This document shows positions 1 through 62,567 of a stretch of 62,567 bases of DNA, in pieces. The DNA is from a virus: the IMG/VR virus record IMGVR_UViG_3300045988_155882. The stretch is one strand, 5' to 3'. The position numbers and the translations under genes are program-made. The notes beneath the pieces are model-generated. The model ran no database searches, was not told where the DNA came from, and worked only from the letters and a program-made list of their open reading frames with translations. Position 1 is the first letter of the stretch. Each line of letters starts with the position of its first letter.

Positions 1-55
1 CCGACTACCAAATTGCATCGGTAGCGGAAACCGCCATCATGGATGTATATCCGTA
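1..55. repeat. Terminal overlap identical to 62513-62567 (circular-contig signature)
   Basis: Exact 55/55 identity read directly from both ends. Confidence 0.95.
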
Positions 56-236
56 TGAGCCAAACGAGACTGAGGATGATAGTAATACAGAAGTATCCCG
101 ATTTATCAATAGATTCCCAGAGGGACAGTGTACAGAGGTCACAATTGGCGGTAAATCGGTTATTATAGATAAGACCGGAAATAAACCAAAAGTCATTCCG
201 AACGACAGTATAGAAAGTGAGGCTAAAAATGAATGA
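1..236 (+). CDS. DUF4494-like protein, C-terminal part (gene wraps: 62143..62512 joined to 1..236)
   Basis: Frame of 39..236 ORF is continuous with ORF starting ATG 62143 (MHTWFECKIRYEK...) once the 55-nt overlap is collapsed. Confidence 0.8.
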   Translation, partial: DYQIASVAETAIMDVYPYEPNETEDDSNTEVSRFINRFPEGQCTEVTIGGKSVIIDKTGNKPKVIPNDSIESEAKNE

Positions 237-441
237 TTATATCCCGGATTGGTATATCCCTAACAAATAACCATAATTATTAACTAAACGCCCTCTGCTC
301 ATGCAGAAGTCCCGTGAAAGGTTCGGGTTAAGTGATTTAATTTCAGCTAACAGTTAACTATCCCGGTGAGGCTTGACCGCCTATCCGGGAACTATTTGTT
401 AACCTGCCTGTCCGGTCTGCGAAGATGGGGCGGGTGAACAT

Positions 442-515
442 GGGGCGTTTGGCTGGTGTGACTAATGTAATGCGCAGCATTGTAGAGGAGGGCAGTTCGA
501 TTCTGTCACGCCCCT
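442..515 (+). ncRNA. tRNA-like element with canonical T-arm and acceptor stem but aberrant D region and anticodon loop
   Basis: GGGGCGT/ACGCCCC acceptor pairing, GGCAG-TTCGATT-CTGTC T-arm; anticodon hairpin has loop GCGCAGC (no U33) that can close to a triloop; no nt 8-9. Confidence 0.3.
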
Positions 516-605
516 CATAAATGTGAGCCACACATAAATGGCAAGGGTTAGTAAATAATGGTTGTGCCCCGGAGAATACGCTTCGGGACTTTAATAAAAA
601 ACAGC

Positions 606-1061
606 ATGGAAACAAAAGAAATTACCAAGACTATTTACATTGCAAATGACGGGAAAGAGTTCTTAACGAAAGAAGATTGCGAAAAGCATGAAAGGTTTGT
701 TGAAGAAATACTTTCACGTATTAAGTATTTCTGTATCAGATGTAATCCTGACTTAACAGAAACAGGAAATTTCTCTCATAAAATATATGTGGCTGTGTTT
801 TCTAAACATTACCTATATAAAGATATTGCATTTCAATGGGCTTTAAAGAAGTTTGGTACTTACTTAGGGGAAAGCGTAATGGGATATGGCTTCCAACCCC
901 ATTTTAATGTAAGTGAAGTTTCTAAAGAAGAATATGAAGAATGCCCTGCTACTGTTTGGGGAGGCACTCCATTGAAGAGTGAGAAAATATTCCTTAGTCC
1001 CAAATCGGTAGAAGGATTTCCTGAAAACATTGACTACATGGAAGAATGGGGATTTAAATAA
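606..1061 (+). CDS. hypothetical protein (151 aa; alternative ATG at 558)
   Basis: ORF in co-directional early block; the 558 start would place a hairpin (about 565-590) inside the coding 5' end. Confidence 0.6.
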   Translation: METKEITKTIYIANDGKEFLTKEDCEKHERFVEEILSRIKYFCIRCNPDLTETGNFSHKIYVAVFSKHYLYKDIAFQWALKKFGTYLGESVMGYGFQPHFNVSEVSKEEYEECPATVWGGTPLKSEKIFLSPKSVEGFPENIDYMEEWGFK

Positions 1062-1069
1062 AAACTTGA

Positions 1070-1234
1070 ATGAAACTTACAGTAACCAAATCCGAAGGTG
1101 CAATCATTCAGAAGCTTATCGCAGACCGAAAGTCAGACATTCATAATATTGGAGGTGACAGCAAGCAGGCAGAGCGTCTAAGTAAGTTGAACAAGAAGAT
1201 TGCAAGGCTGATAAAGAAACAATACAAGACATGA
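1070..1234 (+). CDS. small hypothetical protein (54 aa)
   Basis: ATG ORF filling the gap; its TGA overlaps the next ATG (ATGA). Confidence 0.4.
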   Translation: MKLTVTKSEGAIIQKLIADRKSDIHNIGGDSKQAERLSKLNKKIARLIKKQYKT

Positions 1235-1416
1235 GTCCTTACGTAATAACTTCTGCGATTCTTATTACCTATGACGGAAAGAAGATACCGTTGGAAAACA
1301 TAGAAAGTGAAATAATGACCCGACCTATCCAGTTGACTAAGGAGAGGATACTCGATGCTTTCTCCATGATGAAAGATAAGCCGGTGGATGTGGAACTTAA
1401 AATCAAATATATATGA
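1231..1416 (+). CDS. hypothetical protein (61 aa)
   Basis: ORF track; start/stop overlaps with neighbours suggest translational coupling. Confidence 0.5.
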   Translation: MSPYVITSAILITYDGKKIPLENIESEIMTRPIQLTKERILDAFSMMKDKPVDVELKIKYI

Positions 1417-1703
1417 AGAAAAAAAGAGAGTATATTACAATCACAACCGAGACGGACATATATATAGAAGATTATCTCGATGATTTTATGACCGTTGCCT
1501 CTGATGAAGATTTGATTGAAGAAATAGAAAAACGAGGGCATGTGGTATATAAAAAAGGAATTCCCATTACTCCTTTTGGAGAGCAACCTATTGAATTTAA
1601 CAATCCGACCGATTTAAAAAGGCATTTATGCGACATAGCTAATGCCGGCTATTGTATATCCAATGAAGAACTTATCAATGAAATAAAATTAAAACTACCA
1701 TAA
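1413..1703 (+). CDS. hypothetical acidic protein (96 aa)
   Basis: ORF track; ATGA overlap with the upstream ORF. Confidence 0.55.
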   Translation: MKKKREYITITTETDIYIEDYLDDFMTVASDEDLIEEIEKRGHVVYKKGIPITPFGEQPIEFNNPTDLKRHLCDIANAGYCISNEELINEIKLKLP

Positions 1704-1704
1704 C

Positions 1705-2073
1705 ATGATATATAATAAACAGATAATAAGGGGCAAGATACCGAGTAAATCTAATTGTTATAAAGTTATAACAATCCGCGGTCATGGCAGTCTTGCCAAA
1801 CAGCCGGCATTGAATGAATATGAAAAGTCGTTCTATCTACAATGTAACCAGTACAGAGGCAAGATGATAGCAGGGTTGTTTGAACTTTATTTGAATGTAT
1901 TCTATGAAAACCAACGCCCAGACCTCGACAATTGTTTCAAGACAGTACTTGATTGTCTACAAGGATGCAAAGCTATCAAGAATGACCGTAATTGCGTGAA
2001 GATAGTAGCAGAGAAGTTTATAGACAAAGTAAATCCAAGAATAGAATTTATAATCAAGGAAGTTGAATTGTAA
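1705..2073 (+). CDS. rusA: RusA-like Holliday junction resolvase
   Basis: IPSKSNCYK ... RPDLDNCFKTVLDCL ... IKNDRNCV pattern matches the RusA family layout. Confidence 0.7.
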   Translation: MIYNKQIIRGKIPSKSNCYKVITIRGHGSLAKQPALNEYEKSFYLQCNQYRGKMIAGLFELYLNVFYENQRPDLDNCFKTVLDCLQGCKAIKNDRNCVKIVAEKFIDKVNPRIEFIIKEVEL

Positions 2074-2213
2074 AGTGTATCAAGAACGATAACAACTGCT
2101 GCCTTATCCATGCACGCAAATTCGTTGATAAGGACAATCCTCGTGTTGAAATTGCTATCAAGACTTTGGATTAAAAAAATATAGTTTTCCTTTGGCATTT
2201 TGATTTGAGTGTG

Positions 2214-2221
2214 TATCTTTG
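2214..2221 (+). promoter_or_regulatory. Bacteroides-type -7 promoter box TATCTTTG
   Basis: Exact TAnnTTTG match about 190 nt upstream of the 2414 ORF. Confidence 0.5.
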
Positions 2222-2301
2222 CGGCGAACACGCCAAGTTCATGTATTAGACATAATTTGTAGTAGCTATTTTTTTTGTGGCTGCGCATTGCGTTTATATT
2301 G

Positions 2302-2309
2302 CAAAGATA
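2302..2309 (-). promoter_or_regulatory. Bacteroides-type -7 box (TATCTTTG on minus strand), face-to-face with the 2214 promoter
   Basis: Plus strand reads CAAAGATA; convergent with the plus promoter about 90 bp away. Confidence 0.4.
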
Positions 2310-2413
2310 TAGAGGCTATCACTCACATGGGTTACTACGATTATGTAATAACTTGGACTTGGCGGTTCGTGAGGCGATAGCCTTTCTTATTTTAATAACT
2401 CAAATTTCATAAC

Positions 2414-3034
2414 ATGCCAAGTCCAATGAAATTGAGCAGCAATCGAAGTATAGTAAATTGTGGACTCACGTCTGCACACGACACGTGCACCCTTTCATTA
2501 TCTTCTTCAACCGAAGAAATCAAACGCTATTTCAAAGCTATTTTAGAACTTTCAAAACTGAATGTTCCCTACCCTGTTAACCTTGATAGTTGCTGGATGC
2601 TTGCCTATTCAAGAAAAGATAATGCGACTAAAGAATTAACTAAAAACTTCATCCAAGACGTTGATTATCAAGTTTTGCGCCAAAAAGCGGAAAACCCAAA
2701 AGGCGGCAGACCAACAATAGAATACCACCTCTCCGTCTCCTGCTTAGAATACTTCATTGCCCGCAAAGTTCGCCCCGTATTTGACGTGTACCGTGAAGTC
2801 TTTCACAAGGTGAACGAGATTGCGCCAAAGGTTGTAAAATCAAGCGCAGCCGACAAGCGGAAAATCGCAAAGCTCGAAAAGGAACTGGAGTTTACGAAAA
2901 AACTTCTCGAATGGACAAGATGGAGCGAACGCAGGGAGATTGAATTAAAATGCTCGTGCTTCTCTTTCCTCGTAAAGACGAAGCAGTACGATAAGTGGGC
3001 GGAATACAGAAGAACGGGGATAGTCAAGAAGTAA
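2414..3034 (+). CDS. AntA/AntB-like antirepressor-domain protein
   Basis: ...FIQDVDYQVLRQKAENPKGGRPTIEYHLSVSCLEYFIARK... resembles the AntA domain pattern. Confidence 0.55.
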   Translation: MPSPMKLSSNRSIVNCGLTSAHDTCTLSLSSSTEEIKRYFKAILELSKLNVPYPVNLDSCWMLAYSRKDNATKELTKNFIQDVDYQVLRQKAENPKGGRPTIEYHLSVSCLEYFIARKVRPVFDVYREVFHKVNEIAPKVVKSSAADKRKIAKLEKELEFTKKLLEWTRWSERREIELKCSCFSFLVKTKQYDKWAEYRRTGIVKK

Positions 3035-3147
3035 CAACCATGATTGAAATACTTATCGTGTTTGGTAGTCTTTTATCGGGCTACCTCACTTTCCGAAAAA
3101 AGGGAGAGAAACTTTTCTATTGAGCAAAATCTAAAAAATTAAATATT

Positions 3148-3960
3148 ATGAATACTTCAATTATTAAATTCGATTACAACGGAAATATAATTCCTTTTGA
3201 GAAAGGGAGTGATGTTATGGTAAACCTTACGGCTATGGCAAAAGCCTATCCCGATAAGAATTTATCCACAATTGTTAACTCGCAGGAAATCAGCGATTAT
3301 TGCACATCACTTTCCAAACTAAAAAATTTTAGTTTGGCTGATTTACTGATAGTTAAGAGAGGTGGAGATAATCCAGGCACTTGGGCACACCGTCTTGTCG
3401 CTATTCGTGTTGCACAAAAACTAAATTCCGATTTAGCGGTATGGGTGGATATGAGAGTAGATGAGCTTCTTAAATACGGTATGACCGCCACGCAGCCAAC
3501 TTTGGAGCAGATGATAAACAACCCCGACCTTGTTATCAGCCTTGCAACGCAGTTAAAGAGCGAACGCGAGGAAAAGCAAAGAATGGCTTGCGAAAATCAA
3601 ATCCTCAAAGAACAGAACAAAAACATAATTGAAGAAACCAAACCTGCTGTAACCTTTACAAACGCATTTAGTGGAGCGGAAAGTTCATGCCTTATCGGAG
3701 AACTTGCAAAATTAATTGCGCAGAATGGATACGATATAGGCGAAAAGAGATTGTTTGCATGGATGCGTAAAAACGGATATTTGGGCAAGCATGGAGAAAG
3801 ATATAACGTGCCAAATCAGAAATACATAGAACAAGGGTTGTTTGTAATCAAAAAAGGCGTACGCTCTGGAAGTAATGGCGTTTTACATACGACATTGACT
3901 ACAAAAGTTAGTGGCAAAGGACAAGTTTACTTCGTGAACAAATTTCTTAATACCATATAG
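3148..3960 (+). CDS. KilA-N / KilAC (Ant-type) antirepressor
   Basis: N-terminal MVNLTAMAKAY...GTWAHRLVAIRVAQKLNSDLAVWV (KilA-N-like); C-terminal LIGELAKLIAQNGYDIGEKRLFAWMRKNGYL (KilAC-like). Confidence 0.75.
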   Translation: MNTSIIKFDYNGNIIPFEKGSDVMVNLTAMAKAYPDKNLSTIVNSQEISDYCTSLSKLKNFSLADLLIVKRGGDNPGTWAHRLVAIRVAQKLNSDLAVWVDMRVDELLKYGMTATQPTLEQMINNPDLVISLATQLKSEREEKQRMACENQILKEQNKNIIEETKPAVTFTNAFSGAESSCLIGELAKLIAQNGYDIGEKRLFAWMRKNGYLGKHGERYNVPNQKYIEQGLFVIKKGVRSGSNGVLHTTLTTKVSGKGQVYFVNKFLNTI

Positions 3961-3971
3961 AAAGTAATAAT

Positions 3972-4388
3972 ATGAAAACAATAAAGCAGCAATCAGAAGA
4001 GTATGCGTTGAAATATCCTTCCGAAATCCGAAATGAAATAGCGAAAGCATGGATAGACGGGAGAAACTCAATAAGGAAGAAAGAGGTACTTGACCTCTAT
4101 TTCGTAGAGGAAGAATATAAGGATATATTCATATACTGGCTCAACTACAAAAAAGAGAGGGGGCAGCCATACAAGCAGACCGGAGCAGAGGCATGTTACC
4201 GGAAGCTATTAACTCTTTCGGGAGGTGACAAGCAGATGATGATTGCAATAATAGAGCAAAGCATGAGTAATAATTACCAAGGGTTATTTCCACTAAAAGA
4301 CAATGGGAACAGAAATCACACTAACAAGCAAGGAAATAGCGGTTCTATCTTCCAGGCAGCTGATTGCTATCTGCAAGAACATCAGTAA
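3972..4388 (+). CDS. hypothetical protein (138 aa)
   Basis: ORF track; early block. Confidence 0.55.
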   Translation: MKTIKQQSEEYALKYPSEIRNEIAKAWIDGRNSIRKKEVLDLYFVEEEYKDIFIYWLNYKKERGQPYKQTGAEACYRKLLTLSGGDKQMMIAIIEQSMSNNYQGLFPLKDNGNRNHTNKQGNSGSIFQAADCYLQEHQ

Positions 4389-4947
4389 TGAGATAACTTC
4401 CATAAGCCAAGCGATAAACGCACCTCCCATACAATTATCACAATGGAGGAAAGATAACGAAACCTGCATAAAGGCGGTTCTTGTAAAGTTCATAGAAGGT
4501 ACTCTGTTGTTTTACGGCCGTAGCCGCGAGGATATGAATGACTATCAAGTAGCATCCATTGTAAACTCTATCCTTGACAAGTATTATTATTTTAGAATTG
4601 AGGATGTTTGCCTTTGTTTTAAACGGGCAAGGGAAAACTCATCATACGGTGGATTTTATGGCAAAATAGACGGTTCTGTCATCATGAGCTGGTTTGCCAC
4701 TTACGATAAGGAGCGGGATGAAGTGATACACTCAATGCCGGAAGAAAAAATTAATGTTTTTACTGGAGAAGAGTATAGCCGAGAAGAGTACATTGAGATG
4801 TTGAAAGTTAAGATAGCCGGTGGAGACCTGTACGCAAACGAAGCATTGCGGCGTGTTGGTACATTCGAGCGTATAATGTTTGATAGACGTGGAGAGTATG
4901 CCAGTTATAAGTATTGGCGAAAGCATAAATTTGACAATAAAGTATGA
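4303..4947 (+). CDS. hypothetical protein (214 aa), start uncertain
   Basis: ORF track; overlaps the upstream ORF by 86 nt; next in-frame ATG is far downstream. Confidence 0.55.
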   Translation: MGTEITLTSKEIAVLSSRQLIAICKNISNEITSISQAINAPPIQLSQWRKDNETCIKAVLVKFIEGTLLFYGRSREDMNDYQVASIVNSILDKYYYFRIEDVCLCFKRARENSSYGGFYGKIDGSVIMSWFATYDKERDEVIHSMPEEKINVFTGEEYSREEYIEMLKVKIAGGDLYANEALRRVGTFERIMFDRRGEYASYKYWRKHKFDNKV

Positions 4948-5135
4948 GACTTACAATATGTTGGACGACAAGAGGCAGGCAAAGACGCTTTTACTATGAT
5001 ATATGCAAAAAGTTTGGCATATCGGATTACATGAGTGTTAATCATGAGACGCCATGCGATATAAGGGATGAAGATATGGAACTGTTAAAGGAATGCGAAA
5101 AACGAGGGTTTATCCAAATAAGAAACAAACGGTAA
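4944..5135 (+). CDS. hypothetical protein (63 aa)
   Basis: ORF track; ATGA overlap. Confidence 0.45.
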   Translation: MRLTICWTTRGRQRRFYYDICKKFGISDYMSVNHETPCDIRDEDMELLKECEKRGFIQIRNKR

Positions 5136-5141
5136 ATAATC

Positions 5142-5309
5142 ATGGACATAGAGATTGAAAAGAAAATCGAACAATTGGAATGGCAGCGTGACAATGCAAT
5201 GCGCATACGCTGCCCGTTGGTGGCAAGGAAGTATCAGCGCATGATTGATGAACTTGCAAAAGAGAGCAAAAACAAGAATATGAACAAGGCAGAACAGGCA
5301 AGGCAATGA
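5142..5309 (+). CDS. small hypothetical protein (55 aa)
   Basis: ATG ORF MDIEIEKKIEQLEW...; stop overlaps the next ATG. Confidence 0.4.
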   Translation: MDIEIEKKIEQLEWQRDNAMRIRCPLVARKYQRMIDELAKESKNKNMNKAEQARQ

Positions 5310-5938
5310 CCACCGACACGGCAAATCAGATAATCAGCAAATATGAGAGTCTTGTAGTTCTGTGCACCTACAACATATTGCTCACGAACGACATCTGTTG
5401 CGGGCAGGTTATCGAGTGTCTGCATGCGATGAAGAGAACGCCTTATTACAAACAGGCATTCAAGCGGTATTTGAATGATGCCGATAAGGCAAGAAAGGAA
5501 TACGAGCGTACTGTAAACAGCGTTATCGGTTCAGACCGGAGCGAGTTTTTCGCCGACTGCAACGACAAGTATACGGAAGAAGTGAACAAGCACGTGGATA
5601 TGCTGTATTGGCAGTTCAAGCAGGCTCTTGACGATAACGGCATATCCCATTCCGCAGAGATTGCAAGGTTCGAACTTGCAAGAACATTGTGTGATTACGC
5701 CTGCATCCAGTTTGACGAAAGGATTAAAGAACTTCGGAAGAAAGACGCACGGTTCAACGGGTTCACGTTGGAATATTTGAAGCTTTCCAATGTAGCAAGG
5801 GTGATGAACCTTGCTTCCGACTGTTTGAAAATCGGGAAAACGGTCAATATGAACACAGAGCGGTGTACAGCAGCGTTTGATGTGCTGGTAAGAAAGCTGT
5901 CGGATGCGGATAATATTGCCAACGCAATAAAAGTTTAG
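5306..5938 (+). CDS. hypothetical protein (210 aa)
   Basis: ORF track. Confidence 0.6.
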   Translation: MTTDTANQIISKYESLVVLCTYNILLTNDICCGQVIECLHAMKRTPYYKQAFKRYLNDADKARKEYERTVNSVIGSDRSEFFADCNDKYTEEVNKHVDMLYWQFKQALDDNGISHSAEIARFELARTLCDYACIQFDERIKELRKKDARFNGFTLEYLKLSNVARVMNLASDCLKIGKTVNMNTERCTAAFDVLVRKLSDADNIANAIKV

Positions 5939-6026
5939 TGAGATGAAACTTATTTATAACCTTATAACCCTCCTCATGGACTGGCTTTCGGTAGAGGTCG
6001 GAGTGGATGAAGAGTGGTTCTGAATT

Positions 6027-7652
6027 ATGGAAATGAAGAAAAGCGAATTGACACACGGCTCTCTGTTCAGCGGCATCGGTGGCCCGGAAATAGCTGCCGA
6101 GATAATGGGCTGGAAAAACGTGTTCCATTGTGAAATAAACCCGTTCGGGAGAAAAATACTTGATTATTGGTTTCCAAACAGCAAAAGTTATGAAAACATC
6201 ACGAAAACAGATTTTACAGAGTGGCGGGGAAAAATCAATGTCCTCACCGGAGGTTTCCCCTGCCAGCCCTTTTCTTGTGCCGGACAGCGAAAGGGAGCGG
6301 AAGATGACCGCTACCTCTGGCCGGAAATGCTACGAGCGATACGGGAGATTCAGCCCGATTGGGTTGTTGGTGAAAACGTTGCTGGAATCCTCTCGATGGT
6401 ACAACCCGGTAGTGAAACTGCGTTGGGACGTGAAGAATCTCTATTCGGAGAGGTTGACCGAAAAAGAATATTGCATCGGCAGGAATACGTCGTCGAAACA
6501 GTGTGTAACAACCTTGAACGTGAAGGATATTCCGTCCAACCGGTTGTTATTCCGGCTTGTGCCGTCGGAGCGCCGCACAGAAGAGACCGTGTCTTCTTTA
6601 TTGCAAGAAGAATACAAGACAATAACAACAACATCGGGAGTGGATATACTTGTAGATTCGGAAGATTTTCCGTTTTTGAATCAATGGAAATGGAAGATAA
6701 ACAATTCAGGGTATGTTTACAGAACAATCAGAGCGAAAGAAGATGGAAAGAAATGGAAGACTATCTTGATGCACAGATTGATTTGCTGTCCGAAGGAAAA
6801 CGAGGAAGTGGACCATATCAACAGATGCAAAACGGACAACAGAAAGCAAAATCTTCGGATATTAGCTCATTGGGAAAATCTTCACAATCGGAAGAAAGGT
6901 TCAGGAGTAAGGAAACCGAAGGGACGGAACAAATGGTATGCGATAATCTATGTGAACAGGAAAAGGATTCACCTCGGATTTTTCGATACAAAAGAGGATG
7001 CGATGAATGCAAGGTTGAATGCGGAGAGAAAATTGTTGCCCACCGTGCAGACGCAGGGGTTGAAGGTATGCAACGAAAATGGGAAGACAACATTCTATCC
7101 GGTAGAGCTGCTTCCGACACCGACAGCCATAGATGGAGGGACGGGAAGAATCAACAAGTCACTATCGCCGAACGCAAAGGAACGGCCAACATTGGCACTT
7201 TCCGCGAAGATGGGGCTGCTTCCGACACCCATGGCGAGCGACATACACCATGCAAAGCGGGTGAAGGACTTGAAAAATGCAGGTGCAAAAACGATGGCGA
7301 GTCGAAGAAACGGAAGCAATCGTCCGAATGGACTAATGGATTTTCACGGAATGTTACCTACACCAACGACAAGTTGCCACAATCCCGGAACGGCAAAGGA
7401 CCGGAAAGACGGCAGGCCCCGGACATCAGAACTGAATCATTTGTGTGTCCGCCTGATTGGGAAAACTTCCCTACTCAATCCCCTGTTTGTAGCCGAGATG
7501 ATGGGATTTCCACCAGATTGGACGGTATTGCCTTTTCAAAGTGGCGGCAGGAATCAATAAAGGCATACGGCAATGCGATTTTACCACAGGTTATATATGA
7601 AATTTTTAGAGCAATAAATATTGTAGAAAATGGAAGAATGGAAAACTATTGA
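6027..7652 (+). CDS. DNA cytosine-5 methyltransferase (frame A; middle third atypical)
   Basis: FSGIGG (motif I), GGFPCQPFS (IV), GENV (VI), HRRDRVFFIA (VIII) in the N-terminal part; YGNAILPQV (X) at the C-terminus; about 6610-7470 is low-complexity in this frame. Confidence 0.7.
   Translation: MEMKKSELTHGSLFSGIGGPEIAAEIMGWKNVFHCEINPFGRKILDYWFPNSKSYENITKTDFTEWRGKINVLTGGFPCQPFSCAGQRKGAEDDRYLWPEMLRAIREIQPDWVVGENVAGILSMVQPGSETALGREESLFGEVDRKRILHRQEYVVETVCNNLEREGYSVQPVVIPACAVGAPHRRDRVFFIARRIQDNNNNIGSGYTCRFGRFSVFESMEMEDKQFRVCLQNNQSERRWKEMEDYLDAQIDLLSEGKRGSGPYQQMQNGQQKAKSSDISSLGKSSQSEERFRSKETEGTEQMVCDNLCEQEKDSPRIFRYKRGCDECKVECGEKIVAHRADAGVEGMQRKWEDNILSGRAASDTDSHRWRDGKNQQVTIAERKGTANIGTFREDGAASDTHGERHTPCKAGEGLEKCRCKNDGESKKRKQSSEWTNGFSRNVTYTNDKLPQSRNGKGPERRQAPDIRTESFVCPPDWENFPTQSPVCSRDDGISTRLDGIAFSKWRQESIKAYGNAILPQVIYEIFRAINIVENGRMENY
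6640..7560 (+). CDS. Embedded +1-frame ORF: HNH-AP2 homing-endonuclease domain followed by MTase-like LLPTPT / GFPPDWT motifs (start uncertain; frame open from 6160)
   Basis: VDHINRCKTDNRKQNLRILAHWEN (HNH), KWYAIIYVNRKRIHLGFFDTKEDA (AP2-like), then LLPTPTAID, LLPTPMASD, MLPTPTTS, LNPLFVAEMMGFPPDWT. Confidence 0.55.
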   Translation: MDILVDSEDFPFLNQWKWKINNSGYVYRTIRAKEDGKKWKTILMHRLICCPKENEEVDHINRCKTDNRKQNLRILAHWENLHNRKKGSGVRKPKGRNKWYAIIYVNRKRIHLGFFDTKEDAMNARLNAERKLLPTVQTQGLKVCNENGKTTFYPVELLPTPTAIDGGTGRINKSLSPNAKERPTLALSAKMGLLPTPMASDIHHAKRVKDLKNAGAKTMASRRNGSNRPNGLMDFHGMLPTPTTSCHNPGTAKDRKDGRPRTSELNHLCVRLIGKTSLLNPLFVAEMMGFPPDWTVLPFQSGGRNQ

Positions 7653-8160
7653 AGGTTATGATGGAAGATATGAAGTCAGTAGTCATGGACGTATTAGAAG
7701 CGTCAGCATGTTTTTAGGGAATCATATATATCATGGAAAGGTTTTATCTCCCACAATGGCGACAAATGGATATTTAAAAGTTAATTTAATATTAAGAGGG
7801 AAAAAGAAGACTTGTTTGGTGCATAGGCTTGTCGCGAAAGCGTTTATAGAAAATAGAAAAAATCTACCACAAGTAAACCATAAAGATGAAATAAAAACCA
7901 ATAATAATGTTGACAATCTCGAATGGTGTAGCGAATCGTATAATTGTAACTACGGTAAAAGGAATTTTTTATTGATAGAGAAAACAAGGAAGCCTGTATT
8001 GCAATTATCGGTTGATGGGAGTTTGATAAACAGATTTGAAGTTTTAAATGACGCCTCCCGAATCACTGGGATAAATGCCGCACATATTTGTGATGTATGT
8101 AAAGGGAAAAGGAAATTAGCTGGTGGATATGTATGGAAATACGCCACAAGTAATGTATGA
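7630..8160 (+). CDS. HNH homing endonuclease (NUMOD4-like N-terminus, HNH, C-terminal DNA-binding module)
   Basis: WKTIEGYDGRYEVSSHGRIRS; VNHKDEIKTNNNVDNLEW; C-terminal NDASRITGINAAHICDVCKGKRKLAGGYVWKY. Confidence 0.75.
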   Translation: MEEWKTIEGYDGRYEVSSHGRIRSVSMFLGNHIYHGKVLSPTMATNGYLKVNLILRGKKKTCLVHRLVAKAFIENRKNLPQVNHKDEIKTNNNVDNLEWCSESYNCNYGKRNFLLIEKTRKPVLQLSVDGSLINRFEVLNDASRITGINAAHICDVCKGKRKLAGGYVWKYATSNV

Positions 8161-8201
8161 GATATTTCTGGCAATAGAATCTATAGAAAAAGGCAAATAG
8201 T

Positions 8202-8525
8202 ATGAACATCCATCAGACAGTCCCCCGCTCCGATTGCACCTCTTTCGCGAAATGTGGCAAGCATTCCCTTGCTTATTGCCGGAAGTACGGTGCATCCGAA
8301 TGCGGTCCGTGCGAGATGGTGAAGCGGAAACCGAGGAACCGGGTGATGGTGGACGGTGTAGAACGCAAGGTGTGCAGCCGCTGCAAAAGACCGCTTTTGC
8401 TATCCTGCTTCTACGATAGAACGATTCACCGCAACGGAAAGGCGTATCACATCAAGACATCATGGTGCAAAATGTGTGTTTCGGAAGACAATCGGGGACG
8501 GAATGAAAGAAAGGAAAACAAATGA
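8202..8525 (+). CDS. Cys-rich hypothetical protein (107 aa)
   Basis: ORF track; several CxxC pairs. Confidence 0.5.
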   Translation: MNIHQTVPRSDCTSFAKCGKHSLAYCRKYGASECGPCEMVKRKPRNRVMVDGVERKVCSRCKRPLLLSCFYDRTIHRNGKAYHIKTSWCKMCVSEDNRGRNERKENK

Positions 8526-8668
8526 ATATAAGAAAAATAAAGGAACATAACCCTCAATCCTTTTTAGACGATTTGAGACGGGTAAGAGAAATCCATCACG
8601 TACTATATAACGGATTCTATATTCGCCAGAAAGCGTGATGTCATGGTAATAATTTAATCGAGAAGAAT

Positions 8669-9106
8669 ATGAAACAGACAGTAGAAGAAGCAGCAAGGGA
8701 AGCAATTCATAAGCATTATAATTGTAATGGAACCTATCCATGTTCAGAACGTGAATATTGCGAACATTGTAACGGTCATAATACAGCATTCGATTGTTGC
8801 GAATGTGGTGCAGATGAATTTAAAGAAGGATTTATTGCCGGTGCGAACTGGCATATCAACAGCGTGTGGCACAAGACTAAAGATGAAGTGCCACAAGCTC
8901 ATGGAGAATACAAAAATGAACATTATCCGCAGATACCATGCCTTGTATATGGGAAATTAAGCACTGGAACTGGTTACGGTGTCCGCTATTGGAATGTAAC
9001 AGAGCAGTGCTGGGACAATGAAGAGTGCGATGATTACGAGTGCTCCAAAGATGCCATTGAAAAATGGGCGTATTTGGATGATTTAATACCTAATAAAAAG
9101 CAATGA
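8669..9106 (+). CDS. Cys-rich hypothetical protein (145 aa)
   Basis: ORF track. Confidence 0.55.
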   Translation: MKQTVEEAAREAIHKHYNCNGTYPCSEREYCEHCNGHNTAFDCCECGADEFKEGFIAGANWHINSVWHKTKDEVPQAHGEYKNEHYPQIPCLVYGKLSTGTGYGVRYWNVTEQCWDNEECDDYECSKDAIEKWAYLDDLIPNKKQ

Positions 9107-9531
9107 TTATGAAATCAAAATATGTATTATCAGTCGAACAGATGGAACATTTGCAGGAGCTTGGGTTGGATACAAGCGATGGAAGCATGTGTTTCGAGTG
9201 GAATGAATCAGATGCAGACAACATGGTTGTAACCTCTCCGGATGCCGATACGAATTACGACTATTATCATGAAACTTACACTTTGCAGGACATTCTCGAT
9301 AAGCTGCCTTGTTTTATTGGCACACATGTACTAACCTTACAGAAGCTTGCAAATAGCGGAACATGTTTATATATGGAGCCTTATTCGCGTTCTATATTAA
9401 ACCTGACAGAGAGTAAGGAACTTATTAATTCAGCCTACGAGATGCTGTGCTGGTGTATTGAAAACAGGTATATTAAAACTAATCAGTATGAAAGCAAGAA
9501 TAAAAGCAACCGGAACGATTGTAGAGGTTGA
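9103..9531 (+). CDS. hypothetical protein (142 aa)
   Basis: ORF track; ATGA overlap. Confidence 0.55.
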   Translation: MIMKSKYVLSVEQMEHLQELGLDTSDGSMCFEWNESDADNMVVTSPDADTNYDYYHETYTLQDILDKLPCFIGTHVLTLQKLANSGTCLYMEPYSRSILNLTESKELINSAYEMLCWCIENRYIKTNQYESKNKSNRNDCRG

Positions 9532-9775
9532 AGGCTTATTCGACGTTGGGACTGCCTTAGTGAATGGTAGGTATTTCAAAGTGTCAGAACTCGACTTCTT
9601 AGATAATTTTGAAACTATTGATTGGGAGCAAAGGCGTTATGAATTGGCGAAAGCTGCTATGCAAGGGTATTGTATTGCTTTAGGAATAAACGATGACAGT
9701 GAAACTTATGATGATATTGCAATAGGTTCCTTGAGAGCAGCCGATGCACTAATAAAGAAATTGAAAGGGAAATAA
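9458..9775 (+). CDS. hypothetical protein (105 aa; alternative ATG 9488)
   Basis: ORF track; overlaps the upstream ORF. Confidence 0.5.
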   Translation: MKTGILKLISMKARIKATGTIVEVEGLFDVGTALVNGRYFKVSELDFLDNFETIDWEQRRYELAKAAMQGYCIALGINDDSETYDDIAIGSLRAADALIKKLKGK

Positions 9776-9777
9776 CC

Positions 9778-9966
9778 ATGGATATAGAAGAAGCAAAAAA
9801 CAAGAAAGCGAAAGCCGAAATGGAGATAGCTCATATTCTGGAAAAACTTGAAGCCGAGACAGTCATGAATGTTAATGTTATATATCCGGTACGGCAATAT
9901 GCAGAGTCGAAACTAACAGTCGAACCCGCAGAGCACATAAAAGTAGATATAACTTTAACGCTATAA
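9778..9966 (+). CDS. hypothetical protein (62 aa)
   Basis: ORF track. Confidence 0.45.
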   Translation: MDIEEAKNKKAKAEMEIAHILEKLEAETVMNVNVIYPVRQYAESKLTVEPAEHIKVDITLTL

Positions 9967-9969
9967 ATC

Positions 9970-10143
9970 ATGGAACGATATAGGATTATACAAGGTCATG
10001 GATATAACGGTTGTATCCCTATAACAGTATATTGGGTTCAGGTACGAGAAGATGGCTTCTTTTCTGATAAATGGAGAAACATAAAAGGCTTTGATACATA
10101 TAAAAGAGCGAAAGAATTACTTGAAATTTTGAAAGGGAAATAA
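9970..10143 (+). CDS. small hypothetical protein (57 aa)
   Basis: ATG ORF MERYRIIQGHGYNG... fills the gap exactly. Confidence 0.4.
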   Translation: MERYRIIQGHGYNGCIPITVYWVQVREDGFFSDKWRNIKGFDTYKRAKELLEILKGK

Positions 10144-10145
10144 TC

Positions 10146-10343
10146 ATGGAAGTAAAGAACGGAATAATAATAGACGGAGTGCTGCATGAAGCTATAATTA
10201 AAAGCGAACTTGACAATGAATTTTATTGTGAGGATTGCTCTTTATATAGCTTCTGCCACGGAGGTTTTGATGAAAGATGCGCGATGTTTAGCGCTGATGG
10301 ATTTGTCATTCATGGCAAAGTAAAAATAGATAAGGAGGAATAA
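10146..10343 (+). CDS. hypothetical protein (65 aa)
   Basis: ORF track. Confidence 0.45.
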   Translation: MEVKNGIIIDGVLHEAIIKSELDNEFYCEDCSLYSFCHGGFDERCAMFSADGFVIHGKVKIDKEE

Positions 10344-10348
10344 TTAAA

Positions 10349-10660
10349 ATGGATATAGTACCTATTATAACAAAAGATAATCTTTCTAAGGAACAGATAG
10401 AATATCTGCAAAAGCAGCAAACAGAATATAAATTAATCAATAGGATTAAGAAGAATCCGGGACATATCTTGTTCTCTTTTAATCGAAAAACAGGGGAAAT
10501 CAAGAGAGCTTCTATTATACACAAGGTTGCTATTGGCTTTAATGGGCTTCCTGTAACCAAAGCTGAAACGGTTATAGAACCTGATTGCTATTACGACCAA
10601 GCCTTGAATGAAAAGAATTTTAGAAAGAAATTGAAGAGAATTGGATTGTTAAGTATTTAA
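10349..10660 (+). CDS. hypothetical protein (103 aa)
   Basis: ORF track. Confidence 0.55.
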   Translation: MDIVPIITKDNLSKEQIEYLQKQQTEYKLINRIKKNPGHILFSFNRKTGEIKRASIIHKVAIGFNGLPVTKAETVIEPDCYYDQALNEKNFRKKLKRIGLLSI

Positions 10661-10876
10661 TCGAACAAGATAGAGAAATATATGAGCATGATTTGGTTGA
10701 ATGCGCTGGTGTACTATGTGAAGTAGTGTATAGTGATAAAATCGGTTCTTTTGTGCTATTAGAAGTTCTGTCTCAAAATCTTGGAAATAAGCCAATAGGA
10801 CAAATGATAGATATGTTCGGGATTAGATATGTAGGTAATATTTACGACAGCCCGGAGTTATTGAAATAAAACAACC

Positions 10877-11353
10877 ATGAGTAAATACATGAATTGGGAA
10901 CTCTACGATAAACCACCTGAGGGTTTCTCCATTGACAAGCATACTGGTTCTCCTTTGACCGGATACGACTTTTACACAAACGGGAAAAGCGTCTTAAACG
11001 GAGGAGTAAGAATTCTTGTAAAATCTCTGAATGTTCATGTTAACAACATAGCAGACAACCATCACCCCGTGAAAAAATTCATCCCCAATAACAAAGAACC
11101 CAAGCATGACCCGATGATTAACCGTGATGTGCGTCAACGGGTAAATGTCTTTGCACGCGAGAGGTTTAAAGTAAAGCTGCTACAAGAAATAGAATTTGAT
11201 TTAATGGTGTGTCAACTCGAAGGCTGGAGCATGGGAAGCTACGTCAATGAGCTTAAGCAATTGATTGATGATGTTTATCGGAGAATGGTTAAGACAAAGA
11301 AAAGGAACACAGAGACTACCAGTAACCCAAAACTTGAATTTAAAGATGAATGA
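10877..11353 (+). CDS. hypothetical protein (158 aa)
   Basis: ORF track. Confidence 0.6.
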   Translation: MSKYMNWELYDKPPEGFSIDKHTGSPLTGYDFYTNGKSVLNGGVRILVKSLNVHVNNIADNHHPVKKFIPNNKEPKHDPMINRDVRQRVNVFARERFKVKLLQEIEFDLMVCQLEGWSMGSYVNELKQLIDDVYRRMVKTKKRNTETTSNPKLEFKDE

Positions 11354-11732
11354 ATTATATATACCTCCACAGCGATTAAACCGCAACCCTATTAACGGGT
11401 GGTTTTTAAAAGGAGGTATCCCTCATAACAAGGGAAAGAAATGGGATGATTACACCCCTTCGCATAAAAGGGAAAGTATGATTAAAGGATTAGCCTTAGG
11501 GAGAACGGGAAACCCTAATATAGCGGGCTGCAATGCAAAGAAAGTAGTAGCTATAAAAAGCGGACGGTTACAAGGTGTTTTCCAGTCCTCTAACGATGCG
11601 GAACGAAAGACCGGCATCTGTGCCCGTAATATCAGGAATTGCTGTTCCGGAAAGCGTAAACACGCTGGCGGCTATCAATGGTTTTGGGAAAGCGATAATA
11701 GTTGGTGTGAATTAGTTAACAAAAATATATGA
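11346..11732 (+). CDS. Homing-endonuclease-related DNA-binding protein (no clear catalytic motif)
   Basis: C-terminus NDAERKTGICARNIRNCCSGKRKHAGGYQWFW is paralogous to the C-terminus of 7630..8160; ATG 11346 overlaps the upstream stop. Confidence 0.5.
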   Translation: MNELYIPPQRLNRNPINGWFLKGGIPHNKGKKWDDYTPSHKRESMIKGLALGRTGNPNIAGCNAKKVVAIKSGRLQGVFQSSNDAERKTGICARNIRNCCSGKRKHAGGYQWFWESDNSWCELVNKNI

Positions 11733-11829
11733 GTAAACTATACAAAATAACTCTCTTCGGTAAATCATTCATTATAGGATGGTTCAGCCATGCGGACAAG
11801 TGGTATCATAAATTTAGTATAATAAAATA

Positions 11830-12054
11830 ATGGATATAACAGAATTAAAAATCGGTGACCGGGTGAGAATAAAACTCCCGTCACCACAAGGAGAGAGACT
11901 TTCCATACCCATGCAGGTAATAGGGCTGCTTTCTAGTTTCAACAATCCAAGCCCTAAAGATACGGTATATCTTGACTTTGAAGGAAATGAGGGAGATATA
12001 TGGGAAGAAGAAGTACAAAATTTAGTGTTTTCAGACAATGAAGAGAAGTCATGA
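11830..12054 (+). CDS. hypothetical protein (74 aa)
   Basis: ORF track. Confidence 0.5.
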   Translation: MDITELKIGDRVRIKLPSPQGERLSIPMQVIGLLSSFNNPSPKDTVYLDFEGNEGDIWEEEVQNLVFSDNEEKS

Positions 12055-12449
12055 GAAAAGCAGACAGAATAATCAGAGACAGACATTCCCGTATCCCGGA
12101 CAAATACAAGAAGATTGACACTACGGTCAACGGGGATGTAGAAAGCCTTGCCGAACAACACAAGGAAGTGGAAAGAAGACTATTCCCTCTACGCCTTAAC
12201 AAGACCACTGTTATTTACGTCACAAAAGACAAACAGAATGAAGCATATGCAGCGAAAGCACGTAAACGGATGGGGATAACAGAACCGAAGAAACCTTTTG
12301 TCGACCCACTTTCGGAAGAAAACATTACCAAGTTGTACAAGGAAGAAAAGATACCACCCCGCAGAATGGCTGAAATGTTGGATGTGAGTGTGAGGACAAT
12401 ATATCTAAGATTGGCTAAGTATGGACTTACAAAAGTTAAATGCAGATAA
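12051..12449 (+). CDS. hypothetical protein with C-terminal HTH
   Basis: PRRMAEMLDVSVRTIYLRLAKYGL resembles a helix-turn-helix. Confidence 0.55.
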   Translation: MRKADRIIRDRHSRIPDKYKKIDTTVNGDVESLAEQHKEVERRLFPLRLNKTTVIYVTKDKQNEAYAAKARKRMGITEPKKPFVDPLSEENITKLYKEEKIPPRRMAEMLDVSVRTIYLRLAKYGLTKVKCR

Positions 12450-12450
12450 T

Positions 12451-12603
12451 ATGAAAGAGAATAATATTTTAAACAAAGAGATTTATACAGAGGCTATGAT
12501 AGCAGCTTCTAAGGTTGATTTCCTTGAGAGCAAGGAAGAAGTTAAGATGTATGCCACTTCGTTGTATAACGCGATGATATGGGGTAGAAAAGTAAAATAT
12601 TAA
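12451..12603 (+). CDS. small hypothetical protein (50 aa)
   Basis: ATG directly after the upstream stop; in frame with track ORF 12421..12603. Confidence 0.4.
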   Translation: MKENNILNKEIYTEAMIAASKVDFLESKEEVKMYATSLYNAMIWGRKVKY

Positions 12604-12634
12604 GTTTTTTATTTGGCGTTATAGAAATTAGAGG

Positions 12635-12642
12635 TATATTTG
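12635..12642 (+). promoter_or_regulatory. Bacteroides-type -7 box TATATTTG
   Basis: Exact TAnnTTTG; about 200 nt upstream of the Rha-like gene. Confidence 0.5.
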
Positions 12643-12672
12643 CAGCGTTACACATATTAAGAGGCGGACGGT

Positions 12673-12697
12673 TGTCTGCTTTATGCAGGCATTTTTT
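12673..12697 (+). terminator. Leader hairpin plus T6 (attenuator-like) inside the Rha gene leader
   Basis: TGTCTGC-TTTAT-GCAGGCA followed by TTTTTT. Confidence 0.45.
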
Positions 12698-12881
12698 ATG
12701 CTTGTAAGCTAACGCTGTATATTATAGCGGTCTGCAAACCCGTGTGGAGAGTTAATAGCCTCCCAACTGCCTCTTAGGTATGTGTAACGGCGGGTTAATT
12801 GCAGACCGTCTTCTTTCTGCAATGCCATAAAACGTTACAAAAATGGCAAATGAATTAGTTTTTAAAGGTCAAAATGACTAA

Positions 12882-13592
12882 GTGTTAACCAATAGTATTT
12901 TGGTTGCTGAAAAGTTTGGCAAAGAGCCAAACGATGTAGTAAGAGCAATAGATAATTTATTGCAAAACGCTGATAATGAATGTGACACAAAAGTTCGGGA
13001 CATGTTCGTGGAATATACAGAAGATGTTCCACAGCCCAATGGAGGGGTGAAATCCGCAAGACGATTTATAATGAACCGAGACGGTTTCACTCTTTTGGCA
13101 ATGGGATTCACTGGTAAGAAAGCCCTAAAATTTAAATTGGAATACATCGCAGCATTCAACTCTATGGAAAACGCATTGAAACGGCATCTTTCTTCCGCAC
13201 AGATGTTTGCAATGCAAGCGAACATAAACCTCGAATACGAGAAACGGATAGAGAATATAGAGAATGAGATTGCGGAAATAAAGAAAGAACGGGAAGAAAA
13301 CGGGAAATTCTTATTGTCAGTGGCTATGTCTTCGGAAGAATTGCCGCAGCTGTCTATGCGTGACAACATCCGGCAGCTGGTAAACAAATACGCATCCGCC
13401 ATGAATATAAGGCAGCAAGACGTATGGCACAAGATTTATGACCAGCTGTATTACCTATACCATATCTCCATACGGAACTACAAGAAAGCAAGACGAGACG
13501 AATCCAAACTTGAAATAGCGGAGAGAAATCATTTCCTTGATAAGATATACAACATCATATCCAATATGGTGAGAGAATCTAAAGCAGCCTAA
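12882..13592 (+). CDS. Rha-family phage regulatory protein (GTG start as given; homologous N-terminus continues upstream to ATG 12843 across an in-frame TAA)
   Basis: LTNSILVAEKFGKEPNDVVRAIDNLL matches the Rha pattern; upstream in-frame MANELVFKGQND-TAA. Confidence 0.7.
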   Translation: MLTNSILVAEKFGKEPNDVVRAIDNLLQNADNECDTKVRDMFVEYTEDVPQPNGGVKSARRFIMNRDGFTLLAMGFTGKKALKFKLEYIAAFNSMENALKRHLSSAQMFAMQANINLEYEKRIENIENEIAEIKKEREENGKFLLSVAMSSEELPQLSMRDNIRQLVNKYASAMNIRQQDVWHKIYDQLYYLYHISIRNYKKARRDESKLEIAERNHFLDKIYNIISNMVRESKAA

Positions 13593-13602
13593 CCCTATTG
13601 CC

Positions 13603-13636
13603 AAGCCCTGCCCGTACCTATTCCGGGCGGGCTTTT
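13603..13636 (+). terminator. Rho-independent terminator after the Rha gene
   Basis: AAGCCCTGCCCG ... CGGGCGGGCTT stem followed by TTTT. Confidence 0.6.
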
Positions 13637-13662
13637 ACTAAAAGACTAAACAAATATTCATC

Positions 13663-13896
13663 ATGGAAAGAAATACAATACCTGCTAAGAAGCAATACGA
13701 CCTTAGCGCAATAGACGAATTATTCAAACATAGCATAACACCCGAAGAACTTAGAGGGGAGCTTATCGTACTGGTGTTTGATTACGCACAATACGTAGAG
13801 GAAGGTGTTACCGACTTGTTCAAATGTCACATGGGTACGCTATATGTGCTATATAAGGCTTTAGAGGATGTAAAAGAATTAGAGACACCAAGCTAA
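13663..13896 (+). CDS. hypothetical protein (77 aa), last gene of the plus block
   Basis: ORF track. Confidence 0.5.
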   Translation: MERNTIPAKKQYDLSAIDELFKHSITPEELRGELIVLVFDYAQYVEEGVTDLFKCHMGTLYVLYKALEDVKELETPS

Positions 13897-13926
13897 TACC
13901 CTCACCAAAACAGCAAGCGGTATAGC

Positions 13927-13968
13927 CCAATGGAGAACCCGTTCAAAGCGTTCTAAACGTTCCATTGG
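13927..13968. terminator. Hairpin at the convergence point of plus and minus blocks (possible bidirectional terminator)
   Basis: CCAATGG...CCATTGG inverted repeat. Confidence 0.3.
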
Positions 13969-14028
13969 ATAACCCGGAAAAGGCGGCAATAGTCCATGTA
14001 AAGGACATTGTCCGCCAATTCAAGCAGT

Positions 14029-14199
14029 TCATCTATGTAATCCCTTTTTCGCATCACGTTCAAGTTTTCTACGTTGTTGGCGGTTTATACCATTTGCTAT
14101 GGCAAGGGTGTTCAGCGTCTCTTTCTGTTCGGGAGAAAGCATGTTATATACTTCTTCCCGTGATTTGCCTGATAAAATGGCTTGTACTATTTTCCACAT
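14029..14199 (-). CDS. small hypothetical protein (56 aa)
   Basis: ATG ORF MWKIVQAILSGKSREEVYNMLSPEQKETL...; overlaps the upstream stop by 13 nt. Confidence 0.35.
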   Translation of the reverse strand: MWKIVQAILSGKSREEVYNMLSPEQKETLNTLAIANGINRQQRRKLERDAKKGLHR

Positions 14200-14609
14200 A
14201 AGCTACGTCTACAATGTTCACACAAAAATTTCTTCGCTACCGGGAACATCTTCTGTCCCACATATCCGCTAAGGTACTGCGCCTCTTCCCCGTATGGGTC
14301 GATGCCGAACGCCCGTGAGATATGCCGACATAGATGCCCTTTTTCATGGTCGAAAGAGTTTTGAAACTCTGCCGGGGAAGAAGTAAGGGCTATAACCATT
14401 ACGGTTTGCCTGTTTTGGATATTGGAGTAAGTGATACCCGTATTCAGATTGCAGGAGCGCATGTTCTTATAGGCATTCACCAAATCCAGCCCCCTGCATC
14501 CAACCCGCCGAAGGTCGGCGATGATACGGTCGGTATAATAGCAGTCCACCGCATAATATACCCTTACTTCCCAATCATAATCCGGTATGTAAAATTCCTG
14601 TATTATCAT
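14187..14609 (-). CDS. hypothetical protein with HExxH motif (HEKGH)
   Basis: ORF track; SFDHEKGHLCRH. Confidence 0.55.
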   Translation of the reverse strand: MIIQEFYIPDYDWEVRVYYAVDCYYTDRIIADLRRVGCRGLDLVNAYKNMRSCNLNTGITYSNIQNRQTVMVIALTSSPAEFQNSFDHEKGHLCRHISRAFGIDPYGEEAQYLSGYVGQKMFPVAKKFLCEHCRRSLCGK

Positions 14610-14612
14610 AGG

Positions 14613-15032
14613 CTACATCATCTGTTCCCACATGATAGGATTGCCGGAGCCTATGCAGTCAGCATAGAACCGCGTGAAAGGCATTCCATTGTAAGCGTCC
14701 ACATCATCTATGTAATCCTTAATGAACAATGCGAGATGGGCTTCGTCAGTGATAGAACTTTTGTAGTAATCCGACTTCGCCATGTTTGCCACGTAAACGC
14801 TGTCGTATCCTGCGTCCTTCTCCAAGTTTACACTGTACTTTTTAAGAAGCTCCTCTACCTGTTCTTTGCTGATTGGTTCAAGTTTTTCCTCCTTTCCCGT
14901 AGATTTGTTTTCCATCTTCATGCGGGAAACAGCCCATAGGCACATCTTCTTGCTGAAATGCCATCCGTACTGGCTGAGATAGTCAGCCATTGCAGGCGGT
15001 ATTCTGTCGTATGTATCTAATCTTTGTTTCAT
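14613..15032 (-). CDS. hypothetical protein (139 aa)
   Basis: ORF track. Confidence 0.6.
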   Translation of the reverse strand: MKQRLDTYDRIPPAMADYLSQYGWHFSKKMCLWAVSRMKMENKSTGKEEKLEPISKEQVEELLKKYSVNLEKDAGYDSVYVANMAKSDYYKSSITDEAHLALFIKDYIDDVDAYNGMPFTRFYADCIGSGNPIMWEQMM

Positions 15033-15083
15033 ATTTTCCTGATTTTAAGTGATTGGCAAAAGAGGGGAATAATCCCCTCTCCA

Positions 15084-15416
15084 TTACATGAACTCTCCGT
15101 TGGCGCGTCTACGTCTGCGTTCGCCCATATCATCACCGTAAGGCTGTGAATCGCGGCGTTCGTTGTAAACCGGATATTCCGGGAAGTAACCCGGCATACG
15201 ACGTTCTCCCATATCCGAGCCGCCGCTATAGCTTCCACCGCGTGAACCACCGCTGTTACGATAGCCCATTTCACCGCCCTGCATCTCACGCATGGCTTTC
15301 TCGTAACCATGACGACAACCCTCTCTATAGGCTTCTTCCATAGGATTACCGCCTCTCATACCGAAGTCACGGTCATATTCTCCGCGTCCTTCTTCCAATA
15401 TTTCCCACATTCCCAT
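15084..15416 (-). CDS. Gly/Arg/Glu-rich hypothetical protein (110 aa)
   Basis: ATG 15416 sits directly after the upstream stop; the longer track ORF would overlap the upstream gene by about 30 nt. Confidence 0.5.
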   Translation of the reverse strand: MGMWEILEEGRGEYDRDFGMRGGNPMEEAYREGCRHGYEKAMREMQGGEMGYRNSGGSRGGSYSGGSDMGERRMPGYFPEYPVYNERRDSQPYGDDMGERRRRRANGEFM

Positions 15417-15417
15417 A

Positions 15418-15960
15418 TTATTTCTTTGTTTTAGATGTTTCAGCAACTCCGAGCTGTTCCATAAGCCGTTTGTTCAAATCCATAAGGTCGGACATATTTT
15501 TGCTCATTTCTGCCATTTGCCCTTTCAGAGAGGATATTTCCTGTTCCTGACGTTGTTTCTCTGCAAATTCGGGGTTCAAGAGCGTCAGCATCTTGTCACA
15601 TCCCGCAATGACGGAATTGTGGAAGTCCATGCTGTTGATGATGTCTATGCTTTTCTGTTTCATAGAAGCGACCTCGTTATTCATCGCATCACGAGAGCAT
15701 GACACTACGATATTGCCGTTCTGTCCGAAGTCGGCTATATCCATGCCGGCAGGTAGATTTTGGAAAGTCGTGTTCTGCCCGTTGATACAGACAACGACAT
15801 CCACAACCATTTCCATTTGGGGCAACTGTCCCATAGGGGATGCCATAGGATATTTCGGCTTAGGAGCGGAAACGCTGACTACCGGACCGTATTCGATAAA
15901 CGGGTTAGCATCCTTATGAAGTATATACAACTGGTTATTGGTACGAAGTGATTGAAACAT
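15418..15960 (-). CDS. hypothetical protein (180 aa), C-terminal coiled coil
   Basis: ORF track. Confidence 0.6.
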   Translation of the reverse strand: MFQSLRTNNQLYILHKDANPFIEYGPVVSVSAPKPKYPMASPMGQLPQMEMVVDVVVCINGQNTTFQNLPAGMDIADFGQNGNIVVSCSRDAMNNEVASMKQKSIDIINSMDFHNSVIAGCDKMLTLLNPEFAEKQRQEQEISSLKGQMAEMSKNMSDLMDLNKRLMEQLGVAETSKTKK

Positions 15961-16026
15961 ATTGGTTTGATTTTAAAGGGGTGTGGCTATTCCCATTTTG
16001 GAAATAACCACAAAGCCCCATGTTAA

Positions 16027-16449
16027 CTACTTGCTCTTTTGAGCGGTTGCTTCTGCTGTCGGAGTCGGTGTCGATGCGGTTGTCGGACGATACCCACCGT
16101 TAACAAGGAACAGTTCGTTGGTGTACTTGTTATAGTGGATTTCGTAGATACCCGTTCCGGCAAGGTTGCCGACAGTCACCGGCTCATTGTTGTAAGCCAG
16201 CAACGGTCTTGTATCCCCATTAGTCCCTATCAGTATCGGGAGTGTAGCAGTCGTACCGGCAGGTATCGCCTGGCGGAGACTGACATAGAAACCGCCTACA
16301 TAGCTTCTGTTACGGAACGCATGGTTAGGCAGCTCTAAAGTCACGTTCTCCGTGCCGACCGTTACGGCTACCGTAGGAAGGGTATTGAAATTAGCCCTTC
16401 CAATAGTAGGGAACAAGAAAGGAAATCCTGTAAAAAAGTTAGGCCACAT
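16027..16449 (-). CDS. hypothetical protein (140 aa)
   Basis: ORF track. Confidence 0.6.
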   Translation of the reverse strand: MWPNFFTGFPFLFPTIGRANFNTLPTVAVTVGTENVTLELPNHAFRNRSYVGGFYVSLRQAIPAGTTATLPILIGTNGDTRPLLAYNNEPVTVGNLAGTGIYEIHYNKYTNELFLVNGGYRPTTASTPTPTAEATAQKSK

Positions 16450-16472
16450 AATTACCCCCTTTCTTACCGGAA

Positions 16473-17456
16473 TTAACCCCAGTAGTTGTTACAACCACAA
16501 CCGCTACGCCCATACATTGCATCACCGGCGTAAGCACCGAAAGCCGCAGCACGAGCTATCTCAGGGTTAAATGCTTGCAATTGCGGGTATGGCACTGCTA
16601 CCGTAGGTGGCATCTTGCATTTTATTCCATCGACATCGGACTGCAATGCCTGCAAGCCTGCTGCCAAAGGAGCAATCTGTTGTCCTACTGAATTCAGGAT
16701 AGTAGCATTCTGGTTACGTTGGGAGATTTCAGCGGTCAAAGTGGCTTTTTCTGCTGTAAGAGCCGCAATCTTGTCCTGCAATGCTTGGTTCTGCATGGCG
16801 TCCAGCTTTGCAAGGATAGCATTGGTATTGGCGGTCGCACCGTCACGCAATGAAAGGGCATTCTGATTGGCTGTGTTGACAAGCGCGTTGGTCTGATTGC
16901 ACATCGCAAGCTGGTTCTCATAGCCCATTGTGGTAATGGCGTTCTGAGTCTTGCAGCAACAATCTGCAATCTGAGTAAGAACAGCCTGATTTCCGGACTG
17001 GAATGCGTTGATGATTTGCTGGCTTGACATGCCCACCTGATTGCCCACATTGGCGATAAGTCCCTGGATGTTGCACAGGGCGCTCTGTAACTGTTGGGTA
17101 GAGCAGTTCAAAGAAGAAGCAAGCTGGTTGATGGCATTGCCATTGCCCTGAATGGCTGACATCAGGTATTCACGACCGACATCACCGTTAAGCTCGGCAG
17201 GCAGACCGCCACCATTGCCAAAGCGGTTGCCGAAGCCGTTGCCGCCCCAACAGAACCACAAAAGGATAATCCAGATGAACCACCACGAGCCGCCCCATTG
17301 GTCTTGGCTGCCACGTCCCTGGTTCAGTAAAGCGAGAAGGCCGGGGTCTACACCCTTGCTTCCCATCAAGTTGGGCAACATAGCCATGATGTCGAATTTG
17401 CTTCCGCCACCATTTCCGTTGTTCCCGTCTTGGTTGAAGACATACGTTCTTTCCAT
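16473..17456 (-). CDS. Q/N-rich membrane-anchored coiled-coil protein (327 aa)
   Basis: Trp-rich TM segment WWFIWIILLWFCW, long Q/N/A-rich region, Cys-rich C-terminus. Confidence 0.65.
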   Translation of the reverse strand: MERTYVFNQDGNNGNGGGSKFDIMAMLPNLMGSKGVDPGLLALLNQGRGSQDQWGGSWWFIWIILLWFCWGGNGFGNRFGNGGGLPAELNGDVGREYLMSAIQGNGNAINQLASSLNCSTQQLQSALCNIQGLIANVGNQVGMSSQQIINAFQSGNQAVLTQIADCCCKTQNAITTMGYENQLAMCNQTNALVNTANQNALSLRDGATANTNAILAKLDAMQNQALQDKIAALTAEKATLTAEISQRNQNATILNSVGQQIAPLAAGLQALQSDVDGIKCKMPPTVAVPYPQLQAFNPEIARAAAFGAYAGDAMYGRSGCGCNNYWG

Positions 17457-17529
17457 AGAGATTTATATTTTGTATTACGGTCAAAATCAACCGCATCACA
17501 AAAGTATAAATACGCAATCTGCCATGAAA

Positions 17530-17823
17530 TCAGTTGTTTCCCAACGCTTTCCTAATGTTTTCCCAATATATTCTCAACATTTTCCCGCCTTCCATACGTT
17601 CCTGGAAATTGGAAATCATGTAGTTTATCGCACGTTTGGTCTTGTGGATTTTAGGAGCTATCTGCGAAGGATACATTCCCCTTTCGACAAGCAACTGTAC
17701 AAGCAAATAGCGGGCGTCTACGGTTTCCGTATCCTTATCCGAAGATAGTATTCGGCTGGCGGTAATTTCGGTCTCCTGCGCCACGAGATTAATTGTTTCG
17801 GCAAAGATTTCTGATTTACACAT
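17530..17823 (-). CDS. putative DNA-binding protein (DnaA C-terminal-like HTH)
   Basis: ILSSDKDTETVDARYLLVQLLVERGMYPSQIAPKIHKTKRAINYM pattern. Confidence 0.45.
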   Translation of the reverse strand: MCKSEIFAETINLVAQETEITASRILSSDKDTETVDARYLLVQLLVERGMYPSQIAPKIHKTKRAINYMISNFQERMEGGKMLRIYWENIRKALGNN

Positions 17824-17844
17824 AGTTTTTCTGAATTTTATATT

Positions 17845-17852
17845 TATCTTTG
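17845..17852 (+). promoter_or_regulatory. Plus-strand -7 box TATCTTTG inside the minus-strand block
   Basis: Exact TAnnTTTG immediately upstream of a 109-nt hairpin. Confidence 0.4.
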
Positions 17853-17854
17853 CC

Positions 17855-17963
17855 TTGCCACATAAAACATGAGATTAAATGAACAAAGCATAAGATAATG
17901 CGTTGAAGATATTAAAGCCTCCAACGTGCATTGTCTTATGCTTATCATGTTTTTATGTGGCAA
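17855..17963 (+). ncRNA. 109-nt extended hairpin (candidate small RNA or terminator)
   Basis: TTGCCACATAAAACATGA / TCATGTTTTTATGTGGCAA outer arms; AAGCATAAGATAATGC / GCATTGTCTTATGCTT inner arms. Confidence 0.4.
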
Positions 17964-18054
17964 TATTAACGTGAAACGTTGGGGGCTTTCTTTTTACTCT
18001 AAGCCCCGAAAGAGTGTCAGCTACAAGCCAACTTCTACATCGTTAATTTCTTTC

Positions 18055-18516
18055 TTACCATACAAATAGATTATAACTTATTCCTGCGCCTACGTACATG
18101 CCGCCCGGATACCCATACCCAGCCTGCAACCCTAATCCCCAACGCTTCTTCTTCGGTTTGATGGGAACCGGATGATAGATGTCATTTGTTACTGTCTGAT
18201 AAACAGTCTTCGGATACACAGTCATACTATCCAGTCGCGGGTCTACATATCCGCTCACCACCGCACGATACAGGCTATCTTCATACACAACCTTTCTGCG
18301 ATGAAGCAAGGTATCACCTATACGTACAGTGTCATTCGGCAATATCTGCCAAAAGGCCGCTATCGGTGCGGAGATAAGAACTGTATCAAGTTTGACAACC
18401 GTCTGTATCTTTGTTTCGGTACGTATTTCTGCCGGCAAAGGCTCGAGCCGGCGGAACCACGCCGCCACACAAGCGATGGCCAGCAATACAACTAATAGCC
18501 AGGGTAGTTTTTTCAT
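18055..18516 (-). CDS. membrane-anchored hypothetical protein (153 aa)
   Basis: ATG 18516 (MKKLPWLLVVLLAIACV...) overlaps the upstream stop as ATGA. Confidence 0.55.
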   Translation of the reverse strand: MKKLPWLLVVLLAIACVAAWFRRLEPLPAEIRTETKIQTVVKLDTVLISAPIAAFWQILPNDTVRIGDTLLHRRKVVYEDSLYRAVVSGYVDPRLDSMTVYPKTVYQTVTNDIYHPVPIKPKKKRWGLGLQAGYGYPGGMYVGAGISYNLFVW

Positions 18517-18764
18517 AACCTCAACAAATAATGATTTACAACCATACCCGCACATATCGCGACAGCTCCACACAGCAAGTCTATTTTGCTCCACTTGCCG
18601 TTATAGTAGTGGCAACGGTCGCTGTTCTCCTTGATAAAGAGCATCAGCAGTGCAGTGCTGCCACCGAATACTATGGCGGTGGATAGATAGACCACCGCAC
18701 CTAAGATGTTATTTTTCATACCATAAATAATTAGTAAAACACTATACCGTAGCTCCATTGGCAT
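18513..18764 (-). CDS. small membrane protein (83 aa)
   Basis: ORF track; two or three hydrophobic segments. Confidence 0.5.
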   Translation of the reverse strand: MPMELRYSVLLIIYGMKNNILGAVVYLSTAIVFGGSTALLMLFIKENSDRCHYYNGKWSKIDLLCGAVAICAGMVVNHYLLRL

Positions 18765-21261
18765 CTACCCATGAAGAACCGTTCCACCATATAGGTTTAC
18801 GCAGGGTCACATCAAAAAATTGAAAACCATTATCTGCATTGCCAGGACGTTGTGAAGTAACTCCTACATTTAAATATGGAATTGCGAGAAAATCAGTAAG
18901 CGGACTTTTTAAATTCCCACTCGTTGAGGCCAAGACTCCCTGATTGTAAAAGAAATGCGGGTATAAAGTTTTGTCCGGTATATCGTCCTTTACAGGTTTC
19001 CACAGCAATACCGATGTCTTCATGCTCGACCAGGTAGAATCATGTTCACCGATTAGCGCACAGTCTGAAAAATCCTGAAACGATAAGGTTTCAACGTCAT
19101 TAACCGAACTGAATCCAACAACAACTTCTTTTTTCCCGTTAGGTGACTCTCTGTATACCTCAAACCCATAGTTCTTACCTGGGTTTATATAGAAATATGG
19201 CGTTTTCTCTTTATCACTATCAGTAATATCTATATTAAGAACACGTTTGGCAATAGGTATATTTTCTCCACACAACAGATATATTGTATATTTATAACTT
19301 CCATTTTCCCTATTATTAATAATATTACCGATATTCCTTAATTCAATATTTCCTTTGTTAAAAGCGTCCATAACATACTGGCGCATTCCTAATGAAGTCG
19401 TTCTCTTATAATTATAATAACAGGCTTTGTACCGATTTGTATCAACCAATGTCCCCCCTATTCTACAGTTGAGAAACACGCAATTCATATCCACAATATC
19501 AGTATTGTTCAAAAATTCAGGCATTGTCATATCTCCGGCTTTATCCCATAGCCCTCTAAAATAACAACCAATATATGTTACGCCTTGATTTTCACTTAAT
19601 ATCCTGCTATTCATATAAAAATAGCAGCCTATAAAGTTGGCTTGAATGAGACCTCCACTACCTTCAATTGTAACTCCGCTGATTTCCCAGTGACAGCCGG
19701 TAAAATTAGCTTTGATTTTTTGAGTTAATGTTATATTGCTTTGAATGCAATTAATGAAGTTAGTATACAGTCCTTCTCTGAATGTACCTAACTTATAATC
19801 AAAAGTCTTTTTTTCATTATACCCTCTGAATTCATTTACCGAGTTAAATATCCAAGCATCTCCCGCTAATCCCTGTCCCTCATTCATTTTGGATATAGTA
19901 CCATCCCTTAACACCACATTTATAGCATCAAGCCGGTATGTTACATCTGAATAGGTGTCCTCCCATGAATAATAAATGACATTATGCCAACGCATAACAT
20001 CAATATATCTATCAGCCAATGCCAGTATATAAGGAGCCCGCCTTATGCTAATATTGTCCAAACGTACAGGAGCCCCACTGATTATGACAGGAATTTGCCA
20101 ATTACGGTATTTCGTATCGCTGCCTTTAGACATGATAAATCCTTCTTTGATTGAAAGCCCGATAGAAGAGTATGCCGATCTCCAATCATTTATTCCATCA
20201 TTCATGTTTATGACAATATGGAAATCTATGAAAGAAGACATATTCATGTCAATCGACAATTCATTCAAAATCTTTGCATCTATGTCTTTGGTAAACAGAT
20301 AAGTCTTCTTATTGGAACATCTTATACTGCGACATATCCGCACGATTGCATTAAATGCATCAGAGCTGTCTGTTTTACCGTCGTTGGACGCGCCAAACCA
20401 TTCCGGCATTAAGTATTTGTTTTCTACATCCCCTTTGATATTCAACGCATTTAAAAAACGCCCCCCATTAAATTTTAGAATACACCCTTCAGGAATGCTT
20501 ATCTCAGCGCCATCCAAATCAAAATCATACCTGATTTCATATATAGTATCAGGCTGATTTATCATTTCCTGGGTAAGTATATTTTTACCGTCTATAATAT
20601 TCCTACGCAATATCTTATACCCCTTGCCGCTGAATCTGTCAGGACTAAAAGGGCGGTCTGCAAATTTTAAAACACTTAAGTTTTCCCCTTTGTCTACAGA
20701 TACAAGGTCTTCGTCATCCGCAATATTGTTTATTGTACCTCCACCACTTGCATTAATAAACTGCTTGGTTGATTCGGACAGCATATCAGGAGTAACACGC
20801 TGGGAACTGAAATTTGAAATTGCATCACTTTCCGCATCCTTTATTTTGTCAATGGCTTCGTCTCGGATACTTGCAAGCTTGCCCTCGTTTGATTTCCAGT
20901 TCTCGATATTTTCAAATGCTCCACCTGCAAATTCCCATGTCTCCACAAGTCCGCTATTGTTCAAGAATGACACCTTTAGACCGGCTGTTCTTATATCTTC
21001 CGGAACTTGAACAATAGCACCTTCTAATGTATATCTATTACTGCCATCAATCCCGAATGAAGGATGATGAATGGAAACATTATACTCGGTTATATAGCTC
21101 ATATATCCACCTTTTCCGGAACTAATAAAACTCTTTAGGACGTTAGGGGTGATAGAACCGTTTTCTCTGTCTTCTTGAAATGGAAACTGCTCATTACCCG
21201 TCAAAACGTCTCTTTTGGGGAGTTGTCCAATTTGTTGTCCTTTTTCTATTTTCTCTTCCAT
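18742..21261 (-). CDS. tailspike / polysaccharide depolymerase-like protein (839 aa)
   Basis: Size; MPEWFGASNDGKTDSSDAFNAIV (pectate-lyase-like beta-helix start); repetitive beta-rich body. Confidence 0.6.
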   Translation of the reverse strand: MEEKIEKGQQIGQLPKRDVLTGNEQFPFQEDRENGSITPNVLKSFISSGKGGYMSYITEYNVSIHHPSFGIDGSNRYTLEGAIVQVPEDIRTAGLKVSFLNNSGLVETWEFAGGAFENIENWKSNEGKLASIRDEAIDKIKDAESDAISNFSSQRVTPDMLSESTKQFINASGGGTINNIADDEDLVSVDKGENLSVLKFADRPFSPDRFSGKGYKILRRNIIDGKNILTQEMINQPDTIYEIRYDFDLDGAEISIPEGCILKFNGGRFLNALNIKGDVENKYLMPEWFGASNDGKTDSSDAFNAIVRICRSIRCSNKKTYLFTKDIDAKILNELSIDMNMSSFIDFHIVINMNDGINDWRSAYSSIGLSIKEGFIMSKGSDTKYRNWQIPVIISGAPVRLDNISIRRAPYILALADRYIDVMRWHNVIYYSWEDTYSDVTYRLDAINVVLRDGTISKMNEGQGLAGDAWIFNSVNEFRGYNEKKTFDYKLGTFREGLYTNFINCIQSNITLTQKIKANFTGCHWEISGVTIEGSGGLIQANFIGCYFYMNSRILSENQGVTYIGCYFRGLWDKAGDMTMPEFLNNTDIVDMNCVFLNCRIGGTLVDTNRYKACYYNYKRTTSLGMRQYVMDAFNKGNIELRNIGNIINNRENGSYKYTIYLLCGENIPIAKRVLNIDITDSDKEKTPYFYINPGKNYGFEVYRESPNGKKEVVVGFSSVNDVETLSFQDFSDCALIGEHDSTWSSMKTSVLLWKPVKDDIPDKTLYPHFFYNQGVLASTSGNLKSPLTDFLAIPYLNVGVTSQRPGNADNGFQFFDVTLRKPIWWNGSSWVDANGATV

Positions 21262-21265
21262 ACTA

Positions 21266-21466
21266 CTATTTATTTTTACTTGTAAGCAATATCGGCTCTT
21301 CGTTAGTCAACAACAATGGAGCGTCATTGGCTAATAATAAATACCCTTCATCAGGAAATGGATGCGGCTTATTTCCGCCAGCACCGGGAAACCCTATGGT
21401 AAGTATGCTGATTACGGGAATGCCGATTATAGGAATGCTGATGTGAGGGATAATGATTGGTTTCAT
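21266..21466 (-). CDS. hypothetical protein (66 aa)
   Basis: ORF track. Confidence 0.45.
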   Translation of the reverse strand: MKPIIIPHISIPIIGIPVISILTIGFPGAGGNKPHPFPDEGYLLLANDAPLLLTNEEPILLTSKNK

Positions 21467-21469
21467 AGG

Positions 21470-21760
21470 CTATCCCTCTTTAATCATTTTGGCTTCTGAC
21501 ACTTTCGTAGCACTTCTTATTGTAATTTCCATACCTGCCGCTATGCCAATAAGACGAAATATCACATTGGAAGGACCTAAGGCTTGATTGGCATTTGGGG
21601 AAAGCGGGATAGGATTCATGCCCTCGATATTGGCAAATACAGTCACCATTCCGCCCTTGTTCTTTATCTGTATGGTAACGGGATTACCGTCACTGACAAA
21701 CGTTGCGTAATACGCTGTTTTGCCTTCTTCTTTTTGAAATGATAAAACTTCTGCTGCCAT
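21470..21760 (-). CDS. hypothetical protein (96 aa)
   Basis: ORF track. Confidence 0.5.
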   Translation of the reverse strand: MAAEVLSFQKEEGKTAYYATFVSDGNPVTIQIKNKGGMVTVFANIEGMNPIPLSPNANQALGPSNVIFRLIGIAAGMEITIRSATKVSEAKMIKEG

Positions 21761-21765
21761 GATGT

Positions 21766-22353
21766 TTACTTTTTAGAGTTATTCAAATAGTTCACAATTC
21801 CCTGCACATGCAAGTCCACTATTGCCCGTTTGCCCTCTTCCGATAATAGGAAATCAACATCTTCCTTATTGTCTTGGAATAGGTTCTCTGTAAGGACTGC
21901 CGGGCACTTCGTGTGCTTCAGGATATAAAACCCGCTTTCCTTATCAGCATCACCGTCTGACATATCCTTGCGTATCTTCATGTCCGGCAAAAGTCGTTCG
22001 GCAGCCGCATATAAGCTATCAGCTAATTTATCGGCTTTCGTCTGACCTGCCGAAGTCCACGCTTCCCAACCACGTGCCTGCATCCATTCAGAGCCGCTTC
22101 CCGCTGCATTACAGTGGATAGATACGAGGATTGTGTCATTTGCCTTGTATTCGTTCGCCCTACGGCAACGCTCCGATAGAGGAACGTCTATTTCCTCTTT
22201 GACGATACGTTCTGCGTCAATGTCTTTCTTTCGCAGCTCCGCTTCCAATCGTATGGCAATCTCACGGGCATACGCATACTCTTTCAATCTTCCGTCCGGT
22301 GAACACTTGCCTGGAGTATTGCTTCCGTGTCCGTTGTCAATCAATATTTTCAT
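21766..22353 (-). CDS. N-acetylmuramoyl-L-alanine amidase (endolysin)
   Basis: MKILIDNGHGSNTPGK ... VSIHCNAAGSG ... Amidase_3-like motifs; start moved to ATG 22353. Confidence 0.75.
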   Translation of the reverse strand: MKILIDNGHGSNTPGKCSPDGRLKEYAYAREIAIRLEAELRKKDIDAERIVKEEIDVPLSERCRRANEYKANDTILVSIHCNAAGSGSEWMQARGWEAWTSAGQTKADKLADSLYAAAERLLPDMKIRKDMSDGDADKESGFYILKHTKCPAVLTENLFQDNKEDVDFLLSEEGKRAIVDLHVQGIVNYLNNSKK

Positions 22354-22534
22354 TCTGCGCGTCCTCCTTGAAATATTTGTCATAAACCACACGAGCCACC
22401 CATCCGGCAACAACACCGACACCGAATGATGCAACAGTAGTCAAGTTCACCCAAAACGGTGTGTAGTGCATGTAAAGCATAACTCCCACGATGATAGCGA
22501 TAACAATCGCTGCGATAATCAGTTTCTTTTTCAT
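22337..22534 (-). CDS. small membrane protein (65 aa), lysis-cassette component
   Basis: Two hydrophobic helices; lies between holin-like and amidase genes. Confidence 0.5.
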   Translation of the reverse strand: MKKKLIIAAIVIAIIVGVMLYMHYTPFWVNLTTVASFGVGVVAGWVARVVYDKYFKEDAQNENID

Positions 22535-22538
22535 TTTG

Positions 22539-23015
22539 TTACTCCTTATCTTTAGTTATTATTTCACTCATATCTTCTTTCTCGACATCGAGCACTTTCT
22601 TTTCGAACAATCCCAACGCTTTCAGCAAGTTAAAATTATATCCCTTTGGCTTCAAGATATTGCTTATGATAGAGCAGAACTCTATGAAGCAGACAAACAA
22701 GCATGAATACACATCAATATTCCATTTATTGCCGGAAGCAATATTTATCATCACCACCATACAAACAAAGGCAAAGTATGTCACCATTTTACCCATAGTA
22801 CGGCGCACAGCACTTGAAAACCGAAATTCTTCACCCAATAGCAGGCATTTCCTTATCCCGAACATCAAATCGCATACAACGACTGAAAATGTTACTATCA
22901 GCCACGGTATCATGTGTTCCAATGACTGTGCAATAAAACTGCTTGCTATTACCGAGAAACCACCCGGTATGCTTTGGGTAATAATGTTATTCTTCATCTT
23001 ATCGTTATTTGTCAA
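22539..23015 (-). CDS. holin-like membrane protein (158 aa)
   Basis: Multiple TM segments, immediately upstream of the amidase. Confidence 0.55.
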   Translation of the reverse strand: MTNNDKMKNNIITQSIPGGFSVIASSFIAQSLEHMIPWLIVTFSVVVCDLMFGIRKCLLLGEEFRFSSAVRRTMGKMVTYFAFVCMVVMINIASGNKWNIDVYSCLFVCFIEFCSIISNILKPKGYNFNLLKALGLFEKKVLDVEKEDMSEIITKDKE

Positions 23016-23094
23016 TTATTCATATCTTTGTGTCTCTTATCAAATAAGCGAACTACTGTCATTCCGTTTTGCTCGTGAGAGTAGGACGGGATTT

Positions 23095-23544
23095 TCATAT
23101 CTTACCGTAATAGCGGAACCATGCACCCCATTTACGTTCTTTCAGATAGTTCGGATTATCCTGGTTGAGTTTGGCTTCCATCTCAAATGCGCTCGCACGG
23201 TAAGCGTTTTTATTGACCTCTCCGTCCCCAATCTTGTTGTCTGTGAACAAGTGATACACGAAGCTCACAAACCATTCTGTCAGATACAAAATGTAGTAGA
23301 ATAGCGGGATAAGTAACAACCACCATGCACTGACATGGAATGACAATAATACGGATGGGATAGCCACTATCTCCATACACTCGAAGAACTGTTTCTGATG
23401 TGTCCGTTCATGGCGTATGGTTGCTTCGGACAACTCTTCCAGCTTCGTAAGGATGAAGCCGAAGAGCATGATTGTTGTGTAGCCGCCAAAGAGGATAAGT
23501 TTGGCAAACCAGTTTTCATAAAATACTTTTACTCTCATAATCAA
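23095..23544 (-). CDS. membrane protein with HExxH motif (HERTH)
   Basis: ORF track; TM segments flank IRHERTHQKQ. Confidence 0.5.
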   Translation of the reverse strand: MIMRVKVFYENWFAKLILFGGYTTIMLFGFILTKLEELSEATIRHERTHQKQFFECMEIVAIPSVLLSFHVSAWWLLLIPLFYYILYLTEWFVSFVYHLFTDNKIGDGEVNKNAYRASAFEMEAKLNQDNPNYLKERKWGAWFRYYGKI

Positions 23545-23568
23545 ATAAGTTTAATTCAATTCTTATAA

Positions 23569-24024
23569 TTACTTTCTTATATAATTATAGCTGTATAATT
23601 TACCATCAATTTTAAATTCAGTAAGCATCGTTGGAGCGCTCGTTTCGTTGGCAATATAACGAGGAGCACACATACCTAATAGAACAGCATAATTACCGTA
23701 ATTCGTGATAAAACCGTAAACATCAGGAGTTACTCGCTCATTAAGAGGACAAACTTTAAAACCGCTATCTATTCCAACTAATACAATTCTATATTCAAAA
23801 CTTTCTATATATTTTGAAAAATATAGGGCTACTTGACGATATTGCGGGTCTCCAAAATAAGGCAACTCTATGTATTGCTGAAGAGTAATGGGGGTTAAAT
23901 TATTCTCACCAACACAAGGATAAGGATAGCCAGCATAAAAAATGGCATTGCCGATATTAAGCAAATCAATATTTTTATTTCCAACAGCAAGATTACTAAT
24001 AGATGTAGCTCCAATTTTAACCAT
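23569..24024 (-). CDS. hypothetical tail-fibre-associated protein (151 aa)
   Basis: ORF track; position after the fibre gene. Confidence 0.5.
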   Translation of the reverse strand: MVKIGATSISNLAVGNKNIDLLNIGNAIFYAGYPYPCVGENNLTPITLQQYIELPYFGDPQYRQVALYFSKYIESFEYRIVLVGIDSGFKVCPLNERVTPDVYGFITNYGNYAVLLGMCAPRYIANETSAPTMLTEFKIDGKLYSYNYIRK

Positions 24025-24089
24025 ATCTAACTATCTCCATTTTTTAATATCAGGGTTTATATTTCCGCTCTAAATTCTTATCTCTCATA

Positions 24090-25091
24090 TCAAGCATCTG
24101 TTATAACATACATTGTTCCTTCATCCTTAGAACCAATAACATCGTACTCGGCAGCGGTTTTCTTGGTGACGGTGGTGAGGTTGTCGGAAACGAGTATATC
24201 TTCTATAGAAGCAACACAGTCTTCATCATTGGGCATTAGTTTAAATCCCATACGCTTGGAAACAGGACCGTTATTAGTATAATAACTGATATTGCATTGC
24301 AAGTTATATTCTTCAGTTTTAGGGTGGTGAAAAGAGTAAATGCTACTAAGTTCAATACAATTATCTTTGCTATTATAACTGTGAAAATAATACTTGGTGT
24401 GGTTCGCTATAATATCCTGGATTATTTCTTTCAGATTATCAACCGAACCAAAGATGGTGTTTATAAGGTCTATTGCTTCCCTGTCTCTTTCGTTTTTATT
24501 GGTAACAAGATAAGTGCCCACAGAAACGTTAATAACCTTACCATAATTGATATTATCCGCATACTTCTTCGTTGCAGGCTGATAGTCCGAGGTTGGGGTG
24601 AAACTTTCACTGTTGGTTTTGGTGAGGACGTCGGATTTTTCAGGAACTTCCGCCCAATTCCCATTCTTACGACCGTATGCCTTTCCATCAGTTGGCGCTT
24701 CTTCTATGCCGCCTATCTTCCCCTGACTTACCCATTCGCCGTTCACCCACGCGTAGTAATCATAAGGGGCTTCCGTACCTACAGCCATGAACCCGTCAAC
24801 TGCCGAACCATCGGGAACAGCAGATTTCAAGGCTTCAAGGGTGGCGTATTCGCCGGCTACCTTAAATGACTTCCCAGGTTCTCCTTGTATACCTGGCTCG
24901 CCTTGTTCTCCTTTCAAAAATTCTAAAGGATAATTGACCACAGAAGCTTCACTGTTGCTTCCTGAAGGTTTAAATGCAGGCAATGATGTTACATCATCCG
25001 CTTTGTCCGCATTCGGTACTTCATTAACCCCTATAGAACTAGCCATAAGGCGGGCAACTATTTCTTGATAATCCTGTTCTGTCCAAGCCAT
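24090..25091 (-). CDS. tail fibre protein with short collagen-like repeat
   Basis: GEQGEPGIQGEPGKS G-X-Y run; position in the tail module. Confidence 0.6.
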   Translation of the reverse strand: MAWTEQDYQEIVARLMASSIGVNEVPNADKADDVTSLPAFKPSGSNSEASVVNYPLEFLKGEQGEPGIQGEPGKSFKVAGEYATLEALKSAVPDGSAVDGFMAVGTEAPYDYYAWVNGEWVSQGKIGGIEEAPTDGKAYGRKNGNWAEVPEKSDVLTKTNSESFTPTSDYQPATKKYADNINYGKVINVSVGTYLVTNKNERDREAIDLINTIFGSVDNLKEIIQDIIANHTKYYFHSYNSKDNCIELSSIYSFHHPKTEEYNLQCNISYYTNNGPVSKRMGFKLMPNDEDCVASIEDILVSDNLTTVTKKTAAEYDVIGSKDEGTMYVITDA

Positions 25092-25093
25092 AA

Positions 25094-25390
25094 TTATTCC
25101 TGTTTATCGGTTGCTTCTTCCGGTTGATTGTTGATAGCACGATTGAGCGCGTCAATGAAGAAAGGTTTGCAAAAAGCATTTGCATGCTCTTGTATCAAGG
25201 ATACTTCTTCATCGGTATACTCTGTCTCTTCATTGGAGTTGTATATCTTCAAAGCGAGTGCATGCGATGCGATACCGTTACCGTTCCGGTATAATACATT
25301 CGCAAAATTCTCTCTACAATCTATATTTTCACAATGCTTACGGGTAATGTCCGTAGCAATCAGTAATTGTTTAAAATTTATCTTTTTCAT
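25094..25390 (-). CDS. hypothetical protein (98 aa)
   Basis: ORF track. Confidence 0.5.
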   Translation of the reverse strand: MKKINFKQLLIATDITRKHCENIDCRENFANVLYRNGNGIASHALALKIYNSNEETEYTDEEVSLIQEHANAFCKPFFIDALNRAINNQPEEATDKQE

Positions 25391-25404
25391 AACTTTTGCG
25401 TTTA

Positions 25405-27681
25405 TTAATTTGCTGGATACGATTTGGTCCTAATACTGTCTTTATAGAAGAAAAGGCCCGCTCTAGGTTCTAAATTGCAGAAATAATTATGTCCTCCCAT
25501 ATTTACCGATATTGACATGTTTCCACCCGATAACCTTACGTCAGAAATTTCTTCGTCTCCATGATATGTATGTAACCTAATTTTGGGATAGTAATTATTC
25601 GAACCTCCCCATTCTTCAACCATAAAATTAATACTTCCCACTTCCTTACCGTTTTGATTATACATCCGAATAGAATTAGTATTTGGGTCTATTTCTATTT
25701 TTGTGCCTGACGAAGCAGTTGACATTTTGCCAACAATGCTAACATTCCCATTTTCGTCTATCACCAAAGAGTTGTTAGGAGTTCTTACATTTTTAAACAC
25801 CCCGCTGTTTGCATTTATCTCTCCTTCAAAATATCCACCAATAGCCTTTATTGTCCCGTCTGCCTGAATAGACACATTCCCGTTGGCGGATATATCTCCG
25901 GTAAAGTATATGTTTTTGGAAACCACGGAAATGTTATCAAGTGCCACATTGATTTCTGAACCTAATCCGTCCTTTTTGACATATAATTTAAGTTCATCGG
26001 TAACTCCATTGATGTCCAGCCCCAACTGCGTTACATCTTCCTCTATTTTTGTGACAGACAATTTGAGGTTTTCCGCTGTCTGCTCAATCTGTGAGAACCT
26101 TTGATTGTTACTTTCTGAGAGTTCCTTTACTTCCAACCTGATACTTTCCGCTGTCTGCTCTATTTCGGAACTCAATTTTGTATATAAATCTTCGAATGCG
26201 TTTTCGGTAAGAGCCAGCGAATGTATGTATATATCCCCCGTAAACTTCAACTCAAAATCGCCCGTTCCGTCCCATGTGCCGGAATACTCTTTCATTGCGT
26301 ATTCCTCACTCGGTTCAAGACGTTCGGTGAAATGCAGGTTCTGACCGGGAAATCCTATTGTCAGCGTTCCGGCTGTAGCTACCCTGTACCGGAAAGAGAT
26401 AAAGAACTTCTTCGGTTCTTCCCCTTCCTCATAGGTAGGCTTATTGGCTAAATCAGCATTTGACTGTTTAATTCCGGAAGAAAGGATACGAAGCACGTTT
26501 CTATCCCCGTCTCTGATAATGGCAACCATAGCGTCCTTACGGGAATAGAACTCCCCATTCACTAATAAGAACTTTCCGTTCACGGTGAAGAAATGAACAT
26601 CGTTCTTTGCCTCCCAACCGTTCGTATTGCTTGCAAATGCCGCATTGTACAGATAATTATCCTTTGCCTGTACCTCGTCAAGCACTTTGGAGATTTCAGA
26701 GTAAATCAAGTCTTCCAATATCTTGAACTGGGTAAGGATATTCACACCCGTTTTCAGGATAAAGTCACCAGTAACTTTATTTCCATTAGGACTGAAAGCT
26801 GTCACTTCTTTACCAGCCAAAGAATAAGAATCAATCCCTGCATACTGACGGAAGCTCGGAGTATCATTCCCGTATGCTGCCAATACGATGGCGTTCTGTC
26901 TGGTCTTATCCGTCCGGTTACCTAACTGTACAATGTCATCGCCTGCTTGTGGTACGGCAGACCCCGTGTCACAGTCGCTCTTCGAAAGGTCTATGTAATT
27001 GTCACCTACGCTTGTCACCAGCCGCCAATAGTAGGTATTAGAGACATTCTCATGTACGCCTGGCTTGATGTTGAATGTCTGGCTGCGGGCTTGGTCTCCT
27101 ATTACAAATTCCTGAACAATGGTCTTTTCCCCGTCTGTGTTCTCGAAGTAACAGCGGTAAAAGGTATCGTATTCCTCTACCTTAGAACATGACATGGATG
27201 CGGGAGAAAGTATTATCTGACCGCCAACCTGGCGTAATCGCTGTATCAGCAACTCAATAAACGTGGCACTTTTGCGTGCCAACATATGGTCTACTTCCAA
27301 ATAGCTGTCTCCCGTCTTGCTGTCTACTTTAATAACAAAGCCTTCACCGAGAGCACCGGAAGAAAAGTTCATGGACTGGATGTAGTCTGAAAACAATCCA
27401 CCTAAGAACTTTATTAAAAATCCAGCTTCGTCCGGTCTGTCTTTTCTTATAAAGAACTTAGATAAAGCCTCTATATCAAGAGCCTTAAAGTAGACAATTC
27501 GGTCGGCGGAAGTCCTGATGAACAGTGCTGGGTCGGCATCTGCGACGCATATATATATTTCCCCGAGATTCAGACCTTGTAAATGCTCTTCATCACTCGG
27601 AGATAAAGCAGGGGGAGCTGCCTGATTGTTTTCATTAAGAGCATCACCAAACCATAATATTTTACTAAGCCTTTTTTTCAT
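25405..27681 (-). CDS. tail fibre / host-specificity protein (758 aa)
   Basis: Size and position downstream of baseplate-like genes. Confidence 0.6.
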   Translation of the reverse strand: MKKRLSKILWFGDALNENNQAAPPALSPSDEEHLQGLNLGEIYICVADADPALFIRTSADRIVYFKALDIEALSKFFIRKDRPDEAGFLIKFLGGLFSDYIQSMNFSSGALGEGFVIKVDSKTGDSYLEVDHMLARKSATFIELLIQRLRQVGGQIILSPASMSCSKVEEYDTFYRCYFENTDGEKTIVQEFVIGDQARSQTFNIKPGVHENVSNTYYWRLVTSVGDNYIDLSKSDCDTGSAVPQAGDDIVQLGNRTDKTRQNAIVLAAYGNDTPSFRQYAGIDSYSLAGKEVTAFSPNGNKVTGDFILKTGVNILTQFKILEDLIYSEISKVLDEVQAKDNYLYNAAFASNTNGWEAKNDVHFFTVNGKFLLVNGEFYSRKDAMVAIIRDGDRNVLRILSSGIKQSNADLANKPTYEEGEEPKKFFISFRYRVATAGTLTIGFPGQNLHFTERLEPSEEYAMKEYSGTWDGTGDFELKFTGDIYIHSLALTENAFEDLYTKLSSEIEQTAESIRLEVKELSESNNQRFSQIEQTAENLKLSVTKIEEDVTQLGLDINGVTDELKLYVKKDGLGSEINVALDNISVVSKNIYFTGDISANGNVSIQADGTIKAIGGYFEGEINANSGVFKNVRTPNNSLVIDENGNVSIVGKMSTASSGTKIEIDPNTNSIRMYNQNGKEVGSINFMVEEWGGSNNYYPKIRLHTYHGDEEISDVRLSGGNMSISVNMGGHNYFCNLEPRAGLFFYKDSIRTKSYPAN

Positions 27682-28556
27682 ACCTCAACCTTATCAACAT
27701 TAGTAAATGCAGCTTTTTCTGCGCTGAATTGCAACATCTCTCCATCTTTGGCGTGGTCTATCAGGAATGCAGGGAAAGAGGCGGAAGAACCAGCTTCAGG
27801 AGAGCCGCCAATACCTGCAATATCGTTATTCTGCAATTCAAGAGCCATATTTATATGGAACAGCTGGCTATCTTCAATAACTTGCGTCATTTCCGGAACA
27901 GAACTTTCCGAACGGACATATCTTGTCCCGTCAATTTCCACCATAGAAAGGCATAAAATACGGTTTATGTGTTTTGCAAACCAATAAGGGACGCCGCTTG
28001 AATTTCCTATCGTAAGATTATACCCATCATAAGGTACTGCGTATAATTCTTCTATCTCTTGCATTTGGTTGCGATATTGCTCATTATCTATTCGAGGGGA
28101 ATATCCTCCAGGTTTAAATCCTGCTTCCACACGAAAATTAAATACTTGCTGAATATCATCTACCCAAAATATGTTATCAAAAGCGGAGTTATTGCTTTTA
28201 TGGGAATAACGGATAAGTACAGTTTCCTCTAACAAGTCGTCAGAGGAGCATACAATAAAAGGTTCTGATGTATATTCGTTGATTGTAACCGTATATACGG
28301 CATCCTCCAAGTCTCGAAGAATGGCGTAATACATCACTACATTGTCATTATGATTATATGTGGAAAGTGATATTGGTGTAGAATTTCCTGCGGCAAGATT
28401 GTTCAGGCTCGCTGAAACTTCCTCAGAAGCATTAGTGAATACCTGTATATGGATTTTATCAGAAGCGTGGAACTTCTGAATATAGTCCATATCAAGCCCA
28501 AACTTATCTTTTACAGGTGAGAAAAAAAGAGGGCAAACATCACCAACTTTTACCAT
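27678..28556 (-). CDS. tail/baseplate component (292 aa)
   Basis: Start moved to ATG 28556 because the 28592 ATG lies inside the promoter-proximal leader hairpin. Confidence 0.55.
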   Translation of the reverse strand: MVKVGDVCPLFFSPVKDKFGLDMDYIQKFHASDKIHIQVFTNASEEVSASLNNLAAGNSTPISLSTYNHNDNVVMYYAILRDLEDAVYTVTINEYTSEPFIVCSSDDLLEETVLIRYSHKSNNSAFDNIFWVDDIQQVFNFRVEAGFKPGGYSPRIDNEQYRNQMQEIEELYAVPYDGYNLTIGNSSGVPYWFAKHINRILCLSMVEIDGTRYVRSESSVPEMTQVIEDSQLFHINMALELQNNDIAGIGGSPEAGSSASFPAFLIDHAKDGEMLQFSAEKAAFTNVDKVEV

Positions 28557-28580
28557 GTCTTTTCGTCCTTTTATAGTGAC

Positions 28581-28610
28581 GTGCAACTTCACACATCATG
28601 CGCAAATATA
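28581..28610 (-). promoter_or_regulatory. Late promoter (-7 box at 28603-28610) plus conserved leader hairpin (28581-28594)
   Basis: Minus strand TATATTTG with TTTG 20 nt upstream; leader GTGTGAAGTTGCAC shared with three other sites. Confidence 0.5.
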
Positions 28611-28690
28611 CATACTATTTAGACCAATTCCAAATAATACCTTATAAAATAACGAGTGCCTGATAGACTTATATGGAATCTCCTCATCTA

Positions 28691-30661
28691 TTAATCCACA
28701 CTCTTGACTATCAAATAATATTTTACCGCTTCCGGTCGTCCATAATTATAGCTTGCACTTTTTACGTAGCCTTTATAAATATGTCCGTTCTTTTCCACCC
28801 GAATGTAACCCGTCAAGTCTGACGGTATTTCCAAATCTCCGGTCTTGACGGAAAGTTCTCCTACCGTGAACAGTTTGTTTCCCAATACAATGCTCGACCT
28901 TTCGCTAACTCCATTGATTGTCACATCACTGTTACCGTCAGATGATGTAAACTCCAACGCGTTGGCAAAAGCACCTATATACCTTGCGTTTGCTTCAATC
29001 ATAAACCTTTGGGAATACATGGCATTGAACATGGTAGAAGGAGATATGACACCGGATATTATATATCCATCCCTTACAAGCTTGTATTTTTCTCCGTCAA
29101 GTGATGCTCCAACAAAGAATATATCATTATCACTGTCGCTGTCAGTCGTATCTTCACCTCTTTTTTCCGCAAGAAATTCCATACCATAAGCATCGGCTCT
29201 ATATGGGCTAACTAATTCCAATACGTTATCTGTCAATGTAATGCCGGTGGTGTATTCATTGGTAAAGCGGAATTCATCGCGACCATTTACACTGTCGTAA
29301 TCCTGTTTGTCATACCCGACTTTTACCCCCGAATAAACCAGTCCGGCATTCACATTGTATTCCAAATCGGAAGTGCTGTCCTGCAAGTCCTTTATTTCTG
29401 TATCTTGGAATAAAGTATCACGATGAACAAATGTCACCTTCTCGTCACCGATTACAGGGACAAACCCAAATTCCGCGCTCATCCAATTGGCGAATTTGGT
29501 ATAAGATGTATATATTTTGGCATTGGGAAGTCCTCGTATGCTTTCTGCCGGAACTATCATCGCCATGTCTAAACGCTCATCTACTCCGGTGGCGATTTCA
29601 CCCGTTACATTGTTCTTATCAGTTATAGACCTCAGTAAACGGTTAAGCAATACTTTAGGACTGATACAATCTATTTTTACAGATTTTCCACGCTCGGAAA
29701 AACTTATATTTAACGGTGTGTCAAGACTGTTGAATTTAAAATTAACGGGAAAATTTTGATATATAGGGTCAGATTTTGCAAGTGCTATATTGAAATTAAT
29801 CATCTCACCTGGAGATATTGTCAAATTCTCATCAATATCGACAGTGTATGTATTAAATGTTTGAATTGTAGCAGATTGATAATATATTTTAAGTTCTTTA
29901 CTATTTTCATTATAAGAGGAAAGCCGTATATATATCGGGAAGGATACGCCCGGTCTCTGATACGTAATGAATACACTGAATTTTACTTTTATTCGTATGG
30001 TCAAATCCCTGTCAGATATATTTTTGAACAGATATTCTCCGAATAGGCTTTCCGTACTTTCAAATCGGTTTTCAGCCGTATCAAAAACCTCTACAATGTC
30101 CTTTGTCGCAATTTCCGGTTGTCCTAACATATAAAAAGGAATAGTATAATAAGCATTAGGATAAGCAGTCATTACATGGGAAACATTAGGCTCTTCCGCG
30201 TCACTTGGTATAGACCATTTTATATCACTGTTCATCAACAATCTGTCATAATCCAAAGGCTGGGACTCCTTTATTTCTTTTACCGGGTATTCATACTGCG
30301 TGCCTTTCTTTGCCTTAATCAAGCTTGCGAGACTGTTGTCGACGGCATTTATTTCGCACGTCGTATCATTGTAGGAAAATGTGGAGTAGTCCAAAGCGCA
30401 TCTGAACTTTTCATTTAACAGCCATGAGTTATTCCGGGTATAAAACACGAGTGTTGCGGATGAGTTCAGGTAATTCGACAAATATTCTTTCAGCAACAGC
30501 GAATAAGCGCCGTTGGCAAACTCAAATTTTGTGGAAAAACTACGAACAACTCCGTCATAATCCCCTCTCTTGAAAGACATCTCTACATCGTCCCAATTAA
30601 CAAGCTCATTTGTGGCGTCATATGTCATTCCGCCTATCAACAGTTCACATCTGTAATACAT
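28691..30661 (-). CDS. tail/baseplate protein (656 aa)
   Basis: Size; second gene downstream of the tape measure. Confidence 0.6.
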   Translation of the reverse strand: MYYRCELLIGGMTYDATNELVNWDDVEMSFKRGDYDGVVRSFSTKFEFANGAYSLLLKEYLSNYLNSSATLVFYTRNNSWLLNEKFRCALDYSTFSYNDTTCEINAVDNSLASLIKAKKGTQYEYPVKEIKESQPLDYDRLLMNSDIKWSIPSDAEEPNVSHVMTAYPNAYYTIPFYMLGQPEIATKDIVEVFDTAENRFESTESLFGEYLFKNISDRDLTIRIKVKFSVFITYQRPGVSFPIYIRLSSYNENSKELKIYYQSATIQTFNTYTVDIDENLTISPGEMINFNIALAKSDPIYQNFPVNFKFNSLDTPLNISFSERGKSVKIDCISPKVLLNRLLRSITDKNNVTGEIATGVDERLDMAMIVPAESIRGLPNAKIYTSYTKFANWMSAEFGFVPVIGDEKVTFVHRDTLFQDTEIKDLQDSTSDLEYNVNAGLVYSGVKVGYDKQDYDSVNGRDEFRFTNEYTTGITLTDNVLELVSPYRADAYGMEFLAEKRGEDTTDSDSDNDIFFVGASLDGEKYKLVRDGYIISGVISPSTMFNAMYSQRFMIEANARYIGAFANALEFTSSDGNSDVTINGVSERSSIVLGNKLFTVGELSVKTGDLEIPSDLTGYIRVEKNGHIYKGYVKSASYNYGRPEAVKYYLIVKSVD

Positions 30662-30663
30662 AT

Positions 30664-31242
30664 CTATTTCTTTTTTGAAGTTGAACGTATCATAGCATCT
30701 ATGTCATCACACATACGTTTGACCATATAGGCATATTCTTTGGCGGAGAACGTGTTTTCATCAATGTGCATTTTTACATGAGACATTAAAGAAACGCGTT
30801 CTTTGGTAAAATATTCCCTATCCATTTTTATTTTCCCTATATCAGGAGATGTTTCCTGCAATTTTGCAAGGCGGTAGTTGTCAGAAGCGGAAACGCTGCT
30901 TATCCGGTTCTTTATCTTATCATGTTCGTCCTCTCTGAATTTATAACCCAAAGCAGACATGACTTCTACAGCATCACTCCAGTTTCCAGAAGAAATGAGT
31001 TCCTGACATATGGCAAGGCAATTTAATCGGATTTGAATTTTCAGCACTTCATTTTTCCGGTTTATTTGGGCAGAAACAGACTTTCCCCCTATTATTGATA
31101 AGTATTCATTGCATAGCTTCTCGGCCGCCAAAGCCTTTTCTCTGATACTATATCTTCCGCCTTGAACAACCTTATCAATATCCCCCAGGAATATGTTTAT
31201 AAAGCGGGAAAGGCATATTTTGTTTAAGTCATTATATATCAT
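30664..31242 (-). CDS. tail-associated protein (192 aa)
   Basis: Directly downstream of the tape measure. Confidence 0.5.
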   Translation of the reverse strand: MIYNDLNKICLSRFINIFLGDIDKVVQGGRYSIREKALAAEKLCNEYLSIIGGKSVSAQINRKNEVLKIQIRLNCLAICQELISSGNWSDAVEVMSALGYKFREDEHDKIKNRISSVSASDNYRLAKLQETSPDIGKIKMDREYFTKERVSLMSHVKMHIDENTFSAKEYAYMVKRMCDDIDAMIRSTSKKK

Positions 31243-31245
31243 ATC

Positions 31246-34200
31246 TTATACTCTGCTTGAAATCCAATTGTAATCCGCAATATGGTTGGCTTTCTTCATA
31301 ATCCGACCAATGTTCTGCAATTGTTTGGTATTGCTTTCCATCTTTCTTTCAAGTCGGCTGTAATCGTTGTTTACATTAACAACAATCCCCTCTTCTCTCA
31401 TATTCTTTAGCTTTTGTTCCAATAAACCATAATCCGATGTAAGTCCTCTACGGTCATAGATATATGACAAATCAGGGATTACCTGCGCATGCGCCGGAAG
31501 GTCTACCAATGTCGGCTTATCAGGAGTGATAAAAAGCCCGTTATTAGTTACGATACCCTCTTTCTTGCCGCCATCACCTACTATTGCCAAACCGCCGGGA
31601 TGGTCTTTTGTTCCTTTGGCGTATTTGGGAATGGGTTGGGCTGCTATTAGGGCTACTTGTGCGGCTCCCATAGCACCGACTAATGCAGCAAGAACAAGGT
31701 TGGGCAACGCTTTTGTTATAGCTAAAGCGGTAAATATTCCTGCCTGAATAATGGAGTTTGCCTTATTCCATTTAGCCTGTTTCTCCTGTAATGCAGCTTT
31801 TTTCTTTTCCAGCTCTGCATTTTTGGCGGCTGTCTTATCTTCGGCTGCACGTTTGCGAGCTTCTGCCTCTTCGGTGGAAATTGCACCATTTTCTTCAAGG
31901 GCTTCTATACGTTCTATTTCTTTATCGTATGCTTCATCGTTGGCTTCTTGTTCTTTTTCAATATTTTCTATCTGGGCGTCATATATATCTGTCATTAACG
32001 AGGTGATGCCTGATACTATCTTTCCTACGGCTTGCGCCATGTTTTCAAAACTTAACTTTCCATCCTCTGCTACGTCAACCATTATATCAGATAACCCCTC
32101 GAATATTCCTGCCGTTTCACCAAGCGCATCCCTTGCGGCGGAGTTCATCCCTGACAAACCCTCTTTAAACTTGCCTATCCATTCTTCCCGTTTCTTGGTA
32201 GCATCATCATAATTTATTCCGTTTATCTGTGCTTGAAGGTTGGCTAACCTGTCTTCCAACTCTTGATACTTTTCACTATTTGGGTCAAGAAGGGACATTT
32301 CAGCCTCCGCCTCTTTCATAAGTGTTTCAAGACGCGCCTTAGCATACTTAACCCCAATATCATATAATTTCTTTTCGTAATCCTCTTTGCTGATTTCGCC
32401 ATTTGCATATTGTTTTTTTATGATATTAGCTTCTTTCAAAGCGGATGTTTCCTGCTCGTTTACCACCTTATCAGTATTTGCCTCAATCAACCCAATTCTT
32501 TCTTGGAGGTTTCGCATTATGAGAGAATTTTCCCGTTGCATATACTTCATGCGTATCGCCACAACATCCTCTCCATTCTTTTCAGCGTCCTTTATTTCCG
32601 CATCACGCATCATATTATTGAGTTGTATTTGGAGATTAAGCCTTTTGTCTAATTCTTCATTCGAGTTTTCCCCAATGGAAGCCAATCTGTTTTCAAGATT
32701 TGTTTTTTCTATTTCAAGCAGCTCCTTATCGTATTTATCGTTTATTTCCGCAATGGCTTTTCCTTTCAGCGTTTCAAGATTTTTCCGAAGCTCTATTTCT
32801 TCGTCTGTCCTACCCTTTATCTCTTTAATCCTATCATCGTATTCCTTACTGATTTCAGCTATTTCTCTTTCTCTACCGTCAGCTATCAATTCTATTTTAG
32901 ATTTGGATAAATCCTCTGTTATCTTCTTGATATATTCAGCGTATTCTTCCATTTTCTTTTTTTCATCGTCATAAGCTTTATTATTTTTACCTGGGTCATT
33001 AACCAATGCTTTTACATCTACTAATTTTCCCAAATCATTCATTTGGTTCTTATACTGAATACCTTGCTCTTTTAAGGCTTTCAAAGTTGCTTCTTCCGCT
33101 TCAAGTTTCTTTTTTGCATCTATACCTGCTTCTGTTCTCGATAATCCCGTATCTACAAACTTTTGATATTCTGCACGTGCTTTTTCGACAGTATAAACTT
33201 GATTAAGCCGTTTAAACTCGGTTTCCTCGTAATTTGTTGCGGCTTTTGTCACTTCATTCATTACCCGTTTAGCTTTGGCAGTAGCGATAATCTGTGCTGT
33301 TAATAATCTATATGCGTCTTTTGCATTCCCCGTCATTATTTGTTCTTTTGTATAATTATCAAATAATTTAGGGAAAGTACTTTTTAATTCATTTGCGGCT
33401 ACGATACGCTCTTCCATAGCTTTTTTATTGTCGGTAGCAGCCTTATATAATAGTTCTAATTTGATACGTTCTTCTATTGTATCACGAATAGCTCCTTTTT
33501 GAGCTATCCTTAATTTGTCTTGAACGGAAATTATTCCATCCAATGCCTTCTTTCCTCTAAACAAACTCGCAACCCAATCTGATATTTCATTTCTATAAGC
33601 CGTCAAAATTGTAATACCGACAACTACTGCTGTTTGCCAAGAAAATACAGCCCCCATTAATTGTTTCCAAACAGAAACCGTTTTTTGCCCTTCCATTCTT
33701 AGCCTTTGGACTTCATCAGACGTTCTTTTTATTTCATCTATCAACATGGGCAAGTTGTTAGATATAGCGATAATAAACATATTAAGTCCTAATGCCGCAT
33801 TAGGAAGTTCACGGGCTATTTGTTGAACTTGCATCTGCAAACCATTCCAAGAGGACGCATAATTACCTACATTCCTTTGATAATTCCCAAATTGAGAGTC
33901 AATTTCTTTCAACTTATTATTCAAAGCATTGGCTTGCGCTATCAAATTCTTCCCGACACTACTTTCCCGGTCAGCTTCACTCAACGCCTTATACCTTTTC
34001 TGCAACTCAAGCATGGCGGCATTCATTTCATAATAGCTGCCGGAAGCTGAAATAATTGCCGTGGAATGATTTTTTATCAAAGCCGAATATTGCTGATTTT
34101 GCGCCATCAGTTCCGTATGCCTTTGTTTTAATAGCGAAGACTGCCTTATATATTCAGACAAAGTAATTTCTCCGTCTTTATAAGATTTTGCAAGAGATTT

Positions 34201-34791
34201 AATATCCGCATTAATCTTTTTCATAGCCTCTTTATTGGCTATGGTATCAGCCGTTAACTTAGTAACTTCGCCATCATATGCCTGTACGGTGTCGATTATG
34301 GCGGCATAGTTCATATTTGCCGCCTGCAATTGAGTGGATGCCTGGCTTATTATATTACTTGCTGTTTGGGTGCTTTTAGCCGCATTATCCTGTGCCGAAG
34401 ACATCTGGTTGGATGCGGAAGATAATCCGGCAAGCATATCACTTGCATTCTTGATATTTTTGGCGAACTGTTCAAACAGAAGGTTTAACTTTTGCAAAGA
34501 TGACATTGAATTTAGTTGCTGAGATACTTGACGTAGCACGGTAAGTTGTTTTGCCTGAATAGATGCCATATTTTCTTGCGTCTTATTCAATTTCTCCAAC
34601 AGCGAGGTATAATTACGTGCTTTTTGGGAAAGTTCATCAAATGTTTTGGGATTAGTTTTTACTCCTTGCGCCAACTCCTTAGCAAGCTCCACATAAGACC
34701 CTTTTGTACTATCAAATTCAAGACGGAGTTCCTTTAATTGTTGTACGGCTTTTTTGTCGACTAAATCGGTAATTATAAATTCGTTTGCCAT
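31246..34791 (-). CDS. tail tape measure protein (1181 aa)
   Basis: Length, extensive coiled coil, hydrophobic central segment, position. Confidence 0.85.
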   Translation of the reverse strand: MANEFIITDLVDKKAVQQLKELRLEFDSTKGSYVELAKELAQGVKTNPKTFDELSQKARNYTSLLEKLNKTQENMASIQAKQLTVLRQVSQQLNSMSSLQKLNLLFEQFAKNIKNASDMLAGLSSASNQMSSAQDNAAKSTQTASNIISQASTQLQAANMNYAAIIDTVQAYDGEVTKLTADTIANKEAMKKINADIKSLAKSYKDGEITLSEYIRQSSLLKQRHTELMAQNQQYSALIKNHSTAIISASGSYYEMNAAMLELQKRYKALSEADRESSVGKNLIAQANALNNKLKEIDSQFGNYQRNVGNYASSWNGLQMQVQQIARELPNAALGLNMFIIAISNNLPMLIDEIKRTSDEVQRLRMEGQKTVSVWKQLMGAVFSWQTAVVVGITILTAYRNEISDWVASLFRGKKALDGIISVQDKLRIAQKGAIRDTIEERIKLELLYKAATDNKKAMEERIVAANELKSTFPKLFDNYTKEQIMTGNAKDAYRLLTAQIIATAKAKRVMNEVTKAATNYEETEFKRLNQVYTVEKARAEYQKFVDTGLSRTEAGIDAKKKLEAEEATLKALKEQGIQYKNQMNDLGKLVDVKALVNDPGKNNKAYDDEKKKMEEYAEYIKKITEDLSKSKIELIADGREREIAEISKEYDDRIKEIKGRTDEEIELRKNLETLKGKAIAEINDKYDKELLEIEKTNLENRLASIGENSNEELDKRLNLQIQLNNMMRDAEIKDAEKNGEDVVAIRMKYMQRENSLIMRNLQERIGLIEANTDKVVNEQETSALKEANIIKKQYANGEISKEDYEKKLYDIGVKYAKARLETLMKEAEAEMSLLDPNSEKYQELEDRLANLQAQINGINYDDATKKREEWIGKFKEGLSGMNSAARDALGETAGIFEGLSDIMVDVAEDGKLSFENMAQAVGKIVSGITSLMTDIYDAQIENIEKEQEANDEAYDKEIERIEALEENGAISTEEAEARKRAAEDKTAAKNAELEKKKAALQEKQAKWNKANSIIQAGIFTALAITKALPNLVLAALVGAMGAAQVALIAAQPIPKYAKGTKDHPGGLAIVGDGGKKEGIVTNNGLFITPDKPTLVDLPAHAQVIPDLSYIYDRRGLTSDYGLLEQKLKNMREEGIVVNVNNDYSRLERKMESNTKQLQNIGRIMKKANHIADYNWISSRV

Positions 34792-34810
34792 AAGTCCTAA
34801 TATTGGGTGT

Positions 34811-34840
34811 CATGCAACATCACATGGTGATACAAAGATA
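34811..34840 (-). promoter_or_regulatory. Late promoter (-7 box at 34833-34840) plus leader hairpin (34811-34826)
   Basis: Minus strand TATCTTTG; leader CATGTGATGTTGCATG related to the other late leaders. Confidence 0.45.
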
Positions 34841-34963
34841 TTGAATTATTTATAATTTTCTAAATAAGAAAGGCAAAAATGAAAATCATAAAAGGGAAGA
34901 GAAAAAGAAAAAGCCAGACATTACATCTGGCTTTATTATTTGGAAATAATCTTAAGAATACAA

Positions 34964-35377
34964 TTAGTATATCACTGCATTTCCACTGATTATATATACC
35001 GGTAAATTAGACCTACCCTTTTCTATTTTTTCAATACTAAACGAAATAATCCCATTTGCGCCCATCTCTTTGGCTTTATTAACTGCGGATGAAATCATTC
35101 TTTCATAAGTAGGGACATAATATTTTCCAATAGATATGCTTCTTTTTTCATGCACATAGTTTCTATCTTCTTTTTTTACTTTATTTCCTGAATGAAACTC
35201 CAAATATATTGGACCTACGGGAGTAAAATCCTTATTCCCAATTTCAGTAGGATTAATTACAAAGTTAGGGTCTTTGACATATTCTCTATAATCAAGGGAA
35301 TATCCTATTTCATAATAAGTGCTCTTACATGATGTTACTGATAGCAAAATCAGAAACAAAAATAATAGTTTTTTCAT
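34964..35377 (-). CDS. lipoprotein (137 aa), moron-like
   Basis: MKKLLFLFLILLSVTSC lipobox-type signal; flanked by long AT-rich spacers. Confidence 0.65.
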   Translation of the reverse strand: MKKLLFLFLILLSVTSCKSTYYEIGYSLDYREYVKDPNFVINPTEIGNKDFTPVGPIYLEFHSGNKVKKEDRNYVHEKRSISIGKYYVPTYERMISSAVNKAKEMGANGIISFSIEKIEKGRSNLPVYIISGNAVIY

Positions 35378-35481
35378 AAGCCTTTAAATGTTATCAGATT
35401 TTTTTATGTTACATAAAAGATATTTGTTTTAAGTTTTGTTTGCAAAGTAATTCCTAATAAATCATTTTGACAATATTTTTA

Positions 35482-35516
35482 ACGGAAATCTTTGTAATTT
35501 AGACTGGTTATAAATA
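35482..35516. repeat. 35-nt repeat A (31/35 identical to 50032-50066)
   Basis: ACGGAAATCTTTGTAATTTAGACTGGTTATAAATA versus ACGGATTTATTTGTAATTTAGACTGATTATAAATA. Confidence 0.8.
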
Positions 35517-35597
35517 GCTTATCACTTCTTTTTCCCAAATAGTTCAGAGTGGCTTCCAAGTCTAAGAAGTTCAATCCCCGTCTGTATCAAAAGATAA

Positions 35598-35837
35598 TTA
35601 TGCTTTATATGGTGTCCCATTTTCATAAAGAAATTCAGGAGCAATGTCCGCACCGTTTGCCCAAAATACTGTACCGTCAACCCCGTAACGCTCAAACTCG
35701 CTTTCATCTTTCAGTTCCTCGAAAGCCGGATATTTCAGGAGTGGCGTTAAATCTACTTTTCTTCTTTCTCCATTGTTGAACGTACACAAAAGAGTGTATT
35801 TACCCATGTATTCAGCGGATTCTACTAATAGTATCAT
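35598..35837 (-). CDS. DUF2442-like protein
   Basis: FNNGERRKVDL...FEELKDESEFERYGVDGTVFWANGADIAPEFLY pattern. Confidence 0.65.
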   Translation of the reverse strand: MILLVESAEYMGKYTLLCTFNNGERRKVDLTPLLKYPAFEELKDESEFERYGVDGTVFWANGADIAPEFLYENGTPYKA

Positions 35838-35849
35838 ATCATTGTCTTT

Positions 35850-36101
35850 TTATCGTTTAACCTTTTCTATCTTCTCACCGTTTTGCGCCTTTTCCCAAAT
35901 TTCAAGTAATTGCGCTTCGTGGGTGTCTATGTATTCATTTATCAGTCGGATAGTCTTTGCTGTTCCCTTACCTTCTACCATCCTATCTTTGATAGTGATA
36001 GTAAACCAGTTGCCACCGTCTTTAATGTGCAGGTGTGGTGGGTTGTGGTCTTGCCCGTACATGTATATCAGAATACCCCGAATAATGTCTATTGCGCTCA
36101 T
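35850..36101 (-). CDS. DUF4160-like protein
   Basis: IYMYGQDHNPPHLHIKDGG pattern. Confidence 0.65.
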   Translation of the reverse strand: MSAIDIIRGILIYMYGQDHNPPHLHIKDGGNWFTITIKDRMVEGKGTAKTIRLINEYIDTHEAQLLEIWEKAQNGEKIEKVKR

Positions 36102-36349
36102 GCCTTTTCTGTTGTTGTTTTGAATGAGCCAAAATCTGTCGTATCAATAACCCCGGCATATTTACCGGAACGCGCCTCGTTTATGGCTGCAACCGTCTCT
36201 TCGTTAGGTACTGAGTACATTGCGTCCATTAAAGTGCTCTCTACAAAATTATTCAAACTCCTGTTTGCTTTTTTGGCCTGTTCCTGCAAGATTTGCAATA
36301 AATCCTCACGCAAGCGGAACGAAGTTTGTTTTCTTACTACTGCTTCCAT
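36098..36349 (-). CDS. ribbon-helix-helix-like small protein (antitoxin-like)
   Basis: MEAVVRKQTSFRLREDLLQILQEQAKKANRSLNNFVES; ATGA overlap with the downstream gene. Confidence 0.55.
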   Translation of the reverse strand: MEAVVRKQTSFRLREDLLQILQEQAKKANRSLNNFVESTLMDAMYSVPNEETVAAINEARSGKYAGVIDTTDFGSFKTTTEKA

Positions 36350-36385
36350 ATTATTATTTGCATTACATTGTATTATATTGTACAG

Positions 36386-36393
36386 CAAATATA
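36386..36393 (-). promoter_or_regulatory. -7 box TATATTTG (minus) for the RHH/DUF4160/DUF2442 operon
   Basis: Plus strand CAAATATA about 37 nt upstream of ATG 36349. Confidence 0.45.
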
Positions 36394-36487
36394 ATACAAT
36401 ATTTCGGGCGACCAATCAAAAATAAGAAAAAAGTAATCCAAATAATTAATTTTCCAATAAGAGGTTTGCTATTTCAAAGATAAGGGC

Positions 36488-36495
36488 TATCTTTG
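36488..36495 (+). promoter_or_regulatory. -7 box TATCTTTG for the BRO/KilAC antirepressor gene
   Basis: Exact TAnnTTTG about 185 nt upstream of ATG 36679. Confidence 0.5.
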
Positions 36496-36593
36496 CAGTG
36501 CTAAACAATTATAAGAGTGGGCAACTCTTATGTAATCCGTAAGGGTTATTTTTATGCCCAATATAGGCATAGGTATATCGTATTTTAGATATA

Positions 36594-36673
36594 GCACACG
36601 AACGGTGGGGTAACGGAAACGTCCCCGAAATTAATCTTATGATTGTTTAGTAGCCGTGACCGTGTGCTTTTTT
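36594..36673 (+). terminator. Leader terminator/attenuator immediately upstream of the antirepressor start codon
   Basis: GCACACG (36594-36600) pairs with CGTGTGC (36661-36667), followed by T6; internal GGGG...GAAA...CCCC hairpin. Confidence 0.45.
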
Positions 36674-36678
36674 ATTTT

Positions 36679-37542
36679 ATGCTAAACAATCAGAAATCGG
36701 ATGCTTCTGTCATCCAAGTGTTCAATTCACCACAATTCGGTGAAATAAGAACAGCAGGAACGAGTGAAGAACCATTGTTCTGCCTTTCCGATGTATGTTC
36801 GGTATTAGGGCTTAGACAAGGTGATGTAAAACAAAGACTTGACGATGGGGTGGTTTCAACCCAACCCATAATAGACGCACTCGGAAGAGAACAACAAGCA
36901 AACTTTGTAAATGAGGACGGTTTGTATGATGTTATCCTTGATAGCAGAAAACCGCAAGCGAAAGCATTTCGTAAATGGGTAACTTCCGAAGTCCTCCCTG
37001 CAATCCGCAAGACAGGCGGCTACCTCGCCACCAAGCAGGACGACACTCCCGAAGAAATCATGGCACGTGCTCTAACCATCGCACAAGCCACCCTTGCCAA
37101 GAGAGAGGAACGGTTAAAGCAGCTTGAAGCCCAAACGGAGCAACAGCAAGCCACCATTAAACTGCAAGACAAGGAAATCAAGGAGGCTGCTCCGAAAGTC
37201 AGCTACTACGACAACCATCTGTTGAGCGTCAATGCCATGACAACCACTCAAATCTCAAAAGAGATAGGGATGTCGGCAGAAAAACTGAACAACAAACTGA
37301 AAGAACTTGGAATACAGTTCAAACAGTCGGGGCAGTGGCTCTTAAAATCACCATACGACAAATGGGGTATGCATGAAACGAGAACCAATATTTTCACAAG
37401 TGAAAGAGGTAATACCCATACCAACACATATACTGTATGGACGCAGAAAGGTAGACGCTTCATTATTGCTCTATATGAAAATGATTGGGACGTGAAGAAA
37501 GCCATTAAGCAGATAAAAGGAGAATTAGAACCCGCTGCGTAA
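36679..37542 (+). CDS. BRO-N / KilAC antirepressor
   Basis: VFNSPQFGEIRTAG...PLFCLSDVCSVLGL...DSRKPQAKAFRKWVTSEVLPAIRKTGGY (BRO-N-like); C-terminal KilAC-like region. Confidence 0.75.
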   Translation: MLNNQKSDASVIQVFNSPQFGEIRTAGTSEEPLFCLSDVCSVLGLRQGDVKQRLDDGVVSTQPIIDALGREQQANFVNEDGLYDVILDSRKPQAKAFRKWVTSEVLPAIRKTGGYLATKQDDTPEEIMARALTIAQATLAKREERLKQLEAQTEQQQATIKLQDKEIKEAAPKVSYYDNHLLSVNAMTTTQISKEIGMSAEKLNNKLKELGIQFKQSGQWLLKSPYDKWGMHETRTNIFTSERGNTHTNTYTVWTQKGRRFIIALYENDWDVKKAIKQIKGELEPAA

Positions 37543-37659
37543 TCTAAAGTTTATAAACCAACTACTTGTGTTATCCGCATTTATGCGGACGGATACAACT
37601 ATACCCAAAAATATATTGCCACGTAAACAAGCATAGATGCACGTTGAGGTTTCGACCAA

Positions 37660-37700
37660 CGTTCACGTTGTGATACCCCGTCAGCAATACGGCTGGCGGG
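37660..37700. repeat. 41-nt repeat B containing a GC hairpin (37/41 identical to 50071-50111)
   Basis: CGTTCACGTTGTGATACCCCGTCAGCAATACGGCTGGCGGG versus CGTTTACGTTATGATACCCCGCCAGTAATACGGCTGGCGGG. Confidence 0.8.
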
Positions 37701-37741
37701 CAGATGGCAGAAATAACGACTAAAGCAAATATTCATCTATT

Positions 37742-37921
37742 ATGGAAATCAGCACAGCAATGATGCAACATATCCTCCGATTGACGGAAGGATATACGGA
37801 TTTATTGAACGAGCTTAAGGAAGTCAAGGCGGAACTTGCAGAACTCAAAGGAGAAAAGCTCAAGAAGCCGACAATTCATGAAACCAAATACCCACACATG
37901 AGTATAATAACCAGAAAATGA
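37742..37921 (+). CDS. small coiled-coil protein (59 aa), paralog of 50180..50359
   Basis: MEISTAMMQHILRLTEGYTDLLNELKEVKAELAELKG versus MNENVNLMMKHMLRLAEAYEKLLKEVVQLRQEVAILKG. Confidence 0.5.
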   Translation: MEISTAMMQHILRLTEGYTDLLNELKEVKAELAELKGEKLKKPTIHETKYPHMSIITRK

Positions 37922-37929
37922 TTGTATAA

Positions 37930-37950
37930 GGCGGGAGTTATCCCGCCTTT
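37930..37950 (+). terminator. Rho-independent terminator
   Basis: GGCGGGA-GTTA-TCCCGCC followed by TTTGTT. Confidence 0.65.
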
Positions 37951-38029
37951 GTTCCGTTTTTAATATTTTTCAATTTAAAGGCAGAAAAATTACGGGGGTT
38001 ATACAAAAAACAGTGTTCTTTTTTTAATA

Positions 38030-38212
38030 TCAGAACCAAACATATTCAATCAGTTTCCCGTTGAACATTTCGCCTCTCGGGCAAAAATTGAAAACCCCGT
38101 CTTTCTCATAAAGGATATATACTTTCCCCTCCATCTTTGCGGCTTTTCTTGCAAGCGAACGCATCTTAGCTATATCTGCCATTCTCTTTTTGTTTTCACA
38201 CGCACATCCCAT
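38030..38212 (-). CDS. hypothetical protein (60 aa)
   Basis: ORF track; ATG overlaps the upstream TAA. Confidence 0.4.
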   Translation of the reverse strand: MGCACENKKRMADIAKMRSLARKAAKMEGKVYILYEKDGVFNFCPRGEMFNGKLIEYVWF

Positions 38213-38742
38213 TATAAACCGAATTTTCTAAAATAATCCGCAATGCCTTGCTTTATATGCCTTTCCATGAATGCCTTTCTTGCATAAGAACCGACCTTGT
38301 AAATCGCCTGTCCGTATTTTTTTTCTATATCACCGCTAAAGCTTATCCCCACACTTTCAATCCTTAGCCCCTTATCTATCGGTACGGCTGTAATAGAATC
38401 GTGAAATTCACCCGTAATTATCAGGTTTGGCGTCCCTTTTGAACTTACAGGAGCGTTTATCAGCGAAGAATACATAAGCGGGGCTACCCTTTGCTTGAAA
38501 GCAGCATAGCCTTTGGCGTTCTTATACCAATACCCTGCTTCTTTGGTATTGAAATACGGGTCATTAAGGTAAGTAGGGCGTAACGGTTTGTCGTTTCCGT
38601 TAATACCTGACCATAGTTGTTCTACAATATATTGGGAAACTTCTTCTCTGTTTTTTACCATAATATCCCGTATCATCGGTTCAAATCCGGTAGCAAACCG
38701 TCTGAAATTTTCTTCTGCTTCAATAATGTTAGCCATAGTCAA
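38212..38742 (-). CDS. virion-module hypothetical protein (176 aa)
   Basis: ORF track; position in the head-tail joining / tail region. Confidence 0.55.
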   Translation of the reverse strand: MTMANIIEAEENFRRFATGFEPMIRDIMVKNREEVSQYIVEQLWSGINGNDKPLRPTYLNDPYFNTKEAGYWYKNAKGYAAFKQRVAPLMYSSLINAPVSSKGTPNLIITGEFHDSITAVPIDKGLRIESVGISFSGDIEKKYGQAIYKVGSYARKAFMERHIKQGIADYFRKFGL

Positions 38743-38788
38743 GACAATTTAGGGGCGAATGAACGCCCCTAATTAAACGATACCACCA

Positions 38789-38989
38789 TCATAATATACA
38801 ATCATCTTTTTTCTGTCTTGCCGCACCGGAAGATGCTATATCATCGTAGATGGACGAAAGGGTTTTCTCCCTTTCTTCGGGCGGTCGGTCAAGAAAAAAC
38901 ACATTCTTATAAATATTTATGAAGTCCCTCTTCTTCATACTCTTTACCCTTTCTTCATTAAATGAGATTCCTTCTACTATCATGTCCAA
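38789..38989 (-). CDS. hypothetical protein (66 aa)
   Basis: ORF track. Confidence 0.45.
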   Translation of the reverse strand: MDMIVEGISFNEERVKSMKKRDFINIYKNVFFLDRPPEEREKTLSSIYDDIASSGAARQKKDDCIL

Positions 38990-39813
38990 GCCTCAATACC
39001 CGTAATTCCAGCTTCTTGCAATACAGAGGGAGATGCAAGTTCCGCAGTACCTTCGTTTATTGTTATAATGCCGTTTGCATAAGAAACATCTGTTGCATTG
39101 GGTAATGCAGTAGCTGCATTCTTTTGTAGCAACTCACCATAGTACTCCGTAATATCCAGCTTCCCGAAGTGCTCTATAAGTTTGTATTTTTTGTCTTCCG
39201 TTGATACCAAATCAACATAAACCAACCCTTTCAATGCGTCAACGACATCAAAATCATAGGCTCTCACATCCGCGTTCTTGATATATTTCTCGTAATCCTT
39301 GAACATGGTTGCGATAGTCAAGTTGGCTTCTGTGCCAGAAGAATCCCAGTCCTGACCGCCCGGATAAACGCCGGACAGTGGAATGCCCGCCAAATCTTTC
39401 GTACCGTCATTCATTCCGTAAATGACGTTGTTCTCATCTACAAAATAAGCATCAAATGCCACATTCTTTGCCACCATGATGTTTGCTTTCAAGCTGGCAT
39501 CGTAGTCCTGCAAAGTCCATACATCATTTTTAGCTGAATAGCTTGTGATTTTAGTAGGGCCGTATCCCGTAGCAGAAGTTTGAGCCTCTCCACCGGAAGG
39601 TGCATATTCCACAATCGTTTTGATAGGGAATATTCTTCCCGGACGGTCTGCATGGCAAGCCTTTTCAAAGGCTTCCGCTGTTTTCTCTGTAGGTATCTTA
39701 TGACCGTGAATAGTCAGTATGATAGCTTTTATTTTACCGGGGTCAAGCACACACACGGAACTACCTGTATTAAAAGTTGCAACGCCCGGACACTTTCTAT
39801 AATCTGTTGCCAT
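38980..39813 (-). CDS. putative major tail protein (277 aa)
   Basis: Position after head-tail connector genes; size; beta-rich composition. Confidence 0.5.
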   Translation of the reverse strand: MATDYRKCPGVATFNTGSSVCVLDPGKIKAIILTIHGHKIPTEKTAEAFEKACHADRPGRIFPIKTIVEYAPSGGEAQTSATGYGPTKITSYSAKNDVWTLQDYDASLKANIMVAKNVAFDAYFVDENNVIYGMNDGTKDLAGIPLSGVYPGGQDWDSSGTEANLTIATMFKDYEKYIKNADVRAYDFDVVDALKGLVYVDLVSTEDKKYKLIEHFGKLDITEYYGELLQKNAATALPNATDVSYANGIITINEGTAELASPSVLQEAGITGIEAWT

Positions 39814-40318
39814 AACATTTTACTTCTTTAATGGTTAAATTTACATTTTTCATCTCGATAGCATCAATAAAATCACTGAATGGCTTCCCGTCTTCTCCTA
39901 TAACTCCAACCCTGCCATATCTGTAGTTTTCAATGTAGGAATGTGGAACCACATCATTGTAACTACGGACAATGTTTATGTCTTTCTTGATTTCATCCAA
40001 GAAAAGATTGTATATAGGTCGCAATACCTGCTCAAAGGAAGTTTTTTGCCGGTCTTCATTCGAATACCCTTTCAAAGTGTTTACCATAATAATAAACTCC
40101 AGGCTAACCTCTGTCTCGGCAGAACTTCTATCTTCCGTGAACGGAGAATAAAGACATATTATAGGAAACTTCAATTTACTTGTCTTGGGGCTTTTACCCC
40201 ATAAAGTTAATTGATTGCTTATGTAGGCCCAGTCTCCGAATAAAAACGACACATTGCTTCCGTATCTTTTCGATACCTTTTTTACAATGTCCGCAAATAT
40301 ATCATTTACCGGCTTCAT
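39797..40318 (-). CDS. head-tail joining protein (putative, 173 aa)
   Basis: Synteny only. Confidence 0.45.
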   Translation of the reverse strand: MKPVNDIFADIVKKVSKRYGSNVSFLFGDWAYISNQLTLWGKSPKTSKLKFPIICLYSPFTEDRSSAETEVSLEFIIMVNTLKGYSNEDRQKTSFEQVLRPIYNLFLDEIKKDINIVRSYNDVVPHSYIENYRYGRVGVIGEDGKPFSDFIDAIEMKNVNLTIKEVKCYGNRL

Positions 40319-40809
40319 ATTCCCATACAGTTTATTTTACGCAACATACATGGATTGAAACATACACCAGCATATTCCTTTCCTTGCAAAAGTCTATAAA
40401 CACGCTTGTTCATATTTACCATATCATTCCATGCCCTAATTTGCAAAACTTGTGGAGAAACAGCATCTCCATCGGCAGAGGTTACTGTTCCCACATTTGT
40501 TACGCTGTAATTACCGTCCGCTATATACTTGAAAAATATATAGCAAGCAATAGGGCTGTATTTTTCTGATAAAATAGCAAGCAGCCTATCCCATTTATCA
40601 TCAACGCTATCTTCTTTTGAGTTAAGATAATCGGTAAAAGCCTTACACATATCCTCACCAAGTATACGAATCAAATATTCCTGTTCATATACGGAAATAT
40701 ATGATTCTATTTTGCCCAACTCCGCATCTCTTGTTATAGAGGGAGCGCCAGTGTCAGGATTTATCCCGACACTCAGCAACCCGGTGAAAGATTCGTAGTC
40801 AATTATCAT
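40315..40809 (-). CDS. head-tail connector protein (putative, 164 aa)
   Basis: Synteny only. Confidence 0.45.
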   Translation of the reverse strand: MIIDYESFTGLLSVGINPDTGAPSITRDAELGKIESYISVYEQEYLIRILGEDMCKAFTDYLNSKEDSVDDKWDRLLAILSEKYSPIACYIFFKYIADGNYSVTNVGTVTSADGDAVSPQVLQIRAWNDMVNMNKRVYRLLQGKEYAGVCFNPCMLRKINCMGI

Positions 40810-41036
40810 ACCGTATCTTTTTTCGCAGATTTACGTTTAGTGAACAACTCCTCGCAACCCAACGCTCTGGCATCATTAATCAGTTCGTTTGTCGCTTCAA
40901 TTTTACCCTCGGCATAAAACTTGCTCGCAAGAGCCATTCCGACTGAAACTTCATCGCCTGTTTTATACTTCACACCATCCTTGACAAATGTTACGTTATA
41001 ACGCTTAGTCAGGTTTATTCTATATTCTTTTCCCAT
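40806..41036 (-). CDS. hypothetical head-associated protein (76 aa)
   Basis: Directly downstream of the capsid gene. Confidence 0.45.
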   Translation of the reverse strand: MGKEYRINLTKRYNVTFVKDGVKYKTGDEVSVGMALASKFYAEGKIEATNELINDARALGCEELFTKRKSAKKDTV

Positions 41037-41047
41037 AATTATTCTCC

Positions 41048-42385
41048 TTATGCTTCTTGAGTGATACCTTCTATTACAGTAGAGAATGTGTCCTTTACAA
41101 ATGCGGTCTTATATTGCGACTTGATATAACACATCAGCCTCTTCTCTGCGATTACAGTCACGATATTCTTGCGGAAATCGTCATTCTCCCATCCTAAGGT
41201 AATAGACAATACCCACAAGTCACGAATATTCAAGTATGAGAAATCACCCATGATGAAATCTCCTTGTTTTACTGCTGTGGTCGTTTCTACACGCAATCCC
41301 TGAATCAATTCATCTCCATATCGGAATGGGCGGAGATATTGACCGTTAGCATCCTTAGCCAACTGCATGGACGCGTAATCCAATGGGTTCATCAGTACAA
41401 GGTTCGGACGATAAGCCATTTCGCTGGTGGATACAATTTGCGAATATGCAGCCACAAGAGCATCAAACATATTTGGCTTCTCAACATAGAAAGTAGAGAG
41501 AGAGAATGCCGGCATATCCGATGCAACGCCTTTTATTTCTCCACTAGAGCCATCGCCTGACAAAATTCCCTGCTCTTCTTTGATTCCAAGTTTATTTACC
41601 ATTTCCGTTTCAACTTCATTGACGAAGCTGGGAAAATCCGACAGCGTTTCCTCTGTAAATTTAGCAGCAATAGCCACTTTGGCAGCGGTTATTGTTTTTT
41701 CTGTCAATGTCGCATCCATCAAAGGCTTTAGCCCACCTTCAGGAACCCATGCAGCATCTCCGTCATTGCTTGTATATTCCGCATAAACCAAAGCCCTATT
41801 ATTTGTGCTTGATACATTTGCATATTTTCTAATGACGGTTTGCGCTCTCGGATTGACTGATAAATTTGGGTCAACCTCAAGTCCGTAATGCGGAGCAAGG
41901 GACCCGGAAGTAATAGTTGCAGCGTCTTTCTTTTCCAGCACAAGATTTAATCCCAACTTATTGCCGGGAGCCGACTGACAAGCCGATTTCAAATCAAGAG
42001 ACATAACGCCCTTCTTGTCCGCAGCAATATACTCCTTGAGCTGTTCGTGTAGCTGCTCATAAACAGATTTAATCTTTACCTCCCCGTTTTTACCTACTTC
42101 GGTAGAAGCCTTTACACGTAAAATGGCATTCTCCAATTCATTAACCTTCTCCTCAAAAGTCTTTTTGTCAATGCCGGCAAAATCCTTTTCCTTGATGTCA
42201 TTTATGGAATCAGCGGCATCCTTTATGGATTTACGCAAATCTTCCAATTTCACTTCATCCGCAAGATAGCCTTTCACTTGTTTTTCAAAGGCTTCTCCCA
42301 TTTTTTCGTCCAAAGATTCAAAAAACTTCTTGTTTTCTTCGGACAAGCCGGATGTGTCCATAAGTTCTAAAAATCCTAATTTCAT
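41048..42385 (-). CDS. HK97-family major capsid protein
   Basis: 445 aa, N-terminal coiled-coil delta-like region; follows the prohead protease. Confidence 0.8.
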   Translation of the reverse strand: MKLGFLELMDTSGLSEENKKFFESLDEKMGEAFEKQVKGYLADEVKLEDLRKSIKDAADSINDIKEKDFAGIDKKTFEEKVNELENAILRVKASTEVGKNGEVKIKSVYEQLHEQLKEYIAADKKGVMSLDLKSACQSAPGNKLGLNLVLEKKDAATITSGSLAPHYGLEVDPNLSVNPRAQTVIRKYANVSSTNNRALVYAEYTSNDGDAAWVPEGGLKPLMDATLTEKTITAAKVAIAAKFTEETLSDFPSFVNEVETEMVNKLGIKEEQGILSGDGSSGEIKGVASDMPAFSLSTFYVEKPNMFDALVAAYSQIVSTSEMAYRPNLVLMNPLDYASMQLAKDANGQYLRPFRYGDELIQGLRVETTTAVKQGDFIMGDFSYLNIRDLWVLSITLGWENDDFRKNIVTVIAEKRLMCYIKSQYKTAFVKDTFSTVIEGITQEA

Positions 42386-43140
42386 ACCGATTTTAGTTTT
42401 AATAAATTACATAATGATTTTTCTTCCGTTTTGCCATTACTGCCGGCTTCCATCCCTTTGGGTGGAGCAGGTATAACACCGTCCGGCCTAAAAGATGCAA
42501 GTGACATTGCTTTGGCTATAATTTTTTGCAAACGCTGTTGCTTGGTTGTACTCATATTTTTACATAACAAGGAAATTTCACCGCTTAAATCCTTATAAGC
42601 GTTTTCGTAGTCTTCAATTGACTTCAATCCCAAATACTCGGTTTCTCCATTACAGCCAATTGATACCACCGATATTTCATACAGCTTAACCTCTCTAACA
42701 ATCAGGGCTTCTTTTTCGTAATCCCATTCGCAATTCTCCCATACATACTCATAACCAATAGAGAATTGATTAAGCGTGCCTGACTCAAGTTGTTTTATGG
42801 CCCTATCTCCAAGTTCAATCTCATCAATGCGCGCCTCAAAATAAAGCCCTCTATCATCTTCTTTCAATTCTGTAATAAATCCCAAAGGCTCTGACATGTC
42901 GTGCATCCAAAGGAGTATAATTTTGTCATTTGCCTGGCTTTGCGGCCCTCTTTCATTGATACTTTTTGAAAAGCAACCTTTCAATAGAATATCATGAGCC
43001 TTATCCATGTTTCCGAATACAGCAGCGTATCCGCTGATAGTCCGGCTTTCGGGGCTATATTGGACATCCTTCGAGTTTATGGAGAACAATTTATACTGCA
43101 TCCCCATCTTATCTTTGTATTTATTTGTCATTGTTTCCAT
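42382..43140 (-). CDS. HK97-family prohead protease
   Basis: ISGYAAVFGNMDKAHDILLKGCF...LLWMHD...FSIGY pattern (S78-like); start set to ATG 43140, uncertain. Confidence 0.7.
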   Translation of the reverse strand: METMTNKYKDKMGMQYKLFSINSKDVQYSPESRTISGYAAVFGNMDKAHDILLKGCFSKSINERGPQSQANDKIILLWMHDMSEPLGFITELKEDDRGLYFEARIDEIELGDRAIKQLESGTLNQFSIGYEYVWENCEWDYEKEALIVREVKLYEISVVSIGCNGETEYLGLKSIEDYENAYKDLSGEISLLCKNMSTTKQQRLQKIIAKAMSLASFRPDGVIPAPPKGMEAGSNGKTEEKSLCNLLKLKSV

Positions 43141-44491
43141 TTTCCTTACTGTTATTGACGTTATTTTCAACAGATGCACTGCTTGCTGCATTGCTATCAA
43201 AATCTCCTTTTGGATTATCCGGGTCAATATCTATGTATCTTGCAACTTCTATACGTGCCTCATCATGTGTTATCAAAGACTTATCTATCAATCTCTGTAA
43301 GGCATCAGCAACTTTAACCAATGTATTGGCTTCTGTCTCCTTATTGGTTTGAAGGCATTCAACATCTGTAAAATCAATCTTAATAAAAACACCTTCCGGA
43401 CATATGGCTTTTGAAAGACATTCTGCTATCTTTCGGCTATCTGGAATGATTACGTCCTGATAAGCCTTTTTCCCAGCACTTTCAAGGTTGTCGTATTTGG
43501 CATTCGTAAAAAGATTGGCATTTATGCCCATTGCATTGGCAATCTTATCTGTACACCTCTTATCCTCTTCATGAAGTTTTAATTCATCAGCATTAAAATC
43601 AAGAGGAAGCCATCCTAATTTGTAACGTGTCACCAAAATGGGATATTCCTTGTTTACTAAGCCATAATCACGTTTAAATCTGTCCTTTATATCCTTTTCA
43701 TCTTCCGAGGAAAGGGCAACATTTCCCATCTGGTCAGTATAATCATTATAGAGCACGCCTTTAGGACCACCATTTACAAGCAATGTATGGCTTGCAGACA
43801 TAGAAGCTACCCAGTTTGATATAGGCTGGGAAAGGCTATCTGAAACGGACTCAAATTTGACATCAGCAGTCGCACCGCTATTTATTACTATATTGCTGTC
43901 ATATATTACAAGATATTCATAGTCCTCCAACTCTAATCGAGTTCCGTTACAGTCTATATATACACTTGATATAATATTTTTCAGTTCGTATTGGCGAAAC
44001 ACCTTACCGGTTCCTTCCATATGGAAAATCTCAGGTGGAATTATCCACATTGCCTTAGGAGTGCTTGTTTTTGTCGCTCTAACAAGAACAATTGGACAAT
44101 AGCCGAATACCTTAAGACATATTTCAATTTGCTTTACAAATGAAGAGAATGTTTGCAGCGGATTGGGAGCGTTGAGTATATTACGTATATCGGCAAATGT
44201 CCTTTTTTCATTTCCATCCTTATCTACCACATAAGGAATACCACGGGACATCATAGAACCGATTTTATCAACTACAGTGAAGAAAGGCGTACAGGAAACA
44301 AGCGCTCCGGCTTTATCCAAATTGTCAGTCATGTCATAATATACTTTCCATTTGGAACGCCTTCCAAACAAATCGGACAAAAACCAGTAGTTTCCTGCTG
44401 CATCTCTTTCTACCCGATTTACATTATCATACATCGGAATAGACTTTTTATTCTCTGGCTTCCAAAATTTAGTAAATATGCCCATATACAA
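43121..44491 (-). CDS. portal protein
   Basis: 456 aa between large terminase and prohead protease. Confidence 0.75.
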   Translation of the reverse strand: MYMGIFTKFWKPENKKSIPMYDNVNRVERDAAGNYWFLSDLFGRRSKWKVYYDMTDNLDKAGALVSCTPFFTVVDKIGSMMSRGIPYVVDKDGNEKRTFADIRNILNAPNPLQTFSSFVKQIEICLKVFGYCPIVLVRATKTSTPKAMWIIPPEIFHMEGTGKVFRQYELKNIISSVYIDCNGTRLELEDYEYLVIYDSNIVINSGATADVKFESVSDSLSQPISNWVASMSASHTLLVNGGPKGVLYNDYTDQMGNVALSSEDEKDIKDRFKRDYGLVNKEYPILVTRYKLGWLPLDFNADELKLHEEDKRCTDKIANAMGINANLFTNAKYDNLESAGKKAYQDVIIPDSRKIAECLSKAICPEGVFIKIDFTDVECLQTNKETEANTLVKVADALQRLIDKSLITHDEARIEVARYIDIDPDNPKGDFDSNAASSASVENNVNNSKENGNNDK

Positions 44492-44560
44492 AGCAGGAGT
44501 GACAGCAAATAAATGCGGCCACTCCCATATATTTAGTGTTTTAGTCCATTAATACGGTTG

Positions 44561-44605
44561 CGTGCAACTTCACACGCTTGTAGTGACCCTACGTGTGCAA
44601 ATATA
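44561..44605 (-). promoter_or_regulatory. Late promoter (-7 box at 44598-44605) plus leader hairpin (44561-44576)
   Basis: Minus strand TTTG-20 nt-TATATTTG; leader CGTGTGAAGTTGCACG. Confidence 0.5.
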
Positions 44606-44650
44606 TATATTATTTAGACTAATTCCAAATAACAAACAGCATTTTTATGA

Positions 44651-46531
44651 TTATTTTTTTGATTTTCTTTTTACTCTATCCGCTATACAACACAATACAT
44701 ACATTGCTTCATAGACATCTTTACCGTCATAGTCCATTAGATTACGCATAAATAAGGACATTTTATTATCCCTCTTGAATTTAAAATCTCGAATTAGCCC
44801 CTTAAATGCTTCAATATAGGAAAGTTTTCCTGTATTTTCTTGCCTTGCCCACACATCACCTATTTCAGCCCTATAATCGCGTATATAATGAAGCATTGCC
44901 TGCGAAGTCTCAATGTTTACATCGGCACCAGCGACCAGCGCGGCGATTTCTTTGATGGGAATCAATTCTCCTATATACGCATCGTCCACATATATTGTAT
45001 CATGTACAACATACGCTTTCGCATACAGAAAACGCCCATTAAGCAGTGGATGTATTTCTACAATTGGAATGCCGGAAAATGCGACTGTCGCAGCCTCATA
45101 GCTGTCATATTCAAAATCTCCGCGTTTTTCTACGGTTCCGGTAAGAGCATCTGCCCCATCATCATGTGCGTTTTTTCCGAACTTCCTAAAAGATTTTATC
45201 TCTGCATGAAATTCAGGAAAGAGTACTTCCCAACCTTCCGGCATATATGTAAGATTCATAACCTCAGCGGAGCGGGTAAATATTCGAACTTCCTTATTCC
45301 CCGACTGATGAAACCATTTTATTTCTGTTTCATTATTGCCCATTATCCGTGATTGTCGCTCTACGTTTCGGGCAAAACCACGTCCACCGTTATTGCTTTC
45401 AATGTTAGCTATGGTTACTCTATCTTTGGCAAGCAAAGCTGCAACTTGCGGTTCCGTAACCTCCATAGGAGCGTCCGTATATAGTATGCTTAAAATAAAG
45501 TTGCCTATTTCTGTATCCACATAATCTATGGAACATAATCTGTCACTGCCCGTATCTGCGGTATCGGTATAATTTTTCCGAATGGCACGGTTGGTATATG
45601 GTATTTCCCTATAAGTCTTGAATGTACCGTACATGAGACCTTCTATAGGTGTAGGGTTCTGCATATATTGTGTTTCAAAGACGAATGGATTTATTCTATT
45701 GAGATTATGCAATTCATCCAATGTGTGTTTAAATTCCCACAAAGGAAATTCTTTCCCGTCCGCTTCTTTTTCTATGACCGGCAATGAAAGAACAGTCCAT
45801 TGCCCTGGCTCTGTTTTCATAAGATAGCCGCACAAATCATTCTCATGCAGGCGCTGCATGATTATTACAATCGGGGTGTTTCGGCTGTTCACTCGGTTAC
45901 GGATAGTAGTTTCAAAGCGTTGGTTAACCTTTTCCCTTTTCACGTCAGACAAAGCGTCCTCCGGCTTAATAGGGTCGTCTATGACAATGGCGCCGGAAAA
46001 CCTTGCCCCCTTTAATATGCTATCTATTTCTTTTTCTGTTTCTTTATCATCTATATCGTCCACCTCTCCAGCGCCAAATCCCGTTATCTGTCCACCTGTT
46101 GATACCGCATATACACCACCGCCAGCAGTGGTACTCCACTTCTTTTTGCTGTCTGTGCCTCTCTTTATCTGGACATACGGGAACAGCTGTTGATACTCTT
46201 CTGATTTAACTATGTCTCTAATCTCTTCTGAATTATCGTGAGCCAAATCGTCAGAATATGAGAGATGGACAAACTTTGAGGAAGGGTTGAGTGCCAATCC
46301 GTATGATATAAAGTTCTTTACGGCTAATTCGGTCTTTCCATATCGTGGTGCAATATTGATTATCAGTTTTTGAATTTTTCCGGAAATAACATCATCCAAC
46401 GCATTACATATGCGTTCATGGTGTCTGCTCACCACAAATTTGCGCCCTGTTTTACTTTTAAAGAAAAATTTTGTGTAATTGAGAACGCCCGACATACAAA
46501 ATGCTTGTAGATACCGTACACCATCCATCAT
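44651..46531 (-). CDS. terL: terminase large subunit
   Basis: 626 aa; APRYGKTE Walker-A-like; follows the small subunit with ATGA overlap. Confidence 0.8.
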   Translation of the reverse strand: MMDGVRYLQAFCMSGVLNYTKFFFKSKTGRKFVVSRHHERICNALDDVISGKIQKLIINIAPRYGKTELAVKNFISYGLALNPSSKFVHLSYSDDLAHDNSEEIRDIVKSEEYQQLFPYVQIKRGTDSKKKWSTTAGGGVYAVSTGGQITGFGAGEVDDIDDKETEKEIDSILKGARFSGAIVIDDPIKPEDALSDVKREKVNQRFETTIRNRVNSRNTPIVIIMQRLHENDLCGYLMKTEPGQWTVLSLPVIEKEADGKEFPLWEFKHTLDELHNLNRINPFVFETQYMQNPTPIEGLMYGTFKTYREIPYTNRAIRKNYTDTADTGSDRLCSIDYVDTEIGNFILSILYTDAPMEVTEPQVAALLAKDRVTIANIESNNGGRGFARNVERQSRIMGNNETEIKWFHQSGNKEVRIFTRSAEVMNLTYMPEGWEVLFPEFHAEIKSFRKFGKNAHDDGADALTGTVEKRGDFEYDSYEAATVAFSGIPIVEIHPLLNGRFLYAKAYVVHDTIYVDDAYIGELIPIKEIAALVAGADVNIETSQAMLHYIRDYRAEIGDVWARQENTGKLSYIEAFKGLIRDFKFKRDNKMSLFMRNLMDYDGKDVYEAMYVLCCIADRVKRKSKK

Positions 46532-47076
46532 AGCCTTTCTATCAGTTTCTTTGCTTCCTCGACACTTATGGGTTTGCTGGTATTCATCTCTATTTCGGTA
46601 GGCTCATCAAACCCAAGCATTTTACATATACGCTCAATAGCCTTTATCTTATCATAAAGTTCTATCTTCACATATTCAACATCTACAATTTCCGGAGCAT
46701 CACTTGTTCCGATATTTTTTTTCAATATCTTGGTAGATATACTTTTTATTGCTGATTTCTCTTTGTCAGAGAGCTCATCAAATTCTTTACGCTCTATCCA
46801 TGTGTTGTGCATGCTGGCAATGGATGAGAAAGCTATACCGGACAATTCTTGTAGAATGCGTTCTTTAGTTATGTCTGATTTGTTTTTTTGTTCTTCCTGC
46901 AACTCTTTAACCCTTTGGGCTACATTTGGTTTAGACAACAATTTGCAAGATTCTTCCCACACTTGTTTGTCTCTCATCTTCTCGCACGAATAGGCACGAC
47001 GATAAGCATCGGAAGCATTGCCGCTTTCGATGTAGTAGTTGCAAAAATTCTCTTGTTTGATTGTAAGTTTTTTCAT
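46528..47076 (-). CDS. terS: terminase small subunit
   Basis: KQENFCNYYIESGNASDAYRRAY pattern typical of Terminase_2 family. Confidence 0.7.
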   Translation of the reverse strand: MKKLTIKQENFCNYYIESGNASDAYRRAYSCEKMRDKQVWEESCKLLSKPNVAQRVKELQEEQKNKSDITKERILQELSGIAFSSIASMHNTWIERKEFDELSDKEKSAIKSISTKILKKNIGTSDAPEIVDVEYVKIELYDKIKAIERICKMLGFDEPTEIEMNTSKPISVEEAKKLIERL

Positions 47077-47093
47077 GTCTTTTCGTCAGTATG

Positions 47094-47128
47094 GAAAGCA
47101 TGCCACTTGACATGCTTTCGCAAAGATA
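47094..47128 (-). promoter_or_regulatory. Promoter (-7 box at 47121-47128) plus leader hairpin (47094-47119) upstream of terS
   Basis: Minus strand TATCTTTG; 9-bp stem GAAAGCATG/CATGCTTTC with loop related to the other late leaders. Confidence 0.5.
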
Positions 47129-47209
47129 TGTAATTATTTGGAATATCATACCTATCTATCCGAAATAACTGGTATAATTATCGAAAATATTTATCTCCCC
47201 ACTTCCTTG

Positions 47210-48415
47210 TTACTTCTTAAAAACATTTACATAATCAATAACTTTCCGATTAGCTTTATCTACTTTTCGCATGTCAAAATGGATATAGATGTCAGTCGTT
47301 GTGCTGTTCGCCCAACTATGCCCAAGCGCGTGGGCGATTACCTCTTTGGGGACATCGAGTTCTGCCGCTACCGTGGCCCATGTGTGTCTTGCCCAATATG
47401 AGGACAAATCAGGGAATAAAGGATTTCTACTCTTTTTCCCTCCCAATCCCTTCCTTTCTGTCTCTCCAATCTGTTTTAACCCTATTCCCATACGATGTAG
47501 GAAATCCTTGTAATTTCCGTAGTCATCCATTATATTAAGAAGATAATCCTTCCCTTTGTATTTCTCAATTATAGCCTGCGCTTCCGGTTCTACTTTAATA
47601 CTGTATAATTTCCCCGTCTTAGCTCTTTTATATTCAAAACGACCATTTACCAATGCAGAATGTTTTGCGTTAAACAAATCGGCTGCATTTACTCCTATGA
47701 GATAGAACATGAGCATGAACATATCCCTATATCTAATCTGGTATTCCTCACATGGATAATCTCTCAATAACCTAAGTTGTTCTGCTGTAAGGCTGCGTTT
47801 TCGGGTTTCCTCTTTCTTTATTGAAAACCTTCTGAATGGATACAATGTTGTGTACTCCTCATCAATGGCGTAGTTGAATACACTACGTATGTTCCGTAAA
47901 TGAATAGCGTAGGCATTAACCTTCATCGTCTTTGCCATCCACGCTTCAAAGTTTTCCAGCCATGACTTATCCATGCTCTCAAAAGTACAATGACTATCGT
48001 ATTCCTCAATCTTGTTTCTTGTGGTTGTATATATAGACTTAGTTCCCTGATTGGTTTTCTTGGAAACGAATTCATCAAGATAATAGAGAAACGTCTTTTG
48101 GTTTTCAACCTTGCTACTTATAGCGTCCTCTATCAACTTCTTCAAAGCTTTGTCTGTAGTTGATTTCAACTTTTCTTGTTGCTCTAAAGTAAATATTACT
48201 GTTTCCGCCTTGTTTATTATTCCACGGGCAACTATATTCCTCGGCTTGTAATTTTGTGCACGCACAGAATATTCATTCCCATTCCATTCTTTTTCCGATG
48301 CACTTAGCTGCGTAGCTATCATTATTTGTTTGTTGTGGAATACATTCAACTTTATCGGATAAGTGCCATCTTTTTTTTGCCTTCTTTTATCAAGGTAGAA
48401 TTTAACCGTTGCCAT
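47210..48415 (-). CDS. int: tyrosine recombinase / phage integrase
   Basis: ARHTWATVAAELDVPKEVIAHALGHSWANSTTTDIYIHF catalytic-domain pattern; 401 aa. Confidence 0.85.
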   Translation of the reverse strand: MATVKFYLDKRRQKKDGTYPIKLNVFHNKQIMIATQLSASEKEWNGNEYSVRAQNYKPRNIVARGIINKAETVIFTLEQQEKLKSTTDKALKKLIEDAISSKVENQKTFLYYLDEFVSKKTNQGTKSIYTTTRNKIEEYDSHCTFESMDKSWLENFEAWMAKTMKVNAYAIHLRNIRSVFNYAIDEEYTTLYPFRRFSIKKEETRKRSLTAEQLRLLRDYPCEEYQIRYRDMFMLMFYLIGVNAADLFNAKHSALVNGRFEYKRAKTGKLYSIKVEPEAQAIIEKYKGKDYLLNIMDDYGNYKDFLHRMGIGLKQIGETERKGLGGKKSRNPLFPDLSSYWARHTWATVAAELDVPKEVIAHALGHSWANSTTTDIYIHFDMRKVDKANRKVIDYVNVFKK

Positions 48416-48433
48416 ATATCTATGTTTTTAGTT

Positions 48434-48468
48434 TATGCAAATCTGAAAATTTGCATAGAATTTGCATA
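48434..48468. repeat. Arm-type repeat cluster ATTTGCATA (two direct, one inverted)
   Basis: TATGCAAAT 48434-48442; ATTTGCATA 48449-48457 and 48460-48468. Confidence 0.55.
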
Positions 48469-48575
48469 CAAAGATAAGATTAAAGGGGTTTAAAAGGGTC
48501 TAAAAGCGGAATGTTATTCAGCATACATAAAAAAATAAGCAGCTACTTTATTTGTAACTGCTTGATTTTCAAGAG

Positions 48576-48620
48576 AGCGGCAAGCGAGGCTCGAACTCGT
48601 GACCCTCAGCTTGGGAAGCT
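48576..48620 (-). other. attP core candidate: 3' portion of a tRNA (anticodon loop TTCCCAA, Gly-CCC-like) on the minus strand
   Basis: Minus strand ...TTCCCAA GCTGA GGGTC ACGAG TTCGAGC CTCGC TTGCCGC T; no matching 5' half; about 160 nt from int. Confidence 0.5.
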
Positions 48621-48677
48621 CTTTTTTGTTGCACATATAATATTATGTATCAAACACTTGCCTTGTGTATAAAATTC

Positions 48678-48773
48678 ATTTGCATACAATTTACATAATA
48701 AGACTTGTATTCAGCCCTTATTCAAAAATACTTCAACTTATCAAGATTCTAATTCTTGAGTATAATTTACATA
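48678..48773. repeat. Arm-type repeats ATTT(G/A)CATA on the other side of the core
   Basis: 48678-48686, 48689-48697, 48765-48773. Confidence 0.5.
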
Positions 48774-48941
48774 ATCATCCTGAGGGTGGCTGAAATGAAA
48801 CAACACGAATCATCAACAATTTTTCCGTATTCAGCAATTTCGCGCAATGAAAGATACTTAACTTCACTTCTCAACATCCATCCCAATCTGTCACCTTTGG
48901 ACTTCATACAACGCCGATGCTTTGCAAAAGCTTTCATTTTC

Positions 48942-49406
48942 TTATTTTCTTCCATGGTTATATATATCACCGAATTTAGTCTCTATGAAAAATATATAGA
49001 AAAGCTTACCTCTTTGAAGTCCAACGAAAGACCTATTATCCCCTGAAGCACGAAACGCATGAAGGTCGACTTCCCTTGTTACAAAAGAAGGCAATTTATC
49101 TTTCGGCTTAATGTCATTGTACGGAATAGGCTCCATGCCATATGAATGTCTATGTGACAACCGTATTCCATCCCATCCAAGCTCACACAATTTTTGAAGT
49201 CTTAATATAAAGCTAAGAAGGAACGAATGGTCTTTACAGTCTTTTATAGACTCATCCGATAGGTATTTAAAAGAGAACAAGGGATGGTTTATTTCAGATA
49301 AATCACTTATTTCCCCTACGCTAATCTTATTGGAGTTTATAATACTCTGTATAAAAGAAAGCCCATCATCGTTTTCTTTTTTATTGTTTTTGCCCTTTCT
49401 TCTCAT
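48942..49406 (-). CDS. unknown protein, candidate toxin partner of the Panacea-domain gene (154 aa)
   Basis: ATGA-type overlap with upstream DUF4065 gene; no family recognised. Confidence 0.55.
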   Translation of the reverse strand: MRRKGKNNKKENDDGLSFIQSIINSNKISVGEISDLSEINHPLFSFKYLSDESIKDCKDHSFLLSFILRLQKLCELGWDGIRLSHRHSYGMEPIPYNDIKPKDKLPSFVTREVDLHAFRASGDNRSFVGLQRGKLFYIFFIETKFGDIYNHGRK

Positions 49407-49852
49407 TTCTTCAACCTGGTTTTAAAGAATGTCTTAATCTTAACCTTTGTTATCACATTCCCTTCTCCGGTTTTAGTGCTTTTCCACGGATGTTCGTTAT
49501 GGGTCATATTCATAAGCCCAAGTGCAGAATATACTCCATACACCTTAAATACTTCATTGAATAACGCTTCTTCTTTTTTGTTTTCAAATTCAAATTCAAA
49601 TTCAGAATCTAAATGAATGCCATTTTTACCGTTACTCTTATATTCATCATATACAGAAGGTACTACTGGACCGTACATCCATGCTTCGATTTCTTCATCA
49701 AACAATGGAGTCCCAAAATAGGCTAAATGAAAACCTTGCTGATAGTACAACATCTTTTGGAGCTTCATGTTTGTCATAAACTCTTCTCCGCAACTAACTT
49801 GTTCTGCTTTCTTTATAAGAACCTTTGCTATATCTGATGCCTTGTATGCCAT
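49403..49852 (-). CDS. DUF4065 / Panacea-domain (SocA/PanA-like) antitoxin
   Basis: MKLQKMLYYQQGFHLAYFGTPLFDEEIEAWMYGPVVPSVYDEYK pattern. Confidence 0.75.
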   Translation of the reverse strand: MAYKASDIAKVLIKKAEQVSCGEEFMTNMKLQKMLYYQQGFHLAYFGTPLFDEEIEAWMYGPVVPSVYDEYKSNGKNGIHLDSEFEFEFENKKEEALFNEVFKVYGVYSALGLMNMTHNEHPWKSTKTGEGNVITKVKIKTFFKTRLKK

Positions 49853-50031
49853 AATACGTTTTTATTACATTTATATAGGAACGAACGACATGTTTTAAGC
49901 ACAACACCATTAACAACGCCATGAGCATTGTTGACAACATTACAGTTACATTATAGCTTTGGTATTATACTTCATAATACAATATTTCGCTACAAAATAA
50001 GACATAAATAAGGATGTAACCAAAACATGAG

Positions 50032-50066
50032 ACGGATTTATTTGTAATTTAGACTGATTATAAATA
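50032..50066. repeat. Repeat A' (copy of 35482-35516)
   Basis: 31/35 identity. Confidence 0.8.
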
Positions 50067-50070
50067 ACAA

Positions 50071-50112
50071 CGTTTACGTTATGATACCCCGCCAGTAATA
50101 CGGCTGGCGGGG
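50071..50112. repeat. Repeat B' (copy of 37660-37700) with perfect 9-bp GC hairpin
   Basis: CCCCGCCAG-TAATACGG-CTGGCGGGG; only 4 nt separate A' and B'. Confidence 0.8.
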
Positions 50113-50179
50113 TAAATAAACTATTTGTTTATTCTATTTTACATAAACCAAATGATGAAGCACATTTCCGCTTTTTGTA

Positions 50180-50359
50180 TCAACTTCCGCCAACCTGACT
50201 GCCTAAAATCTTCATATTATAAATTTTCTTTTCCTTTACCTTTCCGCCTTTCAGTATTGCGACTTCTTGTCTCAGTTGTACAACTTCTTTAAGTAATTTT
50301 TCATACGCTTCTGCAAGACGGAGCATGTGCTTCATCATTAGATTTACATTTTCATTCAT
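50180..50359 (-). CDS. small coiled-coil protein (59 aa), paralog of 37742..37921
   Basis: ATG ORF just below the 60-aa track threshold; clear similarity to the other copy. Confidence 0.5.
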   Translation of the reverse strand: MNENVNLMMKHMLRLAEAYEKLLKEVVQLRQEVAILKGGKVKEKKIYNMKILGSQVGGS

Positions 50360-50458
50360 TATATTTCAAATTAATAAATTGTGTCTTGTCGAAATAAAAT
50401 ATCAACAAATTTTATATTGAAAAGGTTTTATTTCAAAACATGTTTGTAAACATATATA

Positions 50459-50890
50459 TTAAACAGCCTTTCTTCTCACACTGAATAGGTCTTGTATTTC
50501 TTCCACAGATTTGTTCAGAGCGTTAAATCGCCTTTGTAAATCCTCAAATTGCGCTTCATACATGACTACTGTCGTTTCATACATTCGCTTCCAGTATTCA
50601 GCAGTTTCCGGGGATGGCAAATCTTCTACATCTTTTTCAGACAAAGACGAATGTGAAGTTTCATTGTCAAGGAACATTGGACCTTTGCCGGTGAGGATGT
50701 AGTTGGCGTTGACTTGGGGGTAGGCTTCGCAAAAAGGCATTAGTATCTTAACTGATACCTCTTCTGTTTGTCCTTGCCTTAATTTGTACATCATATTTTT
50801 GGATATATTCTCTATGCCAGTATATACCTTATAGTCATTTAATCCGAGACTATCCATTACTTCATGAAACCTATCTTTTGCAGTTTTCAT
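50459..50890 (-). CDS. XRE/cI-like HTH repressor (143 aa)
   Basis: MKTAKDRFHEVMDSLGLNDYKVYTGIENISKNMMYKLRQGQ...ILMPFCEAYPQVNANYILTGKGPMF; start moved to ATG 50890. Confidence 0.7.
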   Translation of the reverse strand: MKTAKDRFHEVMDSLGLNDYKVYTGIENISKNMMYKLRQGQTEEVSVKILMPFCEAYPQVNANYILTGKGPMFLDNETSHSSLSEKDVEDLPSPETAEYWKRMYETTVVMYEAQFEDLQRRFNALNKSVEEIQDLFSVRRKAV

Positions 50891-50916
50891 AAAAAAATCT
50901 CCCATTATTTTTGATG

Positions 50917-50940
50917 GTATCATAAAAGATACTATCTTTG
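50917..50940 (+). promoter_or_regulatory. Operator GTATC-N6-GATAC (50917-50932) abutting -7 box TATCTTTG (50933-50940)
   Basis: Perfect 5+5 palindrome; the same arrangement recurs at 53178-53202. Confidence 0.55.
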
Positions 50941-50943
50941 CAC

Positions 50944-51049
50944 CCGTTGCAAGTAGAGAGGCAACAGACACATGATTAAACAATCGCCCTAACGTGGGCT
51001 TTTCTATATGGAAATCCGTTGCCTCTCTACTTTAGCAACGGATTTTTTA
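50944..51049 (+). ncRNA. Candidate ~100-nt small RNA: 22-bp long-range stem ending in a T-run terminator
   Basis: CCGTTGCAAGTAGAGAGGCAAC (50944-50965) complementary to 51018-51041; local hairpin 51012-51045 plus T6. Confidence 0.45.
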
Positions 51050-51059
51050 TTTTATAAAG

Positions 51060-51410
51060 TACAATCGGTTATTGTTTCCGCTTTACGAGCTACTGCGGAG
51101 GGCTATCGGGGAAAATACGTTCGACCAATAACAGATTTAAAACAACCTTCCGAAGCTTCACGGTGAAAGCCCGTGAGGGGATGCACGAAAGAAGGCAGTC
51201 GATTGAAATAAGCAGACTGGTGCGCAGGTGCAGGTTACGAGATAACCAACTCTGTAAAAGCTGAAAGCCGAGATTGGAAGCACCCAATTCAGAGCCGAGA
51301 CGAAAAAGCCGAGATGACGGGCTCATTCTCTTGAATTATCCCCAAAACCGTAAGAGAGAAAAACACTCTCTACGGGTAAGGGGATGATTCACTCAATTCC
51401 CCTACCTCAA
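51060..51410 (+). ncRNA. Candidate large structured RNA (~350 nt) upstream of RNase HI
   Basis: Visibly more G+C-rich than the flanking AT-rich spacers, many nested helices, four GAAA loops, three AGCCGAGA boxes (51266, 51293, 51307); no credible ORF. Confidence 0.45.
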
Positions 51411-51500
51411 ATCAAAGCAGGTTATTATTTATTAAGTTATATAACTTATTATAAACTATATATTCATTATAACTATAAACTTAATATTAATATAATTACA

Positions 51501-51962
51501 ATGGAAAAAGTAAGTCTTAAATATGAAGCATATACAGACGGTAGTTGCGATAATCTTTCTCCTTATGGAGAAGGCGGGTCTGCTTATATAATACTTAAAG
51601 ACGGTATAATAATAAAAGAATCCAAAAAAGGATTCGTTGGCACTACGAACAACCGTATGGAAATGCTTGCAATAATAAGTGCCGTAAAATCCGTTCCAAA
51701 AGGGGCTACATTAACCGTGTATACAGATTCTCAATATTGTATAACGAGCTTTACGAACTGCAAGAAACCCAAAAAGAACTTAGACTTAATAAACCTCTAT
51801 CATCATTGCGCCGCATCACTCCATGAGATATGTTTTGTTTGGGTAAAGGGACACAGCGGCAATGAATACAACGAGCACGTTGACTCTTTAGCCTATTCTG
51901 CGTATGAGGAGATTATAAACAAATACAATCTCCCTAAAACAAGAGTAGGAAAAGGACGATGA
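51501..51962 (+). CDS. rnhA: RNase HI
   Basis: YTDGSC...TNNRMEMLAI...VYTDSQY...WVKGHSGNEYNEHVDSLA (D-E-D-D pattern); start moved to ATG 51501. Confidence 0.8.
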   Translation: MEKVSLKYEAYTDGSCDNLSPYGEGGSAYIILKDGIIIKESKKGFVGTTNNRMEMLAIISAVKSVPKGATLTVYTDSQYCITSFTNCKKPKKNLDLINLYHHCAASLHEICFVWVKGHSGNEYNEHVDSLAYSAYEEIINKYNLPKTRVGKGR

Positions 51963-52221
51963 ATATTTAAAGGGGCAGCAATGGTCTGCCACCCCTTTGG
52001 GTCTTAACCTCTGCGAACCCTAATTACAGTCCGCCGGATTTTAATCCTGGTTGTGGTTTTGACCCTTACAGTAATTCTTGCCATAAGCGTTAATTATAAT
52101 GTTAAACATTGGATAATCTCAGCCTTATCCGTCAGGCGATTTCCTTTCTCATGTTATGGCAACAGATTATAGAAATCGGGCAAGTATTACTGTTTTATAT
52201 CAATTAATAAATTATATAGCA

Positions 52222-52407
52222 ATGAAGAAAATAACAAAGATTGAGATTATAATGTCAGTAGATGAAGATGCCGATTTGTATTCAAGAGATATAACTTTAA
52301 ACGGGGAAAAAGTTTTTCACGATGAGTTCAAAAAAAATCTCTTAAATACAAAAGACTTTATTCACGTTTTTACCGACAAACTAATTAGCGGCATTGAAAA
52401 TGATTAA
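52222..52407 (+). CDS. hypothetical protein (61 aa)
   Basis: ATG 52222 within track ORF 52156..52407. Confidence 0.4.
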   Translation: MKKITKIEIIMSVDEDADLYSRDITLNGEKVFHDEFKKNLLNTKDFIHVFTDKLISGIEND

Positions 52408-52461
52408 ATACAGCTATTTTCACTATATTAACCGATTGTACAACATTTCAAAGAACGAATT

Positions 52462-52773
52462 ATGAAAAATGAACCTAATTACACAATTACAATTTCCCGT
52501 AGATACGTTGAGGGAAAAAACAGCCTTAATGTAGAGAGAACCGTTACAAACGCCGAAGACGGTGAAGTAATATTTCATTCACTGCATGAAATTAGCAGCG
52601 ACAGTGAAAAAGAATCACCTATTACGTTTCTTGAAAAACATTTAGGGCTGTACCCTCCCGAAAGCAAAAGCCAATGCAGATGTAATAGATGCCGCAATTT
52701 CAGTGATGGTTTTTACTTTCTCCGAAACGGGTGGCTCCACCGCATTCTTAAGATTTTCAAGTTCAAGTTTTAA
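52462..52773 (+). CDS. hypothetical protein (103 aa; 3' end overlaps a convergent gene, true stop uncertain)
   Basis: ORF track. Confidence 0.4.
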   Translation: MKNEPNYTITISRRYVEGKNSLNVERTVTNAEDGEVIFHSLHEISSDSEKESPITFLEKHLGLYPPESKSQCRCNRCRNFSDGFYFLRNGWLHRILKIFKFKF

Positions 52774-53094
52774 TCTTTCCAAATCATTTGAAAGCATTTG
52801 GTCTTGCATCTTAAATCCCCCATAGCGGTAGAATGTATCCAATTTTGAATTAAGATATATTTTACCGCCATTCTTATAACCTTCAATTTTAAGCATCCCC
52901 ATATCTTCAAGTTCAATCATCACTTTTTCAAATTGCACCATACTGATATTAAGGTCTGGGACATTTTTATATTCAAAATAAAAACCATTTCCCTCTTTAT
53001 TAAGAAGTTCATACAGGATTTTATCCTTTTCCTCCGGCATTATTACCTTAGAATACTCCTTTCTCCCCTTCGATGCTGTTCTAAACTCAACCAT
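52642..53094 (-). CDS. hypothetical protein (150 aa), possible regulator divergent from the early operon
   Basis: ORF track; position next to the operator pair. Confidence 0.55.
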   Translation of the reverse strand: MVEFRTASKGRKEYSKVIMPEEKDKILYELLNKEGNGFYFEYKNVPDLNISMVQFEKVMIELEDMGMLKIEGYKNGGKIYLNSKLDTFYRYGGFKMQDQMLSNDLERLKLELENLKNAVEPPVSEKVKTITEIAASITSALAFAFGRVQP

Positions 53095-53148
53095 AGCAAT
53101 ATATTAATCAGAGTTTTACTAAAAATATGTTTTATAACATACAAAATA

Positions 53149-53193
53149 GTATCAAAAAAGATACTATTATTTTTGTAGTATCTAAAAAGATAC
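53149..53193. promoter_or_regulatory. Two operators GTATC-N6-GATAC (53149-53164, 53178-53193)
   Basis: Perfect palindromic half-sites, 29-bp centre-to-centre. Confidence 0.55.
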
Positions 53194-53194
53194 C

Positions 53195-53202
53195 TACCTT
53201 TG
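53195..53202 (+). promoter_or_regulatory. -7 box TACCTTTG, early rightward promoter
   Basis: TAnnTTTG directly after the operator; followed by hairpin GTTGTT-AATC-AACAAC. Confidence 0.5.
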
Positions 53203-53242
53203 CACTGTTGTTAATCAACAACGTTATTTTTTAAAGTAAATA

Positions 53243-53250
53243 CAAAGATA
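53243..53250 (-). promoter_or_regulatory. -7 box TATCTTTG on minus strand, face-to-face with the 53195 promoter
   Basis: Plus strand CAAAGATA. Confidence 0.4.
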
Positions 53251-53274
53251 AGAAAATAAATAAAGAAAGCAAAT

Positions 53275-53586
53275 ATGAAGTACGATTTATCAGACATAAT
53301 GGAAAAGGCTCACAACTTCTACAAGACCGGAAAATACACCTGGTCTGAAAGCTTGAAAAAGTCATGGAAGATGGCAAAGTTTTCTGTCCGCGTAAAAGAG
53401 GAAATATCCAATATGGTAGACTATAAGTCTGCTGACGACAAAGCGTTCACTAATAGATTAAGAAAGGAGAATGAAGGCTATAAGCCGGCAAAAAGAAGCG
53501 CCTATGATAATTTCAATGCTCCGGCTTCCGTCTATTATACTTCTAACAACAGAGGGCGTTTTGGCTCTTGTTTCGTGGGTGATTAA
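53275..53586 (+). CDS. hypothetical protein (103 aa)
   Basis: ORF track. Confidence 0.55.
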   Translation: MKYDLSDIMEKAHNFYKTGKYTWSESLKKSWKMAKFSVRVKEEISNMVDYKSADDKAFTNRLRKENEGYKPAKRSAYDNFNAPASVYYTSNNRGRFGSCFVGD

Positions 53587-53604
53587 TACAATTAGCACAT
53601 AAAT

Positions 53605-53811
53605 ATGAATGACATCAAGACAATAGCAGTAAAGAAAATATCTCCATCCGACACATTAAAAAGTATAAAAGTCGGTGACACAGTAATTATAAAGGACAAG
53701 CATATAAAACCCAATGTAGCCCGATCTACCATGTCCAGACTATCTAAAAACGGATATAGCTTTTATTCGACAAGCTGCCCTGAAGGGTTGATAGTAAAAC
53801 GACTTAAATAA
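53605..53811 (+). CDS. hypothetical protein (68 aa)
   Basis: ORF track. Confidence 0.5.
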   Translation: MNDIKTIAVKKISPSDTLKSIKVGDTVIIKDKHIKPNVARSTMSRLSKNGYSFYSTSCPEGLIVKRLK

Positions 53812-53818
53812 TATCATT

Positions 53819-54052
53819 ATGAATATCAACAGAATATCAAAACAGACAGCCATGTTTGCAATAGGATTTATCGGCTTCTTATTCCTTCTCGGCATCGCAG
53901 GTAAATCAGATTATAATCAGGAAGTCATATACAACATGACGGAAACGGCTTACAATGTTATTGTAGATTCTCTCGGCGAAGGTTGTAGCGATACTCAAAT
54001 CGTAAAGACTTATTTAAATAACAAAGAATATTACGACAGTCTAAGTTGGTAG
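53819..54052 (+). CDS. small membrane protein (77 aa)
   Basis: ORF track; one TM segment. Confidence 0.5.
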   Translation: MNINRISKQTAMFAIGFIGFLFLLGIAGKSDYNQEVIYNMTETAYNVIVDSLGEGCSDTQIVKTYLNNKEYYDSLSW

Positions 54053-54055
54053 GTT

Positions 54056-54268
54056 ATGGGAAGAACGAAATCTGTAGGAAAGGTAGAGCCGGTCAACAAA
54101 CTATGGCTTTCCGCTAAGGAAGCAATGGCATACTTAGGATGCAGTGATAAACTGTTGGAAAAACTAAGGAACAATGCTGAAATATCATTTTCCCAATATA
54201 ACAAACGTACCATTTGGTACGACTTGAAAAGCATTGAAAGGTTTATAGAAAGAAACCGCGTTGTGTGA
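54056..54268 (+). CDS. excisionase-like helix-turn-helix protein
   Basis: WLSAKEAMAYLGCSDKLLEKLRNNAEISFSQYNKRTIWYDLKSIERFI pattern. Confidence 0.6.
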   Translation: MGRTKSVGKVEPVNKLWLSAKEAMAYLGCSDKLLEKLRNNAEISFSQYNKRTIWYDLKSIERFIERNRVV

Positions 54269-54278
54269 ACAACGCTCC

Positions 54279-54388
54279 TTCCTCTTAGCTCAGCCAGGCA
54301 GAGCATCGCTATGGTTACTTGTTCGAAGGTTTAGTATCCGGTAATTTCCGGTTAGCGAAGGTCGCACGTTCGAGTCGTGCAGAGGGAG
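54279..54388 (+). tRNA. tRNA-derived gene with a 43-nt insert in place of the 7-nt anticodon loop
   Basis: TTCCTCT/AGAGGGA acceptor, GCTC-AGCCAGGCA-GAGC D-arm, TCGCT/AGCGA anticodon stem, AGGTC variable loop, GCACG-TTCGAGT-CGTGC T-arm; the loop holds two hairpins (54317-54330, 54338-54351). Confidence 0.6.
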
Positions 54389-54399
54389 CAAAATACATA

Positions 54400-54770
54400 G
54401 TTCTTTGACGTATTGAATGTGAAATAAGGTTTAAGTATTTGATATTTAGACTTATTTCAATATAACCGAGGATTACGGATAGCGGAAACGCGGGGACTCC
54501 GTATAGGCTTGGTTATCGTGATTGTCTCTTCGCACCGAAATGTCCTACGGTAGAGAGTATGCGGTTTGGGCGCCCGTATCGCAGGAGACAAAGGTCATAA
54601 AGACAACATAAGCGTCCGATACAGTCTTAAATCGGTATAAAGTATGCGGTGGTAATGAAAGGCGCCCGTACACGCTTATTATATATACTCCCTTCCCGTC
54701 AAATTCGGGCACGCTGAAAGCTAAACACGTATTGTTGCGTTGAAGGGAGCCAATATTTATTAATCTTTAA
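54400..54770 (+). ncRNA. Candidate structured RNA / long leader (~370 nt)
   Basis: Perfect 8-9-bp helices (54608-15/54672-79; 54688-95/54742-49), GAAA loop, duplicated GTATGCGGT..GGCGCCCGTA motif; no ORF. Confidence 0.45.
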
Positions 54771-54782
54771 ATATATAGAATT

Positions 54783-55073
54783 ATGATTGGGAAAAAAGTA
54801 ATTATTAGAGCAGACAGAGCGGGCGTATTTTACGGAGTATTGAAAGAAAAAAATGGTAGTGAGGTTACATTGAAAGACTGCCGAAGATTGTGGTGTTGGT
54901 ATGGGGCTGCATCTATCAGCCAATTAGCTGTTGAGGGAACGAAAAGACCTAATGATTGTAAATTTACATTAGTTGTACCGATAATCTCTATTTTGGGGGT
55001 TATAGAAATAATTCCTTGTACAGATGAAGCGATAAAATCCATTGAGGAGGTAGACGTATGGAAGAACAGATAA
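54783..55073 (+). CDS. hypothetical protein (96 aa)
   Basis: ORF track. Confidence 0.6.
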   Translation: MIGKKVIIRADRAGVFYGVLKEKNGSEVTLKDCRRLWCWYGAASISQLAVEGTKRPNDCKFTLVVPIISILGVIEIIPCTDEAIKSIEEVDVWKNR

Positions 55074-55747
55074 AGCTATTTCTTAGCTCTGGCTCTGGCT
55101 ATGGCTCTGGCTATGGCTCTGGCTATGGCGATGGCTCTGGCTATGGCTCTGGCTATGGCTCTGGCTCTGGCTATGGCGATGGCTCTGGCTATGGCTCTGG
55201 CTATGGCGATGGCGATGGCTCTGGCTATGGCTATGGCGATGGCTCTGGCGATGGCTCTGGCGATGGCGATGGCTCTGGCTCTGGCTATGGCGATGGAATT
55301 AAAACATTCAATGGCGACAAAGCATATATCATTGATGATATTCCTACAATTATCAAGCATATTCATGACAATGTAGCTAAAGGATATATACTGAACGATG
55401 ACTTTACATTGACTAAAACATTTGTTGCAAAAGAGAATGGGAAATTCGCTCATGGAGAAACATTGCACGATGCGTTTGCTTCGCTTCAAGAAAAATTGTA
55501 TGACGATTCAACCGAGGAGGAAAGGATAGAAGCTTTTAAAAAGCATTTTCCAGACTTTACTAAAAAGGTATCGGCTAAAGAATTGTTCCATTGGCATCAT
55601 GTGCTGACCGGTTCGTGCAAGCAAGGAAGGCTGTCATTCTGTGCCAATAAGGGAATAGACATTGACAATGATACTTATACCGTACATGAGTTTATAGAAT
55701 TAACTCAATATTCTTATGGCGGTGATATAATCAGAAAATTGAAGTAA
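55058..55747 (+). CDS. protein with N-terminal (G/S)Y(G/S)/GD low-complexity repeat and globular C-terminal domain (229 aa)
   Basis: GSGYGSGYGSGYGDGSGYG... about 70 aa, then a non-repetitive 150 aa. Confidence 0.65.
   Translation: MEEQIKLFLSSGSGYGSGYGSGYGDGSGYGSGYGSGSGYGDGSGYGSGYGDGDGSGYGYGDGSGDGSGDGDGSGSGYGDGIKTFNGDKAYIIDDIPTIIKHIHDNVAKGYILNDDFTLTKTFVAKENGKFAHGETLHDAFASLQEKLYDDSTEEERIEAFKKHFPDFTKKVSAKELFHWHHVLTGSCKQGRLSFCANKGIDIDNDTYTVHEFIELTQYSYGGDIIRKLK
55086..55298. repeat. Tandem GGCTCTGGCTAT/GGCGAT repeats (coding)
   Basis: Direct reading; open in several frames and on both strands. Confidence 0.9.
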
Positions 55748-55865
55748 TATGTAATTATCCCGTGGCTCTCAATAGATGTTTGAGAGTAGTAAGGCAACCA
55801 TCGGAACGCCCACGGGAGTTAACTAAATTGTAACAGCAATGGATACGCTTTTCAACTATATTAAT

Positions 55866-56351
55866 CTATTCTTCGTTTTCTTTCTCGGGTTCGGATGCGG
55901 CATTATTTTTGTCTATTTGATGACGAAAATAATAGACAAAGCAATTCACGCATGCTCTGACAATCAAGAAGCCAAATGCAATAAATCCGTAAAAGAAGAT
56001 ATATGTAAGAAAGAAAATCCTTATCACATATCTATATCCAAGATTGTAATTAGCAGGAAAGAAGATAAGAAGGGAGGAGGCGATGACGGTACCCGAAAGT
56101 AGGAATAAGTATTGGGGTTTATATCGAATTCTTGCCGCTATATACGCAACGGCAACAAAAAGGTACGATATATACACGCAAATGATAGATGCAGTGGCTG
56201 AGAAAACAACCTGTTCATAAAACTCCAAGTTGGCAAACTCGGGTATGTACAGATACAAGACAGTAAATAAGACGGGGAACGATACCGCAAAAGCGGTAAA
56301 CAAAGACTTATGCTCCATATTGTAGCATTTGATTAATTCTGATAAATCCAT
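55866..56351 (-). CDS. multi-pass membrane protein (161 aa), opposite-strand moron
   Basis: Four or five hydrophobic segments; preferred over the overlapping 87-aa plus ORF. Confidence 0.55.
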   Translation of the reverse strand: MDLSELIKCYNMEHKSLFTAFAVSFPVLFTVLYLYIPEFANLEFYEQVVFSATASIICVYISYLFVAVAYIAARIRYKPQYLFLLSGTVIASSLLIFFPANYNLGYRYVIRIFFLTYIFFYGFIAFGFLIVRACVNCFVYYFRHQIDKNNAASEPEKENEE

Positions 56352-56515
56352 ATTTCTTAATTTTTAGTTTGGCGACACAAAATTAAGAAAATCCCCTGAT
56401 AATAACGTGATGTTGCCAATCGAATTGGTTCAGGGGAACAAAGCCTGTAAGGGTGAATAATTCATGATAGCTTTTTAATGTAGACAGTCCCGTCCACGTG
56501 CTGGTCGGGGAACAC

Positions 56516-56619
56516 TGCGACGTGGCGGAATGGTAGACGTAGCACTCTATGATAGGAATGTCAAACCTTAGATGTGCGGAGCTTGACAACTCGTCCCGGT
56601 TCGAGTCCGGGTGTCGCAA
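56516..56619 (+). tRNA. class-II-like (Leu-type D-arm, long variable arm) tRNA-derived gene with elongated anticodon arm
   Basis: TGCGACG/TGTCGCA acceptor, TG-GCGG-AATGGTAG-ACGT D-arm, CCCGG-TTCGAGT-CCGGG T-arm; GCAC/GTGC stem encloses 28 nt that extend the helix (TCTA/TAGA, AGG/CCT) to a 9-nt loop. Confidence 0.55.
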
Positions 56620-56713
56620 CATCTTCACTACAGATGAAGTATTTGTTTAGTTGTAGCCGGGCGGTCTGTGAAGATAGTCCGGTTTTTATTTGAAACCCAT
56701 TAATAACAATTAT

Positions 56714-57190
56714 ATGAAAACATTACAATTAAGTGAACAAAAAGCCCGTGAACTATATCGGAGCGGTTCAAAAGAACTAAAAACAGTATTGGAAGAATCC
56801 TTTGGAGAGGATTTCTTTTCACAAGACGTTACAGAAAGAGTGAAAACCTACCTTGATGCTTGTCACGAGTTGGGAAGGGAACCACTCGATGAGAAAAAGC
56901 TATTGGAGTTAGGCCTGACGGAACACGATATTGCTTATCAAAAGCTGGCTATCGTTACGGAAGCTCTAAATGGAGGTCAGAAACTTAATGTATGCGATGC
57001 TAACGTGGAACGTTGGTATCCGTGGTTCAAGCCTAATGGGTCTCCTTCCTCTTTCGCTTTCGACGGTTCGTATTGCGGTGATGCGTATGCGTTTGCGGGT
57101 AGCGGGTCTCGCCTTTGTTTGAAAAGCGAAAAGCTTTCCAATTATTGCGGGAAGCAATTCATTGATTTGTGGAAACAATTTATTCTATAA
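56714..57190 (+). CDS. DGR variable protein 1 (158 aa)
   Basis: C-terminal VR1; paralog of the next gene. Confidence 0.8.
   Translation: MKTLQLSEQKARELYRSGSKELKTVLEESFGEDFFSQDVTERVKTYLDACHELGREPLDEKKLLELGLTEHDIAYQKLAIVTEALNGGQKLNVCDANVERWYPWFKPNGSPSSFAFDGSYCGDAYAFAGSGSRLCLKSEKLSNYCGKQFIDLWKQFIL
57040..57119 (+). repeat. DGR variable repeat VR1
   Basis: 80 nt aligned to TR: 11 mismatches, 10 at TR adenines. Confidence 0.85.
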
Positions 57191-57208
57191 CCCTATAAAC
57201 TTACAATT

Positions 57209-57682
57209 ATGACTTTAAATGTAGATAAAAAGAGCGCTTTAAAGGCTTGGAGAGAAGCGGACAATAAAGGAAAGCAGATGCTTGAAAATCTATACGGCAA
57301 AGAAATATTTGCCAATCAAAACGTAATGGATAGAATCAAAACGTTTGAAGACGCAATGGAAGAAACAGGAAGAAAAGGTGTCCCTGATTTTTCAGATTTA
57401 CCCAAAGACATGCGCAGGCATTTCATTGCGTTATATAAAATGGAAGTTATTACGGAAGCTCTGAATGAAGGCTGGAAAGCAGACTGGGATAACTCGGATG
57501 AGAACAAGTATTATCCCTATTTCATTATGTCTCCTTCCTCTTTCGCTTTCCGCGATTCGTGTTACGATGATGCGTCTGCGGTTGCGGGTAGCGGGTCTCG
57601 CCTATGTTGTAAAACACGCGAACTTGCGGAATATTCGGCAAAACAATTTATTGACATTTGGAAAGACATCCAGATAGGATAA
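57209..57682 (+). CDS. DGR variable protein 2 (157 aa)
   Basis: C-terminal VR2. Confidence 0.8.
   Translation: MTLNVDKKSALKAWREADNKGKQMLENLYGKEIFANQNVMDRIKTFEDAMEETGRKGVPDFSDLPKDMRRHFIALYKMEVITEALNEGWKADWDNSDENKYYPYFIMSPSSFAFRDSCYDDASAVAGSGSRLCCKTRELAEYSAKQFIDIWKDIQIG
57528..57615 (+). repeat. DGR variable repeat VR2
   Basis: 88 nt aligned to TR: 9 mismatches, all at TR adenines. Confidence 0.9.
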
Positions 57683-57704
57683 GCATACAAAGGTCGTCTG
57701 CCCT

Positions 57705-57792
57705 TGTCTCCTTCCTCTTTCGCTTTCCACGATTCGAATTACGATAATGCGTATGCGAATGCAGGTAGCAGGTCTCGCCTATGTTGTAAAAC
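57705..57792 (+). repeat. DGR template repeat (TR)
   Basis: A-rich copy (…HDSNYDNAYANAGSRS… if translated); 95 nt upstream of RT. Confidence 0.9.
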
Positions 57793-57887
57793 TTCAAAGG
57801 GCAGAAACCTCACCTCTTGGTGGAAAACAACAATTCAAACGGTGTTGGTAGGTTTAACCCGAAAACTCTTATTAGAAAACAAAGGCT

Positions 57888-58874
57888 ATGAAACGCTTTG
57901 GGAATTTATATCATCGCATCTATGATATAGATAATCTTTATCTTGCTTATTCTAAAGCTAAAAAGGGCAAAGGAAAAACGTATGGAGTTATTCAGTTTGA
58001 GAAAGATTTGGATAACAACATACTTTCCTTGCACAAAGAATTGTCGGAAAGAAGCTATATCACTTCTCAATACACGACTTTCATTATACATGACCCAAAG
58101 GAGCGTGAGATATACAGGCTACCATTTCGTGACCGTGTTGTGCATCACGCTATAATGAACATCCTTGAAGATATATGGACACCGATTTTCATTTCACACA
58201 CTTATTCCTGTATCAAAGGAAAAGGCATTCATGGAGTGGTTAAACATTTGAAGAAAGACCTGAAAGATGCTGATGGAACAAAATATTGTCTGAAAATGGA
58301 TATTCGCAAATATTATCCGTCAATAGACCACTCCATACTGAAACGTATCATACGTAAGAAAATAAAAGACATAAAGGTGCTTGCCCTTCTGGATGGTATT
58401 ATAGATTCAGCACCGGGTGTTCCTATCGGTAACTATCTTTCCCAATTCTTTGCGAATCTATATCTTTCTTATTTCGACCATTGGATTAAGGAAGAAAAGC
58501 GAATGCCATATTATTACAGATATGCCGATGACATGGTGATACTTTCCAGCAGCAAGAAAGAGTTACACAGTATTCTTCTTGAAATCAACTCATATCTTAA
58601 TGAGAAACTGCACCTGCAATTAAAGGGCAACTATCAGTTTTTTCCGGTAGATAGCAGGGGAATAGATTTCGTGGGATACGTATTTTTTCATACGCATACA
58701 TTGATGCGGAAATCCATAAAGAAAAACTTTTGCCGTAAAGTATCTGCATTAAACAAAAAGAATATAACCCCGCATGATTACAAAATGGCAATCTGTTCAT
58801 GGCTGGGTTGGGCGAAGCATTGTAATTCTAAGCACCTTATTAAAAAGATTATTAAGAATGAAAAGATTCAGTGA
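57888..58874 (+). CDS. DGR-type reverse transcriptase
   Basis: VPIGNYLSQFFANLYL and YYRYADDMVIL motifs; 328 aa. Confidence 0.85.
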   Translation: MKRFGNLYHRIYDIDNLYLAYSKAKKGKGKTYGVIQFEKDLDNNILSLHKELSERSYITSQYTTFIIHDPKEREIYRLPFRDRVVHHAIMNILEDIWTPIFISHTYSCIKGKGIHGVVKHLKKDLKDADGTKYCLKMDIRKYYPSIDHSILKRIIRKKIKDIKVLALLDGIIDSAPGVPIGNYLSQFFANLYLSYFDHWIKEEKRMPYYYRYADDMVILSSSKKELHSILLEINSYLNEKLHLQLKGNYQFFPVDSRGIDFVGYVFFHTHTLMRKSIKKNFCRKVSALNKKNITPHDYKMAICSWLGWAKHCNSKHLIKKIIKNEKIQ

Positions 58875-59175
58875 ATTAGGAATTGAAATTGATGCAGACC
58901 GACATATATTTCCAGTTCCGCAGGTTTCAATAACCGATATTCTTAACTGTGAAATTGAAATACTTGATTTTGAATCGGGTGTAAAAACACAGCATGGTTC
59001 AGACAGATATGTAGTAAAAATAAAACATGAAGGTACGGAATGCAAGTTCTTTACAAACTCCACTCCTATTAAAGAAGCCCTAAGCAAGATTTCCAAAAAA
59101 GACTTTCCGTTCATTACAACTATCAGAGTGAAGAAGTTGGGAGTTGGGAACAGCAAGATATACTATTTTACTTAA
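58858..59175 (+). CDS. hypothetical protein (105 aa) overlapping the RT stop; possible DGR accessory
   Basis: ATG 58858 in frame with track ORF 58774..59175; 17-nt overlap with RT. Confidence 0.5.
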   Translation: MKRFSELGIEIDADRHIFPVPQVSITDILNCEIEILDFESGVKTQHGSDRYVVKIKHEGTECKFFTNSTPIKEALSKISKKDFPFITTIRVKKLGVGNSKIYYFT

Positions 59176-59289
59176 CCAAATTCAGCCGCAGAAAAGGTCA
59201 GAGCTATTACCGTACTAAAAGCCGTGAGAGAAGCAAAGTGCGCACCGCTTCCCTTTAACCTTGTACGGGCGGTTTAAAAACACAATACA

Positions 59290-59526
59290 ATGGAAAATGA
59301 ACTTGAAGAACTGTACAAGGAGCTGAACGAAGTCAAAACTTGTGATTTGGAATATCTTCCCAAATACGGCTATTCTTCAAAAGAAGAAATCATTCAGCTT
59401 ATAGAGGAAGACATTGAGGAGTTGCGCGCAGAACTTGAATGTAGTCAATATGATTATACACCTGACGAACTCGAAGACGAAAGGATGTTTCTTTGCGTTA
59501 GTCAAGGGATGCCAAGACATTGTTAA
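59290..59526 (+). CDS. highly acidic small protein (78 aa)
   Basis: ORF track; about one third D/E. Confidence 0.5.
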   Translation: MENELEELYKELNEVKTCDLEYLPKYGYSSKEEIIQLIEEDIEELRAELECSQYDYTPDELEDERMFLCVSQGMPRHC

Positions 59527-59538
59527 ATTATCAACATT

Positions 59539-60207
59539 ATGGAGAATAACTTAGATTTATACAACCGCGTCAGAAAAGTCCCCCAAGAAGCTATAAAAAG
59601 TATTGCTGCGGGAAGATTGAAAGGTATGTCTGATATAAACCCTATGTGGCGCATAAAAAGGCTTACCGAAGAATTTGGAGTGTGTGGTTTCGGATGGAAA
59701 TATGAAATCATCCGAATGTGGAACGAAAATGGTGGCAATGGAGTAATATCCAGTTTCGTTCACATAAACCTATTTGTAAAAATGAACGGGGAATGGAGCG
59801 AGGCTATACAAGGCATCGGCGGTTCTTCATTTGTGACAAATGAGAAAAACGGTCTCTATACATCGGATGAATGTTTCAAAATGGCCTTAACGGATGCCAT
59901 ATCAGTGGCTTGCAAAGCATTAGGAATGGGGGCTGATGTTTATTGGGATAAAGATTCGACAAAATACAACCAAACAAGCATGCAAGCGGCGCCTGTTACA
60001 GACAATCGAAAGTTGCTTAACAAAGAACAGTTTAACGATGAGAAGCTGATGGAGTGGATATATAAATATTTGACTAAAGCCAAAAATGAAGGCAAACGCC
60101 TTTCTCTCGTAAACCTTGTAAATGAAAGTTACAAGGTTGCCCAAGAAGATATAAGTATCATATCTGCCAATTACGAACAATACAGAATTAATAATAACCT
60201 ACCATGA
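59539..60207 (+). CDS. putative single-strand annealing protein (Rad52/Sak-like)
   Basis: AAGRLKGMSDINPMWRIKRLTEEFGVCGFGWKYEI pattern; next to a nuclease. Confidence 0.5.
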   Translation: MENNLDLYNRVRKVPQEAIKSIAAGRLKGMSDINPMWRIKRLTEEFGVCGFGWKYEIIRMWNENGGNGVISSFVHINLFVKMNGEWSEAIQGIGGSSFVTNEKNGLYTSDECFKMALTDAISVACKALGMGADVYWDKDSTKYNQTSMQAAPVTDNRKLLNKEQFNDEKLMEWIYKYLTKAKNEGKRLSLVNLVNESYKVAQEDISIISANYEQYRINNNLP

Positions 60208-60686
60208 GTAAAGAATTATCAATTAGCAAAATTCCGGCTACAAAATCAGAACAGGAACAATTAGCTTCCCTTTTTATTCAAAAAGTACTTGATGGAGAAA
60301 TCAGTGCCATAGAAGCCGTTATTCAAATGAAAAGCATCGGTGAATCCATATCTATTTTTTTGAAAAACAATGATATAAGAGAAGCAGTAATCAAGGAAAC
60401 GGAAAAATACGGAAAAGGCGAAACTCCGTCATACAAAGGAGCCGTTGTTCAAGTAAAAGAGACATCTGTGAAATATGATTTTGCAGGATGCAATGACATT
60501 GTTTGGGATAAACTGAACAAGGAAAAGAAAGAAGTGGATGAAAAGATAAAGCAACGTGAAAGTTTCCTTAAGCTTGTAAATACCAATAAAACGGAAATAG
60601 ATGAAGAAACCGGTGAGATATATACAATATTTCCGCCTGCGCGTTCATCTACCACATCTTATGCTATTACATTCAAAAAACAATAG
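60204..60686 (+). CDS. hypothetical protein (160 aa)
   Basis: ORF track. Confidence 0.55.
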   Translation: MSKELSISKIPATKSEQEQLASLFIQKVLDGEISAIEAVIQMKSIGESISIFLKNNDIREAVIKETEKYGKGETPSYKGAVVQVKETSVKYDFAGCNDIVWDKLNKEKKEVDEKIKQRESFLKLVNTNKTEIDEETGEIYTIFPPARSSTTSYAITFKKQ

Positions 60687-60688
60687 TT

Positions 60689-61375
60689 ATGTATCGAATA
60701 AGTGTCACTTCCTTAGAAGCCTTTCGGCGTTTCAGAGACAAACATTCCATATGGGATACAGAAGAACGCCTTCTTAATGTTCTTGCGGGAATAAAAGAGC
60801 CTAACGCTTATGCGGCAATAGGCTCTTGTTTTCATAAGATAGTAGAAACAGGGAAAGCAACATATGTGGGAAGAGGGATATTCGAGCAGGAGCAAGAAGG
60901 GGCTATTGTCAGGTTTAACAGTAAAGCCGTTGAAAATGCCATTTTTTACCGGAATAAATTTCCTGATGCCCAACATGAGGTACACGGCGGTAAAGACTAC
61001 CATTCTTCACATTTTGATATACATGTACATGGTTATGCGGATTTAAAATATGCCAAAGTAATTCGGGATATTAAAACCAAGTACTCCACACCGCATACGG
61101 AAGATTATACAAAATCATGCCAGTGGACTTTTTATCTTGATATTTTTGATTGTTCCATTTTCTACTTTGATTTATTTCAGTTCGAGGGGTACAAACGTAA
61201 CATGCTCACCGATGTGACATCTACAGGTTTTATCCTTTACGAACCTATTGAATGTATTCGAACAGATTTGTCTGAAAAATACAATCAAGGTATAGTGGAA
61301 GATTTCTGCAAGTATATACATACAAATAACCTATACCACTTGTTGAAAACGAAAGAAGAACTTTATCAACTTTAA
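60689..61375 (+). CDS. PD-(D/E)XK family nuclease
   Basis: GYADLKYAKVIRDIKT D...D-x-K arrangement. Confidence 0.55.
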   Translation: MYRISVTSLEAFRRFRDKHSIWDTEERLLNVLAGIKEPNAYAAIGSCFHKIVETGKATYVGRGIFEQEQEGAIVRFNSKAVENAIFYRNKFPDAQHEVHGGKDYHSSHFDIHVHGYADLKYAKVIRDIKTKYSTPHTEDYTKSCQWTFYLDIFDCSIFYFDLFQFEGYKRNMLTDVTSTGFILYEPIECIRTDLSEKYNQGIVEDFCKYIHTNNLYHLLKTKEELYQL

Positions 61376-61387
61376 AATATTGATTTT

Positions 61388-61687
61388 ATGATTTTAACAG
61401 GAAGTATTTGTCTTAGTGACATTCCCCGTGAGCAAATGAAGAAAGTAATCTGCAAAGACGGGAAAGAGAAAATTTATTTAAATGTGGCGGTTATCGAACG
61501 CAAGGAACCTTCACAGTTTGGGCATACCCATTTTATTACTTGTGCCCCAAAACAAGAAGAACGCAAAGAAGGCATACAGTATATTTTTGGAGATTTCAAG
61601 GAATATAAGCCCGTTCAGAGCAGCCCCACACCGGAACAGATTGCGGAAGCTCCGGGATTATCCCCGCAAGATGATTTGCCATTCTAA
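61388..61687 (+). CDS. hypothetical protein (99 aa)
   Basis: ORF track. Confidence 0.5.
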   Translation: MILTGSICLSDIPREQMKKVICKDGKEKIYLNVAVIERKEPSQFGHTHFITCAPKQEERKEGIQYIFGDFKEYKPVQSSPTPEQIAEAPGLSPQDDLPF

Positions 61688-61693
61688 AATATT

Positions 61694-62131
61694 ATGCAAT
61701 ACGACCTATCCAACCCACTCCACAAAGAACAGTTCAAAATACGATGTAACTATCTCTTCTCAAAGGGTTGCATTGTGGAACTGACGGAAAAGAAACCTAA
61801 GAGGACAACGCAGCAGAACAAATACCTGCACACCCTTTTAGGCTTCTTCGCTTGTGAGACGGGGAACACGCTGGAATACGTAAAACAGAACTATTACAAA
61901 AAGTTAGTAAATCCTACAATATTCACCCGTAAGATTAATGATAAGTTTTTGGGAGAAGTGGAAGTTTTACGTAGCTCCACTGATTTAGATACAGCGGAAA
62001 TGACGACGAGCATTGAGCGTTTTCGTAATTGGGCGAGTGCTGAATGCGGCGTTTATCTTCCAAGTCCTGATGAAGAGAGGTTATTGCAATTAATGGAGAT
62101 TGAAATAGACAGAAACAAAACATTTATTTAA
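61694..62131 (+). CDS. NinB/Orf-like recombination mediator
   Basis: KRTTQQNKYLHTLLGFFA ... SSTDLDTAEMTTSIERFRNWASAECGVYLP pattern. Confidence 0.5.
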   Translation: MQYDLSNPLHKEQFKIRCNYLFSKGCIVELTEKKPKRTTQQNKYLHTLLGFFACETGNTLEYVKQNYYKKLVNPTIFTRKINDKFLGEVEVLRSSTDLDTAEMTTSIERFRNWASAECGVYLPSPDEERLLQLMEIEIDRNKTFI

Positions 62132-62142
62132 AATAAAAAATT

Positions 62143-62567
62143 ATGCACACATGGTTTGAGTGTAAAATCCGTTATGAAAAAACAATGGAAAACGGAATGA
62201 ACAAAAAAGTTACCGAACCTTATCTGGTAGATGCACTCAGTTTTACGGAAGCAGAAGCACGTATCATCGAAGAGATGGCACCGTTTATTTCAGGAGAATT
62301 CACGGTATCGGACATCAAACGTGCCAACTATAGCGAACTGTTTCCATGCGAAGAGGAAGCCGCCGACCGTTGGTTCAAATGCAAGCTGGTTTTCATCACA
62401 TTGGACGAGAAAAGCGGTGCTGAGAAAAAAACGTCTACCCAGGTATTGGTGCAGGCAGCCGACTTGCGTGATGCGGTAAAGAATCTGGATGAAGGCATGA
62501 AAGGCACAATGGCCGACTACCAAATTGCATCGGTAGCGGAAACCGCCATCATGGATGTATATCCGTA
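62143..62567 (+). CDS. DUF4494-like protein, N-terminal part (continues at 56..236 after collapsing the overlap)
   Basis: ATG 62143 MHTWFECKIRYEKTMENGMNKKVTEPYLVDALSFTEAEARIIEEM...; no stop before the window end. Confidence 0.8.
   Translation, partial: MHTWFECKIRYEKTMENGMNKKVTEPYLVDALSFTEAEARIIEEMAPFISGEFTVSDIKRANYSELFPCEEEAADRWFKCKLVFITLDEKSGAEKKTSTQVLVQAADLRDAVKNLDEGMKGTMADYQIASVAETAIMDVYP
62513..62567. repeat. Terminal overlap identical to 1-55
   Basis: Exact identity. Confidence 0.95.

What the first reader, a model, noticed from the sequence alone, without database searches (positions are those of the whole stretch)
54279..54388. tRNA gene whose anticodon loop is replaced by a 43-nt two-hairpin insert
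Acceptor stem, D-arm, 5-bp anticodon stem (TCGCT/AGCGA), 5-nt variable loop and T-arm are all canonical. The anticodon stem, however, closes 43 nt (54311-54353) instead of 7. The insert folds into two hairpins (ACTT-GTTCGA-AGGT and CCGG-TAATTT-CCGG), so it forms a three-way junction. No combination of its first and last bases gives a standard loop (U33, purine 37). It is far too short for a group I intron, the known bacterial tRNA intron type. I could not draw a bulge-helix-bulge motif for it. It could be a novel intron, a decoy or modified tRNA that escapes anticodon nucleases, or a degenerate gene. A second phage tRNA (56516-56619) shows the same kind of expansion, which argues against random decay.
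Basis: seen in the sequence. Interest (0 to 1): 0.7.

Follow-up and report, generated by a model that had tools for sequence, protein, structure and literature searches.

The report
Phage tRNA-Arg-derived gene with conserved insert
A temperate human-gut phage carries a gene that folds like an arginine tRNA, but its anticodon loop holds a conserved 34-43-base insert, so it is either a tRNA-shaped small RNA that no longer decodes or a tRNA with an intron of a kind not known in bacteria.

Summary
Bases 54279-54388(+) form a complete cloverleaf whose 5-bp anticodon stem closes 43 nt instead of 7. Default ARAGORN and Rfam miss it.

It descends from tRNA-Arg(CCG). Its T arm and anticodon stem occur almost only in canonical tRNA-Arg genes, and the last seven loop bases are UUCCGGU. 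It is not decaying: about 100 related contigs are 99.7-100% identical across the element against 60-87% in the flanks. Three diverged types keep the insert blocks and show compensatory changes in the tRNA helices. No insert-free allele turned up in IMG/VR. More distant relatives hold an ordinary tRNA-Arg(CCT) in the same slot. It is not attP, which is a tRNA-Gly(CCC) fragment beside the integrase.

No bulge-helix-bulge, group I core, ribozyme or phage-encoded splicing enzyme was found. A20 is lost in every type. Types D and E have no anticodon-like loop.

Best reading (about 0.45): a non-decoding small RNA on a tRNA scaffold. Main rival (about 0.2): a new short tRNA intron at position 31/32. 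No RNA data were available, so function is untested.

The parts
54279..54388 (+). Element #1: tRNA-Arg(CCG)-derived, tRNA-shaped gene (110 nt up to discriminator G)
   Evidence: Sequence; fold; ARAGORN -i tRNA-Arg(ccg); covariance model R1 128.6 bits; 99.7-100% conserved against 60-87% in flanks
54311..54353 (+). 43-nt insert closed by the anticodon stem UCGCU/AGCGA (54306-54310 / 54354-54358)
   Evidence: Blocks GGUUAYUUGUUCG, GUUUAG and 2x UCCGGU are conserved in types A, B and C
54317..54330 (+). Putative hairpin 1 (ACUU-GUUCGA-AGGU)
   Evidence: In the minimum-energy fold but not the centroid. Across types only one-sided changes such as C-G to U-G and U-A to U-G; no compensatory pair
54338..54351 (+). 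Putative hairpin 2 (CCGG-UAAUUU-CCGG): a codon-like CGG pairs with the ancestral CCG anticodon plus G37
   Evidence: In both the minimum-energy and centroid folds. CCGG/CCGG never varies in types A-C while the loop between varies in length and sequence
54346..54352 (+). UUCCGGU: ancestral anticodon-loop heptamer (U33, CCG, G37). A first copy, AUCCGGU, lies at 54336-54342
   Evidence: ARAGORN -i model. 120 of 120 uninterrupted tRNAs with the same anticodon stem, variable loop and T arm carry anticodon CCG
54258..54275 (+). Hairpin GCGTTG-TGTGAA-CAACGC spanning the stop codon of the upstream Xis-like HTH gene (54056-54268), 3 nt before element #1
   Evidence: conserved together with the element. 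A role as a protective 3' end of the mRNA is inferred
56516..56619 (+). Element #2: Leu-type (long variable arm) tRNA-like gene with a 26-nt anticodon loop, followed by a hairpin and U-run
   Evidence: The acceptor, D and T frame is constant while the middle differs between relatives: 105, 107, 135 and 189 nt. Related Leu-type elements with other acceptor stems are 130, 145 and 157 nt. Compensatory changes in the anticodon stem in L274

Best explanation
Element #1 is a gene derived from tRNA-Arg(CCG) that now encodes a tRNA-shaped small RNA and not a decoder.

Inferred: it is transcribed with or just after the early Xis-like operon. RNase P and the tRNA 3'-end machinery cut it out, because its acceptor stem, D arm, T arm and elbow are intact.

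Shown: those parts are kept by tRNA-type selection. The anticodon loop is replaced by a conserved 34-43-nt module in which a codon-like CGG can pair with the ancestral CCG anticodon.

Inferred: with the anticodon masked and the ArgRS identity base A20 lost, the RNA does not enter translation. The tRNA body acts as a stabilising, self-processing scaffold. The conserved module is the working part, binding a protein that recognises tRNA-Arg or an RNA target. The target is unknown. Element #2 is the same design on a Leu-type frame, with a fast-changing middle.
For: - The frame is tRNA-like and under selection. Pair 2-71 is U-G, U-A or C-G in types A, B and C; pair 31-39 is U-A or C-G; the Levitt pair 15-48 is G-C or A-U.
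- The element is 99.7-100% identical across 85 contigs against 60-87% in the flanks. Sequences in about 100 contigs stay the same up to about two bases past the discriminator G and then differ.
- The insert has conserved sequence blocks across types A, B and C. A passive intron would not be expected to keep them.
- A20 is present in 207 of 211 canonical tRNAs sharing this T arm. It is C or U in every type of the family.
- Type D (L281) and type E (L002 6384-6497) keep the frame and part of the insert but have no anticodon-like loop.
- Element #2 relatives carry unrelated-looking middles, some with 'anticodons' that do not fit a Leu frame, such as GAA.
- No splicing endonuclease or RNA ligase was found among about 50 phage proteins. 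No ribozyme or group I match.
- RNAs placed in the anticodon arm of a tRNA frame are processed and accumulate stably in E. coli (PMC3753655). RNase P also processes phage non-tRNA substrates such as C4 antisense RNA (PMC11143913).
Against: - There are no expression, processing or binding data, and the target is unknown.
- The ancestral anticodon heptamer with U33 and G37 is kept right next to the 3' strand in types A, B and C. In type C, precise removal of 42 nt would give a perfect anticodon arm.
- The matching slot in distant relatives holds a working tRNA-Arg. That suggests a decoding function is useful at this locus.
- In element #2 and its L001 relative, the 3'-proximal heptamers read Leu anticodons (UAG, UAA) that fit the Leu frame.
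- No antisense target of 10 nt or more exists in the phage itself.
Confidence: 0.45

Rival explanations
1. It is a working tRNA-Arg(CCG) gene, and element #2 a tRNA-Leu gene, interrupted by a new kind of short intron at the 5' edge of the anticodon loop (position 31/32 or 32/33). An unknown host pathway, for example an endonuclease plus RtcB-type ligation, would remove it. The intron pairs with the anticodon, as eukaryal and archaeal tRNA introns do.
For: ARAGORN -i places the insert at the same position in #1, #2 and the L001 variant, and each time leaves a heptamer with U33 and a purine at 37 whose anticodon fits the frame: Arg CCG, Leu UAG, Leu UAA. The frame is of tRNA-Arg(CCG) type. Type C would splice to the canonical UCGCC-UUCCGGU-GGUGA. 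The insert pairs with the anticodon in #1 and #2. A canonical tRNA-Arg occupies the same slot in relatives. There is no insert-free allele, so the insert is tolerated.
Against: No bulge-helix-bulge, no group I core and no ribozyme (inspection). No shared splice-site motif between #1 and #2. No phage splicing enzymes. No such pathway is known in bacteria (own knowledge). Types A and B, the commonest, would give a 6-bp anticodon stem or an 8-nt loop. A20 is lost. Types D and E and several #2 relatives lack a fitting anticodon. The covariation-supported register of the #2 anticodon stem conflicts with the UAG loop model.
Confidence: 0.2
2. It acts in cis as a processing signal only. The tRNA shape recruits RNase P or RNase Z to separate the upstream Xis-like mRNA from the downstream structured leader, and the released RNA has no function.
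For: The element starts 10 nt after the stop codon, just past a hairpin that could protect the mRNA 3' end. A structured, conserved 390-nt leader follows it. In L002 a different small RNA (DUF2693-FD) occupies the same place before a homologous leader.
Against: A processing signal needs only the acceptor, T and D parts. That does not explain near-total conservation of the 43-nt insert, or blocks shared between types A, B and C. Element #2 looks like a separate gene followed by a hairpin and a U-run.
Confidence: 0.1
3. It is a decaying tRNA pseudogene or an assembly artefact.
For: Standard tRNA finders reject it. A20 is lost.
Against: The sequence is the same in about 100 independent assemblies, and far better conserved than neighbouring genes. 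There are compensatory changes in the stems and the Levitt pair. Three diverged types keep the insert.
Confidence: 0.03
4. It is a DNA-level site, either the phage attP or a protein-binding site made of two TTCCGGT repeats, and not an RNA.
For: Phage attP sites often carry tRNA 3' halves that start at the anticodon loop (own knowledge). The TTCCGGT repeats are 10 bp apart in types A and B. The element lies next to an Xis-like HTH gene.
Against: attP is elsewhere. Prophage copies sit at a host tRNA-Gly(CCC) next to the integrase, and the window holds the matching 46-nt tRNA-Gly fragment at about 48575-48620(-). The 5' half, the compensatory pairs and the tertiary covariation make sense only for an RNA. 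The repeat spacing is 14 bp in type C.
Confidence: 0.04

Closest known systems
Canonical bacterial tRNA-Arg(CCG)
   Same: Same variable loop (AGGUC) and T arm (GCACG-UUCGA). The anticodon stem UCGCC/GGYGA matches in type C, while this window has the variant UCGCU/AGCGA. The anticodon CCG is retained, as are U8-A14, G18G19, the Levitt pair and the T-loop.
   Different: 34-43 extra nt between positions 31 and 32. A20 is replaced by C or U. U1-A72 with a weak second pair. Not detected by the Rfam tRNA model or by default ARAGORN.
Engineered 'tRNA scaffold' RNAs (Ponchon and Dardel; PMC3753655)
   Same: Acceptor, T and D arms are kept. The anticodon stem-loop is turned into an insertion region closed by a stem. 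In E. coli such RNAs are processed and protected like tRNAs.
   Different: That is a laboratory design. Here the same layout is natural, phage-encoded and conserved, and the insert still contains the old anticodon.
Archaeal and eukaryal tRNA introns (bulge-helix-bulge, mostly at 37/38)
   Same: A short intervening sequence in the anticodon loop that pairs with the anticodon.
   Different: No bulge-helix-bulge can be drawn. The position is 31/32. The inferred host is a bacterium, which lacks the splicing endonuclease (own knowledge). The insert sequence is itself conserved.
Group I introns in bacterial tRNA anticodon loops (tRNA-Leu UAA, tRNA-fMet, tRNA-Arg CCU, tRNA-Ile)
   Same: They interrupt bacterial tRNA anticodon loops, including an Arg and a Leu tRNA (own knowledge).
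   Different: Those are about 200 nt or longer with a P1-P9 catalytic core. Here the insert is 19-43 nt with no Rfam intron match.
Phage and bacterial tRNA-like stable RNAs: T4 stable RNA species 1 and 2 (own knowledge), P1 C4 antisense RNA (an RNase P substrate, PMC11143913), YrlA, the tmRNA tRNA-like domain
   Same: Non-decoding RNAs that use tRNA-like parts for processing by RNase P and for stability. Some are phage-encoded.
   Different: No sequence or Rfam relationship. YrlA is circularly permuted relative to a tRNA. tmRNA lacks a D stem. None is a full cloverleaf with an insert in the anticodon loop.

Membership tests
Canonical tRNA | Cloverleaf with 7-bp acceptor stem, D arm, 5-bp anticodon stem and T arm, plus conserved tertiary bases (U8-A14, G18G19, 15-48, G53-C61) | tested here: met
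   Covariation in the acceptor, anticodon and T stems. Pair 15-48 is G-C or A-U.
Canonical tRNA | 7-nt anticodon loop; detection by the Rfam tRNA model or default ARAGORN | tested here: not met
   43-nt loop. ARAGORN default finds 0 genes. No Rfam tRNA hit at E<=10.
tRNA-Arg (arginine acceptor) | A20 in the D loop and C35 in an accessible anticodon loop (ArgRS identity elements, own knowledge) | tested here: not met
   A20 is present in 207 of 211 canonical tRNAs with this T arm. It is C20 or U20 in types A-E. C35 is present but predicted to be paired.
Group I intron in a tRNA | About 200 nt or more with a conserved P1-P9 core | tested here: not met
   Insert is 34-43 nt. No Intron_gpI hit.
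Bulge-helix-bulge tRNA intron | Two 3-nt bulges on opposite strands separated by a 4-bp helix, with the splice sites in the bulges | tested here: not met
   Inspection of the folds. In #2 both bulges lie on the same strand. In #1 the region is a three-way junction.
Bulge-helix-bulge tRNA intron | Host or virus encodes an EndA-type splicing endonuclease and an RNA ligase | tested here: inconclusive
   None among about 50 phage proteins. The host genome could not be searched.
Small self-cleaving ribozymes (hammerhead, twister, pistol, hatchet, HDV-like) | Match to the family's conserved core | tested here: not met
   No Rfam match in 53500-58500 at E<=10, or in relatives at E<=1. The junction strands lack CUGAUGA and GAAA.
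tRNA-scaffolded or tRNA-like small RNA | Intact acceptor, T and D parts, with a foreign structured module closed by the anticodon stem | tested here: met
tRNA-scaffolded or tRNA-like small RNA | Accumulates as a stable, RNase P-processed RNA that is not used in translation | not testable with these tools
   Needs a northern blot, small-RNA-seq and a charging assay.
Phage attP overlapping a tRNA | Sequence identical to the host attB tRNA, at the prophage junction | tested here: not met
   The junction is at host tRNA-Gly(CCC) beside the integrase. attP lies at about 48575-48620(-).
tmRNA / YrlA | Tag-encoding reading frame with pseudoknots (tmRNA), or a Ro-binding stem formed by the 5' and 3' ends (YrlA) | tested here: not met
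   ARAGORN finds no tmRNA. No Rfam hit. The topology differs.

The most novel reading that the evidence does not exclude
These are working tRNA genes (Arg-CCG and Leu) interrupted by a previously unknown class of short introns. The introns are neither group I nor bulge-helix-bulge, lie at position 31/32, and pair with the anticodon. A bacterial (Bacteroidota) or phage-triggered cleavage-ligation pathway would remove them. That would mean protein-dependent tRNA splicing exists in bacteria and that phages use it, perhaps to gate tRNA supply.
Probability: 0.2. Interest if true: 0.9.

Novelty: new variant of a known kind. Interest (0 to 1): 0.62.

Why it matters
tRNA genes in phages are usually read as codon-supply or anti-nuclease devices. 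Here an abundant group of human-gut temperate phages carries no ordinary tRNA. It carries two conserved tRNA-shaped genes whose anticodon loops hold conserved extra modules. The integrase alone is listed in 1054 blocks of the assembly collection.

If they are non-decoding, they are a natural version of the laboratory tRNA scaffold. That would be a way to make stable small RNAs in Bacteroidota, which lack Hfq and ProQ (own knowledge). If they are spliced, bacteria have a tRNA splicing route nobody has described.

Either way, standard annotation misses them: ARAGORN default and the Rfam tRNA model both fail. Similar genes are probably overlooked in viromes.

Tried and rejected
- attP hypothesis: rejected. 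attP is a tRNA-Gly(CCC) fragment next to the integrase.
- Link to the DGR downstream of element #2: rejected. In most relatives #2 is followed directly by the homologue of gene 59290-59526 with no DGR.
- Mobile insert shared between different tRNAs: a scan for the insert motif found it only in this Arg frame. The other hits are chance matches in coding DNA.
- Insert-free alleles: none in IMG/VR for either frame. The single hit is a chance match in GC-rich coding DNA.
- Antisense target in the phage: no complementarity of 10 nt or more outside the element itself. A duplex-energy scan timed out.
- Known RNA families: nothing in Rfam for the inserts or for the variant middles of #2.
- Splicing or repair enzymes: none in PHROGs, Pfam or PADLOC scans of about 50 proteins.
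It did not find the host, but it showed the arm is typical of tRNA-Arg.
- Consensus structure inside the insert: RNAalifold was weak and affected by a 1-nt misalignment of type C. The covariance-model realignment did not fix hairpin 2.
- Literature searches found no description of such genes.

Full report
WHAT IS THERE

Bases 54279-54388(+) read as a full cloverleaf:
- acceptor stem UUCCUCU/AGAGGGA, then U8-A9
- D arm GCUC-AGCCAGGCA-GAGC, then A26
- anticodon stem UCGCU/AGCGA
- variable loop AGGUC
- T arm GCACG-UUCGAGU-CGUGC
- discriminator G

The anticodon stem closes 43 nt (54311-54353). RNAfold returns this cloverleaf with two small hairpins inside the loop. The centroid keeps only the CCGG/CCGG hairpin, and the total energy is not unusual (z = -1.6).

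Default ARAGORN finds no tRNA in the whole window. Rfam finds no tRNA even at E<=10. It calls 56516-56620 a long-variable-arm tRNA with a 19-nt intron. In 870 kb of unrelated bacterial DNA the same setting made 12 intron calls: one of 3 nt and eleven of 205-1501 nt. Short-insert calls in the 19-43-nt range are therefore not its usual noise.

CONTEXT

The window is a complete circular phage genome with a 55-nt terminal overlap. It encodes terminase, portal, capsid and tape-measure proteins, and an integrase with Arm-DNA-bind_5 and Phage_int_SAM_5 domains. The host is inferred, not shown, to be a gut Bacteroidota. The grounds are those integrase domains, Rfam motifs c4-2, RT-17 and DUF2693-FD, the absence of Shine-Dalgarno sequences by eye, and a human-gut source.

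Prophage copies lie next to a host cobalamin operon at a tRNA-Gly(CCC) gene. The phage carries the matching 3' 46 nt of that tRNA at about 48575-48620(-) beside the integrase. So the two odd elements are not attP.

Element #1 starts 10 nt after the stop codon of an Xis-like HTH gene (54056-54268), just past a hairpin that spans the stop codon. The DGR that follows element #2 in this window is absent from most relatives and is unrelated.

ANCESTRY

The 21-nt variable-loop and T-arm string of #1 occurs in 120 sampled bacterial genome loci. ARAGORN of 95 of those genes tRNA-Arg. A stricter pattern, combining the anticodon stem UCGYY/RRYGA, AGGUC and the T arm around a 6-10-nt loop, hit 120 metagenome loci. 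All of them are tRNA-Arg with loop CUCCGAA, that is anticodon CCG.

In #1 the last seven loop bases before a sixth A-U pair are UUCCGGU (U33, CCG, G37). So #1 descends from a tRNA-Arg(CCG) gene that gained extra sequence between positions 31 and 32.

In more distant phages (Xis-like protein 62% identical) the same slot holds an ordinary, uninterrupted tRNA-Arg(CCT).

CONSERVATION

An exact 26-mer of the T arm hit 99 IMG/VR contigs. The part not selected on, the 5' half plus the insert, is almost invariant. The sequences stay the same up to about two bases past the discriminator and then differ. In 85 contigs aligned over +/-700 nt, identity to the window is 99.7-100% inside the element and 60-87% in the flanking genes.

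Retrieval anchored on the Xis-like protein removes the selection bias and yields diverged types:
- Type A: this window, 111 nt
- Type B: 114 nt
- Type C: 117-118 nt
- Type D: 96 nt

The covariance model found a fifth form, type E, at L002 6384-6497.

Types A, B and C share the insert blocks GGUUAYUUGUUCG, GUUUAG and two copies of (U)UCCGGU. Loops and linkers vary by indels.

The tRNA helices covary:
- Pair 2-71 is U-G, U-A or C-G
- Pair 31-39 is U-A or C-G
- Pair 29-41 is G-C or G-U
- The tertiary 15-48 pair is G-C or A-U

Hairpin 1 shows only one-sided changes. Hairpin 2 (CCGG/CCGG) never varies. RNAalifold proposes a weak alternative. The internal fold of the insert is therefore plausible, not proven.

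The insert motif was found in no other tRNA frame. No insert-free allele of either frame exists in IMG/VR.

THE SECOND ELEMENT

56516-56619 has a Leu-type frame: long variable arm, D loop GGAAUGGUAGA, discriminator A. Its anticodon loop is 26 nt, and a hairpin plus U-run follows it. Relatives keep the acceptor, D and T frame almost unchanged but carry different middles of 105, 107, 135 and 189 nt. Related Leu-type elements with other acceptor stems are 130, 145 and 157 nt long. In L274 the anticodon stem changes G-C to A-U and C-G to U-A, and repairs a U-U mismatch.

In #2 the insert pairs UCUA with UAGA, which is a Leu codon CUA against anticodon UAG. This mirrors the CGG-CCG pairing in #1.

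INTRON OR MIMIC?

For an intron:
- The insert lies at the same place (31/32 or 32/33) in #1, #2 and the L001 variant.
- What remains is a heptamer with U33 and a purine at 37 whose anticodon fits the frame: Arg CCG, Leu UAG, Leu UAA.
- Type C would splice to a perfect arm.

Against an intron:
- No bulge-helix-bulge, group I core or ribozyme (inspection).
- No shared splice-site motif between #1 and #2.
- No endonuclease or ligase among about 50 phage proteins.
- Types A and B would give a 6-bp stem or an 8-nt loop.
- The insert sequence is itself conserved.
- A20 is a main ArgRS identity base (own knowledge). It is present in 207 of 211 canonical relatives but is C or U in every type.
- Types D and E have no anticodon-like loop at all.
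- Several #2 relatives carry 'anticodons' that do not fit a Leu frame, for example GAA.

I therefore prefer a non-decoding, tRNA-scaffolded small RNA (0.45) over a new intron (0.2). Experiments in E. coli show that RNAs placed in the anticodon arm of a tRNA frame are processed and protected like tRNAs (PMC3753655). RNase P is known to process phage non-tRNA RNAs such as C4 (PMC11143913). Both make the proposed biogenesis credible. The function of the module, whether protein decoy or base-pairing, is inferred and untested.

NOVELTY

I found no description of such genes in the paper library, in Rfam, or in annotated phage records. Only two unannotated records match the region, and neither covers #1. 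I rate it a new variant of a known kind: tRNA-derived or tRNA-like RNAs. There is a real chance that it is something more unusual.

Noticed in passing
window 56690-58874: Complete DGR cassette. Two target ORFs (56690-57190, 57209-57682) have variable-repeat-like 3' ends. A template repeat lies at about 57700-57795. Rfam RT-17 RNA is at 57806-57882 (41.5 bits, just above its 40.4 gathering score), followed by a reverse transcriptase at 57888-58874 (phrog_1423, E = 4e-132). The cassette is absent from most related contigs, so it is a recent insertion after element #2.
   Followed up: partly
window 36593-36670 and 36679-37542: Rfam c4-2 RNA (52.8 bits) lies directly upstream of a Bro-N/ANT antirepressor gene. 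This looks like a P1-type c4/ant immunity module in a phage of a likely Bacteroidota host.
   Followed up: no
window 54389-54782: About 390 nt of non-coding, structured sequence (z = -2.6) lies between element #1 and the DUF6948 gene. It contains a c4-like hairpin, ACGGAUAGCGGAAACGC. A homologous leader follows a DUF2693-FD RNA (58.8 bits, L002 3767-3815) in a related phage that lacks element #1 at this slot.
   Followed up: partly
window 48575-48620 (-): attP core: the 3' 46 nt of a host tRNA-Gly(CCC), next to the integrase gene 47210-48415(-). Prophage copies are inserted at that tRNA beside a cobalamin (CobU/CobT/CobS) operon.
   Followed up: yes
window 1-55 and 62513-62567: The first 55 bases repeat at the end of the window. 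This is an assembly overlap, so the window is a complete circular genome of 62,512 bp.
   Followed up: yes
window 48942-49852 (-): A SocA/Panacea-domain antitoxin (49403-49852, E = 4e-22) is paired with a 154-aa ORF with no family match (48942-49406). This is a possible PanA-PanT toxin-antitoxin pair. Whether the toxin targets tRNA was not examined.
   Followed up: no
window 6027-8160: A 541-aa DNA methyltransferase gene is followed, with overlap, by a NUMOD4/HNH_3 homing-endonuclease-like ORF (7630-8160).
   Followed up: no
L002 6384-6497; L310 and L314 (coordinates not recorded); L002 9108-9264: Related phages carry further tRNA-shaped genes with oversized anticodon regions. Type E has a 7-bp stem, GUGCAUG/CAUGCAC, closing 43 nt. 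There are also Leu-type frames of 145, 130 and 157 nt with different acceptor stems. The phenomenon is a family trait of this phage group and not a one-off.
   Followed up: partly

What the first reader, a model, noticed from the sequence alone, without database searches (positions are those of the whole stretch)
56516..56619. Second tRNA-derived gene (class-II-like) with an elongated anticodon arm, directly upstream of the DGR
The D-arm (TG-GCGG-AATGGTAG-ACGT) looks like tRNA-Leu. The T-arm and 7-bp acceptor stem are canonical and a long variable region is present. The anticodon stem GCAC/GTGC encloses 28 nt (56546-56573). These continue the helix (TCTA/TAGA, then AGG/CCT) with a 1-nt and a 4-nt bulge and end in a 9-nt loop AATGTCAAA. 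If the 5' 21 nt of the insert were removed, the remaining loop CTTAGAT would be a textbook Leu(UAG) loop. That reading is compatible with an intron-like element but is not proof. The helix-bulge-helix layout is only loosely reminiscent of a BHB splice motif, because the bulge sizes are wrong.
Basis: seen in the sequence. Interest (0 to 1): 0.65.

Follow-up and report, generated by a model that had tools for sequence, protein, structure and literature searches.

The report
Phage tRNA-Leu look-alike with swapped anticodon arm
This Bacteroides phage carries a gene shaped like a leucine tRNA whose anticodon arm is replaced by a longer hairpin, and it belongs to a large, apparently undescribed family of gut-phage tRNA look-alikes that share one tRNA body but carry interchangeable inner modules.

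Summary
Positions 56516-56619 (+) encode a tRNA-Leu-like body: a 7-bp acceptor stem, a Leu-type D arm, a canonical T arm and discriminator A. A 4-bp stem encloses a 28-nt insert. ARAGORN at default settings and Rfam find no tRNA there.

Comparison changes the interpretation. About 115 sibling phage contigs carry the same body at the same site with at least four unrelated inner segments (51-137 nt). ARAGORN's intron mode calls these copies Leu, His, Pyl, Phe or Ser. Other gut phages carry near-identical D and T arms with different, fully compensated acceptor stems and 15 or more inner-module families. One copy has no anticodon arm at all. The window's module recurs in a different acceptor stem, with covariation in the stem enclosing the insert.

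I found no uninterrupted allele, no splicing enzyme and no Rfam family. The DGR next door is coincidental.

Most likely this is a non-decoding tRNA-Leu mimic, matured like a tRNA and possibly leucylated, that presents an exchangeable structured module. Its function is unknown. A spliced tRNA-Leu(UAG) is a minority alternative, kept alive by the invariant CTTAGAT.

The parts
56516..56619 (+). The whole tRNA-Leu-like gene (104 nt, from acceptor position 1 to discriminator A).
   Evidence: The identical sequence occurs in 6 viral loci, and close variants in about 100 more.
56516..56522 (+). Acceptor stem, 5' strand (TGCGACG). It pairs with 56612-56618.
   Evidence: 5 of 7 pairs change on both sides across homologues (TGCGACA/TGTCGCA versus GAAGGAA/TTCCTTC).
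56525..56540 (+). Leu-type D arm: GCG-GAATGGTAGA-CGT, a 3-bp stem with the G18-G19 dinucleotide.
   Evidence: It is nearly identical to the D arm of ordinary phage tRNA-Leu genes found in the same scan.
56542..56577 (+). Elongated arm in place of the anticodon arm. H1 is GCAC/GTGC, H2 is TCTA/TAGA, H3 is AGG/CCT, with 1-nt and 4-nt bulges and the 9-nt loop AATGTCAAA.
   Evidence: H1 covaries (GC, GU, AU and CG pair types). H3 gains a pair in L157 (AGGG/CCCT, read from the alignment). H2 is weakened in L157/L183 (A-A at one pair).
56567..56573 (+). CTTAGAT: a 7-mer with the form of a Leu(UAG) anticodon loop. In the consensus fold, 4 of its bases are paired in H2.
   Evidence: It is invariant in all 17 distinct homologues, including those in a different acceptor stem.
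56578..56593 (+). Variable region: 3-bp stem GAG/CTC with the 8-nt loop CTTGACAA. TTGACA (56583-56588) is complementary to TGTCAA (56559-56564) in the arm loop.
   Evidence: The 6-bp loop-loop complementarity has p of about 0.002 by loop shuffling, a test chosen after seeing it. Five bp are kept in L157/L183. It is broken centrally in the L084 variant.
56595..56611 (+). T arm: CCCGG-TTCGAGT-CCGGG.
   Evidence: The same T arm occurs in ordinary phage tRNA-Leu genes and in all the abnormal bodies.
56612..56619 (+). Acceptor stem 3' strand (TGTCGCA) plus discriminator A56619. It is followed by CAT, so no CCA is encoded.
   Evidence: The discriminator is A in every Leu-like abnormal body listed.
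56488..56510 (+). Leader hairpin 6 nt upstream of the mature 5' end.
   Evidence: It is conserved with the gene whatever the inner module. Every abnormal gene of the wider family has some stable hairpin 4-10 nt upstream.
56440..56487 (+). Start of the inserted unit: a small GNRA hairpin (CCTGTAAGGG, 56444-56453) and an A/T-rich stretch where the promoter is presumed to lie (inferred, not shown).
   Evidence: The stretch is absent from the sibling L002. The sigma-70-type scan finds no promoter, but that scan does not cover Bacteroides promoters.
56623..56639 (+). Small trailer hairpin directly after the gene.
   Evidence: It is conserved downstream of all inner-module forms.
56655..56689 (+). 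Strong hairpin (GCCGGGCGGTCTGTGAAGATAGTCCGG) plus a T run: the likely terminator of the unit.
   Evidence: It is also present in L002, which lacks the gene. The same hairpin motif recurs beside tRNA-like genes in related phages.

Best explanation
The gene encodes a non-decoding tRNA-Leu mimic. It is one member of a modular 'shell plus cargo' family of Bacteroides-phage RNAs.

Shown:
- It is a free-standing small unit, about 205 bp present or absent between sibling phages.
- It folds into a tRNA body with acceptor stem, Leu-type D arm, T arm and discriminator A.
- The 17-nt anticodon stem-loop is replaced by a 36-nt irregular hairpin.
- The body is kept by compensatory change, while the segment between D arm and T arm is exchanged between phages as a cassette.

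Inferred:
- The transcript starts upstream of the leader hairpin.
- RNase P cuts at 56516. The 3' end is trimmed after A56619 and CCA is added.
- Every known LeuRS identity feature that can be read from sequence is kept (A73, D-loop architecture), so the RNA is probably leucylated.
- With the anticodon bases paired inside an 11-bp arm, it cannot read codons.
- It therefore acts in trans as a tRNA-shaped molecule. Either it is a decoy or sponge for a host factor that recognises the tRNA-Leu body, for example a tRNA-cleaving defence nuclease. Or it is a stable, tRNA-processed chassis that displays the exchangeable module.

I put about 0.5 on 'non-decoding tRNA-like RNA retained intact'. Within that, roughly half goes to a role in phage-host conflict (decoy or chassis for a decoy).
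For: - Normal tRNA criteria fail only in the anticodon region.
- The consensus fold and covariation support the body and the enclosing stem.
- The same acceptor stem and leader carry four or more unrelated inner segments at one locus: 101 A-type, 11 B-type and 4 other loci.
- The wider scan finds the same D and T arms with six acceptor-stem variants, all compensated, and 15 or more inner families. One has only 15 nt and no anticodon arm (L213).
- The same module occurs in different acceptor stems with significant similarity. Window versus L157 and B versus L285 are each reached by 0 of 500 shuffles. Different module families are not similar to each other.
- The discriminator is A in every Leu-like abnormal body.
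- The arm loop is complementary to the variable loop.
- No uninterrupted allele exists.
- The loci fetched from the window's own phage group contain no ordinary tRNA (0 in 117 loci). Related contigs that carry the wider family hold arrays of non-canonical tRNA-like genes, with an ordinary tRNA only here and there.
- The host is Bacteroides.
- tRNA-directed conflict is documented in comparable systems: a tRNA ligase next to a DGR target in Bacteroides 'Quimbyviridae' (PMC8008677), and Septu cleaving the variable loop of tRNA-Tyr (PMC13096335, abstract).
Against: - There are no expression, end-mapping or aminoacylation data. Everything about maturation and charging is inferred.
- The invariant CTTAGAT has no explanation in this model other than ancestry or a protein contact.
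- The siblings are very close relatives, so invariance of most of the insert says little.
- One variant (L084) breaks the proposed loop-loop pairing.
- No binding partner or defence system has been identified.
- A general pseudoknot architecture across module families was not found.
Confidence: 0.5

Rival explanations
1. It is a real tRNA-Leu(UAG) gene interrupted by a short insert at the 5' edge of the anticodon loop. An unknown host or phage activity removes the insert, and the spliced tRNA decodes CUA/CUG.
For: - CTTAGAT has the exact form of a Leu(UAG) anticodon loop and is invariant in all 17 distinct homologues.
- In L157, removing 22 nt leaves a perfect 5-bp stem plus that loop.
- The bulge-helix-bulge topology is right: a proximal 3'-strand bulge, a 4-bp helix, then a distal 5'-strand bulge.
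- The body keeps the Leu identity features.
Against: - In the window itself the stem left after removal is only 4 bp.
- Bulge sizes are 1 and 4, not 3 and 3.
- The sister alleles B, C and D at the same locus give Phe, Leu(taa) or Ser readings, or none.
- No RNA ligase or endonuclease was recognised among about 70 ORFs.
- No Rfam intron or ribozyme matched.
- No intronless allele exists anywhere searched.
- The insert's loop is conserved and pairs with the variable loop.
- Bacteria are not known to splice protein-dependent tRNA introns (established knowledge).
Confidence: 0.13
2. It is a decaying tRNA pseudogene or a selfish DNA cassette with no RNA-level function. The constant D and T arms merely act as homology anchors for recombination between phages.
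For: - Presence/absence polymorphism (L002 lacks it; L106 keeps only the 3' part).
- Some variants weaken the enclosing stem (A-C and U-C mismatches).
- The combinatorial shuffling is what recombination at conserved arms would produce.
Against: - Acceptor stems differ at 5-7 positions on both strands yet stay fully paired. That requires selection on the RNA.
- T loop, D loop and discriminator are invariant.
- Modules are conserved across different acceptor stems.
- Each gene keeps its own leader hairpin and terminator.
- The minus-strand ORF that overlaps the gene is broken in forms A' and B, so the conservation is not protein-coding.
Confidence: 0.1
3. It is a cis-acting processing or expression module. 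The tRNA-like fold recruits RNase P or RNase Z to cut a longer transcript (tRNA punctuation), setting the ends or the stability of neighbouring RNAs.
For: - Many family members lie 15-30 nt upstream of the ATG of unrelated small ORFs, behind a promoter-like TG-rich stretch and a hairpin.
- RNase P is known to process phage regulatory RNAs and tRNA-like elements in mRNAs (PMC4919922).
Against: - In the window the gene is separated from the next ORF (ATG at about 56714) by a trailer hairpin and a strong terminator.
- Punctuation explains neither the conserved Leu identity features nor the diversity and conservation of the inner modules.
Confidence: 0.1
4. It is a trans-acting antisense or immunity RNA of the P1 c4 / P4 CI kind: a tRNA-like, RNase P-processed RNA whose exposed loops pair with phage transcripts. 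The inner module would then set immunity specificity.
For: - The phage is temperate, with an integrase and anti-repressor genes, and already has a c4-2 RNA in front of an ant gene.
- Module swapping among near-identical phages resembles heteroimmunity.
- c4 is an RNase P substrate (PMC4919922, ref. 206).
Against: - No complementary site of 12 nt or more exists in the window.
- Complementary 9-11-mers occur equally in A-type and B-type phages, so no target covaries with the module.
- The loops that would be exposed are instead complementary to each other.
Confidence: 0.07

Closest known systems
Bacterial and phage elongator tRNA-Leu (class II tRNA)
   Same: It has a 7-bp acceptor stem, U8, a 3-bp D stem with loop GAAUGGUAGA (G18-G19), a TTCGAGT T loop, discriminator A73 and an extra arm between the anticodon arm and the T arm. 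Ordinary phage tRNA-Leu genes with the same T arm and nearly the same D arm were recovered in the same scan.
   Different: There is no 5-bp stem with a 7-nt anticodon loop. A 36-nt, three-helix arm takes its place. tRNA finders reject the gene. The acceptor stem is AU-rich and starts with U1-A72. No CCA is encoded.
Intron-containing tRNAs: archaeal/eukaryal BHB introns and bacterial group I introns in anticodon loops
   Same: Extra sequence sits inside the anticodon arm. The order of helices and bulges resembles a relaxed BHB.
   Different: Bulges are 1 and 4 nt. The position is 31/32, not 37/38. The host is bacterial (Bacteroides). The insert is 19-28 nt against more than 200 nt for group I introns, and Rfam finds no intron. 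No intronless allele exists. Sister alleles replace the whole inner region, variable arm included.
Engineered 'tRNA scaffold' for recombinant RNA expression (Ponchon and Dardel; cited in PMC3753655)
   Same: The architecture is the same: acceptor, D and T arms are kept, and the anticodon arm is replaced by an arbitrary structured RNA. The chimera is then processed and stabilised like a tRNA.
   Different: That is a laboratory design. Here the arrangement is natural, and I found no report of a natural equivalent. Whether the phage RNA is processed and stable has not been tested.
Phage small stable RNAs of the tRNA region (T4 RNAC and RNAD) and RNase P-processed phage regulators (P1/P7 c4)
   Same: These are phage-encoded, non-decoding small RNAs linked to tRNA genes or tRNA-type processing. 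The T4 RNAs still have no known role (PMC3014915). c4 is cut by RNase P (PMC4919922).
   Different: There is no sequence or Rfam relationship. c4-2 is found elsewhere in this window (36593-36670). None of those RNAs is a full tRNA-Leu body with exchangeable modules.
tRNA mimics: the tmRNA tRNA-like domain, bacterial Y RNA (YrlA), mascRNA, plant-virus TLS
   Same: They use the tRNA acceptor/T-arm/elbow for recognition by tRNA enzymes while the anticodon function is lost or replaced.
   Different: tmRNA needs G3-U70, an ORF and pseudoknots; ARAGORN's tmRNA search gives only sub-threshold noise. YrlA has its ends at the anticodon-equivalent side. A TLS lies at the 3' end of a viral genome. Rfam matches none of them here.

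Membership tests
Canonical decoding tRNA (tRNA-Leu) | Cloverleaf body: 7-bp acceptor stem, D arm with G18-G19, T arm with a TTCRA loop. | tested here: met
   Covariation is seen in the acceptor stem. D and T arms match ordinary phage tRNA-Leu genes.
Canonical decoding tRNA (tRNA-Leu) | 5-bp anticodon stem closing a 7-nt loop with U33 and a free anticodon. | tested here: not met
   ARAGORN at default finds 0 genes. Rfam RF00005 gives no hit at E<=10. A 4-bp stem encloses 28 nt, and UAGA of the putative loop is paired in the consensus fold.
Canonical decoding tRNA (tRNA-Leu) | Leucine identity: discriminator A73 and a Leu-type D-loop/tertiary core; actual charging by LeuRS. | not testable with these tools
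   A73 and the D loop are present and invariant. Aminoacylation needs an experiment.
tRNA with a protein-spliced (BHB) intron | Bulge-helix-bulge motif with two 3-nt bulges separated by 4 bp. | tested here: not met
   The 4-bp helix is present, but the bulges are 1 and 4 nt. The helix is weakened in L157/L183.
tRNA with a protein-spliced (BHB) intron | Splicing endonuclease and RNA ligase available. | tested here: inconclusive
   None was recognised among about 70 window ORFs, but many ORFs have no family hit. The host genome was not examined.
tRNA with a protein-spliced (BHB) intron | The same mature anticodon in orthologous copies, and intronless alleles or paralogues. | tested here: not met
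   Orthologous copies are read as Leu, His, Pyl, Phe or Ser. IMG/VR holds no intronless allele. The only 4 metagenome matches lie in an unrelated stretch of DNA where ARAGORN finds no tRNA; by my own reading this is a protein-coding gene.
Bacterial tRNA with a group I intron | Self-splicing intron with the P1-P9 core, usually more than 200 nt, in the anticodon loop. | tested here: not met
   The insert is 28 nt. Rfam finds no Intron_gpI or any ribozyme in the window or in loci carrying the larger modules.
tmRNA | tRNA-Ala-like domain with G3-U70, a tag ORF and pseudoknots. | tested here: not met
   Pair 3-70 is C-G. ARAGORN at default finds no tmRNA. Only sub-threshold permuted calls appear at ps70.
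P1 c4 / P4 CI-type antisense immunity RNA | Loops complementary to target sites in the phage's own transcripts, with specificity covarying with the target. | tested here: inconclusive
   No match of 12 nt or more in the window. Short matches are not associated with module type. Only about 10 kb on either side of each sibling locus was available.
Any curated RNA family (Rfam 15) | A covariance-model match at or near the gathering score. | tested here: not met
   The only window hits are c4-2 (36593-36670) and RT-17 (57806-57882).

The most novel reading that the evidence does not exclude
Bacteroides phages use a leucylatable tRNA-Leu body as a natural RNA chassis. Homologous recombination at the invariant D and T arms swaps structured modules (15 or more families, 15-137 nt) into the anticodon position. 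This creates a cassette system of tRNA-processed decoy or aptamer RNAs used in phage-host or phage-phage conflict. It would be a natural counterpart of the laboratory 'tRNA scaffold'.
Probability: 0.25. Interest if true: 0.85.

Novelty: new variant of a known kind. Interest (0 to 1): 0.66.

Why it matters
If these RNAs are made and kept intact, they form a sizeable unannotated class of gut-phage non-coding RNA. tRNA finders and Rfam both miss them. The loci fetched from the window's own phage group hold no ordinary tRNA gene. Related contigs of the wider family carry arrays of non-canonical tRNA-like genes with only an occasional ordinary tRNA.

A conserved leucine-tRNA body carrying interchangeable modules would be a natural example of the tRNA-scaffold principle. 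It would also be a candidate RNA-level player in the tRNA-centred arms race between phages and bacterial defences.

In practical terms, intron-permissive tRNA annotation of such phages gives spurious and mutually inconsistent anticodons. These include 'Pyl/CTA suppressor' calls that could mislead inference of the genetic code.

Tried and rejected
- **Functional link to the DGR.** Rejected. Many siblings have the gene with no RT or target genes downstream.
- **Remnant of an attP or attB site.** Rejected. The integrase lies 8 kb away, and its homologues sit next to host tRNA-Gly, tRNA-Pro or tRNA-Asp genes, not tRNA-Leu.
- **Protein-coding explanation through the overlapping minus-strand ORF 56383-56628.** Rejected. 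That frame is shifted in form A' and carries stop codons in form B.
- **Form A as a deletion derivative of the first hairpin of form B** (my own impression by eye). Not supported. The alignment score is reached by 226 of 1000 shuffles.
- **A loop-to-variable-region pseudoknot common to all module families.** Not supported by an automated test on about 20 representatives. It holds only for the window's family and, by eye, for family F1.
- **The alternative minimum-free-energy hairpin UGAUA-GGAA-UGUCA**. Not kept in L157, L183 or A', whereas AGG/CCT is kept.
- **An antisense target in cis.** None is associated with module type.
- **Prophage copies in reference genomes.** The 3' half of the body has 0 exact matches in 185,579 species-representative genomes.
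- **Cultured phages.** There is no counterpart in INPHARED apart from two unannotated faecal contigs.
- **Literature.** Nine searches found no description of this class. A survey of candidate structured RNAs in IMG/VR mentions tRNA-like candidates only in general terms (PMC10690425).
Full report
**1. The observation**

- The acceptor stem has 7 bp: TGCGACG pairs with TGTCGCA, with one G-U pair.
- U8-G9 follow, then a Leu-type D arm (GCG-GAATGGTAGA-CGT) and A26.
- A 4-bp stem, GCAC/GTGC, encloses 28 nt (56546-56573).
- Inside the insert, the helix continues as TCTA/TAGA and AGG/CCT, with a 1-nt bulge, a 4-nt bulge and the 9-nt loop AATGTCAAA.
- A 16-nt variable region follows, with a 3-bp stem and an 8-nt loop.
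- The T arm is canonical (CCCGG-TTCGAGT-CCGGG), and the discriminator is A.

ARAGORN at default settings finds no tRNA anywhere in the window. Rfam gives no tRNA hit for 53.5-57.5 kb even at E<=10. With introns allowed, ARAGORN calls this gene 'tRNA-His(atg), 19-nt intron' and calls the 54.3-kb gene 'tRNA-Arg(ccg), 34-nt intron'. The single-sequence folding energy is not unusual (z = -0.6).

**2. The genome**

The window is a temperate tailed phage.
- It encodes an integrase (47210-48415), small and large terminase subunits, portal, major capsid protein, an amidase and several anti-repressors.
- A c4-2 RNA lies in front of an ant gene. There is an RNase H gene.
- A DGR-type RT lies at 57888-58874, preceded by an RT-17 RNA and two paralogous small genes.
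- Integrase homologues at 56-65% identity lie beside host tRNA genes in Bacteroides and related genomes. The host is therefore Bacteroides or a close relative.
- Its nearest public relatives are unannotated human-faecal contigs.

**3. Siblings: one body, several inner segments**

An exact-pattern scan of IMG/VR with the T arm plus the 3' acceptor strand returned 109 loci. The conserved leader hairpin returned 86 loci, largely the same ones.

Flanking proteins are 80-100% identical to the window's, so these are close relatives. In them, the same acceptor stem, D arm, T arm, leader hairpin (56488-56510) and trailer are present. The segment between the D arm and the T arm comes in several forms:
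- the window's 51-nt form (A) and a 2-nt longer variant (A');
- a 137-nt form (B);
- an 81-nt form (C, in GenBank MT836332);
- a 56-nt form (D).

Among the oriented loci, 101 carry A or A', 11 carry B and 4 carry something else. One sibling (MT835900) lacks the unit altogether; the missing stretch is about 56440-56645. Another sibling keeps only the 3' part (L106). The RT and its target genes are downstream in only some loci, so the DGR is a neighbour and not a partner.

**4. The intron reading under comparison**

ARAGORN without introns finds no tRNA in any of the 117 loci (1.1 Mb). With introns allowed, it calls homologous copies of this gene Leu(tag) i19, His(atg) i19, Pyl(cta) i21, Phe(gaa) i97, Ser(act) or Leu(taa). 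The 'anticodon' therefore depends on where the program chooses to cut, and the alleles share none.
- A pattern requiring the enclosing stem to be followed within 0-3 nt by CTTAGATGTGYGGAGC, which an uninterrupted allele would have, matches nothing in IMG/VR.
- In the metagenome collection it matches only four copies of one unrelated stretch of DNA, where ARAGORN finds no tRNA with or without introns. By my own reading, that stretch is a protein-coding gene.
- About 70 ORFs of the window were scanned against Pfam or PHROGs, and none is an RNA ligase or a splicing-type endonuclease. Many ORFs have no family assignment, so this absence is weak evidence.
- No Rfam intron or ribozyme matches the window or the loci carrying the larger modules.

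**5. A much larger family**

The scan returned two kinds of gene.
- Ordinary phage tRNAs came back, mostly tRNA-Leu. They have GC-rich acceptor stems and a 29-33-nt inner part.
- About 45 abnormal genes also came back, nearly all from human-gut samples. Their D arm is nearly the same (TG-GCGGAATTGGTAGACGC) and their discriminator is A, followed by CA.
  - Their acceptor stems are AU-rich and purine-rich: GAAGGAA, GGAGAAA, GGATAAG, GGGTAAG or GGAGGAA, each fully compensated on the 3' strand.
  - Their inner parts run from 15 nt (L213, no anticodon arm at all) to 137 nt, in many mutually dissimilar families.

The GGATAAG acceptor type alone occurs in 101 loci with seven inner-segment clusters.

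The combinations are free in both directions.
- The window's module recurs in the GAAGGAA acceptor type (L157, L183). Similarity is significant: 0 of 500 shuffles reach the score.
- Form B recurs in the GGATAAG type (L285), with 105 of 150 identical columns and again 0 of 500 shuffles.
- The window's module is not similar to families F1 or F3b.

D and T arms are thus constant, while acceptor stems and inner modules assort independently. Double recombination at the constant arms is the simplest way to produce this pattern (inference).

**6. Structure of the window's family**

I aligned 17 distinct sequences of the window's family.
- 97% of cells are paired, against 26-44% when partners are slid by 1-3 columns.
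- Five of 7 acceptor pairs and two pairs of the enclosing stem change on both sides. The first pair of that stem shows GC, GU, AU and CG types.
- AGG/CCT becomes AGGG/CCCT in L157 (read from the alignment).
- TCTA/TAGA is weakened in L157 and L183 by changes on the 5' strand only. The 3' strand, including CTTAGAT, is invariant.
- The arm loop (TGTCAA, 56559-64) is complementary over 6 nt to the variable loop (TTGACA, 56583-88). By loop shuffling p is about 0.002, though I chose the test after seeing the match. Five of these pairs are kept in L157 and L183. One variant (L084) breaks the central pair.

I treat this kissing interaction as suggestive only.

**7. Transcription unit**

Every abnormal gene has a stable hairpin 4-10 nt upstream of its 5' end. 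Many also have a TG-rich, Bacteroides-promoter-like stretch before that hairpin. In the window, a small hairpin and then a strong hairpin with a T run follow the gene. It is therefore a self-contained unit. The sigma-70-type scan finds nothing, as expected for Bacteroides. The promoter is inferred, not shown.

In other phages, members often lie 15-30 nt upstream of the ATG of unrelated small ORFs. Neighbouring proteins are ordinary early-region genes (SSB, exonuclease, repressor-like, SPFH) with no recurring RNA enzyme.

**8. Interpretation**

Constant features are the tRNA-Leu body, the invariant T and D loops, the invariant A73 and the compensated acceptor stems. The variable feature is the part that would read codons. 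The window's own phage group has no ordinary tRNA in the loci fetched. Related contigs of the wider family carry arrays of non-canonical tRNA-like genes with only occasional ordinary tRNAs.

The most economical reading is a non-decoding tRNA-Leu mimic. It would be processed by the tRNA machinery, and it is probably chargeable, because bacterial LeuRS does not read the anticodon (established knowledge). The inner module is an exchangeable functional or structural unit.

Two functions fit. One is a decoy or sponge for a host factor that recognises tRNA-Leu. tRNA-cleaving defences and phage countermeasures are documented, including in Bacteroides DGR phages (PMC8008677) and for a class II tRNA variable loop (PMC13096335, abstract). 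The other is a tRNA-processed chassis that displays the module. I cannot separate them.

The spliced-tRNA reading survives as a minority view because CTTAGAT is strictly conserved and L157 would give a perfect Leu(UAG) arm after removal of 22 nt. The rivals are a pseudogene or selfish cassette, a processing punctuation element, and a c4/CI-like antisense RNA. They are weighed in the rival section of this report. None is excluded, but each fails to explain part of the pattern.

**9. Comparison with what is known, and novelty**

The body meets the structural criteria of tRNA-Leu except for the anticodon arm. It fails the membership tests for BHB-intron tRNAs, group I-intron tRNAs, tmRNA and every Rfam family.

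The closest functional analogies are the engineered tRNA scaffold, the T4 RNAs C and D (role unknown, PMC3014915) and RNase P-processed phage regulators (PMC4919922). Nine literature searches and the INPHARED collection gave no description of this class.

I rate it a new variant of a known kind (tRNA-like non-coding RNA). Its modular population structure appears not to have been described.

Noticed in passing
window 54279-54389 (+): The 'first' tRNA-like gene is a class I body (acceptor TTCCTCT/AGAGGGA, canonical D and T arms). Its stem TCGCT/AGCGA encloses 44 nt. It is nearly invariant in 72 sibling loci. A second allele keeps the CCGG...CCGG hairpin but changes its loop (TAATTT versus TCTGTGTATT). 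ARAGORN calls it 'Arg(ccg)' only with introns allowed.
   Followed up: partly
L119 3130-3264, L157 c6301-6421, L192 3225-3358: These are 'double-elbow' tRNA-like genes in related Bacteroides phages. The anticodon loop is replaced by a T-arm-like hairpin (GAGAG-TTCGAGT-CTCTC) followed by a D-arm-like hairpin (CTCT-TAGCTTAACGGA-AGAG), that is, a permuted second tRNA core. The window's 54.3-kb insert begins with the same ATGGTT motif and may be a reduced relative.
   Followed up: no
L119 4022-4093, L157 c4411-4482, L223 2212-2283, L213 (67-nt gene): The same phage contigs hold arrays of other non-canonical tRNA-like genes. Some are class I bodies with 4-6-nt 'anticodon' loops. One Leu-like body has only a 15-nt linker and no anticodon arm. 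Ordinary tRNAs are rare in these contigs.
   Followed up: partly
window 36593-36670 (+) and 36679-37542 (+): An Rfam c4-2 RNA (52.8 bits, above the gathering score) lies directly upstream of an anti-repressor (Ant) gene. This is the P1/P7-type antisense immunity arrangement, here in a Bacteroides phage.
   Followed up: no
window 56714-58874 (+): This is the DGR module: two paralogous small genes (phrog_11581; 56714-57190 and 57209-57682), an RT-17 RNA (57806-57882, 41.5 bits) and the RT (57888-58874). The module is present in only some sibling phages.
   Followed up: partly
window 49403-49852 (-) and 48942-49406 (-): A SocA/Panacea-domain antitoxin (Pfam E = 4e-22) lies next to a 154-aa ORF with no family hit. 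This is possibly a PanA-type toxin-antitoxin pair beside the integrase.
   Followed up: no
window 54400-54780: This stretch downstream of the 54.3-kb tRNA-like gene is poor in ORFs. It contains a repeated motif, AGTATGCGGT...GGCGCCCGTA, at 54556-54578 and 54641-54670. It may be another non-coding RNA or a protein-binding repeat.
   Followed up: no
window 56663-56677 (+); many loci: The hairpin core GGTCTGTGAAGATAG (a GNRA-type GUGA loop) is the window's terminator-like hairpin. It recurs 183 times in the fetched phage loci, and about half of the copies lie next to Leu-like tRNA-like genes. In those cases it is usually followed by a T run just 5-10 nt before the gene start.
   Followed up: partly
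window 47210-48415 (-); L229-L242: Integrase homologues in Bacteroides and other Bacteroidales genomes lie about 150 bp downstream of host tRNA genes (mostly Gly-CCC, also Pro, Asp and Asn). The phage therefore probably integrates into a host tRNA gene unrelated to the tRNA-like genes it carries.
   Followed up: partly
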